Source: Eremomyces bilateralis CBS 781.70 (Eukaryota). From it: a stretch of DNA of 64,000 nucleotides. The stretch's first letter is position 1; each line of letters starts with the position of its first letter. The translations under genes were made by a program, and so were the position numbers. The stretch lies in the NCBI GenBank assembly GCA_010015585.1, contig ML975151.1; one strand, 5' to 3'. Positions 1 to 64,000 of this stretch are shown here, one piece after another. The notes below the pieces were generated by a model. That model did no database searches. It saw only the letters and a list, made by a program, of their open reading frames with translations, and had not been told where the DNA came from.

Positions 1-644
1 GACGAATACAATCAATTCCCGTGACTAGAGGACCATGGCGAAAGTCGGCAGGCCCCTTGGACCTCCTGGTCAAGAGAAAGCCGACGTCGAACATGCGGCC
101 CACTGATTGGTCAACCCTGCACAACGGGAGAAGACACAGCTGCAGCCCTCTCCCCCCCAGCACCCCAGCCGAGTGGCTCGGCTCTATTACCTCCACGGCC
201 ATGGAATATCTTCGACGGTGACGGAGATCCCCCCAAACCGTGACACCCTGTCTTCCAGCCAAGGCACGGGGCCAATTGGCCAATTACCTCGCCTCGGACA
301 CAGCGGCTAACGCGTCGTCGACATATTGCAGATGGCCCTGGATGAAAATTTTTCGTGGAGGCTGATTGATATGCGGGAGCCCGTGGGGTAACGCATAAAT
401 CATAAATGGAACGAAGCTAACCCGGCGTCTCATGGTTACGACGAGAATCACGAGGTCCCTGGACGCTGGAGACACCGGCTCGGCCGCGAGAGTGGGATTA
501 TATACCACTGGGGGGCCTCCTTTGTCAAGCATGGGGTGTTAGACTGATCACTGAAGCCACTGACGAACACCCGCGACATTCCTCCCCTCAGTATCCAAAG
601 CCTCTATCTACAATTTCCTAGTCTCAACCACCCCATTCTTCATC

Positions 645-1220
645 ATGTCTCCCTCCCAAGAAACCATCCCCGACGCCAGCGGTGCAGCTCCGCGCGAGCT
701 CTCCCAAGTCCTCGCCATAAACCGCTCCACCAAAGCCTTCTCCTCCTACGCCGTCTCCCTCGTCTCGCTCCCAGCCGGCGCGCTCTATGCCCCGATCACA
801 ACCGCCACCCCCGGCGTGAAGGCGTACACGTCCGTGCAAGTCTCGGAGACCGCACACATCGAGCTGAACAGCGACCTGGTGTTCTGCAACCACTCGTGCG
901 ACCCGAGCCTAATCTTCGACATGGAGCGGAACGAGGTGCGGGTGGTCGACGAGCGGGCGCTAAAGGAGGGGGAGAAGGTGACGTTTTTCTATCCGAGTAC
1001 CGAGTGGGAGATGGCGCAGCCGTTCGATTGCACGTGTGGGACGGAGCGGTGCGTGAAGAGGATCAGTGGGGCGAAGGATATGGATGAAGAGGTGTTGAAG
1101 CGGTATCGCTTGAATGGGCATATTGAGAGGCTGCTGGAGCAGAGGAGGAAGGAGAGGGGGCAGAATGGAAATGCCAATGGGCATCCTACCAACGGACATG
1201 CGACCAATGGCACGGCATGA
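645..1220 (+). CDS. Small stand-alone SET-domain protein with post-SET cysteines
   Basis: Intronless 191-aa ORF with the SET signature FCNHSCDPS, VTFFYPSTEW and post-SET FDCTCGTERC; C-terminal NG-rich tail. Confidence 0.8.
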   Translation: MSPSQETIPDASGAAPRELSQVLAINRSTKAFSSYAVSLVSLPAGALYAPITTATPGVKAYTSVQVSETAHIELNSDLVFCNHSCDPSLIFDMERNEVRVVDERALKEGEKVTFFYPSTEWEMAQPFDCTCGTERCVKRISGAKDMDEEVLKRYRLNGHIERLLEQRRKERGQNGNANGHPTNGHATNGTA

Positions 1221-1834
1221 GCGGACGGCACAGTGGCAATAGAATATGAGGGACTCGATTGAATGAGACCAACGGGATATACCCAGATACAACGCGAGTG
1301 GATAGTCTTGAAAATCCTAAGGAATTACCGAAAGTTGGGAATTCGGATTGCATCTTCCATTTTGGTCGCAAAGACATCTCGTCCTGAGTGCACTGACAAC
1401 ACAACCCCCTTTCCATCCGCGTTGCTACAACTCGCCATATAACAACCGAGCAAACCGCTAAGAACCACTCTCCAATCTGCTCGCAAGTCGGGCCCGTCCA
1501 AGAACATCGCCAACGTCGCGGCCGAAATCAATCCGAAGCCGACCATCGAGACCCTCTTCCAAACGCCGGTCCTTCCATGCTACAGCCGCTGATCGAAATT
1601 GAAAACAAAAATGGGAAACAATAAAAAAGTTCTTGGTCTCCATGACTCGTGAAACTCCCTGCTGCTGAAACCGAGCAATCGTAGCGCGCCGAAAGATCGC
1701 GCGGATCGAACCAACCCCACCGACATCATTCAAACAGTGAAGTATATCAAACATCGAGATATTTTGGTTCCAAGCCGTCCAACCCCACCGTTCCCCCACC
1801 CGTGCATATCCTCAAATAGCAAAGTCCGCCGAAG

Positions 1835-3468
1835 TTACAGCACCCCTCCCGGCAGCTCCCCCAGTCCGCCATGCTGCGTCCCCTGATTAATAAAGTTCAC
1901 ATGCCCTTCCTGCGGCGCCGCATGCCTCCTCAGCATGAACATCGGCTTCCTTCCCTCCTTATCCAGCTGCTTGAACAGGATCAACGGCCGCTCATTCAGC
2001 CCCAGGCAGCGCTCCTGGTCGCCATGCACGATGTACAGCGCGTATTGCCGCCAGTCGGCGGTGATGTTGTATTTCTTTAGCGCGACGGGTAGCACCTTGT
2101 GACAGGGGTCATCGATGGAGACGCGGAAGGACTTGAAGATCTCGACCTGCGGGTTGGAGGAGGGGGTGGAGGCGGCGGACGTTTGGGAGGCGGTGCCGGT
2201 GAGCGTGCCAGTGGTGGAGGACGGGGTGCTGGCGCCGGCAGAGGAGGTGCCGAGGAGGGGGGTGGACGCGTTGGCGCCGGCGGAGGGCGTGGGGCCGCGG
2301 TCGGGGAGGATGGTGGAGGCGTTGGACCAGGTGCTGTTGGTGGAGTGGAAGGAGGGAACGAGGTCGTCGGGTTGGTGGGGGGTGCTGCGGGGGAATCCGC
2401 GCGAAGAGCTGCCGCTGCCTTGGAGTTGGGTGTTGTATGGTGCGGGAGACGTCGGGGAGGGCTGGGAGGGATGGTGCGGTGACGGGAGGCCGGATGCGGC
2501 TGCGTCACGCATGCTGGCGGTTAGGTGAGTGGATGCGGCCAGAGCGGCGGCCGAGGGATCGAGGGTGGATGTGTCGCTCAAGGTTCGTCCTTCGTGGATG
2601 GTTGGGGAAGGGTTCTTGGGCGCCGAACTGAGAAAGAGCTTTTTTGTCGAGAATTTTCGGGACAGGCTGCTGGATTTCTCTGAGGCCACGCCGTTAGCTT
2701 GGTCGTCAGGGGTGGGGAGCGGCTGGGATTTCTCTTTCGCAAGACGCGCCAGGGGCAGGAAGTCTTCTCGGAGTTTGCGGTTCTCTTCGAGGAGGCGGTG
2801 GATGTCGTCGCGGAGGATACGGAGCTCGGTCTCGGCGGTTGTGATGCGTTCATCTCGGTCTCGGATGATGCGGATGATGCGAGCCACGTCGTCCTGGGTG
2901 GGTGCGCTGTCTTGGTTGTCTACGGCAGCAGCTGAAGAACGGTGAGCACTGTTCTATCCCGGAGTAGCTGCCGACTTACACTGTGGAACAAAGTCATCCT
3001 CTTCTAAAGGAACGTGTTGCTTGACCTTGATATCGTATACGCTCTTCAGTATCGTCATTCGGTGCCCTATGCTCGCAATTCCCATCTCTTTAAGGTCGCT
3101 CTGCTGCAGCGATATCAATGCCTCCCCTGTTATCGCATTTTCTACGGCGAACCTGTCAGCGATATCAACCATATCCCATCGGCAGGGACCCTACCTATGA
3201 ATGTGTCCTGGTATTGGGGTAACCCCAACGTCGCCAACAAGTCTGCACATAGCTCCGCGGTCCATTGTATGATCAATCCAGTCGGCGACGGGTGGCCGTC
3301 CCGTGAATGGGTATAGGTCGTGGGGGTATGTTCAGTGCTGGGTGGATCGGAGTCGGTGGGCGAGGCCTCGAAATCGGGAGGCGCCAAAGTCGGCGAGGTG
3401 ATGACGCTTCGCTCGTACTCGTCGTCCGCATCCGAATCGGCATGATATGCTGTCGCTTTGTACGACAT
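1835..3468 (-). CDS. STE50: Ste50 MAPK adaptor (SAM + Ras-association domain), 3 exons
   Basis: SAM-like WTAELCADLLATLGLPQYQDTFI/ENAITGEALISLQQSDLKEMGIASIGHRMTILK; RA domain EIFKSFRVSIDDPCHKVLPVALKKYNITADWRQYALYIVHGDQERCLGLNERPLILFKQL; ends LPGGVL. GT-AG introns at 3142-3194 and 2932-2979 keep the frame. Confidence 0.92.
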
Positions 3469-4454
3469 GGCGGAGGCTTCCCCACACTAGGGTCGAATGG
3501 GACGGGTGTTTTCGCCTGGTCTCGAGGATGCGAAGGAGTGATAGGGTCTGCGGAGGCCGATGACGCGGTCTGCGGACAAAGAGAGTGACCGCGAGATGAT
3601 GCGTCCCCTCGTCCAGCGTCGTTCTTGGGTGGTGAAGGAATGTGGAGATGCCAAAACGAAACGAGGGCTCGTGATATCTGCGACGTTCGTGGTGTAGAGT
3701 TGGAGATGTTCTGCGCGGGATATAGTAGGGTCCGGTCAAGGTTGGGTATCAACAGGAACGGAGAAGGATGGATTGGCCGTGTGGAGACGAGATGAGACGA
3801 TGGCTTAACTCAAGCGAAGGTGAATGCCTGGATGAATTTGCGAATGAAGAATTGGAAAGCGCTGAAGAGTGGCGTGGACGACGAAACTCCCCGGTCGGAA
3901 CGTGAGACGATGGAAGCGCGACGGATATTGAGGGGGACAGGATGTTGGATAGTGCTGTTGGTGGTGGACTGGTGGTATGTGGCAGTCTATGGTGGGTTTG
4001 GGCCTTTGGGGATTGGCGGTTGGCGCACGGTTCGGGATAGGCGGAGGCCAGAACTCAGAGACGAGGGGTGGAGCGGATACACACTGTCACGCTCTTACCG
4101 TCTCACATAGGTGACAGGAGAGAAATGATTAATGAAGAATGACAATTGATGTGGTGTCCAAAGTACCTGTGTCTGTTGATTGATTCTTCCAGTCGGGTGG
4201 AGAGATGGGGCCGTTGCGGCGAAGATGGAATCGGTGCAGAATGCAGATGCAGGGGAAAATCCTGGCAATAAGGCCGATTCAGCAGTTCGACGGAGTGCGA
4301 ATACCTAGCGCTTAGTTTAGTCCATCTTCGATCGATACGGAGTCCTTTCTTTGTAGAATATCAATGAACTGGAAGACTCGAGCATTGCATAATTGCATTG
4401 GTATGTGGTGTACAAAGCGGGTGGTGTGCTTGAACAGTACTCCCCCATCACCAG

Positions 4455-4523
4455 TTGACAATTCACAGTTCACAGTTGACAATTCACAGTTCACAGTTCA
4501 CAGTTCACAGTTGTCAATTGTCA
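4455..4523. repeat. Heptamer tandem repeat (TTCACAG/TTGACAA/TTGTCAA, ~10 units)
   Basis: Read directly: ttgacaa ttcacag ttcacag ttgacaa ttcacag ttcacag ttcacag ttcacag ttgtcaa ttgtca. Confidence 0.9.
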
Positions 4524-5497
4524 TCCTGTGGAACGGTGAAAGTCATCTTCCGGAATACAACATGTGGAATACTGCCTACTGGAGTACTGGTACGTACCAG
4601 TACGGACAGCATCTATCACGAGACGAATATTAAGAGCGAATATGAAGAGCGAGTATTAATAGCACAGGCACGACAGGAACGGATTATTGCCCGACTATTG
4701 ACCCCTCTGCATACCGCATTTGGCTAGGATGCTGCTCCTTCACCCCCTCTGGCCTTGATATTCCGTTACGGTACTCTTCAGCAATCAGCACCCATGGGGA
4801 ATACTAGGGATCAGGATTCAGGAATGGAGCCAGAATACTCAAGCATAGTTCGTAACGTCTTACGGTTGTTGGCAAATAATAGATAGTCTGATAGCCAACC
4901 GGGGCAGCCTACTGTACCAAATATGTACAGTACATAGCTAATTAGTCGACCAGCTGTGTATCCGGAATGGGAATCCCTGCCCGAGCACGCCTGTATCAGA
5001 ACAAAGTGACTGATACTGGAATCAGCAACAAAACATTCACTCCATCACTTTACTTCGGATCTAATCACTTCGGATTCAACCAAACAATCACGATGTGGCG
5101 GCATTCCATCTCTCGACTGTGATTCTGTTGCCTCCGAATCATCGACCAATCCCCCAGAATCTTCAACCTTATTCCGGAACTTGGCTCGGTTCACCTGTTG
5201 CCATAACCTGCGGACCTCACTCGCTCCCTCAGCCAAACCCTCGTCTGTTACCATCCTCGTATCATCTTAACACGCGAGAGGATCGGGAAAGGATACCTTA
5301 TCGACTACACCTCCTCCAAGCTACCCAAGTAGAATCCTATCATCATCTATCCTCGGCGGGAACCAAAATAAGTTTTGCTGGTCCAAATCAACAATCATTT
5401 CCTTCGACTATCTGTCCTCCCCCCCGACGAATCTACACCCCCCCCCAGGAAATACTTCTACCACATACCTCTCCCAAACCCCTGCATCCACACAACC

Positions 5498-5926
5498 ATG
5501 GCCCCCGTCACTGTCTCCTCCTCATCCCTCTCCTCCGGCCCCACCACTCGCCGCGCCCCCCAACCCCTCCCCGCCGACCTACGCGCCTCCCTCACCTCCG
5601 CTCTCCTCGCCCAGAACTCCATCCCCCGCATCCACCAGACCCTCTCCCACGAGCTCGCCTCCTCGGGCTGGACCAACGCGCTGCGCGAACACGTGAAGGA
5701 GCTGCTCCGCAGCGGGCAAGCGCAGAGCTACGGGGAGGTGATGCGGTTGGTTGTTGAGGGGGCGTTGAAGGAGGAGGGGGGGAAGAATGGGGAAGAGGCG
5801 AATGGGGAGGGGAATGGGGTGGCACAGGCGGAGGTGATTAAGATTCCGGAGAAGGCGGTGAAGGAGGGGTTGAGGGTGGTGAGGAAGGAGTTGGAGAGGG
5901 TGTGTGAGGTGGTGGTGGACAATTGA
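5498..5926 (+). CDS. SUS1: Sus1/ENY2-like SAGA/TREX-2 subunit
   Basis: ATG in acaaccATGg context; LSHELASSGWTNALREHVKELL and IPEKAVKEGLRVVRKEL match the EnY2 pattern (L...GW...LR......L; VP..V). Confidence 0.7.
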   Translation: MAPVTVSSSSLSSGPTTRRAPQPLPADLRASLTSALLAQNSIPRIHQTLSHELASSGWTNALREHVKELLRSGQAQSYGEVMRLVVEGALKEEGGKNGEEANGEGNGVAQAEVIKIPEKAVKEGLRVVRKELERVCEVVVDN

Positions 5927-6899
5927 GGGGGGATAGTGGTTCGGGCGGAACCGAGGGCATCTCGTCGAAAAGATTCGGATGGGATCGCTGGAATGCAGAC
6001 AGTGTCGGAGCAAAGTCACACATGGAGTTGCGGCGTTATGGGAACGAAGTCCCAGGACAGTCAAAATTTATTGCGACGGGACTTGGATGGCAGCGGCATT
6101 GGCGGAGTCAACGGATTTTACAGGATTCCCATACCTACAGGTACTTCCCTTACTTAACCGTGTCTATCAGGATGAAGGGTTGTCTGCCTATATATATCAG
6201 TCAGGCGGCGTTGATGGACCATGGGAAACCGCGAAGATTGAATGGATTTCATGTTTCAAGTGGCAATTGGTATCTGGTGATCTTGTCTCTTTGCTTCTGC
6301 GATCGGTCCTTTGGGTTTCGGCGGTTGCATCTTCTATCGACGTGGGAATCGGCTCATCAAGATGCCTTCTGAAAGAGCTTGGGATATCGTGTTGGAATGC
6401 CGGCGTTCTAGACCAGGTGTGGTCGTCCTGCTCTTCGCACGGGTGTCAGGTTCTGTCCTGACTTCCGCGGCGCACCATATCCCATCACGTACGCGTGTCT
6501 GAACGATATTGGCTTCATCCTCTCACGCACCTGCTATGCCGCCTCGTTTGTCCAACGATCGGAAATGCCTCCGTCGGGGCGCCGCATACATTCCCTCTAC
6601 CGGGTCGTACTGCCAACGACGCCAATTCCATATCGAACCACTTTACATTCCACGCGCGCAACGGGTACAAATTCAAACCTATTGTATCCCTCGCGATTCC
6701 CAGCCTCTCACTCTATCCGTCCTTTAAAAGTCGCGTTCAACCGTACATCCAGCCTCATCAGACTACGTTCGACTAACCTAGCTCCCGTGCAATACCGAAC
6801 CTGTCCGAGCCGTTGGGTACCACGGGATACCGCATGCGCATCGACATCTGAGGCAGCCTACCGGAACAAACTTTTGTACCCCACGGTATCGACGCAAAC

Positions 6900-7409
6900 A
6901 TGGAGCCCCATCACCCAGAGTCGGCCGATGCGGGACGGATGCGTCGTCGACTACAAATAGTGCTGCCTGCCACGGTCATTTTCGGTGGGCTCTATCTTCT
7001 TTACTCCTCCCCATGGGTCCTAAGTCCTGAATCTTTATTATCCTGGCTTGAATGGCACTCTACCCGTGCTGGTGACCATCTTTCCTCTGCTCCCGATTTC
7101 AGTCTCCCCCGAAAACTGCTTGGTTCCACTGAATGGTCTCGTCCCTCCGAAGCCGACGTCCTTCAAACCATAAGGTCCTCCACCATCACCTCCTCGATCT
7201 ATAGCGCTCTAATCCTTGGCTCTCTCGCCCTCTCTGCCTACACGATCGCGAACTGCCTCCGCCCGAACCCCGCCACCCGCGACCAAGAAACCCTCTACAT
7301 CCGCGCCCTCCGCCGCCAATACCTCGACTCCGGCATCTGCCCCGTCTGCGCGCGCGAGTTCTCGGCCCCCCGCCGCGACTATGACGCGCCTCGCGAAGAC
7401 ACTGAGTAG
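6900..7409 (+). CDS. Hypothetical membrane protein (two hydrophobic segments, C-terminal CPVC)
   Basis: 169-aa ATG ORF with hydrophobic IVLPATVIFGGLYLLY and IYSALILGSLALSAYTIA; the 3' half uses almost exclusively C/G-ending codons like neighbouring real genes. Overlaps the next gene's start by 29 nt. Confidence 0.5.
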   Translation: MEPHHPESADAGRMRRRLQIVLPATVIFGGLYLLYSSPWVLSPESLLSWLEWHSTRAGDHLSSAPDFSLPRKLLGSTEWSRPSEADVLQTIRSSTITSSIYSALILGSLALSAYTIANCLRPNPATRDQETLYIRALRRQYLDSGICPVCAREFSAPRRDYDAPREDTE

Positions 7410-8062
7410 CCTGCTGCCCGCGCTCGCGGCGCTCGTCAGCGTCACGGCCGCGCAGGCGACCCTGGTTGACACGCTGTTTCCGCATCTGCTGATCCCCGTG
7501 CATCATAAGTATCCGGATACGGCGTATGGGACGCAGTTTTTTGGGGAGGTGGGGACGTATCCGAACGGGGATGAGATGGGGCACTTGGTATGTGTCTTCC
7601 CCCCCCGGGCACCACCGACTGGGCGAGTCTATATCTTGGATATTCTAACGGGTCTCCCAGGTCGACATGGTCATTCTCTTCGACATGCCCGACGACTTCA
7701 AGCGCAACACCTACCACCACTGCAGCGTCGCCTTCCACCTCGACAACGTCACCGACAACTGGAGCGTCGAACCCCCCGAGCCCGCCGACGCCCGCTACTC
7801 CTTCCTCGTCTACCAGCTGCAGACGCTGCCGGACATCAACGACACCTGGAACACGGCGCGCAGCTTCGGCGAGCGGCCGGCCGCGTCGATCCATATTAGT
7901 CCCGGCGGGGAGGTCGTGGTGGAGAGCGATCAGTTGGCGTGTGGTGGGGGAGAGTGGGATACGGCGAGTTTTATTATGATTCCGACGGATGATCGGGCGA
8001 AGGTGTGGTGGTATGAACTGTCGGATCCGGTTAATGGGATTACGTATCAGATGTTTGAGTGA
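7381..8062 (+). CDS. Secreted But2 C-terminal-domain protein, 2 exons
   Basis: Signal-peptide-like MTRLAKTLSSLLPALAALVSVTAAQA; FPHLLIPV...PDTAYGT and WWYELSDPVNGI resemble fungal But2 (ubiquitin-3 binding protein) C-terminal domains. Intron 7588-7660 (GTATGT..CTAAC..CAG) joins the exons in frame. Confidence 0.75.
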
Positions 8063-8689
8063 AGGGGCCTCGATAAGAAGGCTTTGGCGTACGGGCGAGA
8101 TATGGTTGTTTAAGGAGAGCATGGACAGGGCTGAGAATGTTAGGGTATGGGTTAATTAGTGGATTGAGGAAATATAACTTGGAAATTTACGTACTCTGGC
8201 ATGGAAATCCATTTCACCATTTAGATTTGATGTAATTCCATGCATTGACTCGCTTGAAGTACTACTTCACCTAGATCCGCAGAATAAGAATCTTTATAAA
8301 TCGTCACCAGAGACTAATGCTTGATATACCACATGGGTAGCCTATCCTAAGAACCGAGCATTTAGGACCATATAATCCTCGATTCAGATCCACTCTGATC
8401 ATGAACGAGCAGCAACTTTTTCTACACAGCAGGGTCAACCACTGAGGGGCGGAACCATTCGAAAGAGTGAACAGCATCAATATTCCAATGACGACAAACT
8501 AGACAGGAGTATCGCACGCTCTCAGAAAACCGTTCCAATATGTGCCACGCCTCCGCTTGAACGGATGCACCTGTACACATGTACAAAAAAGCCCTATCGA
8601 AAACACCGCACAACAACGTACCGACCAGGCCCCGTAACCTGTCACAAATCCAGCTAGATACAGCAAACAAAAGGTATGCCTACACTGAA

Positions 8690-11156
8690 CTAAGCGCCAT
8701 CAGTCCCCCAACGGCATCCCTTCCACCTCCTCGCTCAAGCCCCGCCAATTGTCTGCCTGCAACTCCGCGTACTTCACCCGCTCCTGGCTCCAATCCTGGT
8801 GCAGCCGACTGACGTTGTACTGGCTCTGCTGGAAGTACACCAACTCGTCCCGCACGCACTCCTTGATGAAGACGCCGCGCGCATGCTGCGCGACGATGGA
8901 TTGTTTGTCCTACGAAACTAATCAGCAACATGCCACGGTGCCCCCGCACATGGGAAACCATGTATCCTCGAAACGTACCTTCACGATCGCATCCTCGACC
9001 TTCTCCGCCTCGCCCGGCTTCACCTGCCCCGCAGGCTTCGCGCGGATCGTCTGCAACTTCGCCTCGCTGGCCTCGATCCGCCGCTCGAGCTGGGGGATGT
9101 TGTCCTTGTCCAACCGATCGCGTCGATCGAACAGGTCGCGCAGGCTAACTAGGGCGTCACGGTGGCGCTTGAGGTCTTCAAGCGCGCCTTCCTCCCACGC
9201 CTTGGCTTCGTCTTCGAGGAGGGCCTGGGACGTGGAGAGGTGCTTTGCTGCGGCGTTGAGGCCGTCGTTCAGGAGGGGCACGTCGTTGGTGTCGACGGTG
9301 TAGGTATCGGCTGACGCCTCGGTTAGGGCGGTGAGTCCGCGGGCGAATCGGTTGTAGTCGGCGGCGACTCCTTGGTTGCGTTTTGCCAAACGCTCCAGAA
9401 GGCTGCAGAGGGTGACGTAGAGATCCGTTGAGCGCCGAACGCCGGAGCGAGCAGTGTCGAAGGTTTCTTGGAGGTTGGGTGACAAGGAGTCTTCGAGACC
9501 GGGAGGCAGCGCTTTCCCGGTGAACTCTTCGACCACTGTGATTGATGCTTGTTTGCGCCACACAGACAATTCCTTGACGTGCGTTAGTTGACTAGATTCC
9601 AGAGTATCCTTGTGAACTTCATACCGTAGGAACCGTTAAGAACATGATGACGAGCTGCTCTTGATTTAGCACAGGGTGCCTGACCAAAGCGTTCGCGAAT
9701 CGCTGCAGTCCTCTTCGCCTCTTCTCAATAAAGCTATCATCGGACGTCATATAGTTCCCATTGACTACTAATCAATTAGCATTCATCCTTCGCGCCTCGG
9801 AGGTCTCCAAACCGTACTTGCAACTCGTTTAGGGGGTAGCAAAGGAAGTTGCCGGAACGGATACCGCTTCTGGAGGCAGTCCAACAACCAAACAAAGTCA
9901 CTGTATCTGCGAATGACCTTGCTGTTCCTCCGCGCACTCGTCACCTGGTAGTTCCGATGCTGGAACATGAACGGCCCCTCCTTCTCCGATAACGACGTGA
10001 CCATGATCGCCTCCTCCGGACCTTGCGTCGACGGCCGGGGACGACCGAAGCCCGACCTACCAAGCTCACCGTGATCGTCGTCTCCGCCACCACTCCCTCC
10101 AGCGATGCCAAATCCGGCCGGGAGACCCGAGGCCGCAAAACCTTCATTCGCGGCGCCATTATAGTTCCCCCACGACGAGGCGCTTGACGCGCCCTGGCCC
10201 GTAGCGCGGCTGGTGGGCGGCGACGAACCGAACGAACCGGACGCGGTGGTGAAGTTACTGGTCGTCCGTACCGGCAAGGTGCCCGTGCTGGACTGATGGG
10301 CAGTTGTAGGAATCGGGGGGTGTCGGTGGCCCTGATGCAGTTCGGGGCTACCCCATGGATCGGATTCGGGGAGGGCAAAGGCGGGTCGTTGCGTCGCTGG
10401 GGAGCGGATGGGGGTCGACATAATGGGGGAATCGTCGCGCGGCGGTCGTTCTGGGCTGTGCGAGAACGCATCGTCCGCGCCCTCGGTGACTTGTGGTTTG
10501 CTCATGTCGGGCTTCGGCGCGGGGAGCAAACCATCGAGTCGTGGTTGAGGTAGATCTGCACGTAAATCAGTATCTGGAAGTCGTCGATGCTCGTCTCACG
10601 TACTCCTTCTCCGTTCGTCCACGCCGTCCAGACTGACATCATCTCCTTCCTCCGCCAATCCCACCAGAGCTAACAATACCCAAAACTCATTCGCCGTCAA
10701 CGCCGCATCTCCACGACCCGTGAGGCCCATTATATCCCATATCCTCTCCCCGTTCGCCGCGCCCACCGCCTGTGACACCCACTCTTTCAACTTCGTAACG
10801 CTGGGAACCCCTCCTTCCGTATCCAACCGTCCCCAACCGTCCCGATACGACTCCGGAACCTCCGATTCCCTAAGGAGGTTTCTAACCAGCTCACTCCGCC
10901 CGGCCTTCTTCGGCGTCGGCAGCCCCCACGGCGAATGCTCATCACCGTTACTCTCGGGCTTGGCGAACCCGTTGCTATCGTCGGCGAAGAGGCTAGACGA
11001 GGGCATTCGCACGGGAGACGGGACGGCGGCGGTGCCGTTGGTGCCCCTTGTTGAGCCTTTCGAGGGGGTGAAGAAGGCGTCGTCATCGTCGGCAAAGAGG
11101 GAGGATTTGGGGCGGTCGCGGTCGGTGCCGGGCGGGGAGGTGCCGAAGAGGGACAT
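8690..11156 (-). CDS. MVP1: Sorting nexin Mvp1 (PX + BAR), multi-exon
   Basis: Starts MSLFGTSP; PX motif FQHRNYQVTSARRNSKVIRRYSDFVWLLDCLQKRYPFRQLPLLPPKR; BAR region WEEGALEDLKRHRD; C-terminus CVRDELVYFQQSQY...WSQERVKYAELQADNW. Several GT-AG introns, e.g. 10556-10603. Confidence 0.92.
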
Positions 11157-12074
11157 GGTGAAGGATCGATAGGGGGTGGTGACTAGATGGGACGAGCGGG
11201 TAGGATAGAAATGGAATATATACCGGGATCGAGGGTGGTATAGGACTATGTGCAGCTCTTGTCGTGACGCAGTTCGATGATACCTGCGGCAGGGTGGCTG
11301 GCAGCACGCGCCTCGTCCGAATACACGTGGATCTGGGAGCCACGAGCTTTCTGTCTTTAAATGCACAACTTCTTGCCGTTCTTTATCGCACGGACGATGC
11401 CTCCGTCGGATTCCCCCAGTCGGGCTATTCTCGCAACTGCTATGCAGGTAACACTCTTCGGTGAGTTCAATCTCCAGGTCAGGACGGGAGTAGACGCTCA
11501 CGGGAGCTTGGACCAACGATACGTCTTGACCGGGAGCCGATCACAGCGGTAGGTTCGGAGTTCGTTAGATATCAAGATTCAAAGCATAATTAGCGAATGA
11601 AAGCATAGAAAACACGTTAAATTACAGATCAGTTTAGTATTCAAACTATTCCTTATTGCACAAATCACAGGTGCAACACGGAGGCACAGTAAGATCGCAT
11701 TGGATATAGTTCTGCGGGTGCCCTCATCCCTCCGTCCCGTAATCTCCATGGTCATCACCGCAGTATCCCCCTCTTATCACTGACTAGCAGACGCCAGCTT
11801 ACCCTTCCGCGGGCAATAATTCCGAACCACTCGACTGGGAGTCGCAATCGTCCTGAAGCTGAAAGCAGCAGAATAGCATTGCGACTCGAAGACATGCTCC
11901 TATGCATGGATCGCAGTTATATAGCAGATATCCTCCCAAGAGCATCATATAATACATACATCCTCAAATAAATCGTCACGAACGCCATATAGCAAAGCCC
12001 CAGTAACACGCCACCGTCCCCCCAATCCACCATTTCACTCCCTCATTCAAGTTGTGGTTCCACATGACCGTCAC

Positions 12075-14373
12075 CTAATCCCCTCCCAACGCTCCCACCC
12101 GCCGTCTCAGCTCCTCCAACTCCCTATCCTTCTCCTCCAGCACCCGTCGCCGCTCGTCCGCCTCTGACTGCAGCAATCGGATGTACGCGATCGCGCTTTC
12201 CACCGTCGCCGCCTTGCTGTTCCCCGCCAACTGCTGCGCGCCGCCTTTCCCGCCCTTCTCCGCGCCCTCGTCTACATCCTTGCCAGCCGTTCCGCCGGCT
12301 CTAGCACCTGCATCCGCAGCGAGGAACTCAGGGGACGCGTTCCCACTAGCGAGGCCGGAGACGCTCCCCCTGCGGGATGCGTTGAGGATGGGGCTTTGCG
12401 GGAGGAGGGACTGCATTTCGACGAGGGCGGAGTTGATGCGGTTGCGGCGGCCCTGCTCGGCGAGCTTGTGGGAGGTGCGCTTGGAGGTGAGGCCGCGGGA
12501 GAGGGTTTCGGGGTAGGGCCCGGCGAGGGCGGTGCCTTCGAGGATGTGGTGGTAGTTGGATTTGGAGGCGAGGAGAATGGCGTGGGCTTCGGGGGTGATG
12601 GGGCCTGGGGAGGTTAGTGGCTGGGAACGACGGAAGGATATTGCTGCGGGAGGGAATGTACGTACCTCCTTCGGGTAATAGTGGTTTGATGCTAGGACTT
12701 ATCTTGGGCCGTAGCGCCGGACTGGCCATAGTTCCGCCACTTACACTGCCCCTCTTTCTACCATTTGCTTTGCCTCCATTTCCAGGAGTTTGGCCGGTCG
12801 TTGAGGCAGCGGAGAGCCTCGGCGTTGCAGACGACGGCGTAGCCAAAGGAGAGGCCGTGAGGAGGGGGCTAGATTTCCCCGGGGTATTCGCGGGGATATG
12901 AAGTTGATCCAATTCCGGACGCTTGGCCGATGAGAGACGTGGCGTGTTGGAGGCAGAGACCGGGCCGTTGGCCGGTCTGGAGGTGGAAATGCTGCCGGAA
13001 CCGGGCTGGGTCCGGCTCGGTTCCGCTGCCGCTTCGGGAAGAATCAGATCATCCAGCACGAAGGGCTCGGGGTTTTGCCGCACGGTTTGTGCTGCGCTAT
13101 TCGGGGAGAGAGTTGGGGACTGGTAATGCGATGTAGGAGGCATAGCCACCTGATGTGACCGCAGGAGACTTGCCGGCGTGGCTGGGGCGAGATGTGACTG
13201 ATTGAGGGGGCGGTGACCCGACTTCGCCATGATGTTCGGACTCGGCGCTGCGGAGGCCGGTTTCGGCGGCGGCCCCATCACTTCGGTCAGCGGCTCGGGC
13301 GAGATGCTGTCGCCATCCGAGCCGCTGCGGCTGCCCGGGAAAGAGAACGACGGGACCGACGCCGGGGAAAGGGGGGCTCGCGGATGCGCGGACTGGCCTA
13401 GCAGCGCCTGGACTTCGCGGGGTGGCAGCGTGGTCGAGGCGCCTTTTCGACGCTGCGGTTTGACGATGGGCGATTGGCGAAGGCGGGGGGTAGGCGCGGC
13501 GGAGCGGGAGGCGGCAGCGGTGGCTTTGGGTGCACGGACAGCGCGTTTGGGTCGCGAAGGGGGGGCGGGGATCGGGTGGGAGGTGGTGTTGTCGAACATG
13601 TCGACGTCTTCTCTGGCGTCCGCTCCGGGCGAACTGGTCGAGGCGGCTTGCGACCTCCTGCCATAGATGCGACTATGATCACCTAGGCCCATCAGTGCGG
13701 GCGACGCAAGGGGACTGAACAGTGGGCCGCCAGAGCTATAGTCGGAGGGCGCATAATTTCGGGAATCGTTGGACGGTACCACCGGCGACAGGAGAGGGGT
13801 GAATTGAGCCTGAGAGGCAGTTAGCATAAGAATGCCGGCTGGACGATGAGGGATACCAACCACGTCGTTTTTGCGCATGAACTGCTGTTCGACTATGGAG
13901 CGCGTGGCCGGATCCAATGAATTGATGTATATCACGGCATCCGCAGCCGTCAACTCCATGCTTGTGGGTGTTGGCGGCGCCATTCTCTGCGGCAGATAAC
14001 CGTGTTCCTGTGTCACTCCAAACTTGTTCCCTAACTGCGGGCCGCCGTTCCCATACTGCGGTTCAATATGAAAGTCCATAAATTCCTGTCCTAGGTGCAA
14101 AGTGCCATTTCCATTCCCCTCCTGCTGACTCGGCCGACGCTCGTTCCCCTCGTTGGTTCCGTCCATCACATTCTCCTCGGTCTGGGACACCAAATTCGAC
14201 AGGCCCTGCGCACCCGGCGACGTCCCGAAGGCCTGGTCGAAATGCAGATTGGCGAAGTCGAACTCGTCGAGCCCGTCGGGCAGGCCAACGAAATCGAAGT
14301 CGGATGGCTCCATGGTCGAGAGGGAGGGGAATTGGTCGGATTCTACCCATGCCGACGCCGGGTCTCCATTCAT
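12075..14373 (-). CDS. PHO4: Phosphate-acquisition bHLH transcription factor (NUC-1/PalcA/Pho4 type)
   Basis: After splicing 12605-12665: LLASKSNYHHILEGT...TSKRTSHKLAEQGRRNRINSALVEMQSLLP (basic region and helix 1) and NSKAATVESAIAYIRLLQ (helix 2). A further intron at 13810-13860. Confidence 0.88.
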
Positions 14374-16276
14374 CCTTTGCGATGGAAGGGACGGATGATG
14401 TTCGATGAGGATGGAGAGGAGAGGTCGTCGGGGATTAGGTTGAGTGAATAGCGATCGGGGCGCAGTAGAGGATGTTGGGGTAACGGATGGCTTTATTGCC
14501 TTATTGGTTACCAGGCTAATTCTTACCTTAAATCCCGTCCTATAATGGTCGGATGTTGAGATGTGGGATTTATCTCATCCCTGGCGAATGGTGGGGGTGT
14601 GCAGTCACTACGGAATACAGTGGGATGTGTCCTGCACGAAGAAGCATTTGCCGGCTCCACAACAATGGATGGTGAATTCACTAGCGATTTAGGATGCGAA
14701 AATTGTCGATTTAATGGCTTCCTAACGATTGGGCTGCCATAATTATGATTAGAGGCATTTGGATGATGACTTGATGAGTGCACCGGATAAATTTTGTGTC
14801 ATGACCGGAGTAGCGTCCCGATGTGGTGAGGCGGTGATGTCGTGATGGTGATGATGAAGTGTGGGGGTTTTGCCGGTTTGAGGACAGGAACCCATATTCT
14901 TCGACATCGCTATTCCCTTCAATTTGAAACAATTAAACTCTCTGAATCTTCTATTCGCCCATTGGCACTTCAATCGATGCTCTAGTCATGACTAGACTGT
15001 GAAACCGAGGTTTGGGGAGGCCATTTTGGGGAGAGACTAAAAAGGGTGAAGGTCGTAGTTCAACCTCATCTTCGTTGTAGGCTATTAATGGTGGCGATGT
15101 GCCGCTCCACTCAGCTTTTGGCTGCCGCCATCGGCACAAGAACATAATAGCCGTGAATATGTTAGCGACCGGGGTTCGATATCCAGATAAACCGGCCATA
15201 GGATCGGGGAATCGGGATATCGTAGGACGGTAGTTATAGAGTTCACGGCTCATTTACATTTCAGTAAAGTAATAAGAGGAGCACTGAAGCAACTACTTAG
15301 CTAATCATTGATCCTGAGCGAAGTACCTGCGCAAGTAGGCCCTCAGGCGTATATTTACGAACATCTTTGTCATAATTAGCTGTTCGCGGGTTGAAGTCGA
15401 TTGGGGTGCAGCAAATGACCTGACACCCAGCCACTCACGCGAGGCGGTCGGGACTGCCAATCTGCCCATGGCTGCGGATGCTTGCTGGGAGCTTCTACAT
15501 GTCTCTGATCTTTAGGTTTGTTGGATTGATTGTTGGAGACTGGTTCCCAACCACCGGAACCCTAGTGAGTGCGGCTCGTCTCCACGCCAGTGGACAGACA
15601 CCAGGCCTGATGTCCTCGGCGGGTTTAGGGTGGGGTTTCTGGAGCAGCTCATGTATCTGCGGTGCTGAAGAAACTGAACCAGTCGGCGTTCGTGGCTCCG
15701 CTTGGGTTAAATCGCTGAGACATTCGGTACGGGATGGGAGAGAGCGATGGGCTTGTCCGGGAGCCTTATAGCAAGAGAGCTCGACCATGCTCTGGGCATG
15801 TAGATACAGTGCACAATGTCATCACCTTACACTTCTCCCCTCACCAGCATATACAGCAAACCAGCATATACAGCAAACCAAAGGGCCAACGGAATAGGAA
15901 ATTGGCATTGACAATAACGCTAGATAGACCATTAAACTCCAATCGGCGCGGAACTTTAAGTCCGCAATAGAACCCTATATCATACATCTCGCATCGAGGA
16001 TTCGGGGCCCCCAGAAGCGTGGCTCCCTGCTCGGGACGTATCCGACGTTCGCCTCCGTTACCAAGAACCCCTCTCAATCCTCTCAACCAAGACACCTTCT
16101 CAATACCATGTTCCGGTGAACATGGCCCAACCCGGGTATATTTTGGGGGGCGACAGGGAGGGAGCAAGGACGGGGCGCGGAAAGAAACGGCGGTGGGTTG
16201 GGTACGGGTAGTGAGGGCGATTGCAACCGCCATGACTATGAGCGCATGGCAGCTCGAGAGCTCATCAGTCCGTGTT

Positions 16277-16738
16277 TTACATGACGCTACAGCAACCGTT
16301 GGTCTGTTGCGGTGCGTATGGGTCTTCGCCTTTGCTGACCTGCAGATGTTCGTTAGTCAATCGTTCTGGATCTCGTCCAAGCGCGTCGCATCGAGACGTC
16401 GCGATGGAGACTTACCGTTCCCCATCGGCTGGGTACCATGAAGTCCTTCGGTTCTTTCTCCGTGAAGTTGATCAAGCTAACGACATTGGTCAGCCTTGTT
16501 GTTCCGCTTCCATCGATGCGCTGCGGCACCACGTATGAAGTCGACGGGATGTCGAGCTTATGAGCCAGGGAAGGGATATCACGTACTCTTGCGCCGCTTC
16601 CGACACGGGTATCCGTCTCCGCTCCAAGTCCTCCTTCAGTCGGGAGTTCAACTCTGTCAATCGTCGCAGTTTGAGCTCGGCCATGCTTTGCTTCTTGCTC
16701 TTGCCATCCGCTGCGCGCAATTCGTAAGGTGTGGACAT
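16277..16738 (-). CDS. STE18: Heterotrimeric G-protein gamma subunit, 3 exons
   Basis: MSTPYELR...KKQSMAELKLRRLTELNSRLKEDLERRRIPVSEAA / LINFTEKEPKDFMVPSRWG / VSKGEDPYAPQQTNGCCSVM* with a CCAAX prenylation/palmitoylation box. Confidence 0.93.
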
Positions 16739-17668
16739 CATCTTGAGGAGGGGGCGTCCGGAAGGATCGAATATATGACGGCTGAGTGGTGTGAGAAAAG
16801 GTGGGGCCGGTTTTGAGGACGGGCAGGAATGTGGTTCAGGAGCGTTGATGGCTACCAAGGTCGAAGGGCGTGAATGAAGCTCGGAATAGAAGTAAGGGTT
16901 TCAGTGGCGCAAGGATTCAACCTGGATGATTCGACAATAGTCAGCGTCGAGGAATAGTTGCGATGTAAATATTGCTCATCGCTTCCATGGTGCATGATGG
17001 CACGAGGGTTGGTGTCACGGCAACTCACTCTTCAGAGTCAACGTGAGGGGGTCAACGCACTTTCACGACGTCGGAACCACGGTCTCCTACAGTTCAGGTA
17101 TCTGGCATTCGAATCAACGCATTCAATGATGGGCGCGTGCAAATGGGGGTGAGATTCAGGTGGTGGATCCTGTCGCGACAAAATGAGTGATGTGTTGTCG
17201 AAGGGGGAATTCCAATGGGGTGGCCTGTGGGACAAGAGTCAAGAGGTGAAGGGAGGGAGAGATGGAGGACGAGCGGCGGGAGAGCGGCTTGTCCCAGGTG
17301 TCCGGGGTTCTCCCAATGCGGCACGGCGCAGAATCCGAAAGGGCAGAACAGCCAGTGAGACGCGGGAGGGCCTTCACCGACAATGGAGATTTTGATGGCC
17401 CCGTCAATTTGATTTCAGGTATAAAAGCAAGGTACAGAACGCTGATGGAGGAGTTTTCCAGGATGATACTGCGTTGTTTAACTTCGTGCTTATTACTGTT
17501 ACATGGAGCAAGGGAAACAGCGACTGCGACATGCGACTGCCGCAGCGGGATGATTCTAATTTCCTATGGATGAAATGAATGCCGACGCTGGAGATTGGAG
17601 ATTGGGGATTAGAGATTGGTTGCTCGGTTGCCCATGCGAACCGATGGCTGGGCTGTCTGCGCCAGCGT

Positions 17669-17729
17669 CACGTGGCTCGCGAGGCTTCAAGGCTGCAAGG
17701 CTACAGATTAACATCTTTCACGTGACTCA
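17669..17729. promoter_or_regulatory. Two CACGTG E-boxes, the second overlapping a TGACTCA (AP-1/Gcn4-CpcA) site, in the divergent G-gamma/eIF3a promoter
   Basis: gtCACGTGgc at 17669-17674 and tCACGTGACTCA at 17718-17729; followed by a CT-rich tract at ~17860-17955 upstream of eIF3a. Confidence 0.35.
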
Positions 17730-18045
17730 CTGTCAGGCACTAAGGCATCTCGCTAAAATTCCTCCAAAAAGTGAAAAGGGTGAAGGAACGTGAAATGCAA
17801 AGTCTTGGCACCCGATCACTTCGCCAAGTTGCAAGGCGCACCCAAACCAAGTGAAATCACTCTCACTTTGACCTCTCACCTCTCACCTCACCCTCCCCTT
17901 CACCTTCTCCCATCTCTCTCTTCCCTCTTCCTCTCTTCCTTTCTTCATCTCTCAATCATACTTGCTCTCCGAGGCAATCTCTCAACTTGAGCATCGCACG
18001 AGAAACTTCGATTTTGAATGATCTCATCTGCTCCAGTTGCCCATC

Positions 18046-21000
18046 ATGCCTCCTCCGTCCCATAGTCGGCCGGAAAATGTGCTCAAGGTATGTGATCATC
18101 ATATCGTCCACAAATCCGCGTCGGACCTATTCCGATACTGATAATTCTCGCAGAGAGCGCAAGAACTCATCGGCGTCGGCCAGTCCCAGGCCGCGCTGTC
18201 CATTCTTCACGAACATGTCACCTCCAAACGCACGCGCAGCCAGCCCATCGCCTCGCTCGAGCCCGTCATGATTCTCTTCGTCGAGTTATGCGTGGAACTC
18301 CGACGCGGCAAACTCGCGAAGGATGGTCTGTACCAGTACAAGAACACCGCGCAGAACACGAACGTTGGCACCATCGAAGTAAGTCCCAGAAACTCACTCA
18401 ACCCACGCCGGTCGATGCGCACATGCTGATGGCCACAGTTGGTGTTCAAAAAATTCATCGAGCTCGCCGAACACAAGGTCGCCGAAGCCCAGAAGAAAGC
18501 GGATGAAGTGCAATCCTCTCTGGAGTCCAGCGAGACCGCCGTTGAGGATCTCGAAGCCATCGAGACTCCCGAATCCATACTCCTGTCCACCGTGTCGGGC
18601 GAACAGTCTCGCGACCGCACCGATCGAGCCATTGTCACCCCGTGGTTGAAGTTCCTCTGGGAAACCTACCGAACCGTCCTGGACATCTTCAAGAACAATG
18701 CCAGGCTCGAAATCATGTATCAGGGCACGGCGCATCAGGCGTTCGCGTTCTGCTCCAAGTATGGACGAAAGACCGAGTTCCGCCGACTGTGCGAGCTGCT
18801 CCGCAACCATCTGCAAAACGCGGCCAAGTTCTCGTCGCAGATGAACGCCATCAATCTCAGCGACCCGGACACCCTCCAACGTCATTTGGATACCCGTTTC
18901 CAACAGCTCAACGTGGCCGTCGAGCTCGAGCTGTGGCAAGAAGCATTCCGCAGCGTCGAAGACATCCACAACCTCATGAACCTGAGCAAGCGACCCCCGA
19001 AGAACGTCATGATGGCGAACTATTTCGAGAAGCTCACCCGCATCTTCCTCGTCAGCGAGAACTACCTGTTCCACGCCGCTGCTTGGAGCCGCTACTTCAG
19101 CCTCATGCGTCAGTCGCAGGTGATGGTTGCATCCGGCCAAGGCCTCAAGAAAGACAACCCTGCAATTTCGGACGCCGATATGGTCCGCGGTGCTTCTTTC
19201 GTGCTGCTCTCCGCACTGGCAATTCCTGTCATCAGCACTTCTCGTTCTCGCGGGGCCCTCGTTGATGTTGATGAGGCCAAGAAGAACAAGAACACCCGTC
19301 TCACCAGCCTTCTGGGCATGTCCACCGCACCCACTCGCGCCGGACTTTTCAAGGATGCTCTCGCCAAGGGTCTTCTGAAGCGTTGTCGTCCTGAAATCCG
19401 GGAGCTGTACCGCATTCTCGAGGTCGATTTCCATCCCTTGTCGATCTGCAAGAAGATTTCCCCCATCCTAGCGCAGATTGGCAACGATCCTGAAATGGAG
19501 AAGTACGTTCTGCCGCTCCGACAAGTCATCCTCACGAGGCTCTTCCAACAACTTTCCCAAGTCTACGAGTCCGTTGAGCTCAGCTTCGTCCTCAATCTTG
19601 CCCAGTTCCCCGAGCCCTTCCAGGTCACCCGCCCCCAGGTCGAAAAATTCATCATGAACGGCTGCAAGAAGGGCGACTTGGCCATCCGCGTGGACCACGC
19701 CACTGGCGTTCTTACCTTCGATTCGGACGTCTTCTCTTCCGCCAAAGCCCTCCACCCCGGCGCTGCTGCTGGCTCTGCTGAGTCCGAGACGAGCTCGGTT
19801 CAGCGATTGCAGAGCACCCCGGCAGAGATTGTTCGCTCTCAGATCCGCCGTCTCGCCAAGTCCCTGTACGTCACGTGCCAATATGTCGACCCCAGCTTCA
19901 ACGAAGCGCGACTCCGAGCGAAGGAAGCAGCGCACTCGCGTACCAAGGCTGGAGCGGAACAAGAGCATCGCGAGACACTGGCTCGCCGCGACGTCATCGA
20001 ACGCAAGAAGCAAGCTGCATCCACGGCTTTGGCCTTGAAGGAGCAGGATCTTGCCGCCCAGAAACGCCGACGAGCTCAAGAACTGATGGCGGCTGAGCGA
20101 GAGCGACTCCAAAAGGAACTGGCGGATCGCAACGCGAAACGCCTGCAAGCTGAAAAGCAGAAGGTTCAGGAAGAAGAGGCCCAGCGTGCTTTGGAGGAAC
20201 TCACCAAACTTGGCGGCAAGGGCATCGATTTGACTGGTGTGGATCTGAAGGACCTCAGCTCGGCCGAGATCCGCCAGATCAAGCTCCGTGCGTTGGAGAA
20301 GGAGAAGAACGAGCTGAGCGAGAAACTTCGCGTCACTGGCAAGCGGATCGACCATTTGGAGCGTGCCTTCCGCAAGGAAGAGGTCAAGCATCTGCCCGAA
20401 GATTACGAGCAGCAACTTAAACGCGACCTGGCCGCATACGAGAAGGCCAAGGTGGAGACTCTCCGTGACTCGGAGGAGAAGCACAAGGAGGACGTCGCTC
20501 TGAAGCACCGCTTGAGCCGTCTTCTCCCCACCTACGAGACCTTCCGCGACGACATCCGCCAGCAACGACGCGCCGAGTTCGAGAGGCGCCGCAGGGAAGC
20601 GGAGAGGGAGCTGCAGAGGAAGATCGATGCACGCAAGAAGGAGCACAAGGATCGCAAGATCCGCGAGAAGCGCGAGCAGGAGGAGAGGGAGAGGATGGAG
20701 CGCGAAGAAGAGGAGAGGCAACAGCAGGAGGAAGAAGAACGCGCACGTGCCGAGGAAGAGCGTCGTGCCCAGCTGCTGGAGGAGAAGGCCGAGCGTGACG
20801 AGCAGAGGAAGTATGTTCCACACCTCTCTTTCAATTGGACCGTGTCATTAACGCGAATCAGGAAACTCGACGAGGTCGCTGCCCGACAACGCCAGCGTGA
20901 AGAGGAAGCCGAAGCCCGCCGTGCCGCCCAACGTGCCGGTCCCCGTGGTGCCGCCCCACCCGTTCGTGCCCCCGAGGTTGCCCCTCTCGCGGGCGCCGGC

Positions 21001-21522
21001 GGGCCACCCCGTCTCAACATCGCCCGCAAAGAAGGCCAACTCACCTGGCGAGAGAAGGAAGCTCTCCGAGCTGCCGGTGGTGCCGAAGCCGCCACTCCCG
21101 CCGAGACCGAAACCGCAGCGCCTGCGACCGAGACATCAACCGAAGAACACCTCGCGCCACGTCCCGGGAAATTCATGCCGCCTGCCCTTCGCGAAGGCGG
21201 TGCCCCCAGCGGCGGATGGCGAAGCCGCGAGGCCTCGCATCGCGGGGAGGGAAGCGGACGAGAGGAGAGCCCTGCCGCGGTGCCGCGCGGACGATTCCAG
21301 CCGCCTGGCGGACGAGAGGGCGCGACCGGACGCTGGCAACCGGCGGGTCGAAGGCCGGATATTGGGGAGAGGAGCGCCAGCGGACGTGGCGAGGGAATGG
21401 AGCGCAGCGGAAGCGGACGTGGGTTCAGTCGTGATCGGGGAGAGAGCCCACTTCCGCCTCCGAGCGGGGCGCCGGCGGAGGGGCGGTATCGACCGGGTGC
21501 GTTTAGGCAGCAGAGGGGCTAG
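18046..21522 (+). CDS. TIF32: Translation initiation factor eIF3 subunit A
   Basis: [20 protein letters not shown]..., [41 protein letters not shown] region and charged C-terminus. Introns 18088-18153, 18379-18438 and probably 20811-20861. Confidence 0.97.
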
Positions 21523-22294
21523 GAGATGCAGAGGACGCGGTGCAGTTTCCCTACAGGCTCTCCGTAGGTGTTGATTATTTGGAGGCCAAGATGAAGAGGA
21601 AGGCCTTGCAGTTTCTACCCAGAGACGGATTATTCGTTGGTCTTGACGGCGGACGAGCCATGGCTCCCGTTTCCGCACGATATCAGGACCCGATGTTGCG
21701 GTGTTCCCCAAGACGCCGCTTTTATTAGGACAGGCGGATGTGCAGCTGCGCACTTTCATTTCGCTTCGTCGACTGTCTGTGCATAAAAAATTGAATTCTC
21801 TCTAGTATCCAGATTCTAATTTGTCCGATTGTCGATTTTCAATGCTTGATATGTGATGCTCGATTGTAGGAGGGTGAAAAGCACTGGGGAGATGGTGGTT
21901 CCAGGCACCAACTGCGTCTTCGACCATTGCGGCTTCAATCTCACCGGATCTCACCCACCCATTTTCCACCTCCGCCATATCCACTCAAGTCACAAGGTCA
22001 GCACAGCATGATCCTCCGTTTCGAAGCTTGACGCATTTTCCCGTCCGATTTCCACCCGTTCCATTCGTTCCCTCCGCCGTCTTTGTGTGTTCCATTTTGC
22101 TTTTGTTGGGGCCCTCGCCCATCTCGTGTTCGGCTCTCACCACCGAGAAATCGTCAGAGCTCCAGGTTCCTTGCACGGTTACCATCGATATCCTGACAGT
22201 GAAAATTATTGTTGCTGCTGCTGTTTTTCGGAGCGGATCTCATGCCTGCGATCCGAGGGTTAATTTGATTGCCGGGTAGTATACGAGAGATACA

Positions 22295-24654
22295 ATGTCG
22301 CCGCCGAAATCTGGGAAGAGGGTCTTGGTGAGTTAGCCGTGCTTACCGCATTTCCAAGCAGGAATTGGGATGGATATCAATAGTGCTTCATGAAGAGCAC
22401 ACTGCTGACATTTGTGTTCTATAGCCATCGTCGTCAACTGATGAGTTCTCCGAGGCTCCACAGCCGCTCAGGCGGTCCAAGCGAGGGAAGCATGACGGAA
22501 ACGAACCCGATGACACCAGCGCAATCCACACTCCCTATAAGAACGCAGCCCTCCCCTCGCCAGTGACCAACAAACGGTCGACATCCACCGACGATGCCGC
22601 CAGACACGACGGCACGGCTACCCCACCCAGCCAGCTGCTCACGAACAACGGCCTCGCCAGCCCCGAGCGCACGAAGCCCTCCGCCCACCACAGCGGCGCC
22701 TCCGTCGGCGCCGTTTCCTCCCCCCCGCAGGACACGCAGCCGTTCTCGCAGTTCATCTACCCGCCGAACGACCTGACCTATGAGGTGGCGGACGAGGAGT
22801 CCGAGGGGGTATGGGGGTATCTGGTGCCGGTGGACCGCACGTTCGGGGAGCCGTTGGTGCTGAGGCGGCGGGGGGCGTGTCCAATTGGGGGAACGCCGCT
22901 GGGTCACACGGATGGGAGGCAGAGGGTGGAGAGGGGGGCGTATCTGACGGAGGAGAAGGAGTTTGATAAGAAGAAGGTGGAAGGGGTGGCGAGTCGAGGG
23001 TATTTGATCGGGAGACACCCGGAATGCGGTGAGTAGACTACCTATGAAACGTGTCGGTGGGAGACAAGACTGACGCATTGAACCCCACAGATCGGATCAT
23101 CGAAGGGCCCACGGTGTCGAACCGCCATTGCCTCATATTCAGCGAGAACAAAGGCGGCGGCGCAACCGCCGTGATCGAAGACCTGTCGACCAACGGTACG
23201 TACGTCAACGACACGCTGGTCGGCCGCAACAAACGCCGCGAGCTCAGCACCGGCGACGAGATCTCCATCGTCGAGGAGGCCCGCGCCATCTTCCGCTATC
23301 CCCGCAACCGTGAAACGAACCGCTTCCGCCAGCAGTATGCGATGCAGGAGCAATTGGGAAAGGGGCATTTTGCGACGGTATATTTGTGCGTGGAGCGGTC
23401 GTCAGGGATGCGATATGCGGTGAAGAAGTTCGAGAAGCGAAGGGGGCAGGGCGAGCGGAGTAAGGTCGAGGGGCTGCAGCAGGAGATTGCGGTGTTGATG
23501 GGCGTCAGTCATCCGGGTCTGCTGTGCTTGAAAGATACTTTCGATGAGGAGGACGGGGTTTATATCGTGTTGGAGCTCGCGCCAGAGGGGGAGCTGTTCA
23601 ACTGGATCGTGATGAAGCAGAAGCTCACGGAGACCGAGGCGAGGAAGGTGTTCGTGCAGCTATTCCAGGGCCTCAAGTATTTGGTGAGTAAGGTAGCTTT
23701 TCAGTACGTTGCTAGAGTCTGACCCTGTGCTAGCACGACCGGAATATCGTCCATCGAGATATCAAGCCGGAGAACATCCTTCTCACTGATAAGAACCTGA
23801 CCATCAAGGTCGCCGATTTCGGCTTGGCCAAGATCATTGGCGAGGAGTCCTTCACCACCACTCTCTGTGGAACTCCATCCTACGTCGCGCCCGAGATTCT
23901 CTCTCCAACCCCTCAACGACGCTATACGCGGGCGGTGGACATCTGGTCCGCCGGCGTCGTCCTCTACATTTGTCTCTGCGGTTTCCCCCCATTCAGCGAT
24001 GAACTCTACAACCCGCAAAACCCCTACACCCTCGCGCAACAAATCCAGAAGGGCCGATTCGACTACCCCAGCCCCTACTGGGACACCGTCGGCGACGCGG
24101 CCCTCGACCTCATCGACCGCATGCTCACCGTCGACGTCTCCCGCCGCATCGACATCGACGGCTGCCTCGAACACCCCTGGACCACTGCCCAGCCCTTCGA
24201 GACCTGGGACTCCCAGGGCGCCTCGCAGGCCTCCCTCTCCTACTCCGGTAACAGCCAAGGCTTCCCCAAAAGCGCCGAATCTTTCGCCTCTCTCGGCTCC
24301 CTGACCTCCCGCGTCGGCCACCTCGGCTTCGAAAACCGCCGCCAGGTCGGCCGCGAACGCACGCTCCTCGCCGCCCTTAACGACGTCACGGTCAGCCATG
24401 TGATCGACGATCAGGCCGACGGGCGGAAGACGCCGATCAAGGTGTTTCAGAAGAACGCGGGGGGTTCAGGGGGGAAGGCAGGCGCGTTGCAGCAGAAGAA
24501 GCAGAGGGAGGCGAAGCCGGGCGCGGGGAGGGACCCGGCGGAATTCATGGGGTTGGGTGGCGCGGTGGATCAGACGTTGTATGAGGATGAGGAGGGGAGT
24601 CGGTACCCGGATTCACCGGCGACTATTGGCGCGATGAGGGGGGAGGGTCAGTGA
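22295..24654 (+). CDS. CHK2: Checkpoint kinase Chk2/Cds1/Dun1-type (FHA + CAMK kinase), 4 exons
   Basis: FHA motifs YLIGRHPEC/D, VSNRHC, DLSTNGTYVN; kinase motifs GKGHFATV, HRDIKPEN, DFG, CGTPSYVAPE. Introns 22328-22424, 23029-23090, 23684-23733. Confidence 0.9.
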
Positions 24655-25428
24655 GCGACTGGACAAAGTGTGGGATTCATCCGCGATTGCATCTTTGCGT
24701 GCAGCGGTTTTCATATCAGTGGGAACATCCTGGCCCGATATTGTGTATCTCGGTATACACACGGTCGTTTGGGAGTTTATACATTGTTGTCCCTGGGCGA
24801 TTTCCAGGACACCTCAAAATCGGAGTAGTGGTTATATGGCGCTGGATCAGAATTTGCAAGCCGAATGGCTTTTGTGAGACTGGTCATCTCGTTCGGCGAT
24901 GACTTTGACTCTCTACCACTGGCGAGGAGCTCAATCAATTCTCTAGATAGTAGTCTACTAGCTTCTCTAGCATGAGCATCGGAAAAATACCCCGTCATCG
25001 GAATGAGTAATGTTCGAAGCTTCTTTCGGACTTTCGATTTGTCACATCACACACTGAAATGACCAGAGTCTACAAGTTAACAGTACTACTTCAAGACTGA
25101 GGAACGTGGACATGTATGAGTTTGGGATGAACGGTCTGTCGACCAGCGTTCCTGCAACATAAGCCAATCGGAATAGTTCTAGTTATTAATGTAAAGAAGT
25201 AACTACTACTTTCCTAGGATTCTTGCAGCTCACCACTCCTATTTTAGCTGGATAGCATACAGGCACCATACCTGGATTGAGGAATTGCGTGCTTCGTTCG
25301 AGGTGCTCATCGCTGAGTCAGCATCGTGAACCTCCAGTATCGGGTACTTCGTCTTGACTTCGTACTACTTCGGTTTCTATGCCACTGGCAGGCAACTGAA
25401 ATCTATCAGTGACTACACAAGATACGCC

Positions 25429-27867
25429 ATGACAACACTCCCAGCGTCCGTAGCTATTGTTGGAGCCGGACCCGGCGGCCTCACCGCTGCGAAAGCCCTC
25501 CTCTCCCTTCCCAACCATGCATTTCGAGTCACCATCTTCGAGCGGCAGAGTCGCGTCGGCGGCATGTGGGCTTTATCACGGACGAGTAGCCTGAGCGAGG
25601 GCAAAGTGAGCAAGGAGATGATGACGAATTTAAGCCGCTTTACCGACGCGTTTTCCGACTTGGCCTGGGAAAATGTCGAGTTGGATTCCGATCAGACGAA
25701 CGGTAAGCGGACCGGCCAGAAGGTCGAGCCTCCGATGTTTCCAAGAGCTTGGCAGGTAGGACGGTATTTGCAGGAGTACGCAAGGCGGTATGTCCCGGAG
25801 GAGGTGGTGAAGTTAAACTGCGAAGTAGTCAACGCCGACCGCGTTGATGAAGCGGGCTCGATGAAGTGGAGGGTCAGGTGGCAGCATCCGCATACAGATC
25901 CTATCACCGAGGATTCAGTCACGGTGGACGAATCCTGCGGGCTATTCGATTACCTGATCATCTCTTCGGGATTCTTTGACAAACCCAGACCTTTACTACT
26001 CAAGGACCACTTTCCAGCCAGTGGATACGACGCCAGTGTTGGGGACGTGAAGATAATCCATAGCACGGCTTTCCGCAGCCTGGAAAGCATCCTACCCAAT
26101 GGAGTACCATCCTCTGGAAAAATCGTGGTTATAGGAGGGGGCATGTCTGGGGCTGAAGCTGCTGCAAATGCCGCCTTTTTCCTCTCAGATGCTGCATACT
26201 CATCTCCAACCACCTCCTCCAAAGCAGAGCTAAGGGAGTCGTTGGGCTCTCGTAATGGTATTCAAATCCACCATGTGGCCAGTAGGCCGTTCTACAACAT
26301 GCCTAGATATCTCTCGGTCCCCCGACCGTCCTCTGAGAAGGCTTCAGAACAGGCCTTCCCATCCTTCTTACCAGTTGACCTCGTCTTCTATGATCTATCA
26401 CGCCGACCTGGCAACACTATATCTGCGAATACGGGTCGAGTGCCGCCAGAGACGACGAAGTCCACGCACCGGTTCTTGCGGAGCTTCGTGGGCGATCAAT
26501 CCGATCTGAGCCAGGCTCTTGTCGCAACTGAAGAAGAACTCGGGAAAGCAAGTTACGTTGCAATTTCGGATACATACGCTGAGTTCGTTCGGAGTGGGTT
26601 AATCGTTCCTTTGAGAGGGACGGTGACCCGCTTGGAAGAACAGAACATCGAGGATACGCGCACTAGCCTGTCCGCGTCGATCGTGGATGCCAATGGCACC
26701 AAGCCCCTAAATGACGTGGTGGCAGTCATTCACGCTACTGGGTTCCGTTGTCATTCAGCTCTGACATGGCTCGATCCGGCTGTCCTAGCGGACCTCGAGT
26801 ACAGCAAAGACTCCGAACGCCTTCCCCTCTTCCTGCAAGACCACGCCGTGTACAATGACGTGGTTCCGAATCTCGGCTTTGTAGGGTTTTACGAAGGTCC
26901 TTTTTGGGGCGTCATGGAGATGCAAGCAAGGCTTCTCGCGGACCGTTTCCTGGCCTTGCAACAGGAGAAGGCGCCAAAGCCAGGCATGCTTGACCGGGCT
27001 GAGGAGCATGCCAAGTTTGAGGAGCTCAGAGCTTCGATTCACAAACAAGACAGGAATGTGCCGCAATTTTGGCAAGGGGATTATGTTGGTATCGTGGAGG
27101 ATTATGCCCAGTTCATGGGAATCGAAAGAGAAGACGAGGGTTTCGGTCTGAATGGAGATCCAAGTCCATCTGTGCCAGCACGATTTACTACCAAAACTCC
27201 GACCACAGCATCGGACACCCAAGTCACACTTCAAAGTCTTCATAACATCCTCGATAGAGACCTAGGCTCACCTGGCTCGTCCAGCCGGTTCCTCTCCTGC
27301 GCACTTTTCCGCGCTTTACAAGGCGACTGGCTGATCCACCGCACTGTGACTTCCGCTTTACCTACCTTTCCTTCCGGCCTCCTTGAAGGCACCGCAACAT
27401 TCTACCCTCGCTCACCCTCTTCGGCCGGCTATGCCGCTGAATATTTCTACGAAGAGAAGGGCACGTTACTTATGACCAACGGCTACGAAGTCCAAGCATC
27501 TCGACAGTACGCCTACCGCCTCAGCGACGGAGTGGGCCACCGCACCGATGTCGCCTATGGGGAGCTGGGCCCGGAAGCGGAACGCGGTAGCAGAGACGGT
27601 ATTACGGCGTGGTTCGTCAAAGAGGACCGCAGTGTGGATTACCTGTTCCATCGCGTGCGTTTGGATGGTGCTCAGAAAGATTCACAGGCGTTCTGCAACG
27701 CAACAGGATCCCATCTCTGCGTGAAGGATACCTATGAGACCGAATACAAGTTCGAGTTCGATGGGGTGAACGTGAAGCGGTTCAACATCAAGTATCACGT
27801 CAGCGGGCCGAGTAAAGATTATACCCACGACACTTGGTTTCAGCGGGCGCAAAAGGAGGGAGCCTGA
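25429..27867 (+). CDS. FMO-like FAD/NAD(P)H-dependent oxidoreductase with C-terminal DUF6314-like beta domain
   Basis: VAIVGAGPGGL...FERQSRVGGMW (FAD), VVIGGGMSG (NADPH), HATGF; C-terminal ALQGDWLIHR...GTATF...YFYEEKG...HLCVKDTY...VSGPSKDY typical of DUF6314. Intronless. Confidence 0.8.
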   Translation: MTTLPASVAIVGAGPGGLTAAKALLSLPNHAFRVTIFERQSRVGGMWALSRTSSLSEGKVSKEMMTNLSRFTDAFSDLAWENVELDSDQTNGKRTGQKVEPPMFPRAWQVGRYLQEYARRYVPEEVVKLNCEVVNADRVDEAGSMKWRVRWQHPHTDPITEDSVTVDESCGLFDYLIISSGFFDKPRPLLLKDHFPASGYDASVGDVKIIHSTAFRSLESILPNGVPSSGKIVVIGGGMSGAEAAANAAFFLSDAAYSSPTTSSKAELRESLGSRNGIQIHHVASRPFYNMPRYLSVPRPSSEKASEQAFPSFLPVDLVFYDLSRRPGNTISANTGRVPPETTKSTHRFLRSFVGDQSDLSQALVATEEELGKASYVAISDTYAEFVRSGLIVPLRGTVTRLEEQNIEDTRTSLSASIVDANGTKPLNDVVAVIHATGFRCHSALTWLDPAVLADLEYSKDSERLPLFLQDHAVYNDVVPNLGFVGFYEGPFWGVMEMQARLLADRFLALQQEKAPKPGMLDRAEEHAKFEELRASIHKQDRNVPQFWQGDYVGIVEDYAQFMGIEREDEGFGLNGDPSPSVPARFTTKTPTTASDTQVTLQSLHNILDRDLGSPGSSSRFLSCALFRALQGDWLIHRTVTSALPTFPSGLLEGTATFYPRSPSSAGYAAEYFYEEKGTLLMTNGYEVQASRQYAYRLSDGVGHRTDVAYGELGPEAERGSRDGITAWFVKEDRSVDYLFHRVRLDGAQKDSQAFCNATGSHLCVKDTYETEYKFEFDGVNVKRFNIKYHVSGPSKDYTHDTWFQRAQKEGA

Positions 27868-28144
27868 TTTCGTCCGGGCTATGTTTTGCGCTTTCGTTGA
27901 GACCGCTCAATCCGCCGGAAGATGAAGGACCGCTCATCAAGACGTAATTCGCAGCGAGCCGGAAATGACGACATTTATGAATTGGTCCATAATGAAGAGG
28001 TGTATTTTGAAGAGCACAACCTTGGAATCTATAACACAATGTATTGAAACTCTATGAAAATTGCCAATTCCGGTCGTGGGACTGCACGCTAGCCAGAAAG
28101 CATAGGGCAAGGCCCAAAGCTACGGCAATATAAGCGGTAAAAGG

Positions 28145-29143
28145 TTATAAGGAGGTTTCTAGGAGGGCTTCCACTTCCGATAAAGGCACGCAATCCGTCT
28201 TCATATCAGATACGGTCGAGTCAGTCGTTACGACCTGAATTTCTCCCACGCCGGCCGCCTTCATCGCTCGGACAGCCTTAGGATAATTCAACCCAACTTG
28301 ATCGATCCCGTGAGAGTCGTCCGAAAGCGTGAATCTCCCCTTCATCCGCAAATATTCTTGCATGATCTCGACACACGGATACGGCTCATCCATGCCTTTC
28401 CGCAATGCGCTAGAATTGACCTCCAAGATCAACCCGTTGTCCGCGGCGAATTGAAGATTCCGAATGACTTTGCTCCACACAGCACTTCCAAGAGCTCGAA
28501 TGCTCCCATTGGGGTTGTTGCTGTACAGTCTAATTAGGTCAAAGTGGCCGACAACCGGCGGCTTGAGTCGCTGAAGGAGCTCATATTGTTCGTCGAAGAA
28601 GATGCAAAACAGATCTACGTCGGTTCCACCGCAGGCATCCCTTGCCTCGACGTAGAGTTCCTTGGAGAAATCAATTGGGATGGTTTTGACATGGTGGATA
28701 GAACCCATGTAGAAGTTGAAGTCTGATCGTTGAGACACGTCATCGTCGGAGCAGATCCCATAGTTGAGAATGTCTTCAACCAAGCCAACATAGTTGGGAG
28801 TGACGAATTCACTCTCGAAGCCAATCAGGATGCTGATCTTGTCTGCATACTTTTCCCGAAGTCGCAAGGCCTCTTTGAGATATGCCCTGAAGAGCTGGTG
28901 GAGGATGTCCCACGAATAATTTTCAGCAACCTTTCGAGCATCAGATCAGTGACTAAACATTAGAAAATGGCAGGCGTCGGTGCTAACCTCTTCAGCATAC
29001 AAATGCTCGTTCGGCCGTGGGATATGTTCGGTTAAAGCAAAGGTCCGAAACCCTTTGTTTACGGCCTGCTGAATGACCTCTTCAAGAGTATTCTTGGCAT
29101 GGGCGCAGAACTGCCCAGAATGACTATGATGTGAAAACGGCAT
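28145..29143 (-). CDS. HIS2: Histidinol-phosphatase (PHP family), 2 exons
   Basis: MPFSHHSHSGQFCAHA, LTEH, GFESE, GSIHHV, VGHFDLI, LEVNSSALRKG, LSDDSHG; intron ~28931-28987. Confidence 0.93.
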
Positions 29144-29724
29144 TCTAGAGAGCGGTGAAAACAAATCTAGACAGTTTTAAGAAATGTAGAAGAGTCTGTA
29201 TTCATCAGAAAGGAATTGAAATCACTTTAGACCATTTTGATGGAGTCTTGCTTTGTTGATCAATTGAGACCTGTGGTGACTGGAAATGATGGATAGTTAC
29301 GGATAATGTTCGGTCGAGTATCCGCTCAATATGATAGCCTCGCTCCAACACATTTCGCCGGTGCATCCCCTTGAAGTGTCCGATTCTATGTCAGTTCCAA
29401 CACTCCGAGATGCGTTTGTAATCTCTTCGTATTCTGGTTGCCAATGCATGTGCCTGCAGCCAGACAATCGCGGAATCGAATCTATTGAAAGGGTCAGATC
29501 CCCATTCAGGCACAGTGCTCCGACTGGCAATGTCAGTGTAATTGCACGACTATTTCGCTGGCCGGGTGGCAGAGAAGGTATTGATCTCGTATCTGTAATA
29601 TAACTCTAGACGTAGTGACATGTCATACGAATCCGGCTGTGAATATTGAAAGCCATGGTCCAGGTCCTCCAGGACGTAGATTAGGGCTTCATCACGCTCC
29701 GGAACTCCTGGATAAAAACCTGGC

Positions 29725-31568
29725 TCAGTCCAGAAGCAACGTTGCGAACTTCACCAGTGCATTGTCTTTGGCCTCCTCGTTCCAGCTCTCCCGTGTGATT
29801 CGTGTAGGTCGAGCACACGATCGTGAGCACGATGTCCGTCGGAAAGGAACGAGAGCGGGGAACCGTCCTTCATTAACCAAAGGCTGGAAAGAGTACGCCA
29901 CAATGTCTCCCAAGAAGAAGAATTCGAACCATTCGCTTCCGGGTTGGACGAAGAATTTGCCACAAGCGGAACAGTGGTGGTGGACCACGAGCGGTCGGCC
30001 GTCCAGTTTTGATTGTTTCGCGCATACGTCTGCAGTCGTAGAAACTTCAAATGCATTTTCCGGCCGCGTAGCTGCTCGTACAGTGTGTGCAGCAGCAGCT
30101 TGCAATCCACTTGCAAGCGGAGTAGGAAGGTCGAGGCCTTGGCATCCTAAAATCTCCCAAATCTCCGAGGCCGTACGCGGAGGGCAATCAGTGTAAAACT
30201 GGTCGAAACTGAGCAACTCACGCGAGATGCGGCGGAGGGATAATTCCCTCAGTGATGGCGCCCTGTGCTTCTGGGGTATCGTACTATTAGATGTTTCTCC
30301 TGATGCGGATTCTGCATCTATTTCCCACGGTTCCCTTAACAGCGAAAGTGGCGCCGGATCTGCTGTTGAGATTCCCGATGGCTGTATTTCTGTGGGTATT
30401 GAATCGACGTCCTGCTGATCGAAGTATAAAGGGGGTGATGCAGCAAGAAACGTCGGTGGATGCCTAGAGAAATCCTTGCTTCTCACTTGCTCAACTGACA
30501 CTCCTTCCAAGGACTGGGTGACCCGACACAGCAATTTCATTGATAATGACATGTGCTCGGCCGTCAAGGTCTGACCCCGGTCTTTGGCTTGGCAGCCTTC
30601 CAGCTCGAGAAATGGATTCATTGAATAGTTGAATATCCGAAGTTTTCCATACAAGTTAAGAGCAGGCTCTTCCCAACCAGGGAGGGGTTGTTCCGCCTTG
30701 AAGAGGCTGAGCAGCTCAAATGGAAGCCATTTCAAGTTATTGCAAGAGACATTAAGCTCTTCTAGATTGTAAAGTTGGCCAATGGAATTCGGCAGTTCTT
30801 CGAGACGATTGTTGCGAAGGGAGAGTACCGTGAGATATTGGAGGTTAAGCATTCCGACTGGGAGGGACCGCAACCCATTATTGGCTAGAAATATATTGAG
30901 TCTCGGGGCAATCGACTCATAGCCGGGCGAAGGCGGTCTGTCCACCGTTTTGGGGTGCCGGATAACAGTCTCCAGTGGTTTGAATGTGGAAGAATGGAGC
31001 TCGCTCAAACCCAGCCGCCTACGAACAATTAGCTCCCTCCTGCTGAAAATAGGAAACTGCTTTCAAGGGTGCATGGCCAGACGTACGCAAGGTCAAATAT
31101 TTCCTCATTCTTCTGAACAGCTTTCGATATCAACTCCCTGGCGCACAGCTCGGAGGCATCGTAGATGGACTCAGGGAGTGTAGGCTCCTCAGCATCGTTG
31201 TCTAGCTCGATTAGATCGGAGCTGCAATCCATCCATACGGCACTGTCAATTTTCCTCGACATCGATCGTTTCCTCTTGACAGCCTGATTCCATAGGCTCC
31301 GACCGTGGGCATCGTTCATCGGTTTGCTAGACTGCTGCCACCACGGACCATGAGACTGCCGCTTGACCCTTTCCACGGGATCATAGTCTTCTAACCCTAT
31401 GTCTGGATTATCATCGCTGCTAAATATGGGTGGGTCGCTTGGGAGTGTGGTATCAAACGAGCGTTTGCGGGAGGAGCGTCGCGATAGGTTTGGTGGCCGT
31501 AGAAACGCGTCGGATCGGCTGGGCTCAAAGCGAGGCAGATCGTCATCGGATGCAGGTGCATCGGACAT
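29725..31568 (-). CDS. Fungal leucine-rich-repeat protein with Cys-rich C-terminus, 2 exons
   Basis: LRRs LNIFLANNGLRSLP, LTVLSLRNNRLEELP, LEELNVSCNNLKWLP; PSLRELSLRRI; CSACGK...CSRSC. Intron 31019-31086 (GTACGT..GCTAAT..TAG) joins ORFs 31029-31568 and 29725-31008. Confidence 0.82.
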
Positions 31569-32056
31569 GATTAATAACCGATTAGAGAGTCAACAATATG
31601 GATAAACGAATGTGGCAATATGAGTAGAATAAGATTGAGGATGTCTGATTGACTGGTGTTGGGCAACTTGAGGTGGGAGCCTGGGAGGGGAGTTCAGTTG
31701 AGGTTACGCGTTGCGATTTAACGCGACACGACAGAGAGGAGCCCGCAAAATTAGTTATGGATTATTTGGTTGCCGCTAATTGCCGTAGTGTGCTCGGTAT
31801 CGAAAACCGGAAAATTGAATTGTCACATCCACCCCCTGAGCAATAGTGTATAACTTTATATTGACATTCATAGTTCTGTTAACTAGCCGTTGCGAGAGCG
31901 ACGTAGAACTTACAGTACAGATATCCGAAAAAATTATCTCACTCGCCTGGCGAACATTTTCCCCTGGACAGCCACCACGAACGACATTAGGGGAGGTCAT
32001 CTAGGATAAATCACTCCCACGGTCTCGCACAGCATCACCGATTCGAAATCATAACT

Positions 32057-34816
32057 TCACACTAGCTCCTCCACAGATGATGGAATGGGAAAGGACCTTT
32101 TTGCCATACGCCATGCGGTTTCACTAAAGCTCGAAAACACCGTCCATGCCGGCGTGATGGCCTTGAACAGCTCCGCAAAGCTGCCAAGCAGTTGCGGACT
32201 ATATGCCCGCGAAATGGGAAGCCCAGTTGGACTTCGATACTGGTTCAATTGATGATTCATAGGATCAGAATCAGACTGGATGCCCGCGAGCGCCCAGACC
32301 ACGACCGCGGCATGATGAAGCGCGATGAGCGCCATGAGGTTGAACTGCGCGCGGACGGTCTCGTCCAGGGTAGATTCCTCGGATAGGAGACGCCAGATGG
32401 CGATGGCGTGGTCGAGGGCTTGGGTGGCGGATTCGGATTTGGCCCATTTGTAGGTGCGCTCGACGGAGGTTTGGTAGGCGGAGGACTGGTTGCCGCCGAT
32501 TTCGTAGGAGAGGAGGTGGAGACTACGGATGTCGGCGCGGAGGCGCAGGAAGCTGAGGTGGTAAAGCAACCGGGCGGCGAGGAGGGTGCTGCGGGTGCGC
32601 ATGTTGGGCTGTATGGGTTGATTGCTGGTGAACGATTGGTTCCATCGTGATAAGGCGCTGATAGTCCTGTTGAAGTCCTCGCGGAGGTTGCTCATCCGTC
32701 GAATCGTTTGTGTGAGCGACTCTTGGCTCGGAGGGGAGGAAGAGCTAGCAATTCTAGGAGGATGGTTCTTCATTGCGGAGCTGGTGTTCTTATTGATAAG
32801 ATGACGAGGCTCCAGGGCAGAGGTACTGATTGGTGCCGATGTCAATGCTCGTGGTATCGAGATTAGGTCGTCAATGCCGGTCAATCGATGAGCCATGTCT
32901 GCATCGTGTGAAAATCTCCAAACGGACTCTTGAAGACCAACGAGAATCAAGCCGTTATCAGCAAAGTGAAGAGACGGAAGAGTCTCATCATACTCCATTG
33001 CAATCCGCACGAGGTCCGAGAAATATAGGCCGCTCGGGCGCCGTAATTGCCACAGCTGGCTGGTGCCTTGATCGTATTTGGAAGATCCACTGGTCCACGT
33101 ATCGTCCGGACAGGGGAGTTCAAGATTGATTTCTTCTGATGAGAGCGTAGGCTTGGTGTCGAGCAAGATGCTTAAGAATATGTCAGCTCGTAAGATACCG
33201 AACGCCAGCCTCTTCTTGAGTTCCGAGCGTATCCATGCATCCGTTGGTAGCTCCGAGCATATGTAATTTTCTTCGCTGTTTCCGTCATAGGGCCGTTTTG
33301 TCCGGCGCGACTCGCTGAAGACATTCATCTTGCGAGCCCGAGCGATCAGGATACTTCCTAGGTGCTGCGCATTTGAGAATCCTTGCTTTTGACAGAAATA
33401 TAACGATCCCACCATGGTCAATAACATGGATTGAAGAATCCAGTTCAAAGATTCGTCCTGATCCTCTTCCAAAGGTGCTGTGACCAAAGCTCGTCGCAGG
33501 GCGTCTTGCAAGTGCAGTCCGAAGATGTTCCCCGATCGCTCGCTGTACATGGCTCCAATGGAAGCCAGTGTCAAATATAGAACAGGTGGTGCAAGGTCGC
33601 ACTTGAATCCGCGAACCCAGAATAGCGGCCAAAGAGCATGGAACCTTGTAAAGTAGAGCTTAACAAAGTGGTGCAAGAGATGAGGCATATCTGACTCTGC
33701 CAATATGGACTGGTTGATGCCAAATACCCCAGCCACCGTGGCCGACATTGAATTCCAGAATCGAGATCGTTTCTCCACGTTCCGCGATGCAGCTGTTGAC
33801 GAATGATTGAAAGCAAAGGTGATCAGCTGCTCGATCGTAGATGCCCATTTCTCCACATTCCCGGGCTTGGACGGGATCCCCTGGGTTGGGGTTCCAAGTA
33901 CAGGCTTTGGAAGTCGAGGGACAAAAGTAGGGGATGGTTGGTGGGATACACTAGGAAGAGAAGGGGAGAATGGAGTTTGACTTTCGTTGAGGGGCAGTGC
34001 TACCGGTAATAGGGATCGAGCCACGTGTGAGATATCGGTGATAGGAACAATTCTCTGAGAGGTCGCTCCCAGGCGGAATTGGGAGGGTCCAACGGCCAGA
34101 GAAAGGGCTTCTGGAGTTGGTTCCACAGGGTGCTCCAAATCAAGTAGGAGATTTGGCTGAGCATACAGGTCCTCATGGCGCCAAGGCCAGCCGGTCGGTT
34201 CCAACCAATTCCCTGAATGCCATATATCTTCCATGACAGCATCTAGGGAGTCGCTTGCGATTTCGAGCCTTTGCGTACTGGAAAGAAAGTCCGAACTCGA
34301 AGAGAAATCGGAACCTGACAGCTCCCAGGGTCCAATTGGAGAGGTGAGTTGATCTATGAGTGCTGAATTCGAGCTAGGAGTATCACTCCTTATCGTCCCT
34401 ACCGGGCTGGTTTCAGAGCGGCCGACTGATATCTGCCTAGATTTCGACTCTTTTATGTAGTTCCTTCGACTTAAGCGTCCAGTCTCGCTATCGGGCTCGT
34501 ACGAACACGGATGATCGGCGTTGAGACACGATGAGCATGGAGTGCCTCCGGAGCATTTTGCCTTGGCCTTTTTGCAGCGAGCGCAGGCTCGTTGACCCCG
34601 TCTTCGTCCATCTTCGGAGTCGTGGATCCGAGAATGCCTCTGGAGGAGGTCGCGCCGCCGGAAGTTCAAATGGCATATCGGACAGACATGATGGGGGCCG
34701 CCTTCGTGGTTATGTCGATGCCGGGTTAGAGAGTCGCGAGATTTGTACTTTTTACCACATGTCCCACAAACAAAGTTGTCTGCTCCAGAGAATGCTACTG
34801 ACTCTGGTGGTGCCAT
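32057..34816 (-). CDS. Transcription factor with two C2H2 fingers, a Zn(II)2Cys6 cluster and a fungal TF middle homology region
   Basis: CGTCGKKYKSRDSLTRHRHNH, CPICHLNFRRRDLLQRHSRIH, RACARCKKAKAKCSGGTPCSSCLNADHPCSY; LYFTRFHALWPLF, WIRSELKKRL, LELPCPDDTW. Start taken at MAPPES; the ORF is open back to 34960. Confidence 0.9.
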   Translation of the reverse strand: MAPPESVAFSGADNFVCGTCGKKYKSRDSLTRHRHNHEGGPHHVCPICHLNFRRRDLLQRHSRIHDSEDGRRRGQRACARCKKAKAKCSGGTPCSSCLNADHPCSYEPDSETGRLSRRNYIKESKSRQISVGRSETSPVGTIRSDTPSSNSALIDQLTSPIGPWELSGSDFSSSSDFLSSTQRLEIASDSLDAVMEDIWHSGNWLEPTGWPWRHEDLYAQPNLLLDLEHPVEPTPEALSLAVGPSQFRLGATSQRIVPITDISHVARSLLPVALPLNESQTPFSPSLPSVSHQPSPTFVPRLPKPVLGTPTQGIPSKPGNVEKWASTIEQLITFAFNHSSTAASRNVEKRSRFWNSMSATVAGVFGINQSILAESDMPHLLHHFVKLYFTRFHALWPLFWVRGFKCDLAPPVLYLTLASIGAMYSERSGNIFGLHLQDALRRALVTAPLEEDQDESLNWILQSMLLTMVGSLYFCQKQGFSNAQHLGSILIARARKMNVFSESRRTKRPYDGNSEENYICSELPTDAWIRSELKKRLAFGILRADIFLSILLDTKPTLSSEEINLELPCPDDTWTSGSSKYDQGTSQLWQLRRPSGLYFSDLVRIAMEYDETLPSLHFADNGLILVGLQESVWRFSHDADMAHRLTGIDDLISIPRALTSAPISTSALEPRHLINKNTSSAMKNHPPRIASSSSPPSQESLTQTIRRMSNLREDFNRTISALSRWNQSFTSNQPIQPNMRTRSTLLAARLLYHLSFLRLRADIRSLHLLSYEIGGNQSSAYQTSVERTYKWAKSESATQALDHAIAIWRLLSEESTLDETVRAQFNLMALIALHHAAVVVWALAGIQSDSDPMNHQLNQYRSPTGLPISRAYSPQLLGSFAELFKAITPAWTVFSSFSETAWRMAKRSFPIPSSVEELV

Positions 34817-37125
34817 TGAGGTCCGTTGTAAAAAATATTGTGCATGACTAAATGACGAGAAGCTTGAATTGAGTGCCAATGAGATGTAAAGAAAGGTTAT
34901 GCTACGCGGATTTACGAACGCCTCTTGCGAAGTATCACCAGAGAGTTCGCAGATATCCACCAGCGCAATCGAATAAGTAGTATGTCAAATGTGTCTCCAT
35001 TCACGATATGGTCCGGAGTGAATATTTTGTCTGGGAGATCCAGCTGGATCGTTCGTGGCGGATTTAATATGTGGCGCGACGCCTGCGAGCGGCATAGCAG
35101 ACGCAGCTCTCCCTGGCAATGGCAACGAAACATTTGGCCGAAGACCGAAGCACTCTGCGCAATATCGGACTCCCATCCCGGCACCACGGAACCCCTCCAT
35201 CAAGCCCGGACCCTCCGCCAAAATCAATGCTTTCATGGTATGAATGGAATGCTCCCTTTTCCAGACGAATCGGGTTCCGGCGAGAACGCGCGTACATCAT
35301 CCGAACCAGTATATAGGGCTAGAAACGAACTAGGCGAGGGAAATTGGCAGACTTGCAAGCTCGAATTCGACCACGATACAAGGGTGCTCAGTAGCAAGTG
35401 GGAGGAATATAATAGCGTTGGTGTGTTGGATGATGGAACGTAACGGATGAAGGGAGAAGGAAGGGATTCCTTCTGTATCCCGATGGCGATATCACAACCC
35501 CACAGGGCGATAGCCATTACCCATATGGATCGCCTTAGCCCAAGTGAGGGCAATCAATGAACGTGACATCACGGGGTAAGATTTAACTGAACCTATTGCC
35601 GTCGTCGATGTTGATGTAGTACCATGTGGTAGTGGTGGCATTGCCAGTTGACGATGCGATCCAGGGAGGCCCCACACCCCACAGCCGAATAACTTCCAAG
35701 ACTCTCGGCATTTGATCAGTTACGGGACTATACGGTACCATTATGCGCTATCGCTACCGAGAGGGTTGAGCGGGCGAAATAATATTGAATATTATTAAAG
35801 ATGTTCAGGATTTCCTGTTTGGTTGATGATACAGTAAGTTAGTGTTTCCTATCTAGTCATCAGGGAATCCAATTCTACCTAGCTACCTAAAATCAGGCAG
35901 CCATATTCGTATTCCAACATCAGCTCCCAATCGCCACGCAATCACAACAATTTCACAACATTCACTACTTCCATGCAAAAATCGCGCATTGAGGGGCAAT
36001 GCTTCAAAGGTTTATGATCTGAGCGTTCTATGGAAACGATCAAGATCAGTTGGATTTGTTGTTCACCAAATTGAATCCTCCTGACCTTTCCGTCTGGGCT
36101 GCGACCTGCGCCCTCCAGCCTTCCAGCAACAGGGGGTCGAACATCCAAAAGTCATTGGCGATGCTGTTATTCTCTGGCAGTTCCTTAATTTGGCGTTTTA
36201 CTGTGTCTCCTAAACATTTGGTTCTCGTGAAGGAGAGTAAGTCTCTGGCCCTAGACCCAGATATACACCGCTTGTTCGATGCTTGCGATTTTCGAGGCAC
36301 CGGAATTCTGAAGTCCTAGTCAACAAATTAGACTTAATTAGTTGCTTTCTCACGTGCTTCAGCATACTTATCTGGAATGGCTATGATATCATTATTATTA
36401 TTAGGGCTTGAATAGAATATCCCGAAGGCCATGAGTTCGAGGGAGTGTCGCAGCACACCATCCGACTGTTCCTGTCGGGTCGGATTCGGTGTCTCCCGTG
36501 GTGGCAGTGCAAGCAGGGCTGGGGAAAAGATACAGGTACTGACTGCGCAAAATTATTAACGCCTCAACCAACACTCAAGGCGACGGGGAGAAGTGTTGGA
36601 GACGCATCAAGGTGCTTCTCAGCTCTTTAATCAGGGAACCAATAACGCCGTCTGAAGAATTATCTAGTCTCGAGTCTCCTGGAAACGGAATCAACGGAAG
36701 CTAACAGCATCAAGCTCGGGATGGTGTGCAACCATCCCGAAGACGAAGCATAGTAGGTTAACAGTTAGCACCGCCTCCCTCAAGTGCACGACTGGATGTT
36801 GGACATCAAACCAACGCTGAAAGTCATCTATTGGCATATTCGATCCATGGAAGTATGTCCAAGCTGGCAGTCGTAAGGTTGTTATATGGCACATGGTCTG
36901 CCTCTCATGTTGTTTACAATACTTCGTCCCAACCTAAGAGGTCGGGGGTCGATGCAACATGGCCTTCCGCCCTCGTTGAGCCTCTTCATAGCATTCCGCC
37001 TTATTTCAGCAGCATTTCCTTGGTCCATTCTAGTCTTTTGAGATCCGTCGTCCAAGTCCGTTTGTTTCCTTCAAGTCATTTTCTATGACCGGTCAGAAAT
37101 CTTGACCGACCCCATACGGTCTCCC

Positions 37126-40100
37126 ATGATGGATCGATTCTCTTCAGAGCAGCTTGAATATTTTCAAGATGGGCAAAACGATATCGATGGCAATCAACAG
37201 CAAGGCCTTGTGGGACAGAACCTAAATTCCTATATGCCGAATTCGCCATACCGGTTTGGGATGCCTGGGTCCTCCGTTCCAAGTCAAAATGCATCTCCTT
37301 TCCTCTTTAGCCCCGGTCCTACCTACTCTGAGCAGTCTCATGCGCAAAACCTTAGCAACGTACCTGCCCAACTCCGAGTTTCCACACCATCTTCAACTTT
37401 CCCGCCCCTCTCTTATCACCAGAGTCCTGCTATAGGCTTGATGCCTGGACTACCACGGACAGATCTCAGTCCGGATCAGTCATGGTTTGGTGACCCGAAT
37501 CTGTTGGTATGTTATCTAGAGGACTTCTTCCCTACCATCACACATTTCCCCTAACTTGGGTACTAGTCCATATCATCCTCGACTGGGCTGTCCGATACCC
37601 TTTCTACCCCCGTTTCAGGACAAGGGACCGTATCCACCTCTAACAATAGTTCCCTACCACCCTTAAGCCTTCCCTTTCAAACAGAGCCAGTTAACAAACA
37701 GACACAACCGGGTCTGGGCCACGCAATGAAACGACATGCAACGGAATCTCCAGCCGAGGGAAGGAAGAGACAAAAACACAACGTTTCCGAGCCAGAAAAT
37801 TCAGTTCACGGACAGAACATGAATAAGTGGAAGCAGCGAGGGCATGGGCAGCGCGAAAACCGTCAGCATGGTGTGCACAATTCACAGCCTCCACCCGGAT
37901 TGGAGGGTTGGTTCGAGGATATGGTAAAGGCCAGTTGGAAAACCACAAATAGGTCTCCCACCAGAGAATGTTTGTCCGGCATTGCGAAAAGCTTCAACCT
38001 GTCGCTCGAGATGGTTGAAGTCTGGACTCACAAGCTCTGTATGGACCAGTCTATCCCCTCCGGCGTAGATCCGACACTGTTATCCGCTCATACGCGGAAC
38101 CTTAACTCTCCGAATCGAAAGCGAGCGACCTCGGCCCCCAGCTCGCCATTGTCGGGCGGCGTTGTGCTTGACCACGAGCTACGGACACGGCTCGAGAAAT
38201 ATGTCCTCGATGCGCAGAGTAAAGATTGCAAGAAAACAAGCAGAAACCCCGATGGCATGTTCCATTGCACATGGAACTGCGGCTACACCACCAACCGGAC
38301 GGATGACTGGCAAAAGCACGAGGAAATCCGCCAACCCCAGAAATTCTGGATTTGTCAGTTTTGCTCGCGCGAGGAGGCAAATATCGCACATAGGGATGAC
38401 AAGATGGTGGAACATCTAGTCGCAAAACACAAGGAAGACCTTTCCCCAGGCAAGCCCTTGGATTCGAAAGGTCTGAAGGGACTTGCAAGGGAAAAGCTAC
38501 CGACGATGCACGTACTACAGTATCGAGAATCTTTCATTCTGCGCTGTGGTTTCGGTGGCTATAAGTTCAAGAGCTGGGACGACAGGAACAAGCATCTCAT
38601 TGCCCATTTCCGTGGAACAATCGAGCCGTCCTCCGCGTTTCCTGCGAACTGGTTAATGCCATGGCCGGACTATATGTCAGACGGATGCAAAAGACGTGAT
38701 GATGCTTCGCCAACGATGAGGAAAGGGAAGAACGCCGCCCCATCCTGGGAAAAGGGAGACCCGGGATACTCTAATTCGCACAATCGTACGACCAGCGAAG
38801 GCAACCCGGCCTTCCCCGCAAACTCCACTGAACACAACCAGCTTTCGTCCTGGGTTTCAGAAGACCTTAGCTTCATGGACCTTGGAGGCACGAAACTGGA
38901 AAGTTCGACTGCCGGCCTTCGCATTCTCGACCAAAACTTCATCTCTCTTCGTACCATTGCGAAACTTGGCACCGGCGTCACGGCCGAAGTAGACAAGGTT
39001 CGGGCTGAAGACGGAACGGAGTACGCGAGGAAGATGGTGAAGAACCCTCGACGACGCCCGTCGATAATGCAAAGATTGGTGCACGAATCACATATCATGC
39101 GGTCCATGGCGCACGAATCCCTCGTAACCTTCGTTGCTCTGGTTCAAGAAGGCGAGAGGCTGTATCTTCTCATGACTCCAGCCGCCGAACTGGATCTGGA
39201 ACAATTCTTGAGAGGAGAGGAGTCCAGGGTTGCCCTGGAGTCAAGTTTGATTGATCTCTGCTCGTCTGCAGCGGAAGGCTTGTCCTACATGCATCGCCAT
39301 CAAGTATACCACCGGGACCTCAAACCAGCGAATATTCTGGTTCACAATCGGAAGCTGTTGCTCGCCGATTTCGGTTTATCTTATCGATCGAAGGATGAGG
39401 TTAAATCGTCCATTCGCAACGCACCCTCCCCGATGTATGCCGCCCCCGAAGCCGCTCGAGGATCTCCGCACGGAATGCAGTCCGATGTTTTTTCACTGGG
39501 ATGCGTCTTCCTCGAGGTTCTTGCCGTGCGCCTTGGTGAATCTGTGGGCGACGTCCACGCGGCACTCGGCATGTCCAAGGACACCGGTCGACGCGCAACA
39601 TATCGTGAAAAGATCGGAGAGATTATGGATTGGATCTCTAGCCGATGCTCGCCCCAAGAGCTCGATCGAAAAATGTGCGACCTGGCTAGAGCTATGATGG
39701 ATCCGCTACCTCAACGCAGGCCAACCGCTACCCAGGTTCTCGAGACATTGCACCAGCTCCAGGTTCCAGGCTTGCATGGCGCTTTGGAGAACCATCCTGG
39801 CCTTGTTTCATCGCCAGTCAATTCCGAGGAAACTGGAGCTGTCCAAAGTTTGGGGCCGTCAACCTGGTGGACAATTAAGTTCCAATTGCAGAACTATTTC
39901 CTGGCTCTGAGCCAGATTGTCCGGTTTGACTCACATCGAATCTCCCACGGCCCAGGCAATCCGATTGCATTTGGAAACGATACAATGCAGTCATACCCAG
40001 CACGATTGTTAGACTTGAGCCAATATACTCCAGAGGAGGAGAGAGTTCGACTAGTTCTGGCTTCCATGGTCAAACCGTCCGCGGCCTACGTGGCTTTGAG

Positions 40101-41292
40101 CCATATATGGTCACCATCGGACGAGATCTGCACAACGCGTCAGTCGCTTGCACAGTTTGAGAGAGCAATCCATTGGAATATTCTTCCGTTGAAAGTTCAA
40201 GACGCATTGCGAGCAACAGTCCGGATGGGATGGAGATATCTCTGGGTCGACACTCTCTGCATTGTCCAAGATGATGAAAAAGAGCGGCAAGAAGCGGTGT
40301 TAAAGATGTCGCGGATTTACTCAAGCGCCATAGCGGTCATCATCGCCATATCTGAGCTCGATAGTCCCACTGGTGCAAACGACTCGGTTGCAACATCCAC
40401 GCTGTGGTCGCCAGCGAAATCAAAACCCTTCACTTCGGGATCCTTCACACTTGTCCACCGCTCTAAAGAGACAGCCAGGTATTCATTATCGCAAGCTTCC
40501 AACCCGACCGCGTCTGTCTTAGATAGATTCACGGTCAACGTGCAATCTGACCCGCAGAATAGTTCATCACGATGGTGGATGATCCAGAAAACACCAATAA
40601 TTAGGTCAATACAAAGCACGTCTTGTGGTCCATACCCCCATAAGCCCTGCCGAGTCTGTATCGGTCGCAGAGTCCGGCGCGCAACACGGCTTCTGCAGAC
40701 TCTGGCGCGGCTTGTCGGGCAAACCAAAGGAGTGAGTACCACTACTTCGAAGCCATATGACATCCCTACTAACGGAATCCAGGCTGCCCGAAGGACGCAT
40801 TTGCGGCAGAAATCCATCACCGGTGAAGCCAGCCCCGGCGCCCAAGTCCAACCAAGCCCACTGTACACCGATGTCATTGGCATCGGCGGCGGCGACTGCG
40901 GCGGATTCGACGACAGCTCTCTATTCCCAACGCGCCGGGACTTCTCCGGCCTTGGTGTGAATTCCGCATACGGGGCATACGTCAGCGCACCGAATCCACT
41001 CCCTCCATCCGATGAAGATGAAGGCTATCTCAGCGCGTCGGAGCATTGCTCCTTAAGCGATCGCGACCTAATGCGCGACCTAGACGAAGGCACGGATTTG
41101 GGAGAGCTAGACAATTTGGCGCCAGACGTGCAGGCCGAGCTTCGTGCGTGCATCGGAATTGGGATGTATACCATGCCTGTGGCAACTGCGAGTGTCGATC
41201 CGGAGCATGTGAAATGGTGGAATCTGAATGATGTTAGCTCGTGGGTATCGACGATTGAATCTTCGGTCTCGGACGTGTGTGACCTGATTTAA
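37126..41292 (+). CDS. Multidomain protein: homeodomain-like + C2H2 fingers + Ser/Thr kinase + HET domain, 2 exons (~1370 aa)
   Basis: Intron 37507-37566 (GTATGT..CTAAC..TAG) joins ORF 37102-37554 in frame to 37726-41292. LEGWF...SPT...IAKSFNLSLEMVEVW; CTWNCG...WQKHEE, WICQFC...HLVAKH; LGTGVTAEV, YARK, HRDLKPANIL, DFG, YAAPE, SDVFSLGC; PARLLDL, YVALSHIW, QDAL...GWRYLWVDTLCIVQDD...MSRIYSSA. Confidence 0.85.
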
Positions 41293-41674
41293 CCCTTTCC
41301 CACCTGTGGATCCGTTCATTTCGTTCAGAGGTGAAGGGGTTTTTTTTTATTTGACTGAGCGTTCCCAGCCGAGATACCCGTCTGTTTTTCCTGAACATGT
41401 TCTCTTATATGACGACAATGCGGCATTTCATAGTCCCTGAATATATCACTAGAATCTATAACCATATAGGGAATACCGTACATTGAGGGACCTCGTAGTA
41501 TCGTACCCTTCGCGTCCCGAATTGTGCCAAGAGCACTTTTCGGGGCAATGCCCAGTCTATCCGAGATCTAACCATAGTCTAACCATTGTCCATAGACGCC
41601 GAGCCCCGATCCATATCTAGCCGCGTCTCGTTAAATTATCGCAATGAACCGTCAAGGCCTGGATGGCAAGCTCT

Positions 41675-42496
41675 TCACCCCGCCCGAATCTGCGCGAGTG
41701 ATGGCACGTTGGCCTCCTGATAATGTCCCAGAAGTTTCTCCATGTCGCCGTCGTCCATATCACATAGATCCTCCAATGGCCATGCCTCGCAGACCTTCGA
41801 CATCCTTCAAGCGACAGTCAGCACTCATCATCCCATCTACACCAAGATGCTCACCATTTCATCCGCTTCGGCCCCTCCTCCGCCGTCGTTGCCACCTCCC
41901 TCAACTTCCTCCGCAGCTCCCCCACCTTCAGAATCGCCGCTCCCGCATTCTCCGGCAACCCCTCCGCCACCTTGCGCCTCACAATATTCGCCATCTTTGG
42001 CCCGTTCCCGTTCGTGCTGACCATGATCTGCAGCGGCCCGTCGCGGTGCACGCTGCCGAAGTAGAAGTCGCACTCGGGCGGCACGTCCGCGATGTTCGCG
42101 GGGATGCGCCGCGCCTGGCAGAGCTGGTAGACCTCTGTCGAGGCGGCGGGGTCGTCGACGGCGCAAAGGACCATGGCGGCGTCGTCGAGGTCGGAGGGCG
42201 CGAAGGGGCGGTCGATGTGAGTGACTTGGCCGGCGGCGATGCGGTGGGCGACTTCGTCGTTGAGGCCGGAGCGGGGGCAGACGACGGTGACGTGCGCGTC
42301 GGCGTTTAGGACGTGGACGATGCGGCCGGCTGCGACCTGGGATGGAGATATGTCAGGAACGTTGAACGGAAGGGATTTGTTTCGATGGAGGGGCAATTAC
42401 CTCACCACCGCCGATGACGAGGACATTCTTCCCTCGAACTTGCCAGGCGAGGATCAAGGATCCTCCACCTTGGATCTCGGGATATTTGCTGGCCAT
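41675..42496 (-). CDS. MET8: Precorrin-2 dehydrogenase/sirohydrochlorin ferrochelatase (siroheme biosynthesis), 3 exons
   Basis: GGGSLILAWQVRGKNVLVIGGGE/VAAGRI, NIADVPPECDFYFGS, LQIMVSTNGNGPK, RMKW/MSKVCEAWPL. Confidence 0.93.
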
Positions 42497-43329
42497 TCTC
42501 GCGACGGACGGGACATTGCTAGATGAAGGAGGTGAAGCTTCCGTGGAATTGTTGTCGAGAACCCTGGGCCACATGTGGGGAGCATCCGCAACATCATATC
42601 TGCCGTCATCGCTGGATCCTGGGCGTTTGACCTCGCCTTCGTTTGAATTTTGATAGTTGGGCTTCATATTTACTAGCTACGTACCGGTATCTACTACATC
42701 TACAGATTGCATTCATACTCTGTTTAACAGTCTAGGCAAGTTTGCCTATGTTCCGATGGGTAAATATAGGCGCAGGTTGCTACGTTTTGTAACGTAGTCA
42801 CTCCTGTCAACCAAGCACTCGAACAACGATTGTGACCACATGATCCGTCTTTTACTCTCCCGTAGATATATGGCTTGATGGTGGTATTAGGATAGTTTCT
42901 AGGATATCGAATATTTTCAATATTTCTACACCAGCGTCTCACAATGGAGCGGTGGGCCAAAACGAAGTCACAGTGCAAGTGTGGGATCAAGCTGGAATTC
43001 TGACCAATTTTGATTTCTATTGTGAGCGAAAAGCTAACGGAACACCTCGGTGAAACTTGGGGAGAAGGGGGAGGAAAGAAGTGAAACATTGTGTCATTCG
43101 GACTTTTGTGTGTGTGTGAAATCCATCGTCATACCCATCGTGAATGCAACCATGCCACACCATCCGTGGCGTCGAATAGGGCGAGTGCCTCATCTCGTTT
43201 CGCGAGGAGAGAGAAACCCGTCCAATAATGCAACGACGTGCCGTGGAGCATGTGTAATTCTCGCTCATTCATCACAGAAGCCACGAAGCTTTTAATATCT
43301 CTAATCGGTGTCTATGACGGTTCGAGGCA

Positions 43330-43604
43330 GGGGTTCGTGGATCGCGTGAAAACGGGAAGAAGCCGAGCGGTAGTCGTTCGTGGGAAAAGTTTCGTTTTCC
43401 GGTTCGAAAAACCCCGCGATCGTGAATCCCATGATAGAAACCAAAACACGGAAATCGAGTCTCGCTTCTGAATCCGAAGAGAGATTACCTTTTTCCGAGG
43501 CATCCGCGCCGGTTTCTCTGACGAAGTGAACGTGCGCGAATCGCTTTCTCAAAAGCAGCGACCATTCGCAGATTCACCTCAGAGACATGCAGCGCGATCT
43601 ATGC
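43330..43604. other. Two imperfect stem-loops downstream of DED1 (putative structured 3' UTR)
   Basis: Nested reverse-complement blocks GCAT/ATGC, CGCGC/GCGCG, TCTCTGA/TCAGAGA, GTGAA/TTCAC, GCGAAT/ATTCGC, CGCT/AGCG over 43500-43604; GATCGCG/CGCGATC and GAAAACG/CGTTTTC over 43340-43421. Confidence 0.5.
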
Positions 43605-43791
43605 AGACGGGGTATTTTGAGACGATTAAGGACTTCGGGTCGGTCTGTCAAGTCCTGACGAAAAGAAAAGCCGATGAAAACCGATGATGCGAATCCGAAA
43701 CAGAAAAGGGGAAGAAAAGGGAAGTTGCACGAGTCTATTGCGCAGAGATGGCCGCGAGGGGGCCGGTTCGTGGGTCTTGAAGGGACGTCGT

Positions 43792-45963
<2,172 letters not shown>

Positions 45964-47197
45964 TTTGAATCGGTCGGTCGTTGCTTGAATGACTGGTATC
46001 GAATGGTTGCAAGAGTTTTTACTTGGTGTCGATGCTCAGTGGCAAAGCTTTTATTTTGATCGAGAGTTGTGTGTTGAGTCGAAACGGAGCACAACAAAAG
46101 ATTTGAGATTAGCGAGAAATCCAAACGTTCGTCTGGAGGCGTCTTCGCAAGAGAAAAGCAGAGTTCCTTAGAAGGCTGCTTTTGCTTAGGATGGAAACGA
46201 AAACGTGTTTTGGTTGGGTTCGTGTTCTCGTCGAAAGGAGAACGAACAGTGGCAATGTCAATCGACGTTCAGGTCGACAGGCAGAAGCAAAGCCCAAGCA
46301 AAAGCACCGAGTGGGGAATAGATCAGACGCAACTTTCCCTGTAGAGACTGACAGGAAAAGCAGAAATGAAAGGAATGAGGAGTATTGAGGTGAATTTTGG
46401 ATGTCGAGGAGAAAGGGTGTTTGGGGAGAGAGTGATGAAGGTTTTGAGAGAGAGGGAGAGAAGTGATGAGAAAGTGCTAAGAAAGTGCTGGTGCAAGAAA
46501 TTTTGGGGATGGCCAGTGGGTACTTTTACGGGGGTTCAGTGTATTGAAAAATACTAAAGTCTTTGCCCCCAAGCAAAATGCCCCTATAATTTTGCCTAAA
46601 GGGGAATGGTCAGTGTCTTAGCTGTCACGAAAAGTGACAAGTCATGTGTTCCAGGCACTTCCAGCCCGAAAGATGCGATGACTTGGACGGTACACTTCAG
46701 CTGAGTTCAGGACAAGCAAGTCGATTACAGGAGGAACCGCCCAGGTACTCAACCGATCTCTCTGAACCGTTGATTGTAATATCTTTGTCCACAAGACCCA
46801 AGACCTAAAGCCTTGTTTACTAACTTATAAAATCGGAATCTATGTATTGTGGACGCCTCTTCACTGTTGAACAGTTCCGCCACAAGTAGATGCACTAACC
46901 AACTGATGGTGTCGCCTCAGTTAGCCTTGGACTCGTTATGACGCCATCTGATGGACTTGTAAAATGTAAATGGTATATCTCAATCACCGTAGTCAAAATG
47001 GAGTCCTGGAAACAAAAAGATCTGCGTCATCATCATCGGAAGCACTTCTTGAAAGTTGAAGCAGTCCTTGAAAGTTGGAACACTCCTTCAAGGCTCTCTT
47101 GCAAGATCATAGGAATAAGGCATCTACGCTTGCGCGTGTGGGACGAGGTTTAAGAAGATCAGGAGTCATCGTTGGTTATTCAAGGAGTCGATATTTA

Positions 47198-47478
47198 TCA
47201 AGCCACGCTACCCTTCTCTCCCCAGGTCGCCGCGGCTGGGCTAGGCTTCTGCACTCTGAGAAACCCATACACGAGACCAAGGATAATAGCCAGGAAAAAC
47301 GCCTTTTGCAACAGCGTCAACCCTTCGCCCAGCTCACCGTGTCCCTCCTTTCCGCCGACGGGCTTCGTCTGCGCCTCCGACCCCTCGGTCGTCGACATCG
47401 GTCCCGGGTGGTTGAGCGGCGACTCCGCGACATCTAAGGACTCGCCCGCGATCATGGTCTCCGCGCTGCCGACGAGAT
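47198..47478 (-). CDS. Predicted alternative terminal exon of cyclophilin B encoding a transmembrane anchor
   Basis: Branch-like CTTAC and AAG acceptor at 47479, then in-frame (D)LVGSAETMIAGE...LLQKAFFLAIILGLVYGFLRVQK...EKGSVA*. Confidence 0.6.
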
Positions 47479-47683
47479 CTTGGGCGGAGAACAGAAGTAA
47501 GAATCTCAACGTATAAGAGCAGCAGATGGGGAAACACGACAATGTGAACGAGAAATTTATAGCTCCACGCTTCCAACGAGATCTTTGGCAGGGAACAGAA
47601 CTACAGAAGTAAGAATCTGAACGTATAAAGGCAACGGACGGGGAAACACGGTGGATGTGAACGAGAAATTTATAGCTCCGCGC
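47459..47683 (-). repeat. Tandem duplication (~113 + ~104 bp) spanning the cyclophilin B stop codon and downstream splice acceptor
   Basis: Both copies read GCG(C/T)GGAGCTATAAATTTCTCGTTCACAT...GTGTTTCCCC...TTATACGTT.AGATTCTTACTTCTGT...CC.AAGATCTCGT.GG.A on the minus strand. Confidence 0.92.
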
Positions 47684-48546
47684 GAATACCTTCTTCGGGT
47701 ATGTCCAACTCGCCGCTCTTGGCGATGACCACGGGCACTTTGGGCGTGTCGCCTGAGCCCTTCTTGACGTTCTGGACCTTGTCGACGATCTCGTAGCCTT
47801 CCAGGACTTCGCCGAAGACGACGTGGCGGCCGTCGAGCCAGGAGGTAATGGCGGTGGTGATGAAGAATTGGCTGCCGTTCGTGTCTTTGCCGGAGTTGGC
47901 CATGCCTAGACATGTCAGTCGCTCCGCGTTCCCTATCATGACTGGCATTCTTACTGAGAAGGCCCTTCTTGGTGTGCTTGAGCTTGAAGTTCTCATCGGG
48001 GAACTTGTTGCCGAAAATGGACTTGCCGCCAGTGCCTAAACTCGTTAGAATCCCAATTCGAAGTCTTGAAGAACCGCCTTACCATCGCCATTGGTGAAGT
48101 CCCCTCCTTGGATCATGAAGTCTTTGATCACACGGTGGAAAGTAGATCCCTCATATCCAAAGCCCTTCTCGCCAGTAGCCAGAGCTCTAATTTCGATCAG
48201 TTCGGGTCCTTGCGTGTTGTGTTTGCCTGGTCTTACCGGAAGTTATCCGCAGTCTGTCGCGCCAATTAGCTACATCCTTTCGAGAGCATTGGGCATTTCC
48301 TTACCTTGGGGACAGTGCCGCCATAGAGGCCGATCACGATGCGGCCGAGTTCCTCATCGCCGTGCTTGATGTCGAAGTAGACCTGCTCATGTTCAGCACT
48401 CCGACTAACAGCGCACTTCAACGATTTCCCCTCACCTTGCTTGTGATCTTCGGGCCCTTCGCTGCTTCCGACGTCTGCGCAAAGAACATGACAGCGAAGG
48501 CCAAGATGGCCAGCACCGAAAGGACGAACCTAGGGAACGAAGGCAT
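47670..48546 (-). CDS. CPR5: ER cyclophilin B (peptidyl-prolyl cis-trans isomerase B), multi-exon
   Basis: Signal peptide [80 protein letters not shown]...[12 protein letters not shown]; ends EEGIRAEL* (HDEL-like). Confidence 0.95.
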
Positions 48547-48937
48547 GGTGAACGATGGAAGGATGGGTAGCTGGAGTTACCCAAGAAAGAGTGGCACGAT
48601 TTCTTATATGGAGGAACGAAGCTCCTTTTCAATCAACAGGAACTGGTCTGAAACGCTTTTGTCACAGATCGTGCTTCTGCAGGTCTTTATCCAGAAGGAC
48701 AAGTGGTTTCGACCGGGACTCTGGGACTGGAGTAGTCTAGCTCTTGACAGGGGCTGCAGAGGAGGCTAACCCGAATGTGTATTTGTCACGTGATCAATGC
48801 CAAGCCATACAATGCATCCTTGACACCAAAGTTGGAGCTCGTCACGGAGGATGCGATGATCGGAGTATCCGAGGAGCAGAGCCTTAAATATCGCTATCAA
48901 CCGTCTCTGAAAGTGTCGTGAAAGACAATTGGTCAAG

Positions 48938-49470
48938 ATGGTATATTATCTAAGAGCCGACTTGCGAACCACACTGACATTTCCAGGTCTTCATCCTCGG
49001 GAATCCCTTCCTGGATACCCTCCTCGTCAAGGTGATTACACTCCATCGTCGCCCGTATGAGGTTGCCTGGAGCGAAATGCACTGACGCCGCGATCAGAAA
49101 GCCCTCGAGTCCTTCTATGGCATCGGCCCCGTGGTCTCCCGCAATGTGATGGCGCGATTCCACATCCACCCCACGATGAAGGTTGGCTCATTGAAGGACC
49201 AACAGCTCTTGGAACTCAATGCGCAGCTATCGACGATGAACATCGACAACGATTTACGGCGGGAGATGAGGGACAATATCAAGAAACTGAGGGATATTGG
49301 CTGCTATCGGGGGAAACGGCATGCGATGGGTCTCCCGGTCCGTGGGCAGAACACAAAAAACCAGGTAAGAAACGGTCGTCCGTATTGCTGGGTAGTTTAC
49401 AGATGCTGATCTCCATTTGCAATAGATCAAGAGCGCACAGCGGTTGAATCGGATCGAGAGGAGGAATTAG
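48938..49470 (+). CDS. SWS2: Mitochondrial small-subunit ribosomal protein uS13m, 4 exons
   Basis: ATG/VFILGNPFLDTLLVK/KALESFYGIGP...IKKLRDIGCYRGKRHAMGLPVRGQNTKNQ/IKSAQRLNRIERRN*; S13 signature YRGxRH..GLPVRGQ.T. Confidence 0.92.
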
Positions 49471-49962
49471 ACGATTGGAGGCGCTCCAGCAATTCTACGC
49501 ATGTTGTTTCGCATCTAGCTAGGCGTTATTGGGTCGGTCACTCGAGGAGAAGGATTGTCGGCAACTGGGCACAGATAGCCACGCATTATATGGAATTGGG
49601 AGAGCAAAAATATGCGCCCATCACTCAGCAGCTTTGCCTGAGACATTGTACAATAGATTCCACTCGGACGTATGAGCCTCTATCATAGGCAATACAAATT
49701 ACAGCTACATATGTGTACCCATTCAATTCGATTCCCATCAAAATCGCGGTTTCAACATCAAGGCGTCTACGCAAAGACGAAATGTACTGCCAATCATTGC
49801 GCTCCTCTCCACAGGCTCCGAAGAACCGCGAGAGCACCGCACCCAAGATCGATAGTTGGTGGTCTGTTCTCCACTCCACGTGACGATTCTCGATATCATA
49901 GAACCTGGAAGGGCCTCCCTCGAAAATGCTTTTGTGGGTGTTGTTTTTTTGCGTTGTTCATA

Positions 49963-49980
49963 AAGAAGAAGAAGAAGAAG
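49963..49980. repeat. (AAG)6 microsatellite
   Basis: aagaagaagaagaagaag read directly. Confidence 0.85.
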
Positions 49981-51260
49981 AACAGGAAGAAGGCTCGCCA
50001 AAGTTTTTTTTAAAGAGCGAGGAAGTATTGCACAGATGGATTCAATGGTCCGCTGTAGCACATCCCCGATAAGAATTAATTATGGTATTCCACCTTGGGC
50101 TTGAAATTTAGAAGAAACACACTGAACTCCACGCTCATGCTGTGATATCAGATTTTATGGGAATTATGATCTTTTGATGTCCTATTACACCCTCCCTAAC
50201 ATGACCAATCTAATCAGTGGCGCGGTCGTGCTGATTTAGGCTGCTCCGTCGCCTGAATCGCCTATATTCTTCCTTAGTGGTAGGGTCACAATACAAACCT
50301 CGAAACTAGTTTAACAACAAACCCTTGGGAGACACTGCAGTTATTGACATTCAGGTTCAGCCACATGTGGGTACAGACATCGACACCGAATGATGATAGG
50401 AACACAAACCGTGGTCCTCAGACTCGCCCCCATATCCCGAAAGCAAGGGGTCCTTCTCAAATAGACTTTGTGATTCCAGCGCAGCAGCACATGCAGTGAG
50501 TTTAAAAAGAGGGGGCTGCCAATGTCACACGTATGGCACCTGATAATAGAGCTCGAGATACTTATATGAATTCGCCAAGCTTACCAGGAGAGGTCCCGTG
50601 TACGAATATCTGACGACGAAGACGGGTACGAAAGACTACGTAAACAGTCACGACGTAGGAAAGGAATGATTACGATTATACGTATTCCTATCCAGTCTCC
50701 AAGACTCCAATGTCAGATCCATAGCTCTGGGTCGAAAGGTGATCGTGCTTGCCTATGGCATTAAAGCAATACATACGAAGTACTCCGTAAACACTGCAGG
50801 TTTTAGTTACACGTTCCGCTCCTTTCCTTGCAATATGCAGTGGTCCGCTGTCCAAATGTACAGCACTCGGGTCCGGACTCAGGCGGTAAGTCATAGTGCG
50901 CCCAGGAGCACGCAGCCGGGAACAGAGGAACCCAGAATGATTTAATAGCAAGAGCGGCTCTTTACTGTTACATCTGTATAAACCATCTTAGGATGAAATA
51001 AGTGCGAATTGTGATACTTCCATCTGACTGGAGGACTGCCTTTTCAGTTCGGAGCAATACTTGGGGAACCCTTTCCCCTAATCCATATACGGAAACCCAG
51101 ACTCTCCAACCCCATGATTCCATCAACGGATGAACAACATCCAACATAAACTTTCCCCGCCAAAACCCTCACCACGTCGCCACCTCCACTCAATCTACAA
51201 TCCTTTAGACTTCATGTCGCTCGCTAATTCCCATTATCCATCTTTGAAGAGGTTTTCCAC

Positions 51261-54217
51261 ATGCCGCCGGCCGGAAAGTCTCAAGCCGACCTCCAAGCCC
51301 AGCGGAAAAAGGTATGGCACAACGCGTTGCTTACTCGACACCGTCCGCTAATCGTATCTTCTCCTATAGCTCATCAACTCGTATCAGGAACTCTTAGAGT
51401 ATGTCCACATCCTTGATAGGTCGCTCTTGTTTGGAAGGATGATGCCTAATGTCTACCCAGGGAATTCTCGAGCGAAGAGCTCCGCAATGTTGGAAACTAC
51501 TCCCTAGGCCGTCTTATCGGCAAAGGATCGTTCGGAAAGGTGTACCTGGCCACTCACAAGCTCACCAATGGTTCCAAGGTACGATGGAGGAGACCCGAGT
51601 GGTATACAATCAAATCACTAAACCGATCTAGGTCGTCCTCAAGTCCGCTAGGAAAGATGACGCGAATCTCGCCCGCGAAATCCACCACCACCGACAATTC
51701 CTCCATCCTCACATCGCGCGTTTATACGAAGTCATAGTCACTGAGAAGCTTGTATGGCTGGTGTTGGAGTACTGTCCAGGTCCGTGTGTATCATTCAATA
51801 TGCTCTTCCAGCTCTGACGAACCGAATACAGGGGACGAGCTCTATACCCATTTGCTGAACCATGGCCTGATGGAACCGTCCAAAGTCCAGCGCATTTTCA
51901 CACAGCTGGTCGGCGCCGTCGCATACGTACACCAAAAGTCATGCGTTCACCGAGATCTAAAACTGGAAAATATACTGCTAGACAAGCATGGGAATGTCAA
52001 GCTGGTCGATTTCGGATTCACTCGGGAGTACGAAGGAAAGTCGAGCTACCTTCAGACTTGGTGTGGCACCGTGTGTTACAGCGCGCCGGAAATGTTGAAA
52101 GGGGAAAAATATGCCGGCGAAAAGGTCGATGTCTGGAGTCTGGGTATCATACTGTATGCGTTGCTATGCGGCGAGTTGCCGTTTGATGAAGATGACGAAA
52201 CCGCTACGAAAACACGAATATTGAAGCAGGAACCGAAATACCCCGACACCCTTCCACAGGGCGCGAAAGATCTGATTGCCTCCTTGCTGTCGAAGCGACC
52301 GCTTCTACGACCATCGCTTTCAGACATTCTCACGAATCCGTGGCTTGCGGAGCATGCGCCTCATCAAGTTCATATCCTCAAACTTCAGCAGCCGGAACCG
52401 TTTTCCACGGAGCTCGAGACGCAGACGCTGGCGAGAATGAAGAGCGCGGGCGTCAGCATTGACATGGTGATCACGCACGTCCTTGAGATGCACTGTGACG
52501 CCTTGGCTGGATGGTGGGCCTTACTGATCGAGAAGGAGGAGCGAAAGGCGAAGCGGCTCGAGCGGAAGCGAAAAGAGCGGGAGGCGGAAGTCAAGAGTCT
52601 ACGTCGATTGAGTGCAGCCAGCAGCCGTCTGGAGCGCATGGCACCAACCATTCGAGAGACGGATGAAGAGGGTCTCCATACCGTCCTGATGGGCGATCCT
52701 CCGAAGTCAAGAGGCCGGAATCCCAATCGATTGAGTTCTCGTAGGTCTACCACTCTTCAAACTTGACATTCGCTAATGCTCTCACAGAAGCCATGGTACC
52801 TGATTTGCCAAATGTTCAAGAGACTTCCGTATCCCCGCAAGCAGAAATTGAAAATTGGCCACCACCTCCCATCGACAAAGATCCGAGGCCTACCCGTCGA
52901 TCCGCCAGTTCATCAAGATCCCGTCCTCCTCTTCCGCCCAAAGAGCGCCGTGTTTCCCGCGGCAGTATGCTTCACCTTGTCACCACCAACGCGGACCTTG
53001 CGCCTTCGAATGGTATTTCCAACAACGGCGCCATCACGAAGCGTCGCAAATACCAACCGCCTCTCCTAAATCAATTCCTACAACTTAAGCACTGGATCAA
53101 GGAGTCCGCCAAACGCACCCGCAGCCCTTCGATTAAGTCATCCAATCCGAGCTCCAAATCCTCCCCGCAATCCCAACAACCCGCCCCTCGCCGCCACAGC
53201 GCCGCGCTCCGTCAAGGCGACCAAATCCACCGTCTCTCCATCACCCGCCCCGCCCCCGAAACCCCCACACGGCTCTCCCGCCCTGACCTCCCCTCGCACG
53301 CCCGCGGTTCAGGCCCTCAGCGCCCGCGCATCACCACCTCCACCACCCCCGTCGGCATGCACGCCAAGCCCCGCCCCTCCCTCTCCCCCTCCCCCATCAC
53401 CCCGCACGCCTCCTACCGGCGCTCCTCCGGCCTCCGCGGCCGCAAATCCACCTCCAGCTCCGTCTCTAGCATCCGCAGCTTCCACCACGCCCACACCCAC
53501 AGCAAAACCAGCTCCACCTCCTCCGCCTCCGCCTCCATCGCCTCCCCCGTAGCCTCCACCGCCCCCGCTGCCGCCGCCGCCCTTCTCGGATCCGGCGCCG
53601 TCCCGCCCAATGTCAACGGCACCAGCGGCAGCGGCTCGACGTCGCCGAACGCGTCGGTCCTCGCACCGTCCGGCAGCGCGGGCGCGAGCGCGACGGGGCC
53701 GTTCGGGCGCGACGGACCAGTGCGCAAGTCGGCGCCGAAGCCGCTGCTGGCGCTGAGCGAGAGCGCAGCGGCGTTTTCGAGCCTGCCGCCGCCGAGTCCA
53801 GGGTTGATTTTCACGAAGCGGAAGCGGAGTCCGTTTAAGGGACCGGTGTTGGGGTTGAGTGCAATGGGGGGGAGTCCGGGCGGGAGGGCGCGGGTGGGGA
53901 GTAATGAGGGGAGTCGAAGTGGGAGTGTAGGGAGGAGGAGTGGAGAGGGGGTGATTGAGGAGGAGGAAGAGGAGGGGGAAGACGGGGAGTTGGTAGAGGA
54001 TGTGGACGAGGATGGAAGTGGGAGTGTGATTGTGAAGGGGGTGGGGATGGGAGGGATGGCGTTCCTCGGCGAGGAAGAGGATGAGGAAATCGAGGAAGTG
54101 GACGTGTTTAGTCCGGTGCAGGACGGGGAAGAGGTGGTGGTGGTCGAGCCCGGGGAAGATGTGGAGGAGGCGATACGAAAGGAGAGGGAGAAGGCAAGGA
54201 TGGCGGCGAAGGTGTAG
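51261..54217 (+). CDS. CAMK-like Ser/Thr protein kinase (Ppk16-like), multi-exon
   Basis: NVGNYSLGRLIGKGSFGKVYLATHKLT, VVLKSARKDDANLAREIHHHRQFLHPHIARLYEV, HRDLKLEN, DFG, CGTVCYSAPE; long S/P-rich C-terminus with RGRKSTSSSVSSIRS; several short introns. Confidence 0.88.
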
Positions 54218-56550
54218 CGAAGGACCTGGCATGCGATACGTTGTTGTACTATTCTGAGCCCCTGGGAGGGGACATATACCCTGTTTTGGTGTTCTTCATT
54301 TGTTCCCCCCCTCCGATCCCTTTGTCACTTCTCTTCTACCGTATGTTTTTACGTCCCTAATTATTCGGGGTCAAGCGAGTGTCAGTCTACCCATCCTGTC
54401 TACGGCTGTATCACCTTTTGTTTATACCATAAGATAATCCAATTCTGAGAGCTTGCAGGTCTATCCGATTCTCGCTGCTGGCGGTGAGAGCGAGAATCTT
54501 CGCTCCCCACCGCTACCCTCCGCTGTTACACCAATAAATAGCACAATTGGCCATCCCCACCACGTGTGTAACGCCTGGATACGATGTTCTCTAGGGTTGG
54601 AAATGGCGGTGCGGTCGACTGCTGGGTCCCCAAAGTGATCAAGTGTGCGAGAACTCTGGATCGCAGTCGGTCCTTAAGGTACTCAAGCACATTATTGCTA
54701 CACCTTTCGTGATGTAAGGCACTATGATGCCGTTAAAACACAGGGCGCCCTGATGAGATTACTGGCCTCGATGTTACATCCGCTGATCCGCATAATCTCG
54801 TGGACCCGGAAGGATTCTATCGGCTGCCGCCCTTGGTCGTACAACGTATGTGAGCGTGCTGGCCACTGTCGATCGGTCAAGCCGCAACGAGATTTCTCCA
54901 TTCGTGGGCGGAGCCAGGCGGTCGCTCCAGGCAAAGTTCATGGGCAATGATCGAATGATGTTTGCGAATAAAATGACTGGTGCGACTTCAAGCCGTCATT
55001 GGAGAATCCCACAAAGCAAGGACGCCATGCCTTCCCGACGATACGTCCCGTCCGCAGCAATAATGCCTTAAGAATTGATAATCGACATGATAAAAAGGTG
55101 TCCAAGCGAGATTGGCAACGTCCGAGTCCTTAAATATGTCTACCTGCATGCAAGTATTTCTGTACAACATGTAGGTCGGTGAAGTTGTATTGTCTCAGAC
55201 TCGAAGAACAATGTCAAGTCGTCAACTGACCGGCGAAGTAAGGATGCCCCTTTCATCCTCTTCATAGATCTACTTTGGGAAACCGTATCCCGTACTTCCT
55301 CTTCGTCTTTATCGATAGTACCTGCTTCTGATGTGGCCTTTTCCAATGATATCCCGTCTTAAGGTCGCTCAACGGCTGCAAGTAAGCAGCCGTCCCGCAT
55401 CAAGTCCCCCGAGATCGCACCGTTGAGCTAGGAAATATGAAGAGAACAACGCTGCTTGTTCAAGTATCGAAAAAGCGCCATCGCAAAACAAGAAAGCAAT
55501 GTTGCACGACGTATCCGTATATTCGCTCTCATTGGACCCTACCGGCATCATCCCTTGAATCCCTTCGCCATCCCACCCCAGCGAGGATCTTCCCGTGTGA
55601 GCGTTGAGCTGTGGGCAATCAACTAGGCAGGGCAGTCCTGGGGACGATGGGGTTCCCATATTGGGCAGGTCGGTGCAACGGAGCAAGGCTTGTATCCCAT
55701 GAGTTTGCACGGCTACACGAAACTGAGGCCAGGGAAGGGGATAGCTTCGATGGCGGCATAAATACGAAAGGAAATCGGGTTCGTGATCCTGTTCCTACAG
55801 GATTAGTCTCATTGTCCAGTCCATTCACTTCGCATCGTCTGCAAGGAATACATAAAGCGGTGGTTGTGTGCTTCCACTTTGGACTGTCATACCACGCCGT
55901 ACACCTCGCCGACAACTGTCAATTCATTCAAGTCTATCCAAAAGCTGCAGTGTCATTCATCATCTCAAATCATTCCATAACCCCTTCAAAAAAGTTACAT
56001 CAAATCCGACGATCAAGTTCTAGCGTCTCTTTTTGTCCACACTTTTTCGCTTCTGCCAAAGCAACCCTGGTCTCACGTACCAATAATAGCTTCTGATAAC
56101 CATCGGCCCCGTCACTCGGCAGCTCCACTGACAGCGGGGATTGACTGACCCTCGCCCGGTCCTATCGCCAATCTAAGCCGACGACGCCGTGCCAAACTGC
56201 CAATAAATCCTACCTGGCCTCCAGCGTCGCCACTATCTCACAGGCTGGCCCGAGTCACCTCGACCGCTTCCCCATATCCAATTCCACTCGTCTCGAGGAT
56301 TCCGATTTCACTCCATAAGACTTGGTCCCTGCCGGCGACCATGACGAGATCCTACAACTGTTCCCACGATATCTGATCCCAAGCTACCCTCTGCGCGAGC
56401 CGGAACTGCGAAGCGGAACTCTCGTGTGAGGAGTCGACCGCTAGAGGGAAATCTTAAGGTCTAGGATAAGACAGACGAAGGCAGAAGCAGCCGGCTCGAC
56501 AATATTCACGGCTATCGGTGAAAGAGGTGGAAGGAGGCTTGCCGGCGATC

Positions 56551-58466
56551 ATGGACTACAATGACCGAACAATCAATATGAAGATGTACACACCGTCCTC
56601 CACCGAATCGCCCAGAAGAGCCTCACTTCCTCCCGACTACCTGGCATATGAAGGTGACACTAGAGACCCAAAGCTTCCCTTATCCCGGCGCATCATCGAC
56701 AGTTTCAAAAGAGACCCGGCACATGTCCACACCATCACACCACGGGGAGCAGTAGGTAGCGATGGGAAGTTGTTCGACGTCGAGGGCGCTGCTGAGGCGA
56801 CGGCGACGTCGCCTTTATTGCGGAAGTTGAAGGGAAGGCATTTGCAGATGATTGCAATCGGAGGCTCAATAGGTGGGATAAACATATCTGGAAACCCGTG
56901 GATGCATCGGCTGACTGGATCCAATAGGAACTGGTCTTTTCGTCGGATCAGGAAGTGCGTTGGCACAAGGTGGCCCAGCTTCATTATTGCTGGCTTTCTT
57001 GTTGGTTGGGATCATGATGTATTGCACCGTCCATGCTCTGGGGGAAATGGCGGTGCTCTTCCCCGTCGCTGGATCCTTTTCCGCATATTCCACGCGGTTT
57101 TTAGATCCAGCCTGGGGGTTCGCCATGGGTTGGAAGTATGTGTTGCCCCAAGTCGGTCTTAACCAAAGACATCGCTGACTTCCACAGCTATGTCCTCCAG
57201 TGGCTCGTCGTTCTACCCCTCGAGATCGTCGCCGCCTCGCTCACCATTGAATTTTGGAATCATGGCAGGATCCACAGCGGTGCCTGGGTTGGCATCTTCC
57301 TCGTCCTTATCGTCATCATCAATCTTTTCGGGGTCAAAGGCTACGGTGAAGCGGAATTCGTTTTCAGCATTATCAAGATCACCGCGGTCATCGGCTTCGT
57401 CATCTTAGGCGTTATCCTCAACCTGGGCGGGGGTGAGGACGGCTCCTACATTGGCGGTCGCTACTGGCGCGATCCTGGCGCCTTTAATAATGGCTTCAAA
57501 GGCCTCTGCTCCGTCTTCGTTGTTGCTGCCTTCGCCTTCGCAGGGACCGAACTGGTTGGCCTTGCTGCCGCCGAAACCGCGAATCCGCGTAAATCACTTC
57601 CGACCGCGGTTAAGCAGGTCTTCTGGCGTATCACCCTCTTCTACGTCGTCTCCCTTCTGCTTGTGGGGCTACTCGTCCCCTACAATGATGAGCGACTCCT
57701 TGGGAACCCCGAGCTCTCTATTGACACGAATGCCTCGCCTTTTGTCCTCGCCATTCAAAACGCTCGCATCGAAGGCCTCCCCTCCGTCATGAACGCTGTA
57801 ATCATGATTGCGGTCCTCTCCGTTGGCAATTCATCCATCTACGGCAGCTCGCGCACATTGGCCGCGCTCGCCGAGCAAAACCAAGCGCCGCGAATTTTCG
57901 CCTATATCGACCGACAAGGTCGCCCCATCGTAGGTATCGGCCTCGCGTCCGCACTCGGCCTGCTCGCCTTCCTGGCCGGCACCAACCGGGAACAGGACGC
58001 CTTCAACTGGATGCTCGCCATCTCGGGCCTATCCAGCATCTTCACCTGGGGCTCCATCTGCCTCGCGCACATCCGCTTCCGCAAGGCGTGGAAGGTGCAG
58101 GGCCATACGCTCGACGAGCTGGCGTTCCGCAGCCAACCCGGCGTGATCGGCTCCTGGATTGGGTTCATTTTCAATGTGCTCGTCCTCATCGCCCAGTTCT
58201 GGATCGGGTTTGCGCCGGTGGGATACGCCGACAAGACGCCGCGCGAAAACGCCGAAGCTTTCTTCTCCGTCTATCTGGCCGTTCCGATCGTCATCGCGTT
58301 CTATCTGCCGTACAAGTTGTGGCTGCGCACGAGAGTCGTGAGGAGCCATAATATGGATCTCCATACCGGGATTCGAGAGCTGAATCTTGCAGAGCTCGTG
58401 GCGGATGAGAGGGCGGAGAGGAAGTCCTGGCCGAGATGGAAGCGATTCTACAAATACTTCTGCTAA
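56551..58466 (+). CDS. GAP1: Amino-acid permease (YAT family, Gap1-like), 3 exons
   Basis: RKLKGRHLQMIAIGGSIG/TGLFVGSG, FLDPAWGFAMGW, VKGYGEAEF, FAFAGTELVGLAAAETANPRKSLP, multiple TM helices, terminal FC. The ortholog assignment within the family is tentative. Confidence 0.88.
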
Positions 58467-59120
58467 TGAAGCTGTAGCGTCGAATACTTGTTCTCTCGCC
58501 TAGTTGGCTATTTAGGTTTGGTTTTCGGTCTTTTCGAGTTTTGATGAAACGAGCGTAATGAGTTATGGCGCATGTACAGGCTGATGGAGCAGTCTTCCGC
58601 TACTAGATATGGCCAGGATTTTTCGGCGATATGGGTCTAAGATCATGGTATGACACGCCCCAACGATGGATGACGCTTGATATGGGACGATTCGTTTAGA
58701 CGATCCGACCGGACCTCATTTTCCGGCTTTGTTATCGGCTAACGCATGTACGGGAGAGGAATAATTAATAGTACATCCCTCAAACTCATAATATCTCTAA
58801 AGGAAAACGGGGATCAGTACTGCCACCATAGACAGTGATTGGGAGTCAGTACGTTTGCAATATATTGTAAAATTGATCCAATGGAGTGTCCGACGCCTCT
58901 CTACCAACAAGCACCGAGTTTACTGTCAACGTGAGAGTAATCTCGAGATTTATCTCCTACCTTTCATAGAAAGACTCGTTCTGTTCAAAGCAGAGGCTAT
59001 GCGAACCTCTCCCTGATTCAGTCGTACCTGATCCACTTGGGATCTAGGCCATCATCCACTGCGCTCTTTATGTTCTGCTAGTTCTGCACGGCATCCTTCA
59101 GGGTTTTTGTAACAGACATG

Positions 59121-59255
59121 TCATGCTTCCTTCACATGACAGTCGGGGCACTTGTCCATATCAACCAGTCGCTCTTCTTTCTTGCATTCGCTACCCTTCC
59201 GGACGAAGTTGTCACGGTTGTGAGCACAGGAGTAGTCGATTTGGTAACGACATAT
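59121..59255 (-). pseudogene. Small Cys/His protein paralog with ATG>ATA start loss
   Basis: caacaATA TGT... reads (I)CRYQIDYSCAHNRDNFVRKGSECKKEERLVDMDKCPDCHVKEA*, same Cys/His spacing as the intact copies. Confidence 0.6.
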
Positions 59256-59523
59256 TGTTGTGACCACTGGTGGTTTGGGTCGACTCACTGCAGGGGGAAA
59301 CGCTTGTCCAGTGCTAATGAGGCAAGAAAATGACTGTTGAGGCGTCGGCTATAGTCCTACACTAACAAGCAGGAGGATTGCGAGATAATTATACTCTAAT
59401 GCGAGTCATCCATTGACTGGAACTCCATTCCCATGCTAGACAGTCTGTACCCTTTCTCGCAATGTCACTGTGACTCGGTGCTTCCTTTATCTATCAGTCC
59501 CTCAGAAAAGTGCCCAGGACTTC

Positions 59524-59750
59524 CTAATCTTCCCAGGCGTATTCATACATATGCTCCACATCAGTGAACCAGCACGCCTCTATACGGCAGGCTTTTACTA
59601 GGCACAAATGGAATGGTTTCTCCAGATTGTCGTCGCAGAGATGGGACTTTGATTCATCTATCAGCTCCCCAGGTTGTTTACAGTCGCAGTTTTCCTGCAC
59701 GAGGAACCGCGTGGGGTGGAGCAGGCCCATTGGATTATTTAGTAACACAT
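59524..59750 (-). pseudogene. Small Cys/His protein paralog with premature stop and 1-nt frameshift
   Basis: ATG TGT TAC TAA ATA ATC CAA TGG GCC TGC TC/CAC... gives MCY*IIQWAC(S)HPTRFLVQENCDCKQPGELIDESKSHLCDDN. Confidence 0.5.
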
Positions 59751-60314
59751 CGTTATCGTTTCAGGTGTGGGGATCGATGGTAGGTTTTGGAACCGACTTG
59801 CTGGTATACTAGGGTCAATGGGAGGTTCGATCAGTGAATGTGCCAGTCTGAGTAGTGCCTGTCATGACTGTTGTCCCTGAGTTTTTATACCTGGCCATTC
59901 TACGTTTCTCCAGATACTTTGTCCTAGTTATACTGGCATTCCGGTAGTCATATCTTGGTTTTACATGTGCGTGTGGGGCTATGACTGTCTGTGATGATGA
60001 GTATTCCAATATTTAGGCACTTCAAGTGAGATTACTTCCAATACACGCGAACCTTTATTTTATTCTTTCAGGAGAAAAGTCCTATAACACAGTATTAAAT
60101 CTTCCAGATAATTAACTAGCAAGCACCGAGCTACATTCACGTAATCATCAATTATATTTCTAATTGTCCATTGGCCACACTCACTAGCACTGAACCTACT
60201 TCCACACAGACAGAGTTCTTCCGTACACTACCACCCTCTAGATCCAACTTATACCGCATAACAAATAAGTCCTGGATATTCTGAGCCAGTACTCCGAACC
60301 AGTCACAAAGAAGA

Positions 60315-60539
60315 ATGTGTTATTCTATGGTCTTCCATCGTTGCGGACATCGGTTCAATACAGATCAATTGACTCGCTGCGCGTGTCACAACTTTGCCAG
60401 CGCCATGGTTGATTATTGTGATGATTGCATAAGAGAACGGTCAAATCTCCACAGAATCTTGAAGGGACCCACCAATGGGGCCACCAACGGAACCATTCGG
60501 GAGGCAGTCAACGGTTCCCAAGGGTTCCCAATGGTGTGA
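60315..60539 (+). CDS. Small Cys/His putative zinc-binding protein (74 aa)
   Basis: MCYSMVFHRCGHRFNTDQLTRCACHNFASAMVDYCDDC...; A at -3 of the ATG; motif shared with neighbouring paralogs. Confidence 0.65.
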   Translation: MCYSMVFHRCGHRFNTDQLTRCACHNFASAMVDYCDDCIRERSNLHRILKGPTNGATNGTIREAVNGSQGFPMV

Positions 60540-61404
60540 ACCACACAGCGTCCAATGATAGACCTAGTTCTACTTCGAAGACTTGATTGACTTATCAATC
60601 GTGGGGACCGACTTGGATCAAATGGGATTTGACAAGAATGGAAGGATTACACAGGCACTGGGGCCTCAACAATGCTTTATACCTTCTATTTCAATACTGT
60701 AGTCCGGGGGATGGAGAGCAATTCTAAGTCTCGGATGTTAAGCTCAATTATTCAAGTTTAAATCGATACTGAGTAGCACTAATATGACTAGTCCCTAGAG
60801 GTGAATCCAAGTTCTATAAGGCACCGTGTGGGCATAGTGTGAGGGGAAATTAAAATACTTCAAGCCTGATCACAGTGATCTATATCTAAATATGACTTGG
60901 CTAAACAAATAATACGGTATTTAAGCCCCTTAGGTCCTTCTGTAATGATTGTCAGTGCTGCTGCTCCATACGAACTGAATTTCGATGACGATCAAAGTTA
61001 ACATTATTGTAAACGAGTGAAGTATTTTTTTCTTGATCATATAATTACGTGTAGGAACTGCTAGGAGTCATGCTGGATCATTTTTGTTAGAGTCCCAATT
61101 GTCCCCCAGGATATGGAAGAGTCACAATCTGCTAGCATGATTTACCTTCTCCGAAAAGAGGCATAATGTTATGTCGCTCACAGAGGGCGGTAGAATTTAG
61201 TATCAGAATATTCCCATGCAGTTTGGGGTTGACAAGATTAAGTTGCTATTTCATCCTATGAGATACACCATCGATTACATGTGATCAGCTGTCCCATTTC
61301 GACACCATAATCTTCTCCATATTCAGCCTCCTATTGGCTTTCATGAGATACAGTAGGATTGGAAGCATCCTAATACAGGTCTTCAATATCCGCGGAGACT
61401 TGAC

Positions 61405-61566
61405 CTATCTTTGCGTCTCATCATTATCACCATATACCTGTTTTACGGGCGCACAAATGGAACATAGCCTGGCTCTAATGATATCCATATCGCTCTTGCA
61501 TGGACAGGTTGGGTGGCGGGCATCTTCCTTGTGCCCACACTCATACGTGACGTGGAAGTCGCACAT
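61405..61566 (-). CDS. Small Cys/His putative zinc-binding protein (53 aa)
   Basis: MCDFHVTYECGHKEDARHPTCPCKSDMDIIRARLCSICAPVKQVYGDNDETQR*; preceded by a pyrimidine-rich leader. Confidence 0.65.
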   Translation of the reverse strand: MCDFHVTYECGHKEDARHPTCPCKSDMDIIRARLCSICAPVKQVYGDNDETQR

Positions 61567-62498
61567 CGCGGCAATGAAATCCTGGGGTATTAGAGTCGGG
61601 GAGCTGAGTACGCGAGAACGTGAGAGGTGCTTGCTGAATAAGGATCCAACCACTGCGGGTGCCGAGCAAAAGGTATATGTACTCCTTAAAGTGCAGGTGG
61701 TGGATGCTGAAGCAGCGAAAGTAGAAGGAGAGTGGAGTTTCATGACTTTATAAGAGCCAGTCGAGGATGTGAAGAACTTAAGGGCAGGTATGACTTTTGC
61801 AGTGACTTCCGTCAATGACTCACAATGGATATCATAATTAACGAGACATAGGATTTGCGACTCATTGGGACTCTGAACAAAAGCTCGTGATATGCTTCCT
61901 TCACAGACTTGGGTGCAGCATCTAGAGTTGAGGTCACAGTCCATATGGCATTTTACAGAAGCATGATTTCTCGACAACACATTTGGATTCGAGTTGGCTA
62001 TAATGATTGTTTGCCAATGACTTAAAACCATCGGAATAAGTCGGCGGACATAGAAAGCTCGTTCTCCCTAATTGAAATCGAATTCGAAAGACAGGCGGAT
62101 AAATGTGACAGATACGTACTCAGTACGGAATATAACTGGACCCCATTCAGGGGAAGATCAGCAACGAAGCGAAAAGCTCGTGAGTTCTGAGTGAGTGAGA
62201 CTGTGAGTGAGTCGCGCTCAGTCAGCATGGTCCAGCGGACGGCAAGCACTAACAATGTCGATTCTGGGGATGGGCTCCATTATTGTCTTTGAACCCCCCA
62301 ACGTGAAAATCGCTTTCATTCATCAAGTCTACCGGTATTGAAACGCCCAGCCCACTTGTCCTTGGCCTCATGATCCGAGGTCAACAATAGGAGTTTCTTC
62401 CATGACTAACTAAGCTGTGTTCGAGGGGGCACGGCAGTCCGGTCTCCTTCACAGCTGATGTAACAGATAATCGGCTTGCACTGCGCCTTTGGCAAGCC

Positions 62499-64000
62499 AT
62501 GACACGACGATTGGTGCGCATGCTCGCCTCCCTGGAATGGAGGATCGTGGGATATCGGCTAACTGGAGGATTTTTAGGTGCGCGCAAGCGTCAACCTCGG
62601 GGTACTCCTCGTCGTTATCCTCACCCTTATTTTCTTCCTCGACAACCGCTACCGAGTCCTCCCCAACTCCATCCACAGTCACCTTCCCCTCCACCACCCC
62701 GGCCTCGTGATCACCGACCTCACGATCAAGACCTGCAACAAGGCCAACCCATTGTCATCATGCCGCCTCGACCCAGATGAATGGCACCGCATCGAGAAAG
62801 ACCTTTACCTCGGATCCAGCTGGACCAAGCAGGCGTTTGTGCACATCCGTTCCGCGCGCGAAGAGGAACTGGGCCTCAAAGATATGGTTGTCATGGACGT
62901 GCGGGTGGGGAGGTTGGATCCGTCGGTGGGTGAAAAAGGGCAGGAGAACCAGAAATGGGAGTCCCGGCCGGGCGGCGTGTGGATCAAACTCAGTTCCAAG
63001 CGGCATGACAGCGATTCCAAGAAGGCGGTCACGGCGGTGGAGGTGCTCTTCGGTGCCGATGCGGCCGACCCGCGACCGAGCTGGGAGCTCAAACCACCGT
63101 TATTGCTGGACATGTCGTTAGAGGCGGCCACCCCTCGACTCACTGTCCAAAGAGGTTCAACTCCAAGAACTATTGAGAAGCCCACTCCTCGCGTGCGGAG
63201 AGACGGGCGGTTCAAGATCATGCAGGTGGCCGATATCCATTTCAGCACGGGAATGGGCGCGTGTAGAGACCCGGAACCGCCGGAACCGCATGGTGGAAGG
63301 TGCGAGGCGGATCCAAGGACTCTTGAGTTCCTCGGCAAGATGCTTGACACGGAGAAGCCAGACTTGGTTATCTTGAGCGGTGACCAAGTGAATGGCGAGA
63401 CGGCACCGGACGCACAGACCGTATGTATCCCGTTTGCGACGATTGTCAGATGGGCGCTAACAAGCAGCCAGGCCATCCTAAAGTTCGCGGATATCTTCAT
63501 CCAGCGCCAAATTCCGTTCGCAACCATATTTGGAAACCACGATGACTTTGAAAAATCCTCCCTCTCCCGCCAAGCGCAGATGTCATTGATCCATGCTCTA
63601 CCCTTTTCGCTCAGCGAGGCTGGGCCGGCTACCGTCTCCGGCGTTGGCAACTACTACGTCGAAGTTCTTGCGCCCGGCACCAGCACGCACTCCGCGCTTA
63701 CCATCTACCTCCTCGATTCCCACGGCCACAGCGGGAACGAGGGCTACGACTACATCAAAGAAGACCAAATCAAGTGGTTCAAAGCTACCTCCCGCGCGCT
63801 GAAAGATCAGCATAAGAAATATACCCACATCCATCTAGACATGGCGTTCATCCACATCCCCCTCCCCGAGTACCGAGAGGTCGGGAAACCGGTGCAAGGC
63901 TCCGTGACGGCGGGCGGGGACGACCAAAATAATGGCCAGGTAGTTTTCGGCGACTGGAAAGAGCCCGTCATGGCGCCGAATAAGAACACGGGTTTCCGCG
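62499..64000 (+). CDS. DCR2: Calcineurin-like metallophosphoesterase (Dcr2-like), 3' end outside the window
   Basis: MTRRL/VRASVNLGVLLVVILTLIFFLD (TM anchor), WHRIEKDLYL, FKIMQVADIHF, LVILSGDQVNG, IFGNHDD, LLDSH, AFIHIPLPEY; introns near 62514-62577 and 63421-63471. Confidence 0.88.

Follow-up and report, generated by a model that had tools for sequence, protein, structure and literature searches.

The 3.5-kb spacer that separates an amino-acid permease gene from a Metallophos (DCR2-like) gene, in the 64-kb stretch of Eremomyces bilateralis DNA analysed here (the window), raises the question of whether four copies, labelled A to D, of one small Cys/His-containing reading frame between positions 59121 and 61566 belong to a single gene family, and, if they do, whether that family is still alive. 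No database recognises this tiny gene, which probably encodes a metal-binding protein. The copies and the genes on either side of them are arranged as follows.

57138..58466, + strand: last exon of the amino-acid permease gene of the left flank (PF00324, E 3.4e-123)
59255-59121, - strand: copy C, decayed, with the remainder of the ligand pattern retained (HMM score 64.1)
59750-59524, - strand: copy D, decayed, reading MCY*IIQWAC (asterisk, stop), with a stop, a frameshift and a lost Cys
60315..60539, + strand: copy A, intact, 74 codons plus stop (HMM score 69.2)
61566-61405, - strand: copy B, intact, 53 codons plus stop (HMM score 68.1)
62578..63999, + strand: Metallophos (calcineurin-like phosphoesterase, DCR2-like) gene of the right flank, open at the end of the window

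All four of the short reading frames to which the sequence-only reading attributed a common Cys/His spacing are present where it placed them. The pattern common to them is M-C-x3-[VI]-x-[YWH]-x-C-x-H ... C-x-C ... C-x-x-C, and the spacing overall is C-x7-C-x-H-x8/9-C-x-C-x10-14-C-x2-C. Copy A reads MCYSMVFHRCGH, x9, CAC, x10, CDDC (ligand pattern M1 C2 C10 H12 C22 C24 C35 C38) and ends in a low-complexity tail of 36 residues, and copy B reads MCDFHVTYECGH, x8, CPC, x11, CSIC (M1 C2 C10 H12 C21 C23 C35 C38). Copy C, which reads ICRYQIDYSCAH ... (S)EC ... CPDC, begins with ATA instead of ATG, is preceded by 30 open codons without an in-frame ATG, and has a Ser (AGC) in place of the first Cys of C-x-C. 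Copy D carries a TAA at codon 4 and has lost one base in codon 11, between C10 and H12; past the frameshift it continues as H, x9, CDC, x14, CDDN, in which the last Cys has become Asn (AAT). Decay of this kind, with a lost start, a stop, a frameshift and lost ligands, resembles that of released copies of a coding gene. The first Cys lies directly 3' of the start codon, or of the former start, in every copy, with a purine at -3, and in A, C and D there is an in-frame stop 8 to 31 codons upstream of the Met-Cys start.

A pattern of this length can be evaluated against shuffled DNA, as was proposed with the sequence-only reading, and by that comparison the spacing is far commoner in the real sequence. 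The strict pattern matches twice in the window, both times inside the cluster, and in none of 100 dinucleotide shuffles; the looser form C-x7-C-x-H ... C-x-x-C matches three times, against a shuffle mean of 0.04; and a frameshift-tolerant form applied to the DNA recovers A, B and D, with a shuffle mean of 0.0 and matches in 0 of 200 shuffles. All four copies have V or I at position 6 and Y, W or H at position 8, neither of which was used in the search pattern. Searching the window in six-frame translation with a hidden Markov model of A, B and C revealed no additional copy, and a match to the N-terminal part of the pattern at 55134 (+ strand) was read and dismissed as noise.

The copies have diverged almost everywhere else. 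Protein identity between them is 23-32%, single BLASTP comparisons give E values of 0.009 (B against A), 0.012 (B against C) and 0.29 (A against C), and the DNA flanking the copies does not align. Overall, retention is limited to the Cys/His positions, the start codon and a pair of hydrophobic or aromatic positions; the residues invariant among A, B and C are C2, C10, H12, one of the C-x-C pair and both cysteines of C-x-x-C. Because the codons of the conserved residues are mixed (TGT and TGC, CAT and CAC), it is the residue that has been kept and not the DNA, and because the flanking DNA and the non-ligand residues have diverged past alignment, the ligand residues must have been maintained by selection on a protein. 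Repeat-induced point mutation (RIP) was considered as the source of the divergence and the AT-richness and was rejected, since the TpA/ApT ratio of 0.74 and the (CpA+TpG)/(ApC+GpT) ratio of 1.24 resemble those in the rest of the window. Residue conservation and decay together support the view that A to D are true, very diverged paralogs in birth-and-death turnover. This part of the sequence-only reading, which described a family in mixed orientation with two intact and two decayed members, is thus upheld, while its further suggestion of a conflict locus is not, as discussed below.

A second feature that the copies have in common lies outside the reading frames, in a motif with an AAGCACC core that precedes A, B and C by 66-228 nt in the coding orientation.

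58906..58918, + strand: motif AACAAGCACCGAG, an extra site without a recognisable copy of the reading frame downstream
59474..59486, - strand: motif AGGAAGCACCGAG, 228 nt 5' of the former start of copy C
60118..60130, + strand: motif AGCAAGCACCGAG, 194 nt 5' of the start codon of copy A
61626..61635, - strand: motif AGCAAGCACC, 66 nt 5' of the start codon of copy B

The 64 kb contain the exact 10-mer AAGCACCGAG four times, three of them in the cluster, and AGCAAGCACC exactly twice, both times within the cluster. The motif could serve as a shared regulatory element or represent a conserved leader.

The intact copies were examined further through their codon usage and through the contigs of a run, X3, that resembles RNA. 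The log-likelihood ratio per codon is -0.070 for A and -0.063 for B, values equalled or exceeded by 66% and 62%, respectively, of 109 null small reading frames outside genes, and GC at third codon positions (GC3) is 0.54 in A and 0.53 in B, compared with 0.72-0.74 in the flanking genes and 0.61 in the five long training reading frames. The codon usage of A and B is indistinguishable from that of random small reading frames, and the test is uninformative. The X3 contigs of the permease gene have GT..AG introns removed, and the run therefore holds RNA-derived sequence, the label of RNA for the run as a whole being a guess. The spliced contig of the permease gene extends to 58850, and the contigs over the Metallophos gene start at 62423, with an intron at 62512-62577. 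Among the X3 contigs listed, none covers 58851-61221, where copies A, C and D lie, which says nothing about expression there. Within 61222..62135 there are two thin contigs, which flank copy B and leave most of it uncovered.

61222-61452: thin X3 contig (depth 5.65)
61697-62135: thin X3 contig (depth 6.09)

A related genome, X4, has a spacer here that is both different and shorter. The flanking genes are roughly 80-85% identical, and one X4 contig joins the positions corresponding to 58444 and 62489 by 1689 other letters where the window has 4044. The cluster is therefore not conserved as DNA at 80% or more.

Relatives were sought in protein, structure and metagenome collections. In Pfam-A, which includes zf-CSL, Zn_clus, Copper-fist, metallothionein and CDGSH, copies B and C have no match at E up to 10, and the one sub-threshold family for the three copies A, B and C is PF17032, Zn_ribbon_15, to which copy A scores 11.5 bits (E 0.55) against a gathering cut-off of 28.9 bits. 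Word-index homologue searches gave no candidates with A or with B. The model of A, B and C, searched with HMMER against 1.84 billion representatives, returned four proteins at E <= 0.001, which were dismissed as relatives: they are 381-2003 aa long, have five matched stretches each, and are sushi-like repeat, low-complexity or bacterial repeat proteins. A single match in the PDB sequence search (E 0.95) was likewise dismissed. The ESM Atlas relates copy A at 0.85 to three Ascomycota clusters of hypothetical proteins of 65-82 aa, and copy B at 0.81 to mixed clusters, both values lying below the level of more than a lead. Back-translation of the strict pattern located 20 loci in a metagenome collection whose share of fungal DNA is not known, and none was credible on translation, the loci being frames of TG microsatellites or containing internal stops or out-of-frame gaps. 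Among about 15 billion predicted proteins there is no exact match to A, to B or to a 208-aa form of B described below, as would be expected if, as had been anticipated, such frames escape gene callers, and the part of the literature that could be consulted yielded nothing on the Cys/His motif or on such a family. Because the module is only about 40 residues long and the libraries contain billions of entries, the failure to find a relative is weak evidence. Many hypothetical proteins of filamentous ascomycetes appear to start with Met-Cys and a C-G-H knuckle, and if they do, the cluster may belong to a wider unnamed family.

The copies resemble several known systems in part. In the CSL-type finger of DPH3/Kti11 four Cys are arranged as C-x-C ... 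C-x-x-C, and the copies, like these and other small zinc-ribbon or zinc-knuckle proteins, are small, seem to have no signal peptide, and have a C-x-C followed by a C-x-x-C (C-P-C ... C-S-I-C in copy B) that could form one tetrahedral metal site; they differ in that their knuckles are 10-14 residues apart, in that a C-x7-C-x-H directly follows the start Met, and in having neither a Pfam match beyond that to Zn_ribbon_15 nor a PDB match by sequence. Fungal metallothioneins, such as the Neurospora-type Cu-MT, are very small proteins of the cytosol that contain Cys, have C-x-C motifs and bind metal, and the copies may be similar in this, but metallothioneins contain about 20-30% Cys and few or no aromatic residues, whereas copy B has 6 Cys among its 53 residues (11%) and copy A 6 among 74 (8%). 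The copies also contain aromatic, hydrophobic and His residues, two of them conserved, including the aromatic position 8, which gives them the look of a folded module rather than of a thiolate cluster, and they have no Pfam match to metallothioneins. Nor does their spacing fit that of the fungal Zn2Cys6 binuclear cluster, C-x2-C-x6-C-x5-12-C-x2-C-x6-8-C, for which they likewise have no Pfam match. Taxonomically restricted families of small cysteine-rich proteins, among them clustered fungal effectors, evolve by birth and death, and the present locus is similar in its local duplication, its mixed orientation, its extreme divergence outside the Cys scaffold, its pseudogenes next to intact copies, and its not being shared with X4. 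The lack of a signal peptide asserted in the sequence-only reading is borne out by eye, as the N-termini MCYSMVFHRCGH and MCDFHVTYECGH contain no hydrophobic stretch, and the products would therefore not be secreted by the classical route, unlike effectors, from which they differ further in their His ligand and their obligatory Cys at position 2.

The explanation that best accommodates these results, and to which we attach about even confidence, is that the spacer contains genes for microproteins, probably metal-binding, which form a lineage-restricted family undergoing birth-and-death turnover. Local duplications in both orientations built up the family, after which the copies diverged at every non-ligand position and in their C-terminal tails; C and D are dead, while A and B retain the start codon, the open frame and all seven ligands, and one or both may still be made. 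The products would be microproteins of about 45-75 residues with an N-terminal module of about 38 residues, containing six Cys and one His, that may form a compact metal-binding fold, most likely for zinc. One tetrahedral site would be built by the two knuckles, C-x-C and C-x-x-C, and Cys2, Cys10 and His12 at the N-terminus would form part of a second, seven conserved ligands being too few for two complete four-ligand sites. Both the binding of metal by these residues and the choice of metal are putative, and the location of the products is presumably intracellular; the variable surface and tail could give each copy its own binding partner. Structure prediction, one of the checks proposed with the sequence-only reading, gave no fold: two AlphaFold2 models from 3-row alignments had pLDDT values of 47.6 and 37.7 and are unusable, so that the fold and the pairing of the ligands are guesses. 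A more specific proposal, which we consider rather doubtful, is that of an undescribed fungal microprotein family in which the fold would depend on the N-terminal Cys: once freed by removal of the Met, this residue would complete a metal site with its amine and thiol, alongside Cys10 and His12, and C-x-C/C-x-x-C would form a second site behind it. Such a family, with its own upstream element and fast local birth and death, would constitute a hypervariable intracellular binding scaffold or a metal-responsive switch missed by gene callers.

These readings must be weighed against others. Coincident cysteine spacing in unrelated short reading frames is an explanation already close to refuted: the pattern was defined after the data had been seen, and the pairwise BLASTP values are modest, but the strict and frameshift-tolerant shuffles yielded nothing, all the copies lie inside 2.5 kb of the window, and independent agreement comes from positions 6 and 8 and from the upstream motif. 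It is considerably more plausible, without being the favoured account, that no copy is alive any longer and the cluster is what remains of a small gene family that once functioned, in which A and B have simply not yet been disabled by mutation. Such an outcome would be in keeping with the unremarkable codon usage of A and B, the missing exact sequences, the two clearly broken copies out of four, the replaced spacer in X4 and the unsuccessful searches. On the other hand, A and B are intact at the start codon, frame and ligands though nearly every other position differs, which requires selection over most of their separate history; the upstream motif is retained at A, B and C; and RNA-like contigs lie on either side of B.

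The module could instead be a domain or exon of longer proteins, with B as the C-terminal end of a 208-aa reading frame or with A and B as first exons spliced to unrecognised downstream exons, and this we judge unlikely. The frame of copy B is open upstream to 62067, with an ATG at 62031 that would give 208 aa (62031-61405), and its stop-free stretch of 220 codons is equalled in 1 of 500 shuffles, so that the real product may differ from the 53-aa protein; the two thin contigs would bracket such a transcript, and the 11 ATGs between 62135 and the Met-Cys start of B would hamper use of that start if the transcript begins that far 5'. Against this, A, C and D are closed off upstream by stops, an ATG or ATA stands exactly before the first Cys in all four copies, none of the X3 contigs here joins across an intron, and the 155 residues upstream of copy B have no Pfam match or homologue and a codon score of 0.009; a word-index search with the whole 208-aa form, which has no Pfam match, gave 108 candidates and none at E <= 10. 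Still less probable is a selfish or conflict locus (effector, poison-antidote or allorecognition) diversified by an arms race, as the sequence-only reading had proposed. A hypervariable, clustered locus of mixed orientation that is turning over, and that differs in X4, has a general resemblance to such systems, but fast divergence is equally expected under relaxed constraint, and nothing found backs the link: there is no signal peptide by eye, a partner gene is lacking, and known conflict-system domains are missing from every stop-free fragment of the spacer, the eight fragments other than the copies being without any Pfam match above cut-off.

What the lineage-restricted family of microprotein genes would mean depends on whether it is living or decaying. 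If neither A nor B is made, the spacer is an unexceptional site of lineage-specific gene decay. Should either copy be made, the locus would represent a Cys/His microprotein family missed by standard annotation and by every profile library used, and would be compact and deletable, with built-in controls in the form of two dead copies and a common upstream motif. It would then offer a small, tractable case for following the origin, diversification and death of short metal-scaffold genes in fungi.

The four small Cys/His reading frames claimed by the sequence-only reading are all present, at the positions it gave, in the 3.5-4 kb spacer that separates an amino-acid permease gene from a Metallophos, DCR2-like gene. 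Two of them (copies A and B) are intact and two (copies C and D) are decayed:

57138-58466, + strand, last exon of the amino-acid permease gene (PF00324, E 3.4e-123)
59255-59121, - strand, copy C, decayed, with ATA for ATG and AGC (Ser) for the first Cys of C-x-C
59750-59524, - strand, copy D, decayed, with TAA at codon 4, one base short in codon 11 and the final Cys changed to Asn
60315-60539, + strand, copy A, intact 74-codon ORF
61566-61405, - strand, copy B, intact 53-codon ORF
from 62578, + strand, Metallophos (PF00149, E 2.9e-10), DCR2-like gene, open as far as the end of the window

The flanking genes, which both lie on the + strand, have a GC content of 53-60%, compared to 41-49% in the spacer. 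Farther to the left, the region 53000-54000 is very GC-rich (0.66-0.70), with a GC skew that is strongly negative (-0.50 at 53000-53499), and both strands carry long overlapping open frames across it.

The architecture common to the copies is M-C-x3-[VI]-x-[YWH]-x-C-[GAS]-H, x8-9, C-x-C, x10-14, C-x-x-C. The search pattern was defined post hoc and did not use positions 6 and 8, at which all four copies agree (V, V, I, I and H, Y, Y, W, respectively). The open codons upstream of copy C contain no in-frame ATG. The strict protein pattern survives the shuffle test that the sequence-only reading had proposed, with two matches in the 64-kb window, both in the cluster, and none in 100 dinucleotide shuffles, while a looser pattern (C-x7-C-x-H ... 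C-x-x-C) matches three times, compared to a shuffle mean of 0.04. A frameshift-tolerant DNA pattern picks up A, B and D, with no match in 200 shuffles (mean 0.0). An HMM built from A, B and C found no additional copy in the six-frame translated window, and a match at 55134 to the N-terminal part of the pattern alone was dismissed as noise.

The copies are only 23-32% identical in pairwise comparison (BLASTP single-comparison E-values of 0.009, 0.012 and 0.29), and no alignment is found between their DNA flanks. A and B nevertheless retain the start codon and all seven ligand positions, and the codons for the conserved ligands differ synonymously among copies (TGT/TGC, CAT/CAC). Because neutral drift over so long a divergence would lose both the ligands and the frame, their retention argues for a coding ancestor in which the Cys and His residues were selected. 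We regard the descent of the copies from a protein-coding gene, with selection on the Cys/His positions for most of their history, as shown, and it is very probable that they are true paralogs of this coding ancestor. C and D are currently losing both ligands and frame, so that birth-and-death turnover, as proposed earlier, is a fair description of these diverged paralogs. RIP is ruled out as the cause of the divergence, since the RIP indices of the spacer are similar to the values elsewhere in the window.

The copies may also share an upstream element. The exact 10-mer AAGCACCGAG has four sites in 64 kb, three of them within the cluster (58909 +, 59474 - and 60121 +), and AGCAAGCACC has exactly two sites in the window, both within the cluster (60118 + and 61626 -). 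In coding orientation the motif lies 194 nt upstream of A, 66 nt upstream of B and 228 nt upstream of C, and a degraded version, AGCAAGTCGG, lies about 55 nt upstream of D. The motif at 58906-58918 (+), just beyond the end of the permease transcript, has no recognisable ORF copy downstream, and the remaining AAGCACCGAG site, at 46302-46311 (+), lies 12 kb from the cluster, beyond the 3' end of a different gene and outside the recognisable ORF copies. These positions fit a candidate common regulatory element or leader.

It appears about as likely as not that A or B still functions as a gene. None of the sequencing runs is recorded as RNA. The contigs of run X3 lack four short GT..AG introns (51-64 nt) of the flanking genes, which indicates both that the genome is eukaryotic and fungus-like and that X3 contains RNA-derived sequence. 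Its spliced permease contig reaches 58850 at a depth of 214, and its contigs on the Metallophos side, where an intron occupies 62512-62577, start at 62423 and reach depths of 830-1416, compared to 5.65 and 6.09 for two thin, unstranded contigs (61222-61452 and 61697-62135), which flank copy B and leave most of its ORF between them. The frame of B is open for 220 codons (61408-62067, -), a length reached in only one of 500 spacer shuffles; translation from an ATG at 62031 would yield a protein of 208 aa, and eleven ATGs would precede the adjoining start Met and first Cys of the module if the transcript began near 62135. The long open frame, the upstream ATGs and the flanking-only contigs make the true product of copy B uncertain. 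The 155 extra residues have no Pfam match and no homologue in a word-index search; they include Cys-rich pieces, such as a C-x7-C at ...CLVNYDIHC..., which may be a fused relic of even greater age. Antisense to B and its extension, a 163-codon stretch without stop (61262-61753, +), with no Pfam match, probably owes its existence to the long open frame on the other strand. Codon usage is neutral to mildly negative evidence on coding, as log-likelihood ratios per codon (A -0.070, B -0.063) are no better than those of 109 random small non-genic ORFs, and GC3 is 0.54 in A and 0.53 in B versus 0.72-0.74 in the flanking genes.

In the related genome X4 a contig links the two flanking genes, which are about 80-85% identical to those of the window, through 1689 unrelated letters, where the window has 4044 (58444-62489). 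At a DNA identity of 80% or more the cluster is thus not conserved, and the spacer is a site that changes fast and is specific to the lineage. Other contigs of X1 and X4 match the permease only in short conserved pieces (57086-57135, 57612-57644 and 58041-58093), presumably because those genomes carry paralogous amino-acid permease genes at other loci.

The copies are orphans in the sense that no relative is detectable in the libraries searched, for which a module of 40 residues, seven of them fixed, is close to the limit of what can be detected. The sole Pfam match, of copy A to Zn_ribbon_15, is sub-threshold (11.5 bits; cut-off 28.9). No relative was found by PDB sequence search or by word-index searches with A, B and the 208-aa form of B, whose exact sequences are also absent from a collection of 15 billion proteins, and none of 20 metagenome loci matching the strict back-translated pattern is credible. 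Searching 1.84 billion representatives with a profile returned four matches, which were rejected because all are long proteins with five matched stretches each. Matches in the ESM Atlas to Ascomycota hypothetical-protein clusters, with scores of 0.81-0.85, count only as leads, and a literature search at listing level turned up no mention of such a motif. The family may extend, unnamed, beyond this locus, given that hypothetical proteins of filamentous ascomycetes commonly have Met-Cys ... C-G-H N-termini.

We propose a small metal-binding fold for the module, with zinc as the probable metal. C-x-C and C-x-x-C would form a single four-Cys site, as they do in CSL-type fingers, and a second site would be formed or completed by Cys2, Cys10 and His12; a 3Cys-1His iron-sulfur site is a possible alternative. 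The AlphaFold2 models scored too low to be of use (pLDDT 47.6 and 37.7). The fixed position of the first Cys directly behind the start Met might, speculatively, mean that a free N-terminus matters, and the variable surface and tails would suggest copy-specific partners. The effector, antidote or allorecognition role raised by the earlier reading appears very improbable, and nothing specific in its support turned up. The copies differ from the Pfam families tested, outside whose membership they fall, from metallothionein in composition and from Zn2Cys6 in spacing; their predicted products resemble small zinc-ribbon or zinc-knuckle proteins, and the cluster resembles lineage-restricted Cys-scaffold families. 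The pattern itself is real and clean.
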